Below are positions 1-64,000 of a stretch of DNA of 64,000 nt, one piece after another. The stretch comes from Carcharhinus amblyrhynchos (taxonomy: Eukaryota), in the NCBI GenBank assembly GCA_965287045.1, contig OZ336895.1:22754001-22818000 (forward strand), in the 5' to 3' direction. Each line of letters begins with the position of its first letter. Position 1 is the stretch's first letter. The notes below the pieces were generated by a model, which saw only the letters and a program-made list of their open reading frames with translations, ran no database searches and was not told the origin of the DNA. Both the position numbers and the translations under genes were made by a program.

Positions 1-2026
1 AGGTAGGAAAAGCATGGACCAAGGCCACTGGGAAAAGGAGCACTGAAATTGTTGGAGCTTGATAGCAACTTAAAGAAAAAAATCCTATTGAGTAATGCAC
101 TTTTGTGCTGTCACATTTGAAGTCCAACCAACTCATTAGCCTGCCACTCCATATGGTCAGAGAAACTAAGCAGCTTGTATGGTCTTTCCAATGACCTGTG
201 TGCATAATACTGGAAGAGGGTAACATGGAGGAACAGCAGCAAGAGACTTTGAGACATAACGCCAATGCACACAATAACAGCCTCTGATCTCTAGTGCAGA
301 GGCCGCACTTGGTTCTTGATTAATGCCAATGTTTACATCCTATCATAAGTTTCAATGGCAGAAATTGCCATTGGGATGATTGGTGCAGAGGACATTTGTA
401 AAATGATGGCTTCATTTCTGCATAGGTGAAATCCAGGAAATTGGAAACCAATGGGCAGAAATTTCCCACTTAAGTCACAAGCCCAGTGTCAGGTTGATTT
501 CCAGGTTGTAAAACCAGACAGGTATGTCGACATTTTCCTGCCCCCATACCCGCACTTCTCAGATGCTCAGAAAATTCCCTCAATGAATCAGCCACATTTA
601 TAGAATTAAGTGTCAGGCAATCCAATGATAAGATGCAGAATATTGAGTTCTAGACCACTGCAACATTGAACAGATGGCTGGTATTAGGTTACAATGCAGC
701 AATTCAATCGAGTGATTCTGATCGCTCTAGTAGGTAATGATTGAAAGCAGAAACCAGGGATCCAATTAATGTATCAAATTCGCTGCTACCTAGGTACAAT
801 ATTTTATGGTTTGTGTCTTTAAATTGCTTTTGCTTTTCTTACCGTCATACAGCATTCCTGATAAGTGCAGTATTCGTGAGAGAGATGAAACACTTGCAGG
901 CATATGGCACCGTGAGATTTGACTAATTTTATTTTTAACGTAGTAGACCACAATAAAGTATTGCAGCAAAAATATTTACAATTACAGATGGAAATCCTGA
1001 TCCCACATTGGGAACATCTCCAGGGTATGTGCGGAGGAGGGGGCTGTAAAACGGAGTGGAAATGAGTTCCACTGAGATTCTGGACTGTTCAGAATGGGCT
1101 GGGAAATTCCAACGAGGGTTCCCGTGAGCGCAACCTTCCACCTGCCTCTTCGTGTGAAGGCGCTAAAGCTTGGGGGGTGTGATGGAGTTCCCAGGGCTCA
1201 CAAACAAATTCTACTCACTACCTTCTTATTATTATTCAGAAAAGACTGTCCATATCTTCAAATTCTGTTATTTACTTGCTAAACATATGAAACAAATAAA
1301 CAATCCAGATGTGACATGGTAGGGAAATTGTTAACTTTAGCCCCAAAAGCTTTTGTCAACTTTAGCTGACTTCAGATACAGAAACACTGACAGACAGCTT
1401 TTACATCCAGCCAACCAACAAATAGGGCCTGCTTGGTTGAGGAAGAGCCATGGATCCTGTAGATGAAAAGAATGGCTCCTGGTTGGTGGCTCAATGTATG
1501 GTACCATTGGTAATGCATGCTCACTTGTTAGTTGAAATTGCAAGCAGGGCCTGATACGAGGCATTGGACCTCGGTTTGTATTATTCAACAGCCTCCTGCT
1601 TGCTTTGTGCACCAGTGCTTATCACCCGTTTGAAGGCCCAACTGAAAACTGAATCATTTGGGTAATTAGGTACCCAAGTTAATCAGACATTCCTCTGCCA
1701 GACAAGAATTAGTTGAAAAGCCTACCCCTGATCTCTCCAGGATCTGGGTATTTCTTGTGATGGGATAACAATGGCATATTGAAGATTCTGTTTAAGAAGA
1801 AGCAGCTTTGTATGTCCTAAAACATATCACCCTGGCAGCATTTGGAATTTACTTTTTAATCAAAAACTCTAAAAACCAGTAAAATTAAAAATTAAAGCTT
1901 TGGGTGTTTGCACACATTCTTGACTTTTCTGAGAAAATTCTCACCCCCCCCCCCCCCATTTATAAAAGTCCGGCAGTGTATCCTAGTTATTGTCCCTTTG
2001 TGGATTACACAGTTTCAGTCACATAC

Positions 2027-2150
2027 CCGCTCGATGAGCTGCTTGGCAAAGTTCTCCTCATCCCTGCACTTGGTGGATTCAAATCATAGGCCAAGTGACC
2101 TTGTAACTCTCCGAGAGAGAAATTTGGCCCTGTTCCTGTCACAATGGGAG
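2027..2150 (-). CDS. NFIC: NFIC internal coding exon (equivalent to exon 5), 124 nt
   Basis: Minus strand ttttag|CTCCCATT...TCGAGCGG|gtatgt. Translates (T)[41 protein letters not shown], nearly identical to recalled [46 protein letters not shown]. In frame with the preceding exon. Confidence 0.96.
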
Positions 2151-3286
2151 CTAAAATTTAAAGAAATTAAAACATATGGTTAAAACTTGTAATCAAACTC
2201 AGGTTTAAATTTCTTTACATGCTTGTCTGCATCTCTAAATTGGAAATCTAATTTCTCTATGTGCAACTTTATATCCTAGGTACGGAGCAACTCTAATAAC
2301 TGCAAAACACAGTGAAGTTGAATGACCTGAATTCAAAAATTCACAGTACCTTCAAAATATTTAGAAAATTCTTTTAAGAAATATATGGTTCAGCAGTAAT
2401 AGCTGCTAAGGAACAACCTGAATGTCCTCTGTATGTCTTGTTAATGAAATATCTATAACTTCTTTAGCTTTCTCCAACAGCTTCTCCTCTTGAACTTGAA
2501 TTGTTTGTTGTGTTATGTCCTGTCACATAGAGTATTCGTTTCTATTGGGTCCCACTGTTCTTATGAGGGCAGCTGGGTCTGCACATCTCCATCAATGCCT
2601 GTTTTCAAAGAGGTGCATGATGGCAACCTGGTGACATCAATCCTGTACCACTTCCCTCCCCTCAATGTAGGGAGTCACTAGTCAGCACCTCTCTCCGAGG
2701 AGCTTAGTCAACCTCCACCAAACTTACATCCTCACACTATGTGATATTTGAGGTAACATTCGTAAGTACTGTGTGTGCCTACACCATCCAAAAGAAGGTA
2801 TTCAGTTTTATCTTGTAATATTTTAAGCAACAAATTTGATGTGATCCATCCAAATGGCTGCTAAGTACAAATAATGCTTTTGGCAGCAATTATATGTTGA
2901 TAACACAACTGCTTACTGCTTTATTGTTTCTCACAAGACAAGACAGGCCTTTTAAGTAGATCATTTCCACCGTAAGGTTACTTAAAAAGGAGAACGCTTG
3001 AGTAAACCTCAAATCCATTTGGAGTTATCAGCATTAGACTTTTAAAAAATCTCTCCAAAATGATGACTGAAATTCTCCAAATCCTTAGGTATGAAATGGC
3101 AGACATGAAGTTCTGGGAGGTAAGGTAAAATAAAGGAAGTGGAAGAGCTAAAAGGGGACAACCAAATTAAAGAATTGTAAATCATAGGTAGGAGCAACTT
3201 TATCAAAAAGCGAACACCTCCAACAGTTCAAAGAAAAAAGTGACAGAAGCAAAGAAGAACAAAGACAGCAACAACTAAATGAAGAA

Positions 3287-3630
3287 GCAGCATGGTGGCA
3301 GAGTGGTTTGCGCTGCTGCCTCACAGTGCCAAGCACCCGTGGGTGACTGTATGGAATTTGCACATTCTTCTCGTGTCTGCGTGAGTTTCCGTCACGTGCT
3401 CTGCTTTCCTCCCACAATCCAAAGATGTGCGGGTTAGGTGGATTGGCCATGCTAAATTGCCTCTTAGCGTCCCAAGATGAATAGGCAAGATGGATTAGCC
3501 ATGGGAAATGTGTGGGCTTATGGAATAGGGAGGGGAAGAGGGCCTGAGTAAGATACTGTGTCAGAGGGTTGGTGCAGTTTTAATGGGCCGAATAGCCTCC
3601 TCTGCATTGTAGGGATTCTATGATTCCATA
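3287..3630 (+). mobile_element. HE1-type tRNA-derived SINE
   Basis: tRNA-like head (gcagcatggtggcagagtggtt), conserved core ctcccacaatccaaagatgtgcgggttaggtggattggccatgctaaattg, CR1-like tail ending gattctatgatt. Confidence 0.9.
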
Positions 3631-3899
3631 AGTATTTGTTAGATGCATAATTAAATGGAAACAAATTAGATTAGTTTGTAAAAATAGAAGGGAACAAGAG
3701 GAAAAATTTACCAAAATAAAGGAACATAACTGACAGAAGTATATCAAAGATGGATATCATGACATGTACTTGTTATGGGTATTGACAAATGAGACAACCA
3801 ATTCTTTTCTTAGGAGAATGGATAGGCGCAGGACAATACCTACAGATGGTAAATTAGAGTTAAAAAATGAAATAAAGGTAGAAATGGGATTGAGAAAAT

Positions 3900-5030
3900 G
3901 AAGCATTATATCCATGTTTGGGATAAATTACATAAGGAAGAAACAGAAGAGGAATCTTAAAAGCTCAAATTTGGGGATTGGCACAATGCTTAAAGAGTGC
4001 AAATTAATGATTCCTGACATAGTTCCAGTGTTTGGAAGAAGGAAGGAAGTTGACGAAAAAAACTGAGGAGGTAAGTAAGTGGGTGGCATCATGCTGTAAG
4101 AACAAGCTACCTTCATAAGTAACTGAGAATCCTTGCTGGAAGAAATGTGACTAGTACAGGATAAACTAAGCAGGAACAAAGAGGTAATGTTGAAGCAGCA
4201 GCAGGAACTCATGTAAGCTAGATGGATGTGGGTGCAAGCCGGGAGGCATGGAGTAAACAACTTTTCAAATGAAGCAGATCATAGAGTGGAAGGTAGTTAA
4301 CAGGTATGTGGAATACAAATACCTTGAGACAGGCACACAGGAGCAAGAGTTCAGGAATGGACAGACACTGGGGAATATGAGAAGAAGCAAATCTATAATA
4401 AAATATACACACATGAACACTAGAAGCATTAGAAATAAGATGCTGGAACTGGATACTGTTGTGGCTGTTGGGAGCTAACAATGTGGTGGAAATATCGTAA
4501 ACATGGCTAAATGTTGAGGCTGGAAGTGAATGCAACATTCAACAGCAGAGAGCAAAGACAAGAGTTCCCAGAAGGAGGTCATGTAATCCTATATGTCAGG
4601 GACACCTAGAAAGTAAAAGAGGTTGACCTAGAATCTTGTTTAGGCCAGTTTTCAAGCTGGCAGATTGTGAGAAAGCGATCTTCCAGAAAAGATGACAGCA
4701 GCTTGAGTTTTGCAGACTAGAAAGGAAGCATGAGACATGCACTTAAAGTGGTTTACAAGATTGTTGAGGATACAAAAACCTTATTACTTTAAATTAAACT
4801 CCAAGAGAAGAAGGGGACACAAGTTCAAACTAGTTTAGGACTGATAACAGGGAATTTTTTTGTTCACAGAAAGAGTGTTTCACATGTGGATTGAATTTCT
4901 AGCAGGGAAAGAAAACACTGGAATCATTTACAGAAGTCACCAGAATGCTACAACAAGGAGCTGTTAGAGATCTTTCCAGCGGATGAATTAGGATGGGATG
5001 AATAGCCTGGCTCATATGTAACTATCTTAC
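3900..5030 (+). mobile_element. Degenerate CR1 LINE fragments (ORF1/ORF2 junction plus 3' end)
   Basis: ORF 4269-4478 contains HMNTRSIRNKMLEL, like the start of the CR1 AP endonuclease. A CR1-like 3' region lies near 4740-5030. Confidence 0.6.
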
Positions 5031-5285
5031 AATTCAATCCTAAAAGTTAAATTAAACTTTTCCTTACACGCATCTTTCTGAAATTAAACCTAACTTATTT
5101 TACCATTATACAATAGCAACTTGTACGGTTTTACCAATAGTATAGCATCAGATAATAATAAAAGTGAAATGTTTTGGTACAAATGGCCACTATTTCTAAT
5201 AACCAATCTGAAGACATTTTTGAAGGGTCTATGCTAAATATGGTACTGAAGCTATTAAAGGGACATGAATAAAAACAACACTTAC

Positions 5286-5360
5286 TTCTGGATACTTGCA
5301 CTAGCTCATTTACATTGAAGACGCCTGAAGTCACAAAGCTGTCCTGAAATTCTGTGTGTT
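5286..5360 (-). CDS. NFIC: NFIC internal coding exon (equivalent to exon 4), 75 nt
   Basis: ttttgcag|AACACACA...TCCAGAA|gtaagt. Translates (E)HTEFQDSFVTSGVFNVNELVQVSR, the NFI-family motif FQ(D/E)SFVTSGVF. Phase 1-1. Confidence 0.96.
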
Positions 5361-6101
5361 CTGCAAAAGACAAGACATAACAAGTCAATGAAGAGTTTGT
5401 GAAAGTATCATTTGCTTTTCATCGAAAGGAGTGTGAGCACTAAGTTGAGGAGAGGCGTTTCCCAGAGGTGCCACACTCATCAACTCAAAGCGCAACACTA
5501 AGTGTTGGGATTAGAAATGTTACGGCCATAACAATAGTTTCAGCACTGGTGTTGAAATACTGTTTTCTTTCCCTGCTTCAATTACCCGGTTGTCACTACA
5601 TTAGAATCAATGAATGGATACAGCCCAGAAGAGGGCCTTTTGGATCACCGGCTCTCTCCAAGAGCAACTTATCTACTTTCACCACCATGTCTTTTCGCCA
5701 TTGCCCAGAAAATTTTCTCTCCTCAGACAGTTACTTAATTCTCTCTGAAAATCACAAGTGAATCTACCTCCGCCACGCTTTCTGGCAGTGCATTCCAGAC
5801 CTTAACCATTCACTGCATAAAAATGTTTTTCCTCACGTCATTTTTGCTTCTTTTAAATCACTATCTTCTGATTCTCAGTCCTTGCACCAATGGGAACCGT
5901 TTCTCCCTATCTACTCGTGTTTAGCTCCCTCATGACGTTGAGCCTCTTTCTCAAATTTCTCCTCAACCTTCTCTTCTCCAAAGAAAACAACCAGTTTTTC
6001 CAATGTAGTGATGTAACTGAAGTTCCTCATTCTTGGAACCATTCCCATGAATCTTTTCTGCAGCCAGTCTAATGCCTTCATATCCTGCCTAAAGTGTGAT
6101 G

Positions 6102-6263
6102 ATGTGGAGATGCCGACGTTGGATTGGGGTAAGCAACACCAGGTTAAAGTCCAACAAGTTTATTTGGCAGCACTAACTTTTGGCGTCTCAGGCTTCTTCA
6201 TCAGGTGAGTGAGGACTTGTGTTCACAAGTAGGGCATACACAGACAATCAATTTCACAATCAC
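6102..6263 (-). mobile_element. Penelope-like element terminal fragment
   Basis: gatgtggagatgccgacgttggattggggt...caacaccaggttaaagtccaac family sequence, flanked by a 10-bp direct repeat AAGTGTGATG (6092-6101 and 6264-6273). Confidence 0.75.
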
Positions 6264-6372
6264 AAGTGTGATGCCCAGAACTGGTCACAATATTCCAGTG
6301 AGGGCTGAAGCAGTCTTTTTTATTGTTTATGGTAAATTTCTTACTTTTAAAATCTATGCCTCTATTTATAAA

Positions 6373-6522
6373 TGATGTGGAGATGCTGGTGTTGGACTTG
6401 GGTAAACACAGTAAGAAGTCTCACAACACCAGGATTAAAGTCCAACAAAGCACTTCAAAAGCTAGTGGCTTGTGCTACCAAATAAGCCTGTGGGACTTGA
6501 ACCTGGTGTTGTGGGACTTCTT
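6373..6522. mobile_element. Penelope-like fold-back (inverted pseudo-LTR) unit
   Basis: agaagtctcacaacaccagg...aaagtccaaca followed by its inverted copy. Flanked by TATTTATAAA (6363-6372 and 6523-6532). Confidence 0.75.
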
Positions 6523-6683
6523 TATTTATAAAGCCAGGGATCTTGCAGAGAGGAAATAAGTGTGAATCTTGACACAGAAATTAAACAGTGAGCCTTCTTC
6601 CAACAACATAAATAAGCATAGAACAATCTCATACACATTTGGAAATCTCTCTGCTCACAAGCTACAGATGGTCCACCACAGTG

Positions 6684-6970
6684 GGGTGGCATGGTAGCAC
6701 AATGGTTATCACTGTTGCTTCACAGTACCAAGGACCTGGGTTCAATTCACGGCTTGGGTCACTATTTGTGTGGGATTTGCATGTTCTCCCGTGTCTGCAT
6801 GGGTTCCCTTCGGGCGCTCCGGTTTCTTCCCACATTCTGGAAGACGTACTGGTTAAGTACATTGACCTGAACAGGCGCTGGAGTGTGGCAAATAGGGTAA
6901 TTTCACAGTAACTTCATTGCATTGTTAATGTAAGCCTTACTTGTGATGAATAAATAATTAACTTTATCTT
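6684..6970 (+). mobile_element. HE1-related SINE with alternative tail
   Basis: HE1-type head and core followed by tail ttttcacagtaacttcattgc...cttgtgatgaataaata. A reverse copy lies at about 10054-10365. Confidence 0.85.
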
Positions 6971-9900
6971 TACAGATGCTCCATCTGTAACAGTATCGAC
7001 TTCATTCTCAACTCTTCTCATAGCAAAGAGAAAAGGCACTTTCACTGTTGCAGGGCGTCCTGATTTCACACTTAACCATGAACATCTCTTTTTTTCCTAT
7101 AGGAGACTGCTTTCAACAAATGGCAAGTCACCACTACCAGGGGAGGGCCTGCTACAGCAGGTGACTCTGAGACTGGGGAACTGAGGCTGTAACAATGGAA
7201 AGTGAGAGAGGTGAGAAGAGATGGTAAAGTGGATGGGCAAATACCTACTGAAAGCTGCTGGTTCACTTTAATATCCTTCTTCAAATCGAACTCAGATCAA
7301 CAGATTTGAATTCGCATGGCAATTCCCTGCACAGCATAATCCAACTCTGTATGAACCCTTGCATTTGTACATCTTCATATTATTGGTAGAATGGCACAGC
7401 TCACAAAACCTATATGAAACAGTCCTCTGCGCTGTCACAATGAGTACGTATTGGAGTTGAGTTTTTCCTTTGTATTTTGGTAAATATGGGATTAAGGAAT
7501 CCTTGCTTATTTTCTGAGAAATTACAGATAGGTCATGTATCTTGGGTAGTTTTTTTCTCTGTTGTTGGCATCTCCCGTGATGTTGGAGTGGGGGAAATTA
7601 AGTTTTAGTGCACCCCCCGGGCATAGTTGACTAATCTTTGAATATCTAGCCTTGTTAGGTTGGTCTTCTCTTTTGATATAGCTGCGTGGACAGTGGCAGT
7701 GGTTGTTTGATTATTTGGTCCATGAAATGTATGGTGGTCTTATTGTCCAGTGATTAGGATTTCTCTGATGATGGGAAATGAGTTGAATCTCATTAATAGT
7801 GGGGCCTAGATGGCGCTCTTGTAATACCTCCAGAGGGGGATAATTGGTGTGTAAGAGTGATGTAAGTATTCTTGGTTTATTGGCTCTTAATGTAGGGTAT
7901 AGTAGGGCAGCAGTGACTGTGTTTATCTGGGTCAGGTGGAGGGTATGTTAGATGGGGGAGCAGAGTGTTCTCCCAAGGGGGAACTTTGGGGGCCTCAGGA
8001 CTGACCTTCTTCCTGAGGCTTGATTCCCCTTGGGATGTGGTGTCCTGCTGGTTGTGGGGCCCAAGTGCGAGTCCAGATGTGGTAGTTCAGCACTGTTACA
8101 GTATTTCTTCGGCTGGAGATTTGGCTGGTTGTAAGTGGTATTATGTAGAGACTTCAGTATGTCTGCCCTCTAAGTTTGGACTCCCGTGGATGGGGATTGA
8201 GAAATGGAATGTCCTGTTTATGGTAAGGTTGTGCTGCTCTGTTCATGGTATCCTTCTTGTGAGATTGTATACTGAAAAATTACATTTGGCATTTATTAGA
8301 CAATCCTCTCTTTTTGGGGCTTTCTCTCTTTAACAAGGTTGGTGGGGTGTTGATGTAGGCTCTGATTTGTTATAGTTTATTCTGGTGCATTTCCTTTATC
8401 TTGCTGGGAGTTGGAGGGTTGTATTCCTCCCTGAGATATCCTGTTGACGTGTGTCTCGATGATTCTTCTGTTTGTCAGTCCTTGGAAGAAAACGGTTAAA
8501 ACTTTCTGGTGATGTGCAGTCTGATTGGGGCTTCTGATTTGGTTGTAGAGGAGGGAGATTTGTGGTCCTACCTGTTTGGATGAGGTGTGTGAGTCCTTGG
8601 CTTACAGGTTCATATATATGAGAGCATATTCTGCTATGCTATGGCCTGTACCAATGGCTGTACCCTTTTCTGGATTATCCTTTCATTGCCTGAAGATCCT
8701 GGGATGCTGAATTAGGCTCTTGTACATTATTCCATAAGGGATCCCACATATTTTGCAACCCTGTCTAAGTTATGTTATGGAGGAGATGGTGCACCCTGGG
8801 GCCATGTGCTCATGATTTTATGCTGTTATCCTGAAATCCTGCACTCTTTCTGATATCCTTTCTTTATCTGTATGAGAGGACACCAGCTACAACAATTGCA
8901 ATGATGGATAGTTATAATCATTTGTATGAATATTCACTGGTCTTTTCTGAATGTTAATGTGGACTAATAATTACTCTATACTGTACTAGATTTTGAGGAT
9001 TTTGTGGCAAATGTAAAATGAAAACTTCTAATAAAAATATTCTAAAAAAAGACTAAGAATTAAGATTTAATTTTATTTTTATGTCAATACAGTGTGGAAG
9101 TAAATGGGTTAATAGCTCCAGTAACAAAATGAATTTAACATAAGCATGCTAAGAATATGTACAATAACACAGCCAATGGTGCTGGATTGAGTTAATAAGA
9201 ACAAGTTAGTGAGTAAGTGGGAATCCTGTGGTACAGCTCAGTGTTTTTGAAGTGGTACTAATAATAGCATGATCACACACTTAATGGGTATGGATGTAAT
9301 GACTGCGGCATTGGATTAAGAACCTAAATGTTTTAGCATTACATCACACTGTACTTCTACCAGCGAAGTGTCTAGAGCTACATAGTAGGACTCACTCTCT
9401 ACATCTAGCAACTTCAGAAGCTTGTTGGGATATAACTCAGTTACCAGTCTTAGTGCTTCCTGGAAACTGGACGGCTTGCTGGGTCCTATCTCCTGAGCAG
9501 TATTTATGTGTGGAAGATAGTGAAGGGACAGCTGGCGCACCTACAGCTGGGGTGGGGAAGCTTTAAGGTTTACAAATGACTGAAGGCCAAACTTACAACA
9601 AAGATTTGATCCTGCTATATCCTCATTATGCCAGGGGTGCAAGATGACATGGGGAACTACCTACATTGCTTCTGGTGCTGTGTCAAAATTAAATCCTAGT
9701 GGTTTAATATCCTTGCGGATCTTCAGTGTATTGGGGAGCACGCTGGTAGGTTGAATGTCACAAGGGTTTGCAATATTTATCCATTTTTTCTTCTTTTAAT
9801 CTTCACATTTATAATGATGCTTTATACTATGTGGTATCTTTAACTCTCATGCTATTATTAGTACCACTTCAAAAACAGTGAGTTGTACCACAGGATTCCC

Positions 9901-10053
9901 ATTTACTCATGAACTTATTCTCATTAACTCAATCCAGCACCATTGGCTGTGTTATCGTACATATCATGGCGAATATGCAGGGAGGTGGGCCACCCATTTT
10001 GTGAGGGCAAGATTATGGAGGAAAATCCAAACATAGAACTTTCTCTCTGCTGT

Positions 10054-10365
10054 AGAGTTTAAGTTTATTTATAAGTTTAAGTTTATTTATCGTCACAAGT
10101 AGGCTTACATTAACATTGTAGTGAAGTTACTGTGAAAATCCCCTAGTCACCACACTCTGGTGCCTATTTGGGTACACTGACGAAGAATTTAGCATGGCCA
10201 ATGCATCTAATCAGCATGTCTTTCGGACAGTGGGAGGAAACCGGAGCACCTGGAGGAAATCCACACAGAGATGGGGAGAACGGGCAGACTCCACACAGAC
10301 AGTGACCCAAGCCAGGGTCCCTGGTGCTGTGAGGCAGCAGTGCTAACCACTGTGTCACTGTGCTG
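10054..10365 (-). mobile_element. HE1-related SINE with alternative tail
   Basis: Reverse complement of the 6684-6970 type, with an (aagtttatttat) repeat at the tail. Confidence 0.85.
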
Positions 10366-10904
10366 CAGAAGGCCAAGGACAGAATCCTGAACATAAGTTG
10401 ATTCTTCACGGTGGTACTCTCCAGCTTGTTGTTACATTTTAACAAATTTGCTTATGTCTAATTGGGCATGATTGTGACCAAACAAGATTTCCGACATTAT
10501 ATCTGCTCTTGGGCCACTACTAATATTGTTCTTGATCGATTTGATCTTATTGTTAGCTTTACTACCAAATGGAAGATGTTCACCGATAATTTTCTTATCA
10601 CAGCTGAGTGATTCAAGGGAGTTGCCATCTCATACAGCGCAATTTTTTGTACGTTCAATGGATGATATTGGAACAGTGTACGTTAATGGGCTTTAGATTG
10701 GTTTCACTGGTCAGTGCAACATTGAGGGCCGAAAGGCCTGTACTGCACTGTAATGTTCTATGTTCTAAAACACCTCCTGGCTAGGGCTGAAATCACAACA
10801 TATGAAAGACAGGTGGAATATTAAGTAATATAAAAATGGTCATTGTGATATCTTGGGGTAATTTTACTCGTATCAAGTAGGTGGAGAGCAATTTTCCCAA
10901 AACA

Positions 10905-11140
10905 GTCCCCTTCCAAGCCACACACCACCCTGACTTGGAACTTTATTGCAGTTCCTTCAGCATCATTAGGTCAAAATTCTGGAACTCCCTTCCAAACAGC
11001 ACTGTGGTGTACCTGCATCACAGACATTTCAACAGTTCAAGAAGGCAGTTCACCGTCACCTTTTCAAGGGCAACTAGGGATGAGCAATAAATGCTGGCCT
11101 AGCCAGCGACGCCTACATCCCATGGACAAATTTTTTAAAA
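10905..11140 (+). mobile_element. LINE 3' end fragment
   Basis: ggaactcccttccaaacagcactgtgg...gggcaactagggatgagcaataaatgctggcc. The same tail is shared by the SINEs at 21905, 44448 and 48180. Confidence 0.7.
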
Positions 11141-11501
11141 TTAGAGGTTTTTTGCAGTGAGTCCTTTTTATTAATATATTTTTATTGAAGATTTTTCCCA
11201 TCTTTACAAACAACGCAACAAACCCTCAAGATTTGAGACGGTACAGCATAATTATTTTTCCACATGTACAGAACAAGACAGCACCAGTGCAGCTGTTTTG
11301 AATTAGTCATCACAAACTACACCTCCAAAAATACTAACAATGAAGGAATGTTTCTGAGATTGGGGAAAAATAGGATAACAAGATAAAACCATGAGTCCAT
11401 GGCATAACGGTGCAAGCCCTCACTTACAGAACACTAGATTCAGAACCACGTAACTTACATTCCAGGATTTTCAAAGTAGCTACAGCCATGGCGTATTCAT
11501 G

Positions 11502-11603
11502 ATGTGGCGATGCCGGCGTTGGGCTGGGGTAAACACAGTAAGAAGTCTCACAGCACCAAGTTAAAATCCAACAGGACTTTAACCTAGTGTTGTGAGACTT
11601 ATT
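11502..11603. mobile_element. Penelope-like fold-back unit
   Basis: aagtctcacagcaccaagttaaaatcc-aaca-ggactttaacctagtgttgtgagactt hairpin. Flanked by an imperfect 14-bp repeat atggcgtattcatg / atagcgtcttcatg. Confidence 0.75.
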
Positions 11604-11749
11604 ATAGCGTCTTCATGCAAGGAGAATATAGGACATTAGCACAAGTATAGAAAACGCTGATCCGCCAAAGATTCTTGCATTGTGCATAGGCACGCTTCAA
11701 AGCATACTTCCCCATCTCCAGCTATATCAGGAGTGCGACTGATGCAAAA

Positions 11750-11995
11750 CATTCTCCCCCAAAAAATTCAAAGTGCGGAACTCGCATGAAAACTGGAGTA
11801 AATGATGCCGGTTTTTTAAGCGGGAATTTCAAAATGAACCTCCCAGGCTCAGTGCCCCGCAGAGTGCGCTATTGTAAGTCGCACTGAAAATTTAGTGGGC
11901 ATGGCCTATTCCCATTGGAGAGGCCGGCAGCATTGCACTGAGCGGGCCACTACACCAGGCTGTCAGCGCCAAGATTGGCACATGCATGATGACCC
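11750..11995 (-). mobile_element. Terminal fragment of the TIR element family seen at 19583-20598
   Basis: Reverse-complement similarity to about 20350-20598 (attctccc...aactggagtaaat...ttcaaaatgaa...ggagaggcc.gcagcat). Confidence 0.7.
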
Positions 11996-12462
11996 CCTGT
12001 CTTTTCCCAGTTTTTCTTTGAATCATTCCATGACATCTTTGACATCCATCGGAGAAGGCGGATGAAACCTTGGTCCAGATTAGATTCACCGCTCAAGTAA
12101 CTGGAACGGGATATGAACACATAACCTTTTGAAGGTGATACCATTGAACTGAAAGCAGTCCCAGTGGAACACAACTGACTGGCTATTATCTCGAAATTAA
12201 ACCCAATCAGGTCAAGAATAGTTTATGTATGCAAATTTGCCACTCAGAGAAGAAATGGAAGTCACTGTCAGTGATTGACACACTCAAAGAGGGTTTCCTT
12301 ACAGATGCAAATATTAAAATATTTCATTTCATAATAAATGTCTCCTGAGACAGTAATGGGACTGCTAACCACATTCTCAACTATTTGAAAAACTAGGGGC
12401 TTCTTCAAAGAAGCTCCCCTTCACTTCAATGGAATTGAGGGGAATTTCTAGACAGCTGTCCT

Positions 12463-12630
12463 AGAATCATAGAAACTGTACAGTGCAGGAGGAGGCCATT
12501 CAGCCCAATAAGCTTGCACCGACAATCCCACCCATGCCTTATCCCCACAACCCCACACACTTACCCTGTTATTCCCCCTGGACTCTAAGGGGCAATTTAT
12601 CATGGCCAATCCATCTAACCCGCACATCTT
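12463..12630 (-). mobile_element. 5'-truncated HE1 SINE
   Basis: Reverse HE1 tail and core (agaatcatagaaactgtacagtgcag...ggggcaatttatcatggccaatcc). Confidence 0.85.
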
Positions 12631-12696
12631 TAGAATATGACTTCAATTCAACAGTGTGTTCATGCCCAGAATAAGAGGGCGAGAATAATTTTGTGA

Positions 12697-13043
12697 GGGC
12701 AGCATAGTAGCACAGTGGTTCGCACTGCTGCTTCCCAACTCCAGGGACCTGGGTTCGATTCCTGGCTTGGGTCACTGTCTGTGTGGAGTTTGCACATTCT
12801 CCTCATGTCTGTGTGGGTTTCCTCTGGGTGCTCTGGTTTCCTCCTACAGTCCAAAGATGTGCGGGTTAGGTTGATTGGCCATGCTTAAATTGTCCCTTCA
12901 TATCCTGAGACGTATAGGTTAGAAGGATTAGGGGGTAAAATATGTAGGAATATGGGGTAGGGCCTGGGTGGGATTGTGGTCGGTGCAGACTCGATGGGCT
13001 GAACGGCCTCTCTCTGTACTGTAGGGTTTTTATGATTTCTATG
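12697..13043 (+). mobile_element. Full-length HE1 SINE
   Basis: A box and B box (gggttcgattcc), HE1 core, tail ending tatgatttctatga. Confidence 0.92.
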
Positions 13044-13440
13044 AAAAAAGAAGTGCAACTGTGTAAATGATCATCAGATCAATAATTAAGTTTAATATTG
13101 TGGCATTGTATTTATTTTTTGCATGTTTGTGAATTTTTTTTCTTACAATACATTTAATTGTAACATAGATTTGACTTTATGATCTGATGGGGGAGTATTT
13201 GTGGATAACAATATGGCACCCAGTGATGTCCCTTACAATTTTTTCAATGACTTGATAAGTGGGAAATTATTAATTTTGTAGCACAGCTTTTAAATACCAC
13301 ACACATTTGGAAGCTTTGAGGCATAGCACGGATCTTCCTAAAGCTGCTTTTAATGGTGAACATGGGAATAAAGACCATGATGTGGGAAGGTGTGATGGGC
13401 TTATACCAGAGGAGCCAAGTAACATTTTTAAAAATGTTTT

Positions 13441-13754
13441 ATCCCATCCAAAATACCAAATTCAAATTGAATCCCATTCATGATCCCCACGGGAGAGACA
13501 AACCAGATTCACGCTGATAAGACACAGATATACAGCCCACCTTGGGCTTTATCAAACAAGATCCAAGCTGACAAGATGAGGCATTGCATCCCCTCCCAGA
13601 CTTGATCTAACGGTTCATCTTAGCCAAAAGGCTTTGAAAAATTGCATCAGGCGATGCTGTGGTTTAATTTCTTCAGCCAGCCTGATCATTGACTCCACCT
13701 GAGTCTGGGCAAACCACCTGCATGGTTATAGTTTCACCCCTGTCAGTTAAATGT
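13441..13754 (-). pseudogene. Decayed U1/U2 snRNA-derived chimeric element
   Basis: 13754-13705 matches recalled U1 nt 1-50 at 38/50 ungapped. 13632-13617 is an exact match to U2 nt 12-27 (GCCTTTTGGCTAAGAT). 13534-13514 resembles U2 nt 32-52. Confidence 0.75.
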
Positions 13755-14512
13755 GGGACACTCAATTACGGCTACCCCAGGAGCCAAATAACATTGCCTA
13801 AATGTGACTTGGCAGAGCAAAAGGCACTCCTCAAATAGCTTTGTCCACCCCCAACGCCCCCCCCCCCCCCCCACCCCACCCACCACAAGCCCTCCCCAAT
13901 CCCATATGTGGAATTCAATTCTCTCTACTAGAAATAAATAATCGCTAATAGCATTTTCACGCTGACTCTGGACTCTCTTATAATAAACCACAATTGCTAA
14001 ACTTTGCTTTCATAAATTGCAAAATTCACTGCTGTCAGCATTATTGAAAATAATATTATATTGCTTGCTCATCCAAGAATTAACAGCAATCTTTCCTCTT
14101 ACAGAAAAGAATCATGCATGACAAAAGATGATAAATGCTCTAAAATAATTGTGTTAGTGTAAATTCAAGTGGGGAATGTCCATGTGATACACGTGACACA
14201 CAGAGTTGAGGTCACAGAAGTTAAGTAACTGTTTTTGACTGGGAAAACTTACCAAAAAGGTTCAGTTGTAATTCAACACAAAGTTGAAATAAGGTCAACT
14301 TAAAGTTGTGTCAGCCCTAAAAGAAATATGTTATCGTGTTAACTGTAATGTAAATCTGGTTTGTGGTAGTGTTTTGGCATCTAGAGGCAACATGGGTTAC
14401 AGCAGATAACATGCTGTATCACCCACACTGAGTTTCACACTAACAGTTCTACCCACAAGAAAGGAATAGCTACTTCCCGTCCTTCGTCTTCCCGTCATCA
14501 GACAGATACAGG

Positions 14513-14982
14513 GGGTGCCAGTTTAAGCACATGTACATCCTCTTCTCTGTGACCTTTCCCCTCCCACGGATTCCTGTTTGGGTGTCTTGTGCAATGCTTC
14601 TGTGTCCACTTTCTCAGCAGCACAGATTATTCGGTCATCGTGCAACAGTTAAAAATTACTGCAACTATGCTTTGCGAACTTTCCAGTGACTTTTTCTGCT
14701 ATCAGTTAACCACATCAAGAGTTCAGTTTTCTGGGGAATTTTAGATCCAGCAGCTGTAACACCACTGTAGAATATCTCGAAAGTCACAACCAGTTTTAGC
14801 TCACTTAGAATGTCTGTGGAGGCTGTTAACATGGCTTGACTCTAAGTGCAAGACTCGGGTGCCAGTTTAAGCACATGTACATCCTCTTCTCTGTGATCTT
14901 TCCCCTCCCACGGATTTCTTTTTGGGTATCTTATGCAATGCTTCCCTTTCTGAGCTGCACAGATTATTCTGTCATCGTGCAA
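14513..14982. repeat. Local direct duplication of about 130 bp (14513-14645 and 14857-14982)
   Basis: Both copies read gggtgccagtttaagcacatgtacatcctcttctctgtga...gtcatcgtgcaa with few differences. Confidence 0.92.
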
Positions 14983-15184
14983 TAGGGTAGTAAATTCATT
15001 TAAAGCCATTCGAGTGCATTTGTTGTATTAAAAGTATGCGTGCAGATGTATGTGAATTGGATCATAATATTTTTGAAAGCAGACTTACTTAATGTCTTTC
15101 TAAATCTGTCTCAGTAATAAATTATTTCCCTGTCACTTACAAATGTAGTTTCAAACTGCCAAAATTTTGGTCTTGCATTTGCCC

Positions 15185-15420
15185 AGGGTGGCACATTGGT
15201 GTTTCCTCTTACAGTCCAAAGATGTGCAGGTTAGGTGGACTGGCCACGCTAAATTGTCCCTTAGTGTCCCAAGATTGGTGAATTAGCCATGGTAAATGTG
15301 TGGGGTTACAGGGATAGGATGGAAGGGTGGGCCTGAGTGGGATGCTCTTTGGAAGAGTCGGAGCAGACTTAATGAACTGTAGGTCTCTTTCTGCAGTGTA
15401 TGGATCCCATGGTTCTATTT
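15185..15420 (+). mobile_element. Internally deleted HE1 SINE
   Basis: acagtccaaagatgtgcaggttaggtggactggccacgctaaattg core plus tail. Confidence 0.85.
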
Positions 15421-18119
15421 TGCAGCTGCTGACTTTCTCAGCTTTTCCAACTCCTCTACCATTGATGGACCTAGACCAATGAAGACACTTATTCTTTCTC
15501 ATCTAGGTGTTCTTTCTTATATGTGTTCGATAATCAAAGGAGCGCAGACATGAAAGTACCTGACACACAACTGCTTTAGCTATCCATCTCCAGATATGCA
15601 TAAATCATATCAAGCACAATAGGCCTCACTCTCACATACCAAAACCACCAAAACTATTTCAGAATCACTCTTTCAATCAAAAATAACCCCATCTCTATCT
15701 TAATCTATTAACAATCTCCTTAAACCTGCTACCCAGCCTCCTCTGCACTTGTGTTCATCAAACTCAAGGAGATAATGGACTTCTTTGTCACAAGGATTGA
15801 GACGATCCATTCAGCTGCCTCTGCTGTATCACCACCAGCCTCAGCCCTTTCCCTACACCATACTGAGGTTGTGAAAGGTTTTATGTCAATGCAAGTTCAT
15901 TCATCCCTAAACACTTCAAAATTAAAATTCATATCCTCAAATTAAAATCTTTCTCCTTCCTATTTCTGCAACCTCCCAGACATTTTTCTTTTTCAAATTC
16001 TGCCTTTTGTGCACCTCTAACCCATTGTGCCAGCGTTGGTGACCATGCTTTGGGCACAGGAATTCTGTCCCAAATAGTGTTTCAGGAGTAGGTGCTAAGC
16101 TGTTCTGTGCAGTGCTGCCAACTGTCCACATGAGATAATTACCTTCAGAATCCTTTTGTGTTTGACATGTTGATACATGCAAGCCTGCACTCTCACATTA
16201 GTACCAAGTGAGCTGTTAGAAAGATAACTAAGCTTTTTGATGTGCAAGTCAGGTGTCAAAAGTAATCAATTCACCAGCAGTCTTTAAGTCAGTGACCTAC
16301 CTGAATGAACCATTTATTAGCAACATAACCCTCTGCATAATGGTTAAATAATTGTTTGACTGCATTGTACTCTGCTTTAAGAGGGATACTTCAAGCTGGA
16401 GTTGTTTTCTCAAGTTTCATAAGTTCCCGGTTCCCTTGGTTCAGTTGTTTGTTTCTATGTTGCAGGTCACACAGGACTTCACTGAAGTAATTCTGCTACA
16501 AGGGTGTTCAGAGGGGTAAAGATAATTGCATTGGAAATTGCATTGCTGTCATGGGGGGCACAACAGAATAAAATGTCTTGCTGTACCACAAGAACAAGGG
16601 TGAGAAAATGGGTGAAAACAATAAAAGATGAAAATTGCCTTGAAACTGAGGGGAAGACAAAAGAGAAATGCTCTAAATGACTACTTGCTCCAAGTATTCA
16701 CAAGGGACAATTTCAGAAACATGCCCCTCAAAACAAATGGTGCTGGAATCAGTTCAGCCTACCTGTAAAACTAATGCCCAACTGTGACACTGACGTCGTG
16801 AGGCACTGTGAGAAAACCTAGCATTCAGAGGGAAGCTATATTGAGAGTTTCACAGGAATCTCCAGCAAAGATATTCATGATATCAGTGTAGAGTTACCGA
16901 CATATTTAATTCTGAACTCCAGACAGATTCTTAAATTGGGACGTAAAAGGTTGAAAAAGTGGCTGCCCAAGAGCCTGTTCAACCACAACCCTCTCAAGAG
17001 GGGAGAAAAGAACATTCCAGACCTATGTTGTATCGATGCCCTTTCCTGCAACTAATCCAAAAAGCTATTATCAATTTGAGTGGGTCATTCAAACATAAAG
17101 ACATTGGGGTGAATTTTATTGTCCCGCTCGCTATGGGAATTGGAATGCGCTTCGGCCAGATCATGGAAAGGTCCATTGAACTCGGGCAGGATTTTACAGC
17201 TTTGGGGCGAGTGTGGCCGTAAAACCCCACCCACTGTCTCAAACCCTCAAAATGTTAAACAACAACACAGTATTTATAATCAACATTAACATCACCCCCT
17301 TATTTGGAAAAGTACAACTTCAGAATCTCAGTTACAAGATGAGGAAGATATTCTGTTGTCTGCTTTTAAAGTCTACAAGAATCTGTTTACAGAAGCTGTA
17401 ATAGCAAGCTACCTGTTTACAATCTTTATGTGTGTGGGCGTATGTCTGAAAGGATGTGTGAAATGACACATTTAATTCAGGATGTGTGAGAATAAATAGC
17501 CTTCTTTATTTTAAAATTTACTGAAGCTTGCTGCTGAATTACTTAATTAGAGAGCCACTCTTTGATGGTAAGAAACACACCTCTTAAATACGGTCATATT
17601 GATCACTGGCAGTGAAGGGATCAGTGTGTTCAGGCATTAGCTCTACGGTCAGTCTTAATTAAGGGTCTTATCATTATTATTTGCTATGCTTGGTTGGTGA
17701 TGAGCATTTAGGGGCTGGTAACCTCTAAAATTATGTTATTGTAATGTTTAACTTAATGACACTGAAGAGGCAATGATACAAAAGGAAGAGGAACTTGAAT
17801 TTTGATCTATGATCTCAAGTGCTCTGAAAAGTAACTTACTAATTTAGTGAGTTTAGAATCATATTTTGACTCCAGACCATTGAAATTGAAGAGTTAATCT
17901 GTCTTGCTGATGGGACAGACAGGTGCGTATGTTACTTTTTGTTCATTTTCCACAACCTAGTATCATGTTGGTCGTTATATGGCAAATGGATGCACGCTGT
18001 GATGAACTCTGTACACTGGGGCCTGATGATTGGTAAGATCAAAATGGTCTGCACACAGATGGGTATCATTTTGCCACTAAATTTCTGATCAGTCTTAAAT
18101 TCTATAGCAATCTTAAAAA

Positions 18120-19085
18120 CATATCAAATAGGAGTAGAGCAAAATGTTATGAGCTCTTGAGATTTCTCCACCGTCCAGTAAGATCATGATTGACTTTTAA
18201 CATTAGGTTAACTTTCCCACCCTTTCCCCATATTCTTTGCTACCCTTTGTGACTGAAATCTATTGATCATTGCATTGATCAACAAAGCATCTACAGTCCT
18301 CTGGTGTAGAACATTCTAGAGATGCACAACACTGGGTGAAGAAATATCTTCTCATCTCTGTCCTAATGGCCAATACCATGTCTTATCATGAGACAAAAAG
18401 AATGTGAGAAATAAATTTATTGGTTCATCTTCTACGTCAACTCTGCCTTCCCACACTATTCCCATATCGACTGATTCCCTTAATATCCCAAAATTTATCG
18501 ATTTTCTTCTTGAATAGTTCAGAATTCACCAACCAGGGGAAACAATCTCTCAGAATCCACCCTGTCACGTCTTCTAAGAATTTCAATGAGATCACCTCTC
18601 ATTTTTCTAAACTCTGGGGAATACAAGTACATTTTGTCGAACAGCAGAAAATACAGATCCATTCTACTCAATCTCTTCTCACATCCCAGGAATTAATCTA
18701 GTGAATCTTTGTTACATCCCTTGAAGGCAAGTGTACTTTTCTTAAGTAAGGAGATGAAAACCATATACTAGGCACCCTGCATAATTGCAGCAAGACTTCT
18801 TTATTTCCTTGCAATAAGGGCTAACATACCATTTGTCTTTATAATTGCTTGCTGTTAACATTCTGTGATTTGTGTACAGGGCAAAAAGTCTCTTGCAGTA
18901 TAAATATTTATTAGTCTCCCACCTTTTAAAAACCATTAACTTTAACATTCTTCCTACTGAAGTGGATAATTTCACACTTTCTCATATTATACTCCATCTG
19001 TCACCTTCTGCACAATCACTTATCTGATCTGCATCCCTTCACAGCCTCTTTGCATCATTCACTCAGCTCACTTTCCCAATTGCGA
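18120..19085 (-). mobile_element. Degenerate CR1 LINE 3' fragments
   Basis: Reverse CR1 motifs (aataggagtagagc, gattaatctagtgaatctt, gtggataatttcacacttt...atactccatctg). Confidence 0.7.
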
Positions 19086-19379
19086 GTGGCCTTTAAAGCA
19101 GAATGGGCCTCAGAACAGGAGTGAGACAAAGGCAACAGGGGGGAGCGGGGATGACTGGCATGTGAGAGGGTAGAAGGTTTGTGTGTCTGTGTGTGGTGTG
19201 TCTGAGGAGGAGAGAGGTGAGTATCTGTGAGAGAGAGTGATGCAATGGTGTGTGATTTGTGTGTGACAGAAGTAGGTGAGAGCGTGTGTGAGAGATAAAG
19301 GTGAGTGAGTGCATATGAGACAGTGATGCGAGTGTGTATGTGAAAGGAGAGGTTGTGTGTGAGAGAAAGAGGTAGGTGT

Positions 19380-19526
19380 NNNNNNNNNNNNNNNNNNNNN
19401 NNNNNNNNNNNNNNNNNNNNNNNNNNNNNNNNNNNNNNNNNNNNNNNNNNNNNNNNNNNNNNNNNNNNNNNNNNNNNNNNNNNNNNNNNNNNNNNNNNNN
19501 NNNNNNNNNNNNNNNNNNNNNNNNNN
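19380..19526. other. Assembly gap (N run)
   Basis: Run of n characters. Confidence 0.99.
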
Positions 19527-19582
19527 TGAGTGTGTGTGTCTGTGTGAGAGAGAGAGAGATGTGAGTATGAATGTGCATGTGT

Positions 19583-20598
19583 GGAGGTGATTCTCCCAGC
19601 CCACTGTGCTGCTTTTGTAGCACAGCGGGCCAGGAGACTCAAGTGGAGGACGTTTCGTGGGCTCTCCGCTGGGTGTCACAGCCTCTGCGAGTCTCCAGCA
19701 GTTGGATTTTCACCACCGTCAGCCTTGTGCCAGAAATCGGGGTGGAACTGCATACTTTATTTAAATGAAGATTTTACTACAATTTAAATATGATTAGTGG
19801 GCCCGGGACTGAAGTTTCCACTAGCCTGAAGGCATGCTAGCCTCTCCTGCCCCTCCAGGAGTATTTCACTCCAGCAGCAGCAATGGGGTTTAGAATAGCT
19901 CCCCACCTGCATTGAGCTGGCGGTCCGACCCCATTGGAATGGGGGGGGGGGGGGGGGGGGGGGGGGGCGATGGTGGGGGCAACTGAGGCCCTCCCCATAG
20001 GGTTGGGCATGAGGGGTGGTGTCTCCTGGGCATTACCACATTGGCAATGCCCACAGACCATAGGGCAAGGTTAAGGAGGGTGGAGCTGGATGGAGCTGGG
20101 CCTCGGGGGGGCAATCGGGGAAGGGGTTGGGTGTCCCACTGCCATTCTGCATTTGGGCTGAGTGACAGAGGGAGGGAGGCTAGCGATCAGGGCTGGGGGG
20201 AGCGGGGGAGTAGTAGGCCTGCTTGGGAGTGGGGAGGGGGGAGTTTGTGGGTCAAAGCTGACGTTTGGGGGGAGGCAGTGATCATGCCATGGGGGTGGCG
20301 ATGTGGGGTCACGGGGCTGGTCAATGATCAGGAGGCCTGCAGACAGGTACCACTGCGCATGCTGGCACTGACAGACAGATTGGCACACGCATAGCGGCCC
20401 ACTCAGCGCTATGCTGCTGGCCTCTCCAGCAGGAACAGACCCCATCCACCCACTGATTTTTGGAATGATTCATGCTGAGGCACTCTGCAGTTCTCAGAAT
20501 GTGGGAGATTCATTTTGAAACTCCCACCGAAAAAAGTGTGATTTACTCCAGTTTTTACACAGATTCAACATTTAGAGTTTGTTTGGGAGAATCTCCCC
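19583..20598. mobile_element. About 1 kb non-autonomous DNA transposon with TIRs (PIF/Harbinger-like)
   Basis: Ends ggaggtgattctccca and tgggagaatctcccc are inverted. TGT flanks both ends (possible 3-bp TSD, but it sits in a GT repeat). GC-rich interior with no recognisable ORF. Confidence 0.7.
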
Positions 20599-21572
20599 TG
20601 TACGCGAGAGAGAGAAGTGAGAGTATGTGTGAATGTGAGCGAAGAAAGGTGAGGGTGTGCGCATGGCTTATGTGTGTGAGAGCAGAGGTGAACGTGTGTG
20701 AGATAGGTGAGAGTGTGAGTGCATGTGTGAAAGACAGAGGTGAAAGAGATTGTGTGTGTGAGTGTGTTATTTGTGTGAGTGAGAGAAGGGAGCTGAATAT
20801 ATATGAGAGAGTTAGGTGAGAGTGTGAATGTGCATGAAAGAGAGAGGTGAGAGAGAGTTAAGTGCATCTGTGAGAGTTTTGCCGGAATTTTACCACCTCG
20901 TCTGCCTAAGGCTCTCAAGGCCAACAGAAAATGCTGTTCTGTGAGCCTTGCCCAACCCAATTCCAGAGTGGACATGCTGTAAAGTTCCGGCATATGTGCA
21001 TGTTTGATACGAGAATCCAGCTATCCAATAGCGTTCCTAATATTAAACAATTTGTGAGCAAAAGAAACAGCATCACTCCTCCCATTAACAAAGACAAAAG
21101 GGTAAGACTTAAGTGTTGAATAAGAGAACTTTTTAATGAGGGATGGATGAAGCCATGACAGATATAAAAATCTTTAAGATCAAGTTGTTGCCAGACCAGA
21201 AACCAGTGTTGCTAAGTGAGCATGAGGATGATGGGTCAACAGGCAGCAGAGTTTTAGATAATCTTAAATTAATGGATGGTGGAGTTTAGGAGGTTTGTCA
21301 CAAGTGAAATGATATAGTCAAGTCAAGAGGTAATAAAACATGCATTAGAGTTTTGGCAGCAAATGAGCCTGGTAGGGGTGGAAGTGGCTGGTGTTGTGGA
21401 GATGGAAATGGGCAGCCATTGTGATGGCAAGAATAAGTGATTACTAATTCAGTATGGAGGGAAATATGACATTAGGGTTGCAAACAGGTTAGTGCAACCT
21501 CAAAGAGTTCTCAGGATGGAGTTTGTGGCAGGGACCAAGGAAGACTTTGGTCTTCCAAATGTTTATTCAGAG

Positions 21573-21860
21573 AAAACTTCTAATCATTCAATATTGGCCT
21601 CCAATATTGGTCAAACCAAATAAATCATTCAGTATTGGATGTCAGACAAATATTGGATGAATCTAGAGAGGTTGTGGTGAGGGGTGCTGTCAGGTGAAAA
21701 GGACAAAGTTTTAAAACTTCTAATCATTCAGTATTGGCCTCTTTTAAGGTCAAACCAAATAAATCATTCAGTATTGGACATCAGACAAATATTGGAGGAA
21801 TCAAGAGAGGTTGTGGTGAGGGGTGCTGTCAGGTGAAAAGGACAAAGTTTTAAAGCTTCA
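21573..21860. repeat. Tandem duplication, 2 x about 140 bp
   Basis: aaaacttctaatcattca...gtcaggtgaaaaggacaaagtttt repeated head to tail. Confidence 0.92.
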
Positions 21861-21904
21861 TTGATAGGCCTCCATGGAAAGGTGCCCAACTAGTGAAACA
21901 GATG

Positions 21905-22220
21905 GGCTGAGCCAGCGTTTATTGCCCATCCTTAATTTCTCTTATCTGAGTGATTTGCTAGGCCATTCAGAGGTCAGTCAAGAGCCAACCACATTGTTAT
22001 GGGTTTAGAGGCACATGTAAGCAAGACCAGGAAGGATAGCAGATTTCCTTCCCTAAAGGGCATTAGGTTTCACAACAATCATTTTATGATCATTATTATG
22101 CCTTAAATTCCAGATTTTTGTTGAATTCAAATTTAACTTCAGCCATAGTGGGATTCAAACCCGTGTCCCCAGAGCATTACCCTAGGTCCAGTGACAATGC
22201 CACTACACCAGCACCTCCCC
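21905..22220 (-). mobile_element. tRNA-derived SINE (second family)
   Basis: Reverse head ggggaggtgctggtgtagtggcattgtcactggac...gggtttgaatcccac and core agatttccttccctaaag. Same family at 44448-44793. Confidence 0.85.
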
Positions 22221-24069
22221 TACATTGAGGATAAGTATGGTTTTATATCTCTGGAGGCTGTTTGAATTTACTACCTTCCGCGAGGACTGACTTGCAGAAT
22301 AAAACATCCCGCTGGGTATTGTCAGCATACATGTGAAAGCTAATGCTTTGATTTTGGATATGTTGCTGAGGGGCAGCATGCAGATGATAATAATAGGAAG
22401 GAGCCAACAATAGATCCTGGTGGATGCCAGAGGTAATAGGAACATGAAGAGAAGCCTTTGAAAGTGATGTTTTTGTTACAATTAGTTAGACAGAGAGGAC
22501 CAGATATATATGTATTGCCACTCATCTGGGCAACAATGGAGGTGCATGCAGTGGTCAACCATGTCAAAGGCTGTAGACAGATCATGAAGGATGAAGAAGA
22601 ATAGCGTACCCCTGTCACAGATAGATAGGATGGCAATTGTGAGTTTGGTAAGAACAGCTTTAGTACTATACTGACAAAATTTAGTCACCAATTTTTATAT
22701 CTCGAAAGGAAAGTGTCAAGGCTAGCAGGCATGTTTCAGCAATATCCTCTGAAATGTTTTCCTCTGAAATGGCTTCAGAAGTCATCAGATATCTCTGGGA
22801 CAGAAGTTCAACTTACTGACAGGCAGTAAAATAGATTGCTGCTGATTACCTGCCCAATATGGGACCTGCCCAATTTCACTGCCATTGATTCCTCAGGCAA
22901 TAAAAATCGAGTGGTTTCTAGAACAGCTGACCAATCTGCAGAATCAGATTTACTACCAAAATCTAAACCATTATTTACCGGAAGCAAGAGTCCAAGAGAA
23001 TCTCTTTTTAATTAAAATCCTGAGAACAACAAAATGAACACCATCATAATATTAATTTTTACAAATTCCCTTACATAGCTTTCAGGATTTTCTATTCAAC
23101 AGAATAAACTTAGGATGCCAGCAGTTCTAAAAATAAATATGTAACATATGTAAAGCTTTTAAACTTTGTCCTCCAGCTTTTCTTATACATGTTAACAATA
23201 ATAAAGTGTAAGCAATAGGATGTCTCTCAATTTGACACACTTTCTATTAAGTAGCTTTTATTAAAAATTTAATTGAAATCCTAGTTAAATTGGTTGTTCA
23301 GTTGTATCAAAATAATTTTCAAAAACACACTGTAAAGTCTTTGTTTTGAACAAAGTAAATATTTGAGAGTTTACGATTCAAAAATGAAAATCTCCTATGA
23401 AATGTGTGCAATTTTAAGTGTCACTAGTAGTTTTTCTGTGACATTACCTAATGAAAATCAGGAGGCTATGCTGTTTTATTAATGTTAAGTCACAATATAT
23501 TGTATTATCAGGGTCACTGATTTACATTGACTGAGTAAGTGCAATCTTTTTATTATACAGCATTTTGGATTGTTAACTGGTGCTTTAGAGATTGAATTCT
23601 ACAACTTATTTATTGTATGACGACATTAAATGATGGCCTTTGTTTTCTGTGTATTCTTCAAATACATGTACTAAATCTCATTCCACAATTAATGATTGCA
23701 GCAAGATATGTAGCAATACAGGTAAGACATGGGCGCACTGCACTGGACGGAAGTTATGGTCATTATATTGTTCTGGGGAATCCTTGGCTTTGGTAACAGG
23801 ACGGGTTTGTAATAAAGTTTGGTAGAGCCAAAGGACTCTGATGCCCAGAAACAATGCAGTGGAGGTGTTGAGTTTCATCCCTCTACTCATATTCCTCTCA
23901 AAGTTGTTTTCTGCATGAATATCATCCTCATCTATTCCTCCCTTCAGCAGTAGTGGATCTTGGTTGTTTTTATTCCTCCCTCCTCCGACACATTTCCCAA
24001 AATCCCTGTCTCTTGTAAACATCCAACTGAAAATTACTTTGGTCAACTTTAGTCCAGTTATAAGAGCTG

Positions 24070-24640
24070 TGAGTTCATAGAACAGAAGTGTACATCAGGT
24101 GAATAGCTTGGGCTTGTACCCGCTGGAGCTCAAAAGAATCAGCGGGATCTGAGTGAGGTATATAAAGTGTAAAGGGTCTTGATAATGTGGATGTTGAACA
24201 GATGTTCCCACTTCTGGGATAGTTATAGGATGGGAATTTCCAGCTGCGCTCATCCGAAAATCAGAAAATCCCGCCTGAGGTCAACGGAACTTTTCATGGT
24301 CTGCCCCTCGCCTACTCCAATTCTTGTCGCGGGCGGAACGGGAAAATTCGCCTCACAGAGTGAGAGGAGGTAGGTTCAAAACCGGGATGAGGAGAAACTA
24401 TTTCTCCAAGAGGGTTGTGAATCTGTCGAACTAACTGCGCCAGAGTGCAGTGGAGGCAGAAACAATCAACAGATTCTTGAAAGAGATAGATATGTTTTTG
24501 ATAAAAAAGCAGGATCAAGGGCGATGGGGAGCATGCAAGAAAGTGGAGTTGAGACCAGGATAAGATCAGCCAAAATCGTGCTGAATGGGGCTCAAAGAGC
24601 TGAATTTCTTACTCCCCCTCCTCATTCCTATGTTCCTATA
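24070..24640 (+). mobile_element. CR1 LINE 3' end interrupted by a MITE
   Basis: ggcttgtacccgctggagctcaaaagaat...agggttgtgaatctg, tail ttcctatgttcctat. Confidence 0.85.
24227..24353. mobile_element. About 127-bp MITE
   Basis: Inverted ends gggaatttcc / ggaaaattcgcc. Homologous to 26004-26130. Confidence 0.8.
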
Positions 24641-25574
24641 ACATGACACTAAACTGACAGTCTGATTCAAGGAAGTAACAAAAAACAATTGGTGTACAAA
24701 ATGGGAATGTCTGACCACCACAGTAAAAGATCTCCCCAAGGTCTCAATTTCAAACATATTATTGGAGCAGAATAAGGGGAGCCTTCCTCTATGCATTTAT
24801 TTCAAATAACTCAAATTATCAATGAATATTTTTACACAATACTGGGTAATGGAGGTTCTTGATTGATTGCTAAGGTTATTTTCATCACTGAGATTGGTTT
24901 TGCATCATTTTAAATATTAAGCACATCAGGTGGATAGGCCACAGGTTTAAAGCTCTATTGACAGGTTTCTACGGAAAGATGCCCAACCACCGAAGCAGGT
25001 TGAGGATTAAGTATGATTTTACGTCTCTGGATGATGTTTGAATTTACTATCTTATGTTAGAGCTGACTTACAGGATGAAACTGGCTGATCTTTAAAACAG
25101 AAATAATCTACACCAAAAAGAGCAAAGCTCGTCAGAACTAGTTTGTTCTATTGAGATAGACTGTACGTTGCTTTTATATGACAGTTGTATTCATGTCAGA
25201 GTAAGTGAATTTATAGGGAGGTATGGGAATTTCCTCTGCATTCTTGAAAACATGAACTCCTTCCTCATAAATAGGGCTATGGCTTAGTCCATAAAGCACA
25301 CCAAGAATACTTCACTGATGGTTCACTATGTACGGCACAACAATGTGGTCAGTTGAAATTGTAACAAAATATTAAGAACTACAAACCTGGGTATGATCAT
25401 GCCACTTTATGTCCTGTAGCCTGTGAGTGGCAAATGATTAGTGAATTATTTTGAGAATTTCCTTCTGAAACGAACAAGTTTCAGTGCAAGCATGAGCATA
25501 CTTCATCTTGAAGTTTCGGGACAAAATTAAATGTTTTTGTGCTGATAAACATGTCTTCTTTACTCATGGAAAAG

Positions 25575-25980
25575 ATTGATAGAAGGATTCAGGGACATGA
25601 GGAAAATCCTTTTCACCCAGAAAGTGATGGGTGTCTGGCATTCACTGCCTAATTGGTGTTTCAGGCTGAATTATTTAGCATTTAACTGGTACCTGGATCT
25701 GTATTTGAAGTGCTGTAGTCTTCAAGACAACGGACTCGGTGCTGGAAAGCGGGATTAAAATGAGCAGCTAGTTTATTTTTTTCTCTTATCTACAGGAAAT
25801 TACTAGCGGCTGCTAGACTAAAAACAGAAAGTACTGGAAAATCTCAGCAGGTCTGACAGCATCTGTGGGCCGAGACTAGAGCTAACGTTTCGAGTCTGGA
25901 ATGACCCTCCATTAGAAGGGTCTGGTTGGTACAGGCACAATGAGTTGAGTGATCTTTTTCCGCACTAGAACTTTTCTTTG
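25575..25980 (+). mobile_element. CR1 3' fragment with nested insertion
   Basis: atgaggaaaatccttttcacccagaaagtgatgggtgtctggcattcactgcct (MRKILFTQKVMGVWHSLP). Confidence 0.7.
25819..25917 (-). mobile_element. Penelope-like terminal fragment (second family) with decayed hammerhead motif
   Basis: aaaacagaaagtactggaaaatctcagcaggtctgacagcatctgt...gctaacgtttcgagtc. Minus strand reads CTAATGG...GAAACGTTA. Confidence 0.65.
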
Positions 25981-26003
25981 GTACCATGGCTCACTGACAT
26001 GTC

Positions 26004-26130
26004 AGGTGGGTTTTTCCGGCTGTGCTCACCCCAAAACTGGAAAATTCCACCTGAGGTCAAGGACCTTTCCAACGGTCTATCCCTCACCCGCTATGACTCC
26101 TGTGGTGGGCGGAGTGGGAAAATTTGCCCA
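26004..26130. mobile_element. 127-bp MITE with 3-bp TSD
   Basis: Inverted ends, with GTC directly on both sides (26001-26003 and 26131-26133). Confidence 0.8.
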
Positions 26131-27769
26131 GTCATGTCCATCTTTGACAATAAATATAACCAAATATATGTTTGTTAATTCTATTTAATCTTTTTAGTTT
26201 AAATTCTGGACAATAACTTGCACAAGGTTTTCAGAGGAAAGGGGGATTAATAAATGTTCCTTACTTTAGATTGAAATATATGGTCTTAGGATTTCCCAAA
26301 GTGGCTTACGTGTCCCATAATATCAGCCGCCACTTTGAGGTAGTGAACTAGAACCATAAATTCTACAGTACAAGAAGTGGCCTACTGGCTTTGTGAAAGA
26401 TCTATTCAATTGGCATGGAACACAGCATACTGGTTGACCTTTGAAATTGTTCCAAAAATGTGGGTTGACTTATACATCGAGTATAAAATATGAATCACCA
26501 GTGTGGGTGTGGGCGGTTGCCATTTTGAAATGTGAAGACGACGAAACAATACCAGTAATTCATATTAAATTAATGTGGCACAGTTTATTTAATGAGTACA
26601 ACTTGGTTACTGGTTAGCTACTTGGGGCCAGTGAGCTAGATTGTAATCATCCTGTAAATTCCCATGTTCCTAATTTTCATCTGATTGTGCAATGCCTATA
26701 AGCACTGCCTACCTTTGTACATAAGATTAGAATTTCATCAGTGTCTTATTCCACAGCACAATACATCTCACGGACTGTCACTTACACTTATTTGATTCTG
26801 TCTCTTCCCTCAATGCTCTAATCATAATTTTCCACTCCATGTCACCTTGGTTTGGCTGTATCTCCATTGATGAGAATGAACAGAAAGCTGTAAGCCAATG
26901 GCACTAGAGTGGGAAATTTGGATCTCACGTTTTTAACTTTCGGCAAAGGGTCAACATTTGAAGCATTAACTTGGCTGCACCCTCCCTGTAGATTCTGATT
27001 GACCTGTGGCATGTTCCTAAGATTTTCTGTTTTTGGTTCAGTTCTCCAACATGTGCACTTACTCCTTCTAACATTTGATGTTATTTCCAGCAAAGTGTAA
27101 TATCTAAGCAATTTCAACGATAATCACAGAGAAAGTATTCCTTGTTGTGACTGGCAGTCGACTGGTGCTAACTGATAGTCACTGACATTCAATGAAGTGA
27201 TTAGATCGATCTGTTAGTGTTTCAACGCCTCGTCAGTGATTTGACTGTCGAAATGCATGATTGGAAGTGAGTTACATGAAAGCTAGATACTGGAAGAGCT
27301 CAGCTGCTACAAACTAATTTCCATGCATTTTAACAATCAGGTCACAGGGAGTTAAAAACAAAAAAAAAACAGGTTAAATGGTTGAAAGTTACTTTGGGAC
27401 CCAAGCAATATTTGGATAAACAGTAAAACTAAATGCAAATATACAATAGATGGAATATGATTGAATCAAATGCTTCCCTCATTATCTCTTCACATCATTA
27501 ACTTTGCATTTAAAATGTGTAAATTCACACTAAAATTAATTAATTATCAAATGAGTGGAAATATTCTGTACCAACAAGTGAATAATTCAAAACCAAGTGC
27601 ATGAGAGCCAAACTACTACTAAAGTTTCACTACCCACACCAACGCTGCAGTCAACGCAAAGGATCAAGCCTTTAAAAATTCATCCTCAACCTCCACCCTC
27701 GATCCCACAAAGAATTACACAGTCAGGAGGATGTCTCAGAACTTCAGTGCTTTTAGCAGGCTGGAGGCA

Positions 27770-27890
27770 CAATTTCTTCCCACACTCCAAAGATGTGAGG
27801 GTTAGGCTGACTGGTCATGCTAAACTGCCCCATAGCATCAGGGGGACTAGCAGGATAAATATGTGGGGTTAAGGATTTCGGGCCTGAGTG
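27770..27890 (+). mobile_element. HE1 SINE fragment
   Basis: ttcccacactccaaagatgtgagggttaggctgactggtcatgctaaactgcccc. Confidence 0.8.
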
Positions 27891-29940
27891 AGGCAGTGAG
27901 ATAGATGAATGACCAGATCATCTGTTTAAGCAGTGTTGGATGAGATTAATCTGGGCCAGTGCATCGAGGAAATTCCCCATTCCTCACTGAACAATGAGAT
28001 GAGGTAATTTATGCCCACTTGAGAAGGCAGAGACAAAGAAACAATCATTTAGTGGAAAAAATATAAAACATCCTCTTATTTCATTGGCTGGGATTCTCTG
28101 ATCTTGTTTGCCCTACCCCTGCTGCAAGTGTGAATGGAAAATTTGGTGCTCAGCCAAAACTCCACTCACTGCAGCAGAGCCGGAGAATCTCAGCCATGGG
28201 CGATATTGGAGAAGTCTGGTCATTATCTTTCAGCAGATGAAGATTCAGATCCACATCCCCTTTACTCCTCACGTATCCTTTAGTTTGGGTTCTGAGAGAC
28301 TGGCATTCATCAACAGCTCCTAACTTTATGCTACTAAATCCGGCTTTCTTCCCCTGGCAATATAATTGTACATACAGTTTTCTTTTGATCAGCCTACAAT
28401 TCTGTTCCAAGGATAAATGTTGGATTTAGCAGCATTAATGCCATAGATATGCTAATAATTCAGTGCAAACACAATGTCCTGTAAAAGTAGCTGTGGAGTA
28501 TCAGTTTTGAGCCTTTTTAAGTTGAGCTTGAGCAAGAGATTTCCCCAGCACCACTCATCCCGGTTGTGAATGGGTTGACGTACAGCCCATTTAAGGGAAT
28601 ATCTTGCTGGGCTGCAGAGGAAGGTTGTCTAATCAATAAATCTCACTCTAGGCCAGCCAATCTACCATTTTGGTGGAACTGGTAAGTGTAGCATTTTAAA
28701 GATTGCGCAGCATGTAACAAATACTTTTATGCACGTTCGATGGCTGGAAACTAACTTTGGTTTCCTTTCTGCACAGGTGCAACCTAACCTGGTGAATATT
28801 TCCGCCACTTCCTATTTTTATTTCGGATTTCTAGCATCCACAGTATTCTAGTTTTGTACCTGGTGTTCCGAATCCTCACTCTTCTCTAATTTGTTTATCC
28901 TGACACCTTTCTCACCTCCGAACCTATAGGTATAAATTGAACTCCAATGTTGCAGAGCCAGCTGATTAAATGGATGAGATTAGAGGTGATATGTAACACC
29001 AATGATTTTCACAGCAGGCCACTTGTTTCAGGTGTGAAATGCTTGGGTATCAGATAGCTACGTATCAAAGGACAAAAGAGTGTTGTCACCTGATATTTTG
29101 AATCATCACACCAAATATAACTGTAAGCATCCTTAAGGACACCCAATGGGTTTGCATATATGCTCAGCTGAGAAAGAAAAAATAAGAAGGTGGTGGGGAC
29201 AAAATTCCTTGGTGGGCAGGGACAATTTTCACAATTACAGAATGGTAGATCCTTCAGGGTCCCTGACAATGAACTGTGGAATTAAATAGCTCTCCTTACG
29301 GATTTGTGTTAATGCCAGGCTGTCAAAAGGCTTCTACATCTTTTGAAAATTATGGGTTGCAGCAACTTCTTTTGGTTTGGGCCTCAATGACAAAAAGCAA
29401 ATACCCAGAATTTTCTGTTCAATGACTGGCTTTTTATCAGGCAGTTTTGCTGACCTAACCTTCAGATTGTAATGCCTTACTATGAAGGTGCTGCCTAGTC
29501 TGATTTGCTGCAGAAGTTTTAACTGAAGGTGAGCTACCTTCCATTCAATACTGGTGTGAGATCAGCTCCACGAGACTGAAAAATGCTAACATCATTATTT
29601 GTACTGGATGCAGTATAACTGCAATGAGTGAAAAATGAACACTTTTTTAAACTTTAATTTTGAAGTTTACCAAGTTGATTCTGTAATACTGGTGAAGAGC
29701 TAACTGTCCTATCTGCTGTTCCATTACAATGACAATTTATCTAGCATTCAGATGGCAGGCATCAGAACACCATGCAAGAGTTTAAATGCACTCTGGTAAT
29801 GCTGCTTTTCACCTACTTTCTATTGGTCTAATGTAGGTCAATGACGTCTGAAGCTTAAACCAAATGGTACACAGTGACAGAATAACAAACTCAATGAGTT
29901 CAATATAACTGACCGACTGGAGAGATCAAACGCAAACTTA

Positions 29941-30080
29941 ACAGTGACAGCAAGGGAATACCACTGTATATATCAGCAACACTGACAGAAGGATGTTAGT
30001 ACCACCGTATACATCAGTAACACTAAGATGGAGAGAACTAACACTGTATACTTCAGTCACACTGGCAGAGTGAATGCTAC
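29941..30080. repeat. Degenerate minisatellite, unit about 38-41 bp, 3.5 copies
   Basis: Recurrent aca(c/g)tgacag...ccactgtata(t/c)atcag units. Confidence 0.7.
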
Positions 30081-30115
30081 AATCATTCAGATATGTCACA
30101 AAGTTTGATACTCAC

Positions 30116-30187
30116 CAATTGTTCCTGTCTTGCTGTCCTCAGTTTCAGAGCCAATAGCAGGCCTTGGGCTGCCACCCTGCTCTGGTT
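30116..30187 (-). CDS. NFIC: NFIC internal coding exon (equivalent to exon 3), 72 nt
   Basis: ttttctttccttcag|AACCAGAG...ACAATTG|gtgagt. Translates (E)PEQGGSPRPAIGSETEDSKTGTI, similar to recalled NFIC [24 protein letters not shown]. Phase 1-1, joins the 5286-5360 exon in frame. Confidence 0.92.
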
Positions 30188-30449
30188 CTGAAGGAAAGAA
30201 AAGGTTTGGATGAGTGGAAGAACAGTTGAAATAATACATGAAAAAGCTACAAGGGTAATTAGCTTATAAATTTAATTTTGAAGTGATATGAAGTTCATCC
30301 TGTATCACCAGCTAGTCCCTAACCTCCCAGCAAGGTGCTGCGTAGTGGAATATCCCAGGATGGCTGTGCAATGTCTGCATGAATTCATTAGTAGTTTTCA
30401 TTTCAGTATCCATGAGCTACTGAGGAGAAAGTCACTTCCATTATCAATC

Positions 30450-30620
30450 TAATTAGATTGTTGAGAGGCTGTTATCCAGGGACTAGAGAGTCCAGAGCCA
30501 AGGGTCACAATCTCAGAATAAAGGGTCAGGTGTTTAGGATGGGGATGAGGGGAAATTCTTACACTCGGAGGATTGTAGTTCTTTGGAATTCTCTAACCCA
30601 GAGGGTTATGGATGTTTAGT
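30450..30620 (+). mobile_element. CR1 3' fragment
   Basis: gagtccagagccaagggtcacaatctcagaataaagggtcagg...ctttggaattctcta. Confidence 0.75.
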
Positions 30621-30779
30621 CTGTATGACTGGATGAAAACGCACTGCAAATAAAAAATTGTTAGCATCTGTGACCTTTGATTGTGCTGAAGTATGATCTC
30701 AGCAGGACCAATGAGAAAAGTCAACTGAGGCACTTGGCCCAGACTGAGAATCTGAGGAAAGGCTGCTGGTCTATCCCCT

Positions 30780-30912
30780 CTAAAAAGTCTCACAACACCA
30801 GGTTAAAGTCCAACAGGTTTATCTGGTAGCACAAGCCACAAGCTTTCAGAGCGTTGCTCCTTCCTCAGGTGAGTGTTAATTCTGTTCACAAACAGGGCAT
30901 ATAAAGACACAA
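30780..30912 (-). mobile_element. Penelope-like terminal fragment containing a minimal hammerhead core
   Basis: Family sequence flanked by TCTATCCCCT (30770-30779 and 30913-30922). Minus strand reads cac-CTGAGGA-aggagcaacgctct-GAAAGCTT-gtg. Confidence 0.78.
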
Positions 30913-31231
30913 TCTATCCCCTACCAGTGATTGTCAGAATAGAACTAGTTACCGTCAACCTTTCAGAAAGCAAAGTATAAACTACAAAAGGACCTGAAAG
31001 AGGGGAAGATATAAACTTGGAAGAGTAATGTCTGAATGGCTCCAAAGACGAACAGCTAATGGCAGATCTGATAACAAAAACTAAGTGCAGGTGTGCCAGT
31101 CAACAAGTCATCCAATTATGGTCTTGATTAAATTATTTCAATACTATAAAGGCTTGTTTGAATCAAGTAACATCCATACATAATAATTATCTTTGTGCTA
31201 GCCTGTTGTATTATGCAAAATGTGGATAGGG

Positions 31232-31810
31232 TAGAATCACAGAATCCCTACAATGCATAAGGAGGGCATTCAGCCCATCAAACCTGCACCAACAACAATC
31301 CCTTCCAGGTCCTATCCCTGTAACCCCACTTCTAACTCTGCTAGTCCCCCTGACACTAAAGAACAATTTATCATGTTCAATCAACCTAACCTATAGACTG
31401 TGGGAAGAAACTGGAGCACCCAGAGGAAACCCACCTCACAGTGATTAGTTTATAAAATAAATTTTGAAGTGATATAAAGTTCATGCTGTATCACCAGCTG
31501 GTCCCTAACCTCTCAGCAAGATGCAGTGTAGTGGAGTGTCCCATGATGGCTGTGCAATGTCTGCATAAACTCATTGGTAGGTTTCATTTCAGGATCCATG
31601 AGCTACAGGAGTAAAAAGTCACTTCCATTATCAATCTCCCTTGCTGGGAGGTTAGGGATTCGCTAGTGATACAACATGAACTTCATATCATTTCAAAATT
31701 AATTTTATAGGATAATTACTGTGAGGTGGGTTTCCTCTGGGTACTCCGGTTTTCTCCCACAGTCCAAAGATGTGCTTGATGTTAGGTGGATTGGCTATGA
31801 TAAATTGGAC
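31232..31810. repeat. HE1 fragment, duplicated intron segment and inverted copy (fold-back)
   Basis: 31441-31637 duplicates 30255-30450. 31641-31807 is the reverse complement of about 31362-31520. Confidence 0.88.
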
Positions 31811-32461
31811 CTCAATACAGAAGCACTGAAGCAAAACTAGTGTAGTAACATTTGTTAGTAGCTAACTAGTGCTCGTACAGGGCAGCCTGCAACAACAATG
31901 AAACATACTGAGAATGTTGACAGGTGACTAGTTAACACATTATGATAATAATAACAATTTTATGATAGTGCCCATTTAGTCACACACTCAGTTCAGGCTA
32001 TAAGCTGATAGGCCACATAATGGAATCTGAAGGCTTAAATGAAGAAATTTTGGAACTGCGAGCTTTGGGAGTCCAGAGGCCCCATTACTAAGTGAAGGGT
32101 AAGGATTTCAAAAAGATGGAGCAACTTTTGGCTTTTCGCCTTCTCAGAACCTCTTGAACATTTGGTTCTGATTCCTCTCTGAGTCAGAACGTTGTAAACA
32201 ATCTTGTGGAGTGCGTGTCACTGGTTTCTTCCTCACATAACAATACTAAATAAATTCATCAAATATTTTTCTGGAATGTACTATGAGAGAAATCACAAAT
32301 ATATGGCAGCCTGAATGCAAATATTCACATCAGATGCTCAGCCACACAACTATGGTATCATTACACAAAGCGGCCAGAGAAATTCTGTCAGAAAAATGTG
32401 AAATAAACGCAAATAGTGTGGATAGTGAAGAAAAATGAAAATCAACATTCTAAATCAATTA

Positions 32462-32792
32462 AGGGCGGCACAGTGGCACAATGGTTAGCACTACTGCCTC
32501 AATGCGCCAGGGACCCGGGTTTGACTCCCAGCTTCAGTCATCGACCATGCAGAATCTGCATGTTCTCCCTATGTCTGCATGTGTTTCCTTCGGGTGCTCC
32601 GGTTTCCTCCCACAATACAAAGATGTGCAGGTTAGATGGATTAGTCATGCTAAATTGCCCCTTAATATCAGGCGGACTAGGAGGGTAAGTAAGTGGGGTT
32701 AAAGGGCTAGGGCTGGGTGGGATTATGTTCGGTGCAGACTCAGTGGGTCGATCAGCCTCCTTCTGCACTATAGGGATGTTATGAGTCTATGA
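32462..32792 (+). mobile_element. Full-length HE1 SINE
   Basis: agggcggcacagtggcacaatggttagcact head, HE1 core, tail. Confidence 0.92.
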
Positions 32793-32939
32793 ACTCTTTT
32801 TGCACAATGGTTCCGATAATTCTTTCTGACCGAACTGTCATGGTTGCTGAAAGTAACACATCTTATCTGTGGTTAAGTCAGTGTTTATTTAAGTAATTAA
32901 AGTTAGCCTAAAGTGTTTGCATGCAGATTAAACATAATA

Positions 32940-34400
32940 GAGGCTAAATTTGATAGCACCCCGAGACAGGTGCAGTGATCACCATGTGTGAATACCCTGC
33001 ATTTGGTGTTTGCAACACAGGCAAAGTGCCAACTTCATGCTGCCTGCTTGTTCAGTGCTAACTACGCTGTTGACTGCTGGATGCTGGAGTATGGAGCCAA
33101 TATTGTGAGTGGCTGGCACCATTTAAAGCTAACCTGCACATCTTAACAGGAAGGTATGCTGAAGCTGGAACAGGTGCAAGCAGTCATACAGGAAGCAAAT
33201 ATTACCCTTGAGACATGAATAACAGCATAACCTGATGGAGAGCAGGCTCCAAAGTTTTTGGATACTGCACTAAAAGGCCTCCCATTGAGCAGTTGGATAG
33301 GAGGAAAGATGTCTTGAATCGACAGGGTCCAGAAAGCCCTCCAGATACAAACTCAGAAGGCAGTGGGAACAGAAAGCCATGGACACGGACGCTGGGAGTC
33401 AAGGACTTAGATATTGTGCCACATGATGTTCAATGACTTCACCCAAGTGCTCAAATGAATCTTCAAATGCTATATCCTACCAAAATGAACACTGCTCCAT
33501 TCACCATTCCTCCACTGTAATTTTATTAACAATCTCTCATCAAATAGGACTCATACAAGACATTTATATTCCTCACCCAGCACTGTCACATGTCTCGCCC
33601 TCTAACAGCTTATGTACATTGTCAGTAATTCAATAGAGAGCACTACACTCACAAAACATTTTCCCCTCTCTTGCAGGACTACATGGCATACAATCAGAAA
33701 TAATACACCTAAATGGAAGGGTACAGGTACACTTGCCTATCCTGACCTCTCTGGAGGGTACAGTGTTGGCAATTATTTGGTTATTGCCAAGACTTTAGTC
33801 AAGGGTAGGGCTGAATCCAACAAAGGTGACAGTATCCTCAGACCTAATTTTTGTTCTGATGTCCCACACTCCATTCAACCCCAATCGTGTCTGGTTTCCA
33901 AGCTGCAGATGGGGTAAGCATGCACTTCTTACTTTCTCCTTTCCCACACCTCAACCCTCCACCTGTGCCTTTCCCCTTCTAGATATCAAAAATTTGTCAC
34001 CTTGTTTGGCAGTAGAGGAACAGCAACGATGAAGATGCACTGTCACTCGATTTCAACTTGCAGTCACCAACTCAGATATTGACACTATGCATAATTTAGA
34101 GGATAACCTAGTGATGAGATCTGCACGTGATGAGATACTGGACACAAGTAACCTGCAGCCAAGACAGGTGCCATAGCACCAGAGGGAGAAGTCATGGGAG
34201 CCTTGAAGGGCTCCAATGAGCATTCCAGTGAAAAAAGCTGATTTTTAGATGCATTTCTCTATCAGTTCTGGGGTTAAAGCCTTTTCAAGATGGTGAATCT
34301 GCCTTTTCCCCGCCCCCTTCAAATGCTCTTTGCAGGTGAGGCAAGATGGCCACCATTACCATGTGACCTGTACAGCAATGCCAAGTCACTTTCCATCTAA
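32940..34400 (+). mobile_element. Highly decayed DNA transposon remnant (possibly PIF/Harbinger Myb-like gene region)
   Basis: Weak resemblance to recalled Harbinger-type sequence (gagcaggctccaaagttttt...gaggaaagatgtcttg...agaaggcagtggga). No intact ORF. Confidence 0.35.
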
Positions 34401-35759
34401 GGCAAGACAGTTATCCAAGGTCTCAATAACCCTGTAGTGATCAAAATGGTCAAGGCTGTTCACATTTCACAGTGGCTTATCTTTAGTGTCTTTGGATGCA
34501 ATTTTAACCGCCGTTCACATCACGCTACTACTGCAGCAAGGTTGGGGAATTTGGCAGCCAACCAAATCTCCATTCACTGCAGTGGGATGGGAAAATCTCG
34601 TCAGTGTCAACGGTGGTAAGATTCCTGCCTTTGTGTTTGGAGGAAATGCCATCAAGTCAATGAGTTTTGTGTACTATTTTGGAACACTAATTGAACTTTC
34701 TATGTATATGTCTGAGGAATGTCAGGAGATAAAAGAAAGATAACTGAAATCCACATTTCTGTCTTGTAGCCACTTTGAGAAGTCTTTAAACTCAGTCCAA
34801 GATTTTTATTAATGAGACCTTCAAAATGATTTTTAAAAAATTATATCATAACTTCACACCTTAACATACAACGAAAACTATGCAAGTTCTGAGATTTAAT
34901 GCTGGAACCTTTCAATCAATTGAATATGCTCTTCATTGTTCGAGCAAACTATACAAATCATGAATTAGTTGTTCATGAATAAGGCACTCCCTTGTACCTA
35001 ATTGACAAAACACTGTATATGCCCGTTCCTGAATGATATTCAATGTATACAACGTATGTCTTCAAATTTCTTATTAAATAATAGACTAAACTTACCTTTT
35101 AGTATAACCTTGATCTGGCACAGTTGTCTTTGTTCTATTGAACAAGTGGAGTACTACAAGGGAATGTCTCTCCATGGTGACAGGACGGACAGGATGCTCA
35201 CAGAGGTGTTAGCCAGCATGAGAGTTTTGCTTTAATGTTATGTCAGCTGTGCAGTGTCGGCATGCTTTGTTCACGTCTTTGGCGTCATGCAGGGCTCAGT
35301 GGCAGTTATCAGACATTGGTTCCTATGGTTACAGCTGAGCGGTCACTACTGCGTGCAGCTGTTTGAATGTTTTTCAAATGTCAATGGCTTTTACGAATGT
35401 AATTCCACTCAGAATGTTACCTCGTGTCTGGAATAGATTGTTGCATTATTAGCCACGCTGGTTGCACTGGTTTCTGAGGTGTGTTTGAGAGAATTCCCTG
35501 ATTATCAGAGCAGTTATACCACATACTTTGTGTCTATGTGCAGCAGTTTTGACTTTGGATCTGTCAAGATTTGCAAAATATGTAGTGCCATTGATGTATG
35601 AAATCAACCTGATTGCTGCTTAACGGAATGCGTAGTATATAACCCAGCTTCATGTTTGCTGCCACTGCGAAAACTCTGAAGCACATTTTAAAGAATTTTA
35701 AGCATAAACTGTTAAACATTATTAATAAAGCAATGGACAAGGTCATTCTATCTTATGTA

Positions 35760-36110
35760 GGCCACATATTGTTAGCAGTGCTGCCTCACAGTGTCAAGGA
35801 CACAGGTTCGAGTCCACCATAGGTGATTGTCAGTGTGGAGTTCGCACATTTCCCCATGTCTGTGTGGGTTTCCTCCAGGTGTTCTGGTTTCCTCCCACAG
35901 CCCAAAAGTGTGCAAGTTAGATGGATTGGCCATGCTAAGTTGCCCCTTAGTGTCCCAAGATGTGTAGATTAAGTGGATTAGTGGGGTAAATGCGCGGTGT
36001 TACGGGGATAAGGAGGGGGTAGGGCCTAGGTAAGATGCCCTGTTGGAAAGTCAGTGCAGACTTAAGTGGCTGAATGATCTCCTTCTGCACTGCAGGGATG
36101 CTATGATTCT
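35760..36110 (+). mobile_element. HE1 SINE
   Basis: B box ggttcgagtcc, HE1 core, tail ctatgattct. Confidence 0.9.
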
Positions 36111-36762
36111 GTACATAAATTAAAACAAACCTTCATAATTGTATAGCATGATTTCACATCAATGAGGCATCTGAAAGCAGTCACACAATGAATTATTTTT
36201 CAGGTACAATTATTTTAATGTGGGAAAGCACCGTCACACCCATTCCACATCAATAACGTCTCACCAAAACTCATGAACTGAACATTCAGTTAGTCTGCTC
36301 CCCTTTCTCCCTGGAGTGCTGAAGGAGGAATGTTGCTGAGGGATGCATGGACTTTCCTGCTCATTCTGAATAATATTGACATTGGAAACATCTTGGATTG
36401 AATCTTTAATGTGATAAAATACCCTGAAGTGCTTCTTCAGAGCAATAATAACCTGACAAGGGATCAGCGGATTAAACTGACCAAAAGCATGACCAGTAAG
36501 CTGAATCTGAAAAGGTTTGTGAAGAAAAGGGTAAGAGGGAGTGAGGCAGAAGGATTTAAAGAGCATGGGGTCTACATGATTGAGGACTGCACAATCAGGA
36601 AAGGAGAAGCAGTAATTCTTCATTGTGAGTGGATGAAAATTCTGGAACTTCCTGCAGGAATTTCTTCAAAACATAGCATGCACTGATTCAAGAAGGTAGC
36701 TCAGCGTCACTTCATCCAGGGCAACTGATGTGGGTAATAAATAGTTGCTGGGCCTTGCTAGA

Positions 36763-37757
36763 GATAAGAACATAAGAACATAAGAAATAGGAGCAGGAGT
36801 AGGCCATCTAGCCCTTCCAGCCTGCCCCGCCATTCAATAAGATCATGGCTGATCTGAAGTGTATCAGTTGCACTTTCTCGCTTTCTCCCCATAACCCTTA
36901 ATTCCCCTGTCTATCAGAAACCAATCTGCCCGTGACTTAAATATATTTAGCAAGGTAGCCTCCACTACTTCAACAGGCAGAGAATTCCAGAGATTCACCA
37001 CCCTCTGAGTGAAGAAGTTCCTCCTCAACTCCAATCTAAACTGCGCCCCCCCCTTATCTTGAAGCAGTGTCCTCTAGTCCTGCTATCCTTTCTAAGTGGG
37101 AAGAATCTCTCTACCTCTACCCCTCCATCCCCTTCATTATCTTATACGTCTCTATAAGGTCCCCCCTCATCCTTCTAAACTCCAACGAGTACAGACCCTG
37201 TCTATTTAGTCTCTCTTCATAGGCCAACCCCCTCATCTCTGGTATTAGCCTAGTGAACCTCCTCTGCACTCCCTCCAAGGCCAATACATCCTTCTGCAAG
37301 TGCGGCAACCAAAACTGCACACAGTACTCCAGCTGCGGCCTCACCAGTACCCTGTACAGTTGCAGCAAGACCTCCCTGCTTTTATATTCTATCCCCCTCG
37401 CTATAAAGGCCAACATTCCATTCGCCTTCTTGATCACCTGCTGCACCTGCAGACTGGGTTTTTGCGACTTGTGCACAAGGACCCCCAGGTCCCTCTGCAC
37501 CGTAGCATGTTGCAGCTTTTCGCCTTTTAAATAATTATCCCTCCTACTATTATTTCTGCCAAAGTGTATAACCTCACACTTGCTAACATTATACTCCAAC
37601 TGCCAGGTCCTCGCCCACTCGCTCAGCCTATCCAGATCTCTCTGCAGACCTTCCACAACCTCCACACAATTTGCTTTTCCACTCATCTTCGTGTCATCAG
37701 CAAATTTCGTCACCCTACACTCAGCCCCCTCCTCCAGATCATCTATATAAATGGTAA
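36763..37757 (-). mobile_element. Young 5'-truncated CR1 (HER1-like) LINE, RT C-terminal part and 3' UTR
   Basis: ORF 37117-37767 has KFADDTK, RDLGV and LVRPQLEYCVQFW motifs. The 3' tail is a (tcttatgt)n repeat at 36763-36785. Confidence 0.95.
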
Positions 37758-40369
37758 AGATGACCATGTCCTGATTTTTTTAAAGTCAAAGGAGGAAGAA
37801 AAGGGCACAATGACATAACAAGAGTTTTCAAATCAATCTTTGGAGTTAGGGGACCAATGAATATTGGCGAGGACAGGGCGTCAGCAAAATAGACTGAATG
37901 CAGTAGTGGATGTAGCAAATGGCATTTTGTAACTGTTGCGATTTGCAGAACCCATGAGAAAAACACAAAAAAAATTGGAATAATCAAATCTGACAGGAAC
38001 CAGAGTTTCATTAACAGTGAGGATGAGTTGGAATAGAAGCAAAAAATGAAAGTAGAAATATGTGGTCTTCGTGGTGGCAAGAATGTGTAGATTGAAGCTC
38101 AGCTCAGGGTGAAACAGGAAACTGCGGGTGCAAAGCAATGGACTCATTCTGGGTAAGTGATGCAAAATATTATGGATAAAATAGCCAGATGGCAAATGCA
38201 ATGTAACAAGGAAAGCACAAGATAATGGATTTAATTTTTTTGGCCCCATGGTGGTGGTGGGCTTGGAGCTGAGAGGCCGGTAGAATTGCAGGCAGTTGCG
38301 TCAGAACGACAATGCGCTGTTACCAGTCAGGAACTCCCAGGGAGTAGGCTTGCTACCCACTACATAGAAGTGAGAAGCCAATTTGCCTTAACAATTAGTT
38401 ATTTTTTGTGGTGCTTCAGTTATTTTGTCAACAGAAGAGTGTCCCCGGCACCTCATGTGGAGGCCATAATGTCAATGAAGGTAGCCTTCCTGTCACAAGG
38501 ATTGAGAGCCTGAGGCCCCATGCAGCCAAGACGGGACTGTGCATATAAAAGACCGTCCAAAATCTGTTGACTTACTTGTCCATAATGTGCAACCCAGCAA
38601 GCATCTCCATGATGAGGTATCCTCTTGGTGTCCAACCTGTCTCAGCAACACCCATCTCTCCTCGAGGGGCAGCTCGAGAGGTGCTTGCCTTCCAATTGGG
38701 CCGGCAGCATTGAGAACCCACTCATCATCCTTGAGAAGATGGTGAGGCTGCGTCTGTGAAGATCGCTCTGCTACTCTTGGGAAGTACGGTTTTGGGAAAC
38801 TCATTTCGTCCCAGAGCTGGTACCCTGAAGCTCATAATAAAAATCCAGTGCAATGCAGTTTGGATGGAAAATATATAGAAATGGCTCAGTGAAAAACATG
38901 GAAAGATTGGATGAACGGCTAACCATGTGGCTCAAATACATAACTGATTGAATGTGGCAATGCGGTGCATTTTGAATTTGAAAAATGGGTCCCAGAGTAC
39001 AAAAGCAATAAACTTGTACAATGGATTGCATTAGGCAACAATTAGAATACTTCATAATTTTGAACACTTCATTAAAGGAAGACCATCGATAATGTAGAAC
39101 ACAGATAACATTCATTCACCAGCTTGATAGTATAGACAAAAAGAATCTATACTGATGAGGAGATACTTCAGAAAATAAGATTATTTCCACTGTATCAGAG
39201 AATATGAGGAAATTTAATAAAGAATCATACTTTTATTTATGGCTTTAAAGATTATGGCGATCAGAGGATGGGCAGCCAGCCTCTATATTCTGATAGGCTG
39301 GCAGTTGACAAAGACATGGATGAGCGTTTCAGCAGCAGACAGGCTGAGTGTTTTGGTCACCGAAATGAAAGTATTGGGAACGTTTGTGATCAGGATGACA
39401 TGGGATTAGATATTAGGCTTGGGGTAGAGTATTGAAAACAATTTAGCTCAACCTGAGACCAATGACCAGGGATGAAGATGGGATTGGTGCTTAAGGTTAT
39501 GGCACTTGCGACATGAGGCAAGAACGATGGTTTTGGCCTTCCCAATATTTAAAAGTGTGAGGTGAGGTTAGGTTAGGTTAGGTTAAAGGAAATTTCTTTA
39601 AGGAGTGTTACTGGAGAATGGCATGCGTTGCTTCAGGGAATATCTAAAGATCTTACTGCTGACTTTGGGAAAAGTGTTTAAATATTTAAAGTCCAGGAAA
39701 GTACAGGGCTATGAGGAAACTACAGGGCAGTGTTATTCATTTTGGAATATTCCAGCAAACAACTGACATGGTTATTGTGGGCTGCATGATTACCTTCTGC
39801 GCTGTCAAAGGAATCTGCATCTAAAATATCATGCTTTTAGTATGTACCAAACAAGTTGGTTTTGATCTTTCCAAAGTTAAGGTTTTTTCCAAATCCATAA
39901 TGTGCCATCAGAACAACATCTTGGAAGAATTTATCACTCAAGGAACAGCATTTCTGACAATGCATGCTCCTTCAATGATTCACAAAATTGTTAGCTCATC
40001 TTTGCAACTCAGACCTGCCACCCTCTGACCTCAGGTACAAAGCTAATCGGAAATGTGAAGTATGTGGAAAACACAAATAAGCTGTTGAGCGTTATAAATA
40101 GGTTAAGTGTTTAACAGCAAGATGGTGAATGGAACATAATACAGGTAAGTTGTTAAGTTCAATACTAGAATATGGTAGAGGAATGATACAGAGGAATGAC
40201 ACATCCAGCAAGTTTATTTTTCAAACAGTTCAATAGAGTACCAACCTCCTAATGATTGCCCAAACCCAAATGTTTCAGCCATGTCCATTTATAGTCTTTT
40301 TCAAGGTTGAACCAATGGTCATTATCTGTTTGCAGTTGCAAGGGTTGCAATTGCTGATACATTGATAAA

Positions 40370-41282
40370 GTGTGAGGATATTCAATTTGGTAATGTGAAC
40401 AGAAAAAGTTAAAAAAAAATTAAACTTTTAAATATTGATATTGAGAGATACTCGGGTTTTTTGGATAAGGAATTTAGATAATTACTTGCTGCACCTGCAA
40501 CTAACCAAGATGGCAAATGGCATGTTGGCCTTTATTACAAAGGGACTGGATCACAAGAACAAGAAAATCTTGCTACACTTGGACAGGACTTTAGCGAGAT
40601 CATACCTGGAGTACAATGTGTTGTTTAGATCTTCATATCTAAGGAGGGAGATGACAAAGCAAAGGTTCACTAGATTGGTTCCTGGGATAAGAGAGTTGTC
40701 CTATAATGAGAGACTGAGGAAACTGAACTTACATTCTTCCATTAGAAGATTGGGAAGTGTCAACATTCTGAAGTGCTTAGCAGGATAGGCATTAAAAAGA
40801 CTGTTTTCCCTGGTTGGAGAATTTAGTGGCACAGCCTCAGAATAAGTGTTGTGCCATTCAGGACTGAAATGAGAAGACACTTCTCCACTCAATGAGCCGT
40901 GAATATTTGGAATTGTCTACCACATTGAATATATTCAATGCTTGGGTAGATAGATTTCTCATGGATCCCACTCAGGCTCACAGATTTACCCTGCTAACCT
41001 TCCTGACACTAAGGGGCAATTAAGCATGGCCAATCAACCCAGCTAGTCTATGAGAGGAAACCGGAGCACCTGGAGGAAACCCATGCACACATGGAGAGAA
41101 TGTGCAAACACCACATAGACAGTAACCCAAGACTGGAATTGAACCTGGTTCCCTGGTGCTTTGAGGCAGCAGTGCTAATCACCGTGCCACCGTGCCGCCC
41201 TTGAGGCACATGATAAACCTGAATGGCAAAGCAGACTTGAGAGAATGTATGGTCCACTGCTGCTCCTTGTATTTATGTTCTA
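40370..41282 (+). mobile_element. Degenerate CR1 3' fragment interrupted by HE1
   Basis: ORF 40435-40788 reads KMANGMLAFITKG...LEY...QRFTRLVPGIRELSYNERL. The tail resumes at 41205-41282. Confidence 0.85.
40975..41200 (-). mobile_element. HE1 SINE (partial)
   Basis: Reverse head gggcggcacggtggcacggtgattagcactgctgcctc. Confidence 0.9.
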
Positions 41283-41534
41283 AAGTCAAGAGTGATGTTA
41301 TCAAGACAATCTGACACCTAATGTAATAAATAGCACTGTATTCAAAAGGCTTATTATCTTAACTTGGAAAGTTGGGGTTTATGAGAAATCAAAGTTAACC
41401 CGACAACATGTCAGTGCACAACTGTGACACTGTGTAAACATCCTGCTTATGTTTTCCTTTGTATGAAAGTAAGCTAGGGATTTTCACATTACCATTGGAT
41501 GCTTTCATATCCAGTGTTTACAATGAACTAAATT

Positions 41535-41865
41535 GGAATCATAGAGTAAAATCATAGAATCCCTACAGTACAGAAAGAGGCATTCAGCCCATCAAGCCTG
41601 CACTGACAACAATCCCACCGAAGCCCTATCCCCTTAACCCCATATATTTACCCTGCTAATCCCACTGACACTAAGGGGAAATTTAAGTATGGCCAGTCGA
41701 CCTAACCCACATATCATTGGACTGTAGGAGGAAACTGGAGCCCCGGAGGAAACCCACAAAGACACAGGGAGAACATGAAAATTCCACACAGACAGTGATC
41801 CGAAGCCAGAATTGAACTTGGGTCCCTGGTGATGTCAGGCAGCAGTGCTAACCACTATGCCACCA
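41535..41865 (-). mobile_element. HE1 SINE
   Basis: Reverse tail atcatagaatccctacagtacag through the head. Confidence 0.9.
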
Positions 41866-43289
41866 TAATACTCAAGGTCTGAAGGACAGTCAGCAATGGG
41901 AAAGAGGGGGGTTATTTTTGTTGGTCAATAGTCATCGAACCTATTATGTTCTTTCATGGGTTACTTGGTTTTGCTATGTTACCATAACCCATCTGATTTC
42001 TTTACAGACATTCACCTTCTGTGAAGCCTCACTGTTTATACTGCAGACATATTAAGTGGTGAACTGCTGTTGGCCTGAATCCCATCTTCCATCAAGCAGC
42101 ATATAATACATAATAACACATACATCTATTATTGTCTAATTAGTTTTACTGTATTGAAATCTGTGAAAATTCAACTCGTCATTAGAATTTTGCAGATAGT
42201 TAATTTGGAGTTGATGCCCGATTTCTGCTGCACTGGAATGCCGACAAACCTGAACAGCCATCCACGAGTCTTATGCTCTCTAATATCCAGCCCGCTGAGA
42301 TCACAGATATGAACCCTTGAAATGTTGAACCCAACCATCTGACTTCCAGATGTTGTATGATGTGCATCAGGCACAAGAGCTTCATGTTTGGGCTGTGACC
42401 TTGGCAAGCTGGTTGCTCATAAACATGCAATGCAAAAAGCTGTGCTTCACTACATCCAAGGCAGCTGGTAAATCGGCAGTAATATCTTGAGTTCACGGTT
42501 CACCATTCGGACTGCTTGGCTTTGCACACCCTCATTACCAGCACAGAAGCCTGGTATACAGCAGTAAAAAAAAAGCATGGAAAAGAGTCATTTATGTTAA
42601 TGTAAAAAAAAGTGAAATGATTGATGGCTCAAACACTAATACTCTCAGTTCTTAACATGTGCGAAACACCATATCGATCCATTCTCCATCAATCTGTTAG
42701 CTCCTTTTCCTAGTAAGCAGCCTATGAATATTACTGCTTACAGAAGAAATAAATGTTTCATGTTACTATGTTATTTTAATACTCTAGAGTATTGCAATAA
42801 TGGCAGAACACAGGATATTGTCAATTAGATAAAGTGTGCTGTGAAAAACTGAGTTACTGTAATACGACAAGGAAGTCGCAAAGCCTCTTCTGGTTCTTCT
42901 TAAATCACTATAACAGAAAGCTGTTTTCTTAAAAACATAATTTTTGTCCTGATCAATAGGTCATAAAATGTTTTTCAGGTAATCTAATTGCCAAAATTCC
43001 TGTTCCAATCACTCAAGTACAAGCTGACTGAATCAATGCGTGAATCAGCACACAGATAGCTAAGAACAAAACTGACCCATTTGGTATGTGAAAGTAGCTA
43101 GATGTTGAAAGACAGTGCAATTTTTCTGTGTAAAAAGAGAAATATTATTCAGAGGATTTTTCTGATGTTATCTGCCAAAGATGTACAATATTGCAAGAGG
43201 ATTTCCGTGTGGCGTTTGTAACATTATAAATACAAGAATTTGCATTAATATCGCACCTCTAACATAATTAAACATTGCCATCTTTAAGA

Positions 43290-45560
43290 TACTTCTACAC
43301 TGTCATTCTGCTAGGACTGTCCTTCCATCCTTTATTTCAATAAGGATGTTACATTTTCTACTCTTCAATCCTCTGGCACCTTCCTCATTTTCAGGGAAGC
43401 CTGAAAAATTAAGGCAACCCTTCTGCTATCTTCGCCTCCACTTCCTGTCGCAATCTGGGATACAAGCCATCTAAACCAGGTGACGTATCTACCTTAAGCA
43501 TAGCCAAATTTCCAGTACCACTTCCCTTTCAATATGCACACCATCCATTGGCCCCTCCATCTCCACTTCTACCAATATATTGTCAAACTCCTTTTTCATA
43601 GTTAACACCGGTAGAAAAACTCATGAAGAATTAAAGCCTGGTCCTGTGCCTCTACGCATATATAGCCCCCTTTGTCCCTAATGGGAGCCACTCTACTTCC
43701 ATTTGCTATTTATATACTGGTAGAAGATTATTGAGTTCCCTTTTGTGTTGATTGTCATTCAATTCTCAAACTTAATTTTTTTCTGTCTTATTTTCCTCGT
43801 CACCTCCTCTTTCTATCTACTGTATTTGACCTGGTTTTCACCTGATGAACTCATCATTCACACTCCTTTTTGTTTCATCAAAATCTCTATTTCCTTCATC
43901 AACCAGGAGTCCTGATTTTGGCTCCCTTATCTTTCAACCTTGTTGGAATGTACCTAGCTTGCACCTGAAGTATCACTGTACCTTTTCCTTATAGATCATT
44001 CACGTTTCCATTTCATCCGGGCTAGATCCCTTCTTATTGCATCCTCTTCTAATATAAAAGTTCTATATTATTTTTTGTTCTTTGGCAATACTAATCTAAA
44101 CCTTACCCAAATCACTTTTACCCAAATGGTGCCCCATAGACACTTCCATCCACTTCCTCCACCTAATTTCTCCGCACTAGATCCAATGGTACCTCCTTTT
44201 CAGTTAGGCTGAGAACATTCTGATCAAGAAATTTCTCTGGAACACAGTTCAGAAATTCCACCATCTTTGCCCCTTTATTCAAACTTTAATTACCTAAACA
44301 ACAAATGGGATATAAGAAATATAAAGTCCCTAAAATCTTCATTTTATATTTCTTGCATTTGTCTATAATTTCCTCTAGATTTGTTCCTCTACTTCTCGTG
44401 ATTTGGATGCCTATAAAATACCTCAAGTAATGTGGTTTAATTCATATGTGGGACTTGGGTGTCATTAGCTGGCCAACAATTGTTGCCCATCCCCAGTTGC
44501 CCTTGGAGGGCAGCTAAGAGTCAACCACATTGCTGTGGCTCTGGAGTCACATGTCGGCCAGACAGGATAAGGACAGCAGATTTCCTTCCCTAAAGAACAT
44601 TAGTGAACAAGATGGGTTTTTCTGATAATCAACAATGGTCTCATGGTCATCAATAGATTCTTAATTCCAGATATTTTTTATTGAATTCAATTTCCACCAT
44701 CTGCTGTGGTGAGATTCGAACCTGGATCCCCAGGACTTTAGCTGAGTTTCTGAATTAATAGTCTAGTGATAATACCACTAAGCCATCACCTCCAAGGTGA
44801 TCTTACCTTTTTTGCTTCTCAACTCTAATGAAACAGACTCAGTTCTTGCCCCTCAAGGAAAGATTTTCTTCCCGAAAGTACAATGTCTAATCATTATCGT
44901 CACCCCACCTCTCTTTTGTTCCTTCTCTATCTTTTCTTAACATTCAGTGTCCCTGATATTAAGTGTTCAATCCTCACCATTTTGAGCCACATTTCTGTTA
45001 TGCCAATACAACATATTCCTACAATGTAATTTGTGTTTGTAGTTCACCTTATTCATTACACTTTGTACATTTATATACATGCACTGTAATCCTGTCTTTG
45101 CATTCCATATGGTTGTTTTTAGTTTGAACCTATCTAATCTGGTACTACCTTCTCTAGTACTGGCCAATTTAGTTTAAATCTTTCCAAACCATATTATTAA
45201 ACTGTCCCAATTAGTTCTGGTCTTGTTGTGGTACAAATCTAATCCTGCATAGGTGCCTTTTGCACTAGAACTGGCCCCAATGCCCCAAGAATCTTAAAGC
45301 CTTTCTCCTGCACCATGCTTCGAGCCATGCCTTAATCCTCCCCATCCACCTATTACTACTTTGGCTGGCACATAGCACAGGCAGTAATCCAGAGCTTACT
45401 ACCCTTGAAGTTTTACTTCTTAACTTCCTCTCTAGCTCCAGAAAATATGTGTAGGCCTCAATATCAGCTTTCATTGGTTCAAATGTGCATTACAACTTCT
45501 ATCTAGCTGACTCCTTTCCCCCTGCAGAATATTCTGCACCCTCTCTGTGATATATTTTGT
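43290..45560 (-). mobile_element. Old CR1 LINE 5' portion (ORF1 esterase-like domain and ORF2 endonuclease)
   Basis: ORF 45265-45474 (KLRSKTSRVVSSGLLPV...WLEAWCRRKALRFLGHWGQF) resembles CR1 ORF1. ORF 44967-45167 (LQCMYINVQSVMNK) resembles the AP endonuclease start. Confidence 0.8.
44448..44793 (-). mobile_element. tRNA-derived SINE (second family) nested in CR1
   Basis: Reverse B box (gattcgaacc), core agatttccttccctaaag, LINE-derived tail. Confidence 0.88.
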
Positions 45561-45589
45561 ACTGGCATTAGAGAAGCAACATGCCTGAT

Positions 45590-46085
45590 GGGAATGATAA
45601 GTGAACAGGACTTGATGCGTATTACATCACTGGCAGTGACGAGCTCAAGTACATGGAAGATTAAAATCAGAAGGCTGGTTAGTAGAGAATTGCAATAGTC
45701 AAGCCTAGATTCAACAAAGCCACGAATGAAGGTTTCAACAATAGAGGAGCTAACGCAGTGTGGAAATAGGGAACATTACAGATATGTAAGAAAATGGCAC
45801 TATGCAGCTGGCAGCTCACCCCAGAATCAAATAGAATGCCAAGGCCAAAACAACCTGCTTCAGCCTCAGACAGTTGTCAAGGAGAAGGATAGCATTGGAA
45901 ACGAGGGATAACATTGGAAACTAGGGAGCATACTTTGTGTTGCAGTCCGAAGACAAAGAACAAGCATCGTGACAAATCAGTGGCAGTGCAGCGGTTGAGA
46001 AAAATGATGTTGCAGTCGAAATGGGTGTCATCAACATTTGTGTATGGAACCTGAAGCACTTCTGGATGATGTCTCTGCGAGGCAA
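45590..46085 (-). mobile_element. Degenerate L2 LINE fragment
   Basis: Reverse YTNVDDTH (YADD-like) context and aatagtcaagcctaga (SRLDY). Confidence 0.55.
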
Positions 46086-46959
46086 CCTTGCTGAATATTT
46101 GAGTTTGCAACTTGTGGTAAAATCTATTTCTAATTTTTTTTGGTTGTTGTTAATTTAGCTACTATTTTCTCCTGATCTTTTTAATAATTCCCTACTCATC
46201 ACCACCAACCAATTATATAATTCCTTGGTGAAGAGATAGGTGGGAGTCAGTGAATATGAGTGTCGTTCTGTAAGTGGCGTTAGGTCATGAGAAGGCCAGG
46301 GTTGACTTACCATGTTAGGAGCTTCTGGCTCCTAACTGTAAGTTCAGGATGTCATAATGCATAGTGGAGACAAAATATGAATCTATCATAGTATCTAATG
46401 CATCGCATTTTCCCACCCACTGCCCAGATACTTAAACTCAATTCTAAACTGGAAAACATTCCACATAACACTAGCACAACAGGACTTAAAATCTTTGAGC
46501 TTTCCAATTTGCCACTTCCATAACTTCAGCAAGTGTCAGCCAGATGGATCAAAAGTTAGATCTGGCCCAGATATTCCACCAAGACTTTGAATGTATTTTT
46601 TAATAAAAAGGTTTTGAATCTCCTTGTTATTTTGTGTTTCAAAATATTGGCAGAAATACATCTCAAGATATAGTACAACATGGGCTGGGTTCTGGGCTCA
46701 GGCATTTGGGATTCAACCATGCTATTTTGCAAAAATTGCAAAGACTCTATGAAGTTCACAGCTATTTTCTCTGTCAGTGCCTGCATTAAATACTATTTTA
46801 ACTCTCTAATACTGCAAAACAAGACCTACTTCATTCTCACTTGATACCACCCCGACCATTCACTTGGAACTGTAATTTCTGTTCTCTTTGCCCATTGCCC
46901 ACTTTTCTTTAAAATTAAAACACTGCTTTTCAAAAAAGTCTGTCGTTCAACCTTCCCAT

Positions 46960-48110
46960 TCTCTCTTCCCATTTCCCTTCCCCAAACTCCACTATCTCCG
47001 CAGTATTGGAGAATGTGCTGTTGCCAACCAACTGTGTGCTTGCCTCTGATGATTCTTATACTGTTTGACTTCTGTGCCACCCAAAGCAGCGAGACCATCC
47101 TGGCTAATCTGGCTGATGACATTCTGCGTAAATAAAACTGTGGTGAATTATTCCTCCTCAAACTCTTAACAACATTTGACATGGTTGACCAGACTGCTCT
47201 TATCCACTGTTTTGCCTCAGTGATCCAGCTCATATGCTATGCCCTATTCAGGCCTATTGAAATTCAGCCAGTAACTACCCTGCTGTAAATTACCTCCCTT
47301 CCTGAGCCCATGTACTCAACTCTGTCAAGCTTCCAATTTCTCATCTCTATGTTGCACCTTTCTGACGTCTTTCTTAATCATGGGGTCAGCTTTCACATGT
47401 TTGCTTATGATACCCAGTTTTATCCCTCCAGTATCATTACCACGCTTATCTGACATCAAGTTGCCAATGAATAGAACCTTCTATAGCTCAACATTGGCAA
47501 GACTGAAGGCCTGTTGAGCTCCAGCCAGAAGCTCTGCACATTAATCCCTGAACTAATTTCCTCTCCTGATTTCCCATTTAAGTGTGAACTTTATAAGATC
47601 TCACAGTCCTGCTGACATGGAGCTGGGACTCAGGCCCAAATCCGAAGCCTACTGAAAACTTCTGACGGCTATCTCCATAACTGCAACCTCCATCAATATC
47701 TCGGAGCCATCACTGTTGAAAACTTTATTCTAAATACACAATATCTTCCTTGTTTGATGTAATGAGCTCCAGAAACTGTAACCTCATGCAAAACTTCGAA
47801 ACCTGCTTCCTATCCTGCTTAAAATTCCATCCAGCCATTATCCTTGGCCTTTCCAGTTTCCACTGGTTTCTCAGACCTCAGCATATAGACATCTTCAAAC
47901 CTATTCACTGCCTCACTCCCCATGCTCTTCCATCTCCTCCACATTTCACACCATCCCTTCTACTGCAATATTCATTTCCAGCTCTCTCCCTTTACCGTTG
48001 GTGATAGGGGTTCAACATCTTCTCACCCCCTCACTGGGACTGCATGTCTAATGCCTTCTACTTTGCTACATCAGCCATCTGTAAAAGTATCCTTGAATCT
48101 TCCTTAAATC
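46960..48110 (+). mobile_element. Degenerate L2 LINE RT fragment
   Basis: caacatttgacatggttgacc (FDMVD), tttcacatgtttgcttatgatacccag (FHMFAYDTQ), ctcaacattggcaagactgaa (LNIGKTE). Confidence 0.7.
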
Positions 48111-48179
48111 TGAGGTTGTTTGTCCTAGTTTTCTACTAATATTGTTCAATTCTGAGCTGGAATGTGGATGGCTGGGATT

Positions 48180-48880
48180 TTTTTATTCTCTGATGGTGTG
48201 TGGGTATTGCTGGCAAAGTCAGCATTTGTTGCCCGTCCATAATTACTCTTGAACCTTTTCAGAGGGCAGTTAAGAATCAAACACATTTCTGTGAGTCTGG
48301 AGTGACTTTTAGGCCAGATCAGGGCAAATTTCCTCGTGAACCAGATGTTTTTGTCAATGATAGTTTTATGGTCACCATTATTTAGACGAGAATTCAAAAA
48401 GGGGCAGGAGGTTTAGAGGGGATTTACAGAAAAACCTTTTAACCCAGAGAGTGGTGGAGATCTGGAAATCTTTGCTGAAAGGTTGGTAGAAGCGGGGAAG
48501 CTTCACAATATTTCAGCAGAAGTTAGATGAGCACATAAAATGCCACAGCATACAATTACTGGAAAATAGGATTAGAATTGATAGATGCTAGATGGCCCAC
48601 ATGGACAAGATGGGCTGAAGGGCCTCTTTTTGCACTGTAAAACTCTACGAGCAGGAATTTCCAGTCCAGTCCACCTGGGGTCAAAGAATCTTCTAAAGGG
48701 CTATTAAATTGCCTGTCCCACTCGTGAGCGGGATCAGAAAATTTACCCCAATGACTCCAATTATTAATTGAATTTAAATTCCACAAACTGTCATAGCAGG
48801 ATTTGAATCCTCGTCCCCAGAACACTAGATTGAGCCTCTAAATTAGTCTAGTGACAGTACCACTACATTACTGTCTCCCC
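48180..48880 (-). mobile_element. tRNA-derived SINE (second family) split by a plus-strand CR1 3' fragment and a MITE remnant
   Basis: SINE tail and core at 48180-48397, head at 48755-48880. CR1 motifs acccagagagtggtggagatctggaa lie between them. Confidence 0.7.
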
Positions 48881-49319
48881 TTCATTTATGACATAAAAAG
48901 CACAAAAAGAGTATTCTAAATACAAAAGCATGCTGCCCAGGACAAGAACATATACGTTCCCTGGGATTCAGATTGCAACAGTATAAAATTATATTTTTGT
49001 TTCAAAAGTGATGATTTTTTTTTTAATGGATACAGCAACTGGAAAGCTCAACAATCTGGTTGAACTTTGCCCTTCAGACCTCGGTTTAAGCTTCCTCATA
49101 CTGACAGGAAACAGTTGGGATTTTCTACTAGACAAACAGCCTTGAACTTGAGTTCTGCACCCATGACCCTGCTAAAATCCAAAAATACACGCACATATTA
49201 GCACATGGTGCTTCTTGTGCAGCCTTTTATTTTAACTATCTGTGTACCAAATCAGTCCCAGGCATTGTCACACTTGCTCAGTGCCAGAACAGCACCTGCA
49301 GAAAGAGTAGATTCAGAAA

Positions 49320-49630
49320 GAATGCTCTTAAATGGTGGGAGAGTCCAGAACTGGTGGTCATAATTTGAGGACTAAGGTGAGGAGAAATTTCTTCACCCAG
49401 AGGGTGGTTAACGTGTGGAATTCACTACCACAGAAAGTAGTTGAATCCAAAACATAGTGTGATTTCATGAAGAAATTAGATATAGCTTTTGGGAGCAAAA
49501 GGGATCAAGGGATATGGGAGGAAGGGGGGATCAGGATATTGATTTTGAGATCAGCCATGATCAAAATGAATGGAAGAGCAGGTTCAAAGGGCTGAATGGC
49601 CTACTGCTGCTTCTATTTTCTATGTTTCAA
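49320..49630 (+). mobile_element. CR1 LINE 3' end
   Basis: gaggagaaatttcttcacccagagggtggt...gggctgaatggcctact, tail ttctatgtttc. Confidence 0.9.
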
Positions 49631-51924
49631 TGTTTCGCAGGATTGCAAGCTCAGTGAATTAAGGTTTTCAGTGGGAAACTGAGCTTACTAATTGTTCCAT
49701 TGGATGAGCTCACCTTGGAAATAAAATACAGAGAAAATAACTAACTGGCAGCTGATGAGCAAAAAGACCTCCAGCATAAATATTCATTCTTCCCTAAACC
49801 CTAACTGCAAAAAATCAAAGGTGGAATGCTTCAGGATCAGAGCTGACATGCCATGGCATTCAGACTTGTAGCCATGCCCATAAAATGATGTGTTTTTTCT
49901 CATCCTTCCTTAATTTTACCAAACACTTCTAATATTCTTCTCTGCAGTGCTGAGACGCTACCCCATCAAGGTTCAAAGTCCAGGTATCCAATGGGTAATG
50001 TACATACTTCACCAGGGAAAGGACAGTCGCAGCTAGTCCATGGCCACAATTTTATGCCACCTCCCCACTACACCCCCCCAACAAATCTCCCCAGGTGGGC
50101 GGGGACGTAAAACTGCACGGACAGGATTTCCTCTGGGATCCCACCCTTACTGACCCAGATGCAATTTCACAATAGGACAGACAAGGCCTGCCTTTCCCTC
50201 TACTAAGGCCCTTAAGTGGCCATTTACTGTGGGTGTCAGTTGATCAAAGTGCTAAATAGAAAATGATTAAAATCTCAGCAGTATGGGAAGCCCACAATCA
50301 GAAGGCCCCTTCAAAATCCAGAGATGTACAAGTTAGATGGATTAGCCACACTAATATTTTTATTAATTTTTAATTAATTAAATTATTATTTAATTTTTAA
50401 AAAATTAATACTTTGGAGAAAAACAATTCTTTACTGCCCCTGCTTCGGATAAGTTCCAGTTACTGGCAATGCCAGCACCCATGACCACCTATATTTTACC
50501 TTTGTTCGATGTATTTGAAAGTGTTTTCATTTCATGTGGGCTGTTTCCTCACAGCTGAGTGTAACCTATACCACTTAAAATCAATTCCAGAGTTCCCCAT
50601 TTCAGAATTCAGACAAAATTACAGTTTCGTACATCTAGATTCTAGATTATGGTGTAATAGAAACCTACACCAACCTAATTCCAGGGTCTCGTGTGAAGAT
50701 CTAACACAAAATTGTAGAAAAATTGATTTCAGTCAAACAAACTGCAACATCCTCCAACATTGCGATCCCCTCATTACTGCTTCCTATCCCATGACAGGCT
50801 TTACTTCTCTCCAAGATGCCCCATACTAGCCCCAGTTACATTATCAAAACACAAATAATCAGAAATGCTTCTGGAGTTGTGTGTCTGAAACACTTGCAGA
50901 TGTCGTTGCTGATAAAGGAAATCTCAACGCTCTTTCAAGGTCTGTTCTCAAATCATGTAAGAAAAATGCATTTTTCCAAAGGGTTACGGCATGAAATTTA
51001 GATTTGTAGAGCTTACTGTTTGGGTACTATAGGTGGAGTTTGGTGTCTAAGTTTCACCCATGGTGTGCATAACTTTGGAACAAGTCACACCAGATGGAAT
51101 ATTAGTGAGGGCATTACTGTGCACCTGGTAAATGTTTGCCATTATTGTACACTGTACACAAATCATGATACTAATCAATTTACAATAGTGATTTGATACC
51201 AGATGTGCCATATTGAAGCTCAGTGCTCGAGCTCAGTTCTCTCAATCTTGCAAAGTTGAACATGCTCTAAGCAGCAGGACAGATGCCCCACTAGCACCAT
51301 TTTAAAGAGATCATCAACTGCCTTTGGTTAGTTGTTGGTTGATCTATTCCAGTTGTTGCTTTGATTCAACAAGTGTTTAGTGCTTTCCGCAAGGGAGAAG
51401 TATGGAGAGTACTAAAGTAATCTTTGCTATTGCTAGGGCTTCTGAACTAACTAGTTGGTCCAAAACAAGGGTACATTAGTAGCCATTCTCTGGGAATGGA
51501 GTATCGCTTGGAGAATGAACAGGGGCTAGACTTAGCAGGAAAAATTGCTACTGGATGCAGGAGGAGAAAAAGGACAAGGAAGAGAAAAGGTTTCAGCCAC
51601 TGACCAACAAAGCTCCCGATGTGTCAGAAGCTTGAACTCTCAGTTGTGCCATTATTGCATCCTTTTCACCAGCCTTTCCAGCCACAATTACCCAACCCTG
51701 AAAGAGCAACAGGCTAATTTTTATCAGTGAAGGCTAGTTTTAGCTGATGCTGGCCAGTCATCATCATACTGTCCCCCTGCTAAGATGTCGCATCAATCAA
51801 CAGCATCATTAGCCATGCTGAATTCTGAAATCATTCTGAACTCTGAAACAGCAGCAGCATGAAGTTTAGTCTCGCATCATGATCCCTGTGCACAGTTTCA
51901 GGGGCTACCTGAAGATCTCTCACA

Positions 51925-52265
51925 AGGAGGTTTTGAAGCACAGTGGGTGGCGTCCCTACCTCTGGGCTAGAAACTCCAGATTCCAGTTCCACCATTGGAC
52001 TTGATGGCCAAAGAAAGTACATACATAACAGCCGACACATTGAACCTCAATCTGCAAAATCCTTCCACCACATCACAGCTGGCAGTAAGAGCAGGAGAGA
52101 TGCCTGGTTAGCGTCATGCTTGATGCAGAGTGGCACCCTCAAACCATAAGCCTCAGGCTGTAGGCTAGCAACCTGTTCCAGGAAAAACCTCGCAATATGA
52201 ATGGATGAAAGCCTGTCTTGGTGTGGGAAGAGGAAAAACAGCAAACAGATCTCCCACAATGATGT
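51925..52265 (+). mobile_element. tRNA-head SINE (third family)
   Basis: Homologous to 63787-64000 (ggaggttttg..gcacagtg...ttgatggccaaagaaagt...ataac...atccttcca...ggcagtaa...ggagag.t.cctggt). Confidence 0.7.
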
Positions 52266-53126
52266 ATGACAGATGGCATTGTATTATGATAGCCAGAGAT
52301 AAGATTGTTTTGTAAGTCTGTTATTGCCCATATATCTTTACACAGATCAAAATGATTCAGTTGTTTATTGCCTGTTGTAAACAGCAAAATTAACAACCTG
52401 TTCGTAAAGGATGATTTTTCTCTTCCATCCCTTCAACCAGCTCTCTAAAATGTCTGAGGTTTTACAATCCTTGCTTTCAAGGGCAGGAATCCCACAAAAA
52501 TAAACAGTGAATTCATAAATACGTTTTACAAAAACGATAATTGTGGTTGTCATCATTCACCAATGTAACCAAATATACAAGTGTTCTTTACATCAGGTTA
52601 CTTCATTGATATTTTATTGATAATTAGTTATTGATCTAGTAAATTTTAATGAGTAGGACTGTAAATACCCAAAAGGAGAAGACACGCCACTTATGGTGCC
52701 TAAAATTCTTTGGAAACATATTTTGTATTACCATTGTGCTGACAAATGTGGCAATAGGTTTATGTAGCAAGGTATCAGAAACAGCAATGAGATGAATGAT
52801 CATTTAGTCTACTACTGGCACTATTGGTTAAGGAAGGAGGTCACCACAGTGAGAGAATTTATTGAGTAGCAGCATGAGATGCTCAATGTTCTCCTGAGCA
52901 GGCAGTTAAAGCCTTGGTTTAACATTTCATCCAAAGGACATCATCTTGGATAAATAGAGCATTTCCAAAACTTACTTACTTATCTGCCTAAATTTTGAGA
53001 AATTTTAAATGATTGACTTCTACTGCTGTGCCATTGTCAAAGGTCCTGAGTGCCATTATAAATTGTACAGAATCTATCAACATAAAGCTCAACAATATAA
53101 CTAACTCTCAGCGCCACTATAGGTTA

Positions 53127-53143
53127 TTGCCCTCTAGTGGCTG
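53127..53143 (-). promoter_or_regulatory. Candidate CTCF binding motif
   Basis: Minus strand CAGCCACTAGAGGGCAA matches the core CCASYAGRKGGCR. Confidence 0.4.
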
Positions 53144-56078
53144 GGAGCTCTCTGAGGATGACATTGCTCAGCCACCAATTGAGCAATGCAAACATTAGCA
53201 CTAACAGGTGTTTTCTGAATCTATTTTTGTGGATCTGGATCATACGCTGACTCAGCACATATGTTCTCAGTTCCACAGGCTCCTTCAGGAGTATGATGAC
53301 AAGTTCCAGCATTCCCAGGTTACAACAAGAAGTCTGGATCCTTGAAAGCCGATGTCAACATAGAACCTATATATCCTCCACAATGAAGGCAACATATGCC
53401 TAGCTGAGTTGCAAGAAAATGTCATGATCTTGAAAGCTTTGGAGTCTTTGCTCAGCCTGAAGTTGTGGGGCCCACTCTGGGCTACCGAACTGATCATTTC
53501 TCATGAAGAAGCCAAGTGGAGGTTTTTGGCTTCACAGAGTTTGCCAATATTTGGTGCGATAGTAAGTCGTAACCTTCAGTTGTGTCAGATGCTGACTCCA
53601 CCTTATAGAAAATCACCCAGTGAAAACACATCACTTAACACTGCCACTTGCACCATCATTGCCAATGAACAACACAACACCTTGAGGGATTCTGTTCCCT
53701 AGTTGTGCATTGTGCTATGTCCACTGAATGATACCCTGGCTGTCAAAGGAACTGATCCTGCCTCTGGGCTTCCCACGCTGCTCGGAGACAAGTGGTTCAA
53801 AAACACTGCATTGTCATTGAGCTCAAGTGACTGAAAAACTGCAACAACAGCCTGGTAATAGAAAAGGCAACTGGAGCAAATTGCCTAGGATTGCATGGCT
53901 GAGTTCCTATACTATGATCCACATGGAGGATATCAACCCTCTGGCCCTGTCCATCACCACTGCATAACACAATTCATGTCCTCATTCTCAAGGCCTTTCT
54001 ACTCAAAAAATACAGATATGGAGAGACTAGTTCACCAATGTGCAGATTCCCTTGTTCTGATGAAAGGGTTATTGAGACAACACTGGCTTTGTCAGGTCAC
54101 TTACTTCAACAGTCAGAAGTCCAAGGCCAACCAAAGGTTGCAGCCAGTACAGTTATGTTAATGTCCTGGTCTACCTTCATGTCAGTCACAAGACCGCCAG
54201 TGTTATTTGATCTGTAGCACAGCTTATCGAATGAAGACATCTGAACGCTACGTCCCTTCCTTCTGCATGGCTGTGTAATCTGCCCACTTATGGTCATACC
54301 ACCCATGATGAATGCTCCCAGTCTGTCCAGCCTAGTCCTGTGAACCCACTCATCCCGGCTGAGCTATATGCCGTTCATTGCTTTGCTGTAGTGGGAAGTG
54401 GCAGCTATTGCATCAACTATGCAGACTTCTACGATACCTTACACAGTACTCAATCATTGTCATCAGGAAGAATCCCTGAGCTGTCCCCTGATGTAGAGAC
54501 ACTGATCCAGGGCCCTGGTCTTTATCATCTACTGCAGCCATTCAGCTGCCAGCTCAGGCTCCTGATCCTATAGCTCTGGCTTTTAGCATACCTTGTCAGT
54601 CATCTACATGTACTAGTAGCACTGTTCCTTCAGTGACTACTTTAAGATGCTGCAGTCAACAGAAATGTCTCCAGACCATCTACCAAATTTCATACTTCTA
54701 GATTGACACAGGTATTCGGGTGCTGAATAAATCCCAATATCTACAGGTTATTTCACTGTGAAATGTTATCACGAACCCAGGACATGAATCATTTATTGTG
54801 ATTACTAAGCATATCCTTGAACTTCCTTTTGCAAAGACATCTTTATTTCTTGCATAATGTTGCATTCTGTGGCCACATATTTCACTTGTGAGTGCATTTT
54901 ATGCGAGTTTGCTGTTTACATGTATTCATCTTGGATTTTTGTTTTGGGGAAGCAGGGGCATTGTTTCAGACCACTTTTGGCTATTAACCTCTGGTGAGGA
55001 GCCCTGGGGTTCTCTGATGGATGCGGCCATCTTGTCTTACTGTGTTGTGTGTTGTCTCATGGCTGCATTAAGTTCAATATTTCCACTTCAACGCTGTTGG
55101 TGTTGTGATCCTCTCTACAGGCCAATCTGCAAATTAGCATTACCTATCCATACAGACTATCTCCCATAAGTTATTAATAATATAATTCTTATGGGGGTTT
55201 TGACAAGTTTCACATAATAAAATCTGTAACTATGAGTTTTGAATCAGAGCAACAAGTTGCAACAGCAAGTCTCAGGTGGCATCCTGGACTTCATTGGGTT
55301 TCCTTCTGCCTTGAAGGAAGAAACATCATATTGGCTAGAAATTTGTTGCACCTAATTTCCAGTGAAATGCCAAATAACTGGCAGAGCAGAAGCAGCTCCC
55401 AGGAAATTCCTGAGCAATGTTAAAACAAAGCTATATTGTCCAGAGAGTTAAGAAATGCTATGAAAGGCGTTCCTACGGCATTAATAACATATTCACTTGC
55501 ACTATCCACAGTGTAAATTGGGTGAATGCATTTTGTACTATGGTACTGCCTTAAAAACAGATGGGTGAGATCAAATAATTCAGCATTGACTAAACTCAAT
55601 CCCAGCAGTAAAATTAGTTAGTTGTTCTCTGTAAGAAAGGCAGATGGGCTCCCAATGTGGATGGTCTAATCAGAAGCCCTTAGGTTGTGGAATGCTGGCA
55701 GCTGCATCAGGAAATGTGGGTGCTGCTGATTCTTGTTGGAAACAACAAGACGCCTCACAATAGAGGTGATAGCAGAAGCCTGGTGAAAACTTAGAACAGA
55801 AAACATCCACAGCTCGCAGCGTAGGGAGAACCTTCTGCCACTGGGAGGTCACCTCCAAGTACATTTGAGCATCAACATTGGTAGACTCCCCTCGCAATGA
55901 TGGCATTTTGATGGCAATTAGTCCTGAAATGGCCCTAAATGGCTACCTGCTCCTGCCAGATGGGTAGCTGCTGCTACGCTGGCCTTCTTCCGGCCAGAAT
56001 GTTCATCATCAAGGTATCAGAAGCCAACTCAAAATGTTGTCTTTTGATTCATCTCCTGACTCTGCTCCCAAAAACAAC

Positions 56079-56410
56079 TGGAATCATTGAATCCCTACAG
56101 TGCAGAAGAGGCATTGGGCCCATCAAGTCTGTGCACTGACTCTCTGACAGAGTATCTTACCCAGACCCTCCCCCCCTCGCCCTATCCCTGCAATCCCCAC
56201 ATGGTTAATTTTCCTAACCTGCACATCTTGGAACATTAAGGGGCAATTTAGCTTGGCCAATGTACCTAACTTGCACATTTTTGGATTGTTGAAGGAAGCT
56301 AGACCACCCAGAGGAACCCCACACAGACATGGGAAGAATGTGCAAACTTTATTCATGCAGTCACCTAAGACCAGAATTGAACGTGTTAACCAGTATAATC
56401 GTGCTGCCCC
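56079..56410 (-). mobile_element. HE1 SINE
   Basis: Reverse tail gaatcattgaatccctacagtgcag, core, decayed head. Confidence 0.88.
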
Positions 56411-56477
56411 TATCTATGTGGGACAGGAAGGATTCTGTCCATAGCACCAAATAAACAAATATAAAAAATAAAGATAT

Positions 56478-56754
56478 CTCTACAGTGCAGGAAGAGGCCA
56501 TTCAGCCCATCAAGCCTGCACCGACAACAATCCCACCCAGGCCCTATCCTCCATTATCCCATGTACTTACCATGCTAATCTCTATGACACAAAGGGGCAA
56601 TTTAACATGGCCAATCCATCTAACCCACACATCTTTGGTTTATGGGAGGAAACTGGAGCACTGGAGGAAACTCACACAGACAGTGACTCGAAGGCCAGAA
56701 CCGAGCCCGGGTCCCTGGCACTGTGAGACAATAGTGCTAACTAATGTGCCACCC
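56478..56754 (-). mobile_element. HE1 SINE (internally deleted)
   Basis: Reverse tail, core and head (gggtggcacattagttagcact). Confidence 0.88.
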
Positions 56755-56766
56755 ATAAAAACTGTG

Positions 56767-56838
56767 TGAGCCTAACGTGATTTGAACCTGCAACTGTCTG
56801 ATCTGGAGCAAGACGTGCTACTGTTGCGCCACGAATCC
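56767..56838 (-). pseudogene. Decayed tRNA-Trp(CCA)
   Basis: Minus strand GGATTCGTGGCGCAACAGTAGCACGTCTTGCTCCAGATCAGACAGTTGCAGGTTCAAATCACGTTAGGCTCA is colinear over 72 nt with recalled vertebrate tRNA-Trp. CCA anticodon retained, acceptor and other stems carry mismatches. Confidence 0.85.
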
Positions 56839-57529
56839 ATTAAGTGTGCAATGGCAAAAAACATACTCATTGTTACTCCTGGGTATGACAGAGAGTTAGG
56901 CAAAGACATGGCCAACATATTTTCCACTGCATAAATTTGGGAAGGTGCATTGAAATGAGGTAATGTGGCATTATGAATGGCAGCAATGAACCACCATCCA
57001 GGATTGTTAGGTTACGCTGAATCCAGGACAAAGAGTTTTTAGGCACAGTAGCTACTTTAATCAAAAACAGGAACACAGGGCAGATGTCCTCTATTCAACA
57101 AAGTCATAGCATGAATGGAGGCAGCTAGTATCAGACCCTTGCTGCAAGAGCCATTTCCCAGCTCCCTCCAATTCTACCCCTATCTTTGGTAATGCCCTTA
57201 GTGTCAATGTACCGAGCCTTGTGCAAAACTGCCTACAGGCTCTCCATACCATCATTACCATTGGGCTCATGGTCTAGTAATGCAGAATTAATAATTCTGA
57301 ACTGTGATGAGATTTATAACTTGTTTTTAAATTAGAAGACATTTCTTCTCAGATGCTAAGTTCTTTTTTGCCAGTCTCCATGCTCTCTCAAGATCAGATA
57401 CAATGATGAGCACGTGCAACCTGGGAATGGGAGGGACTGCAGATGCACAAGATCATGGTATTACACCTGTCTCACCCACAGAGAAATACTCCTTTAATTT
57501 AGTTAACTTCTGAAGACAAAGGAAATACG

Positions 57530-57775
57530 TATCAATCTGTCCAGGTATTGGCAAATGGTGAGGGGAAAATGTATTTTTTTAATGCAGTGAGTGGTTAGGA
57601 TCTGAAATGCACTATTTGAAAATATGGTGGAGACAGATTCCACTGAAACTGTCAAAACTATCTGCCAAGAACACAAATTGCAGGGCCAAGGGAAAAAGGA
57701 GGGGAGTTGCTCTTGCAGAGTGCAGGTTCAGACATGCTGGGCTGAATAACCTTCTCTATTTAACCATTTTATGAC
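57530..57775 (+). mobile_element. CR1 3' fragment
   Basis: gcagtgagtggttaggatctgaaatgcact...gggctgaataaccttct. Confidence 0.7.
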
Positions 57776-58469
57776 TCGCACCAAGTATAATTAATATTAT
57801 CATATCCTATCTGACATATTTTGCTTCTTTAACATTTGAATCTTATTAAGTATTATTGCAATATATCCTGGTTAAATGAACAGCATAAAGCTCCCTCCTT
57901 CCAATATAATGCATTAGGGTTTGGCAATATTCCATAACATGTAAGAAAGGTGCTCTGATAAACTCCAGTGATGCTTTCTATTATTAATTTACAATACAAA
58001 CTGATCTTTCTCATCTCAAGATCCAGAACTTCACTGTAAGCACATCTAGATGTTTGAATTTTCTCACTGATGGAGTTTTATTATATCATGCTCTTTATAC
58101 GTACACCTTCAAGTATTTGATTCCTCTTTCAAACACTTCAAGGTTTCATCATTGATTTGCTAAAGCTGTAACTGCCTGGAAAAATTGGCATCATCATCAG
58201 TCCAACTGTTGGAATATTAGCTGTTCTATTAATGCACTCCGAAACACTAGTAAGATCAAGTAATCATATCATCTAGATGACAATCAACAGTCCATTATAT
58301 GTGAAAGGTACTATTTAATAAGGTGAGAGAATCCCCAATGACCCATTGATGCAAAGAACGTGCCTGTATCCTGAATGGTTCTTCACACATTAGCTGCCTT
58401 ACTTTGGCAATGTATGCAAAGTATTTGGAAATTAGCAGCTTTGCTTAAGGAGGAGCATTTTTGTTTCGC

Positions 58470-58870
58470 ATATCAGGAGGTTATAGGTTTGAATCTAAAT
58501 CCAGGGATTAAAACCAGATCAATGCTTGCAGATGGCGCAATACTGAGGGAGTGCTGCACCGTCTCTCAGATGAGACAGCGATCCAAAGTCCCATCTGCCT
58601 TCTCAATTCGCATGGAAGACTTCATGGCAGCATTTTGAAGGAGAGAAAGGGCACACTTCTGTGTCCTGGCCAACTTTCCACCCTAAGCTAACACCACTAA
58701 AGCATAAGATTCATTAACACTTGGCTGTTTATGGAACCATGCTATGCAGACTAATTGGTGCTGTGTTTCCCACATTACAACAATTATGACACTTCAACAC
58801 TTCATTGAATGTAAAACACTATGGAGCACCCTAAGATCATGAAAGCTGCTCTGTAAATTGAACACTTTCT
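58470..58870 (+). mobile_element. DeuSINE (SacSINE1/AmnSINE-like) copy
   Basis: atactgagggagtgctgcac...cagatgagac...catggcagcattttgaag...gtgtcctggccaa...ctgtgtttcccacattacaaca. Reverse fragments near 12000-12085, 27895-28035, 36125-36420 and 52780-52960. Confidence 0.75.
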
Positions 58871-59835
58871 TGCTCCCTTTTAAAATAGAACCAGAAACAG
58901 AGAATAACACATTTTGCCATTTGCGTTTTGAAATGTTATTTGGAGTGCTAAATTGGAATATATCTACCTTTTGGATAAAGGATTTACAGAACCTACAATG
59001 CAAACTAGTTATCAAGAGCAAATTAAAAATCTGATGGTCACCAGGACAAACGATAATGATTTTTAAGTAAGAGCATTTTCCTTTCAGCCACTAATTGTGA
59101 TATATTTTAAATAAGTCCCTGTTGTTTAATATCATCCTGCCAGCCATTCATACAGCAACAATAGATTAGTCTATAATGTAGACCATTCTATATCGCTGGC
59201 TGAAGGAGGAGACATATAGAAAAATACAATCATAGGCAAGCTGGAGTAGACAAATAGAAACAAGTAGATTCAAAAATACTTGTTCAAGATAATATGAAAT
59301 GCCAAAAACAAGATTCTGACACCTTGCTGAAGTTGAAAAGACTAGTCATTTTCTTGGAAATTTATCAATTTGATAATATCAATCTGTTTGTGATCAGTTT
59401 CGTTCTGGAGAAGGTTTCTTTCATACTTTCACACAATTTCATAAGAAACCACATCACTGCAATTAATCATATTTGCAAAAGTTGTACCGCTGAACTGCTC
59501 AGTTTTTCAATTTCGGTCATCCTAAACTCATATGGCTGATGAGAGCTGAATGAGTATCTCTTGAAAACAAACAATTGCTACAAATACAAGTCCATATTAT
59601 TTAATTTTGTTTCTTTCACCTAGGAGAAAGTAAAAAAATGTTGAACCACATGTATGATAGGAGAGGCTCAAGGTTCATGGCCACCGTGTCAATTAAGTCT
59701 GCCACCCTCATTTACAGTTTTGTCTCATATCTGTGGATTGACCAAGGTGATCAAATGTGCGCTTTTTTTGGGAGCAGGGGGCTGACACAATGCAAACATC
59801 CACAGCTAACAGGCTCTCCTCTGGCACAGCAGGAA

Positions 59836-60180
59836 GTCATGATGTGGAGATGCCAGCGTTGGACTGGGGTAAACACAATAAGAAGTCCCACCACACCAGG
59901 TTAAAGTCCAACAGGCTTATTTGGTAGCACGAGCCACTAGCTTTCAGAGTGCTGCTCCTTTCACAGGTGAATGGGAGCTCTGTTCACAAACAGGGCATAT
60001 AAAGACACAAACTCAACTTACAAAATAATGGTTGGAATGCGAGTCTTTACAAGTAATCAAATCTTCAAGGTACAGGCAACATGAGTGGAGAGAGGGTTAA
60101 GCACAGGTTAAAGAGATGTGTACTGTCTCCAGCCAGGACAGTTAGTGAGGTTTTGCAAGCCCAGGCAAGTTGTGGGGATT
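59836..60180 (-). mobile_element. Penelope-like element 3' fragment
   Basis: Longest copy of the family, flanked by ACAGCAGGAA (59826-59835 and 60181-60190). Hammerhead-like motif with a mutated core (CTGTGAA). Confidence 0.8.
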
Positions 60181-63100
60181 ACAGCAGGAAACGATACTGT
60201 TACCCACACAACTGTAGAACAGCCTCCAAAGTTAAGGACAGCGTGTGAAACCGAGAGCCCCAGAAGGAAATGGTGTGGGAAACATTGAAAACAGGTAAAC
60301 AAAAAAAAATCATTAAAGTCAAAAGCCTAATTGAGGAAACTGATGACATTGGTTAGCACAGTCTTTTCACGAAAATAATGGTATGAATGTCTCTTTTATC
60401 TGATGCATGGAAAAGGTCCTATAAAATAAGAACTGAAACAAACATATCACACTGAGAGTGGGAGATTTAAATGTTAAGCAGCTTTTGAAATTTAATCTGT
60501 AACTATGAACTGTCACATGAACTTCAATTCTACAAGTCAAGCATTTTTACATGACTCTGTTGAATCAAAGAGTGCACGTGGAGAGTACTGATGAGAGAAA
60601 AAGGACTGTTTGTACTACGTGCAAGTGTCTGATATGAAAACAAGCACTACTTCCATAGTAACCAGAACTAAGTTATCAATCTCACTTATGTCTTCTTGTC
60701 AAAATATGTCCTTAAATCCCTGTTTGCTTTGTAGGTGAAGGATTAAAAAAGATAGGGTTCATTTATAACAATAACTTTATTCAGTGGCTAATAGTCATCA
60801 CAGCAACTAATACCAAAATATCCTTCCCTTCACCATGTGACAGTAAAGAATAAGAGTGACATCTATCCAAGTCTATAACTGCTTAATAAAGTCAGTCAAT
60901 GAAACACTATGGCCTTTCCATCGTCATGTAAATGGTGGTGGAGGAGGCTGAAAAATGGAAGTCGCGCCCCTGAACACATCACCTACTATTTTCGTGGGGG
61001 AGGGCTTGGGGTTAGCTTGAGATTTTCATTTGCTCATTTTGTGGAGGCAGTTGTCCATATAAAGAAACAGTCTCCAATCTTGTCTGATTTTTATTTGCCT
61101 GAGATGAGAAACATGACTTGGGCAGATTGGAGCTCATAGGAATAGATCTAAGCTTTACAGGGCCTTTTGGACAGATAGAGCACTCCTTTGGATATAGTCC
61201 TGGGATACCTTTGAGAGAGGTAAGTTGCTCTTTGAGGGTGGTAAGGTGCCTTTAGGCTTATTAAACTTGGATACCTATGTGCATAAAAAGTGCAGAAACT
61301 CATTGGAACTGTCAAAAGGAAACGTCAAAATCAACTGACTGATAAGACTTTTAAAATTCATGCCCTTTAAATTGTTGAAAAAATGCTCTGTTAAATGTTT
61401 TATATAAAAAGCATGCTTGCTTGCTATTTCACTCTGTTTGACAATATAATCTAGAGGGCTATCAATGGTGCATGAGTAATTTCACCACCTTTGGGGTGCC
61501 TGCTATTTTGCAGTTTGATTCATAGCTACAGGTGGTTACAAACTTTTTGAAGTGCGTCTATGAATTCCAATGTTCGCTTTTATAAAAAATTAAGCACTTA
61601 AATTATATATTTGTTTTATAAAGGATTAGGTAGTTGAAGGAACGTAAATGCATTAAATGGGTTTATGAAATGCGAGTGCTTCTTTTAATAGTCTTAGAAC
61701 TTTCTTCAGTCTCAGCATGGCTGGTCACTGGATGAATTGGCATGAAGGGTGAAGGGTGGAGGGGATGAGTTAGCACTAAGTTGTCGTGACAGTGTGTAGA
61801 ATGGCATAGATTGGCACAGAGGGTATGAAGGGCCGTGGGGGTAGATAAAAGACATGAGGTGGCTTGAATGGGGCATGGGGAGTGTGTGGAAGTGGTGAGA
61901 GCTGTTCTCCTCTTTAACTGCTTTAAATCAAAATCTTGGGCAAAGTGCTAATGCTCCAAAGCAGTTTTTCTATTCAGCCTATATCCACACTTGGCAGCAT
62001 TTGCAATGGGGTCATCTGCCACAACTCCCATTTTTGGTCCCACTCCGGGACCAAAAATTCAAAGTTCTGAAACAGTTTATTCTACTTTGGGTTTGTGGAG
62101 CTGGAACTGTACCGACTCTATGTACCTGATCGGGGGAGTGAAAATTCAGGCTAGGATTTCAGGCTAGGAAAATTCAGTCCAAAAACCACATACATGAAGA
62201 GAGTAAAATTTTCTGCTTAATTCTGCAAAAGTGAATTCCTAGAATGTGACGAAAATAGAGAAGCTATCTGTCAGCATCAGCAAACCACAACAGAGAATCT
62301 GGCATGGACTGCTCACTAATTTGAACAAAATTAAGTGTCATAATATTTCAGCAAATACCCTCACTCAGCCAATGACTACAGTAGTGAAGCAGGCCTTGGC
62401 ACTGTTTTGAGATTAATATGCTGCATATCGTATTCAAACTCACTCATAAATGATGATGAAGATATGCATTTATTCTATATCTCTATTAATAGGTATGATC
62501 ACATCTTTAAATTAAATGTTAATAAGTGGTTTTCAAACATTATATGGTTACACAATTATTACAGTGTGCTATTGCTAACCACGATGATTCCAGAATTAGG
62601 CCTGGGAAGAATTAGGTCACTTGTGAAATCTGGGAATTTTCTATGTTTGAGGTTGAGGCTCAGGCATAAGGGGGGGGTGAACAGTGTTGCTACCAATTCA
62701 TGTTACATCTGATTTTAACAACTTATGACTTCCATCTGATTTAAAGAGGAAATGAAGCTGCTTTAATCAGAATCACACAGTGCAGAAGAAGCCCGCTCGC
62801 CCATCAAGGAACAACCCTCAACCCTCCCACACAATCCCTATGCCCGAACCATGCCACCTCATGTCATCTACTCACTCCCCATGACCCCTCATAACCTTGG
62901 AAAAAAATACCTGACCCATCTACCAACTTAAGTGTTTGCTAATTCCTAAGAAATAACAGTGAAAGGAGACTTATTACTATGCTTATGTTGATATTACAGA
63001 TACAGACAGCACAACCCATCCAAAAAATAAATCTCCCATGCATACATCCAAGGAAAAGGGACACATGTTAAAATACAGCAATCAGAAATAAGTTCGAGGG

Positions 63101-63786
63101 AGAAATCGAAGTGTTGATTTTAACTTGGGGTGTAATTGTGGCAGCAAACCATCCAGGCTGCCATGTGCTCCAAGAGTTTTTAAACACAGGTTGGGTCTTG
63201 AAGCTGAAGGGGTCGAAGCAGGCCGTGAATCACCCAGCCCCACTCTGAAGTGCATGGCCTCATTCAAAATTCCCAATTCCTGCCCATAACCATTTGGAAC
63301 AACAGGAAGGCTGGCAGGGAAGTGTGGCAAATTGGCTGACTGCAGGCTGTAACTGGGAAACCAAAGCAAATGATCCCCAATGAGATGACTGAGGAAGGGA
63401 TGGGATCCGTCACTCAGTGCCAGAAGAGGTAAGGGAACTGCATCCAAAAGTTGAGGTGGCACAAGGTTGGTTCGTTGCTCCACAAGGAGCAACTCTCAAC
63501 AACTTGAAAGTTTTCCACATACCTGGGCAGTGTCTAGCCCAATGCTGCTGGCTACTTATCTTTGCTGTTGCTTGAGTCTCTGAGTTAAATTGGCATGAGA
63601 CTCCAAATAAGGGATCTGAGTTAGTGCTATTGGAAGCTTCGTGACGGATGGCCCTCACACTCTCAAAAACTTGTATGTTTAACCATTTTAATCCCCCTAA
63701 CCCATTCCCCGTGGATGGGCAGGATTAAAATTAAGCCTCAAGTCTCAAGAGTTTTTTATTTTTCACAAGATTCAATTATATAAACT

Positions 63787-64000
63787 GGGGAGGTTTTGTG
63801 GCACAGTGAATCGCATACCTCAGAGCTAGAAGCTCAGCAGTTCAGAACCCAGCGCAGGATTTGATGGCCAAAGAAAGTGTGTTCATAACGCAGGCAAACA
63901 GGTTGTGAGTTTCTACCTACAGATCCTTCCAATGTACACTAATGGCAGGCAGTAATAATGGGAGAGGTTCCTGGTCAGCCATGTGATAGGAAGAACGTTG
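63787..64000 (+). mobile_element. tRNA-head SINE (third family), truncated by the window end
   Basis: Homologous to 51925-52265. Confidence 0.7.

Follow-up and report, generated by a model that had tools for sequence, protein, structure and literature searches.

The locus

The window, a stretch of 64,000 nucleotides of the genome of Carcharhinus amblyrhynchos, contains exons of the NFIC gene on its minus strand. An insertion on the same strand occupies positions 13427-13772 and is bounded by a flanking direct repeat. It is sense-oriented between two NFIC exons, i.e. in an NFIC intron, and the exons located on both sides bear out the intronic context given in the first-pass annotation. The DNA-binding exon of NFIC is 99% identical to shark NFIC proteins. 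At 37120-37779 of the minus strand is a 220-codon open stretch, which looks like the C-terminal portion of a reverse transcriptase of CR1/L2 type. The features of the NFIC region and the element are as follows.

30117-30188, minus: NFIC coding exon upstream of the element (tblastn with shark NFIC, 21/24 residues)
13773-13795, minus: 5′ copy of the target-site duplication (23 bp), 20/23 to 13404-13426
13755-13772, minus: 18-nt 5′ extension between the duplication and U1 nt 1, seen in the sequence
13705-13754, minus: head, major-type U1 nt 1-50, 42/50 to U1 gene L044 and 34/50 to variant U1 gene L115
13682-13704, minus: older nested variant-U1 piece (about nt 11-36), 25/29 to L115 nt 13-42
13653-13681, minus: probable U4 piece (model positions 22-50), strongly decayed, placed by alignment
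13633-13652, minus: linker conserved in the family core and containing a T-run (17-mer with 306 exact genomic matches, control 0)
13613-13632, minus: U2 nt 12-31 (stem-loop I)
13554-13612, minus: tandem unit 1, composed of a short U2 repeat, an inserted hairpin arm and degenerate U2 nt 31-66
13500-13553, minus: tandem unit 2, made up as unit 1, 83% to the unit 1 region (blastn), U2-derived
13445-13499, minus: U2 stem-loop IIb with an expanded Sm-site region; a deletion has brought it up to the tail
13427-13444, minus: tail with a decayed AATAAA-type signal and an A-rich end, from the alignment of copies
13404-13426, minus: 3′ copy of the target-site duplication
5361 to about 5287, minus: NFIC coding exon downstream of the element (Pfam CTF_NFI E=7.6e-7 and tblastn)
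2148-2026, minus: third NFIC exon located

Anatomy of the window copy

The two copies of the 23-bp target-site duplication are identical at 20/23 positions, and a score as high as theirs was found in 1/3000 random window pairs. With its 18-nt 5′ extension, A-rich tail and flanking repeat, the element is larger than the stretch of 13441-13754 first described.

The reference U1 and U2 genes were drawn from the shark genome itself. Local alignment of the element gave a score of 66.5 against the genome's own U1 and 68.0 against its own U2, each reached by 0/1000 shuffles. The U1 start on the minus strand from 13754 was confirmed, at 42/50 ungapped identities to L044 and 40/50 to L043. In this head, the bases that pair with the 5′ splice site are mutated. 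The exact match to U2 nt 12-27 was likewise located, at 13632-13617, followed by the 9-nt U2 repeat at 13608-13600. The window copy is missing 9 nt of the U2 nt 5-11 region that its relatives keep, and the bases pairing with the branch point are changed in tandem unit 1.

Two stretches of about 65 nt had been taken for unrelated sequence. The first consists of the older U1-variant piece and the probable U4 piece. In the subfamily majority, the older U1 piece scores 49.5 against variant U1 (0/1000 shuffles) and 32.5 against major U1 (6/1000 shuffles). The 3′ part of this spacer, placed in the window copy by alignment, is likely a piece of U4 snRNA, as Rfam U4 positions 22-50 were the best match in 2/3 hand-picked relatives (E=0.016 and E=4; the third had none). 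A reading of the whole spacer as U1 was rejected, the 3′ part not being significant against U1 (31/1000 shuffles) and U4 giving the better fit. The second stretch is the first of the two tandem U2-derived units. The resumption of U2 beyond it stood in part. It extends over a second block, 13543-13440, with 71/97 aligned to U2 23-123, and this block is U2-derived in the majority sequence too (0/1000 shuffles). The closeness of the 21-nt piece on which the resumption had been based is partly drift, the window copy scoring highest of 86 copies over that piece.

Rfam models returned a U1 match of 17.4 bits (E=0.22) for the window copy, which does not reach the gathering score of 69.5 bits, and no U2 match, so that the proposed covariance check gave no significant match. 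A covariance-model match above gathering score, and with it full-length U1 or U2 snRNA gene identity, is absent in the window. Among 20 other family copies, U1 was matched in 2/20 (best E=0.0008) and U2 in 0/20. The element region gave no tRNA, 5S or SRP match. Whole-molecule Rfam models are weak on short, rearranged and decayed pieces, and the null result is put down to low power, since the element aligns significantly when compared directly with the U1 and U2 genes of the same genome.

Structure of the family

The body of the family runs from the older variant-U1 piece through the probable U4 piece, the linker, U2 nt 5-31 and a 24-nt insert to degenerate U2 ending at ~nt 106. The degenerate U2 part of the body majority was matched by 0/1000 shuffles. 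The middle unit is single in some copies and duplicated in others. The element is <500 bp, non-coding and carries a poly-A tail and target-site duplications, and several internal T-runs are present in every majority sequence.

Several heads are seen on this one body. Among 30 motif-picked copies, classed by score thresholds, there were 14 long U1 heads, 6 variant U1, 4 major U1 and 6 unclassified. The long U1 head corresponds to nt 1-96 with one internal deletion common to the copies. Other copies, forming a sister subfamily, are headed by U2 nt 1-40, and 15/30 motif-picked copies of this type begin at U2 nt 1-8. A sister subfamily retains U2 to about nt 169, its long-tail majority scoring 52.5 against U2 101-169 (0/1000 shuffles). 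Repeated 5′ addition of U1 and U2 pieces is seen in the several heads and in the nested older U1 piece.

Two different terminal hairpins before the A-tail, found in L071, L081 and many long-head copies, mark further subfamilies. The 5′ end of L184 is a double U2 head with a 7-nt joint, and 6 nt of this joint equal the bases just upstream of the U2 gene on contig C45.

Copy number, age and sharing

The genome search gave 2360 candidates, and 40/40 of those scored had E<=5e-44. Together with the target-site duplications, the A-tails and the shared derived rearrangements, this upheld the suggestion of an snRNA-derived family. Exact matches numbered 306 and 403 for two 17-mers (controls 0); for the first of these, 30/30 sampled places were family members, one of them over 39 nt only. 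Motif counts put the U1-headed type at about 2,300-2,500 copies, a lower-bound style estimate from the 12-13 common places counted by eye among 100 and 97 listed. A 17-mer of the U2-headed subfamily had 1106 exact matches (control 0), and the number of these younger copies is about 2,500-3,000 by motif-count estimate. The whole family is estimated at ~5,000 copies.

When 56 motif-picked copies were compared with one majority, identity ranged from 78-93% with a mean of 85%, the window copy being at 83%. Members of the U2-headed subfamily are 94-95% identical to their own majority and are younger than the U1-headed type, while the youngest copies seen reach 97%. Target-site duplications were found in 7/30 U2-headed copies, compared with 1.3% of 870 swapped pairs, and in 6/69 other full-tailed copies, compared with 1.1% of 4692 swapped pairs.

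One U2-headed copy is present in sequencing runs of 9 organisms across 12 studies; no RNA data set is recorded among them, which carries no information about expression. Contigs of 4 sequencing runs, one of which may be the window's own species, were aligned to the window. The junction of 3′ flank and element was bridged in 4/4 and the 5′ junction in 2/4, and in the most distant run 32/521 and 38/580 letters differ. The window insertion is common to other organisms up to about 6% diverged. The window element belongs to a shark retroposon family of several thousand copies, of which it is an old and inactive member.

The Rfam result on the window (U1 E=0.22, no U2) would suit a chance similarity or a one-off template-switch chimera, the latter having been offered as an alternative at the outset. 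A multi-copy family of shared layout, exact motif matches in the hundreds (controls 0) and the orthologous insertion in other organisms refute the chimera and leave this explanation next to no credibility.

The LINE of the U2 arrays and the U2 nt 39 site

The pattern of an A-run followed by U2 nt 41-53 has 222 matches in the genome (control 0). Among 30 of these loci, 17 distinct places were examined. LINE 3′ ends account for 7 of them and family copies for 4; at 1 place a U2 gene has the A-run alone inserted, and 5 are unassigned. About 0.0004 family copies would be expected among the 17 places by chance. The earlier hint at Keno was borne out to this extent, that family copies are found at the Keno site. 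Two of the 4 family copies end 14 nt into U2 (39-52) and have a second A-run, the form that read-through of a source lying within U2 would leave. At L146 (G000:C5:75505195), a U2-like copy has a bare A-run at the Keno site, resembling an extremely truncated insertion.

The LINE in the U2 arrays has long open frames and consists of two ORFs, with an APE endonuclease and a reverse transcriptase. ORF2 encodes RVT_1, endonuclease and zf-RVT domains, and ORF1 encodes ZCCHC3-like domains and a zinc knuckle. Its nearest named relative is the ‘transposon TX1 149 kDa protein’ (47%). A protein atlas search returned generic reverse-transcriptase clusters only, and no connection between ZCCHC3 and Tx1 was found in a literature search. 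In the fetched U2 arrays, 19/20 of the LINE 3′ junctions resume at U2 nt 39, and the 5′ junctions (n=13) end at U2 nt 26-56, mostly 52-53, some of both sets being array duplicates. U2 nt 39 is the site of Utopia, and Keno has the same flank, according to the available part of PMC4640811. Judged by its site, its domains and one Tx1-named relative, the LINE would be Keno-type, of the Tx1 type. It is like Keno in endonuclease type, domain order and the 3′ junction at U2 nt 39, as far as the available parts of PMC4494074 and PMC4640811 describe it. The shark element differs from Keno in that it encodes nothing and is no internal deletion derivative of the LINE.

Further observations were made on these arrays. 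On G000:C98 (L042, L165-L169) there is a tandem variant-U2 array with a 407-bp period, in which many genes are interrupted by the putative Keno-type LINE, whose long open frames here suggest recent activity. At G000:C45:1.79-1.85 Mb (L170-L173), head-to-tail LINE copies lie ~4 kb apart with U2 nt 38-57 between them, adjoining a U2 array of 10.5-kb period. The U2-headed copies L176 and L183 have a repeat in common just 5′ of each, which may be a secondary target.

The sites shared by the family and this LINE may point to use of its enzyme. In L209, the junction between an intact U2 promoter and a LINE copy lies at nt 40, which is the same border as that of the U2 head. The spread of the family by another LINE (L1, another Tx1 lineage or a Utopia-type element), with the copies at the U2 site as incidental captures by Keno, is improbable. 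It would agree with the confinement of the present LINE, as it appears, to U2 arrays and with the use of the same U2 site by Utopia (available part of PMC4640811). It would also agree with the want of a long common tail; only the AATAAA region of the element's tail resembles the LINE tail, so that the suggested search for a LINE-derived tail yielded this region alone. The U2-like flanks of dispersed copies are weak or absent. A U2-like 3′ flank was found in 10/52 dispersed U2-headed copies and in 82/1248 controls (p=0.0025 at one of three thresholds), a rank test on these flanks gave p=0.43, and other dispersed copies had 4/68 compared with 103/1632 in controls. Against spread by another LINE, the duplications of U2-headed copies measure 9-16 bp and fit the mode of 14-15 bp in the LINE of the arrays. 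Family copies stand directly behind a Tx1-type tail in 2/144 cases, compared with 0/1726 control windows, and L274 adds a further case. The LINE tails identified at the U2 site are all of the endonuclease (APE) type, and no restriction-like-endonuclease element was found among the junctions examined.

Copies at snRNA promoters

Seventeen matches to the region upstream of U2 were found. L221 and L222 are one event present twice (1095/1101 identical), in which the U2 promoter and U2 +1 to ~17 are separated from U2 25-40 by a retrocopy in antisense that resembles RPS18 (Pfam E=5e-17); the family body comes next and extends to ~nt 181. The upstream region of variant U1 was found at 13 places. The gene is intact at 10 of these, deleted at 1 and interrupted by a family copy at 2. 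L267 and L274 are family copies in sense inside U1-variant genes (2/13 loci, with 0.004 expected). In L267, about 10 bp are duplicated at U1 nt 65-73. L274 begins with U1 3-37, followed by a LINE inverted at its 5′ end; the family copy lies directly after the LINE tail, and U1 40-85 comes last. A further 155 kb around the U2 clusters contained no other promoter-linked copy. At 3 places with major-type U1 promoters there was no family copy, and the head of the window copy may on this account come from template switching.

The promoter-linked copies may point to snRNA genes as the seat of source copies. Those seen are decayed, at 81-93% to the majority, and could be late landings instead of sources. 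A U1 piece lay upstream in 0/55 U2-headed copies scanned, i.e. no offspring of L267 or L274 was seen.

Other loci of interest were recorded among the snRNA genes. On G000:C40 (L115, L117-L119, L257-L266), variant U1 genes, at least 10 in number, are clustered; they have their own upstream region and show paired changes in stem-loop I. Decayed relatives of this variant U1 lie on C18 and C36, and each of them is broken close to U1 nt 36-37. The dispersed U2 retrocopies L132 and L133 include the 3′ flank of the gene, i.e. 3′-extended precursors were retroposed.

Folding of the majority sequences

On the sense strand, the majorities have folding z values of -5.7, -4.2, -3.2 and -2.9 (vs 60 shuffles), and on the antisense strand -4.0, -0.7, -3.0 and -1.5. 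The window copy shows no unusual folding (z -0.6). In the U2-headed majority, a predicted 15-bp hairpin would bury the bases that pair with the branch point, and U2 stem IIb is preserved by changes on both sides of its pairs. Pair-keeping changes occur in U2 stems I and IIb across subfamilies. Such folding and pairing might be expected if a structured small RNA with a host function, a variant snRNA derived from U2, had given rise to the copies as its retro-pseudogenes. This is very improbable, given the several heads and tails on one body and the 97% identity to the majority reached by the youngest copies seen. Furthermore, no intact promoter-linked locus close to a majority was found among 17+14+3 promoter matches.

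Proposed mechanism of amplification and head acquisition

The family is probably copied by the Keno-type LINE and transcribed from snRNA-gene promoters upstream of source copies, from which it gains its new heads. The enzyme of the LINE would act on the polyadenylated RNA of the element. Most insertions would be dispersed, with a few landing in snRNA genes. A copy that lands in sense inside an snRNA gene would be transcribed from the +1 of that gene, and its offspring would take the 5′ part of the gene as a new head, which would give rise to new subfamilies. Transcription from the +1 of the host gene would account for the start of the heads at snRNA nt 1 and the end of the U2 head at nt 40. 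The Pol II transcript would be terminated by the AATAAA/ATTAAA of the element. Source copies may have been selected for hairpins that bury the splicing signals of the snRNA.

Alternatively, the heads may have been gained when the reverse transcriptase switched templates to free U1 or U2, with the sources on unrelated promoters and the copies in snRNA genes as dead ends. This is the model of Kojima for crocodilian SINEU, argued from the SINEU-2 extensions in the available part of PMC4494074. It agrees with the use of one junction by heads from two U1 paralogues, the occurrence of double heads (L184, L070), the lack of a source at the 3 major U1 promoter places and the 18-nt 5′ extension of the window copy. 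Even so, the long U1 head has one common internal deletion and yet starts at nt 1, which argues for its transcription from +1 as part of the source. Template switching also leaves aside the end of the U2 head at the LINE junction, the one copy at the U2 start site and the read-through into U2 39-52 in 2 copies, and as the whole explanation it is unlikely. The two models are not mutually exclusive, and some heads were probably renewed by a switch of template to free U1 as well.

Comparison with known systems

SINEU-1, -2 and -3 are crocodilian elements, with none found outside crocodilians according to the available part of Kojima 2015 (PMC4494074), on which the statements on SINEU here are based. 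Their partner is named as Tx1-Mar, of the Tx1 clade and close to Keno, and their transcription is left open in that text. The shark element works like a SINEU, the likeness being one of structure. Both are short, non-coding retroposons with U1 and U2 heads, repeated 5′ additions of snRNA, internal T-runs, a poly-A tail, short duplications and thousands of copies (PMC4494074). SINEU-2 combines a 5′ U1 with a 3′ U2, as does the ancestral shark body (PMC4494074). A Tx1-clade partner close to Keno would also be shared, if the link between the shark family and its partner holds (PMC4494074).

The shark family differs in its host and its probable U4 piece. SINEU prefers Mariner-N4_AMi (PMC4494074), whereas the sites seen for shark copies are U2 nt 39 and the interior of U1 genes. 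Copies linked to promoters were found in the shark, whereas the SINEU paper leaves transcription open (PMC4494074). The heads match the genome's own shark U1 paralogues, which favours an independent (convergent) origin. The full reading, of a shark lineage independent of crocodilians, built from three spliceosomal RNAs and with a life cycle through snRNA genes by way of a Keno-type LINE and external promoters, is put forward tentatively, as somewhat less likely to hold as a whole than to fail in some part.

Utopia encodes a restriction-like endonuclease and has the same U2 3′ junction, with weakened specificity in crocodilians (available part of PMC4640811). The snRNA/LINE chimeras and snRNA retro-pseudogenes likewise carry an snRNA 5′ part, starting at nt 1, on a retroposed body. 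Those chimeras are independent single events in the available part of PMC4494074, whereas the deletions, duplications and junctions of the shark family are common to hundreds of copies. Unlike a classical SINE, with a tRNA, 7SL or 5S head and an internal Pol III promoter, the shark element has U1 or U2 heads and internal T-runs.

No report of a shark snRNA-headed SINE was found in searches of the listings of openly accessible literature, and the available parts of PMC5499810 and PMC5381603 make no mention of one. Judged from the literature, the family is apparently undescribed; an entry in Repbase or Dfam is possible. The snRNA-headed SINEs have so far been reported from crocodilians alone, which makes sharks the second lineage. 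The proposed mechanism, if true, would explain both the expression of promoter-less SINEU-type elements and their ever-changing heads. The question of transcription is testable in this genome, where family copies are found at snRNA promoters and the LINE has open reading frames. Shark phylogeny might also draw on the roughly 5,000 old insertions, with their duplications, as markers. In introns, an antisense U1-headed copy would bring with it a potential 5′ splice site.
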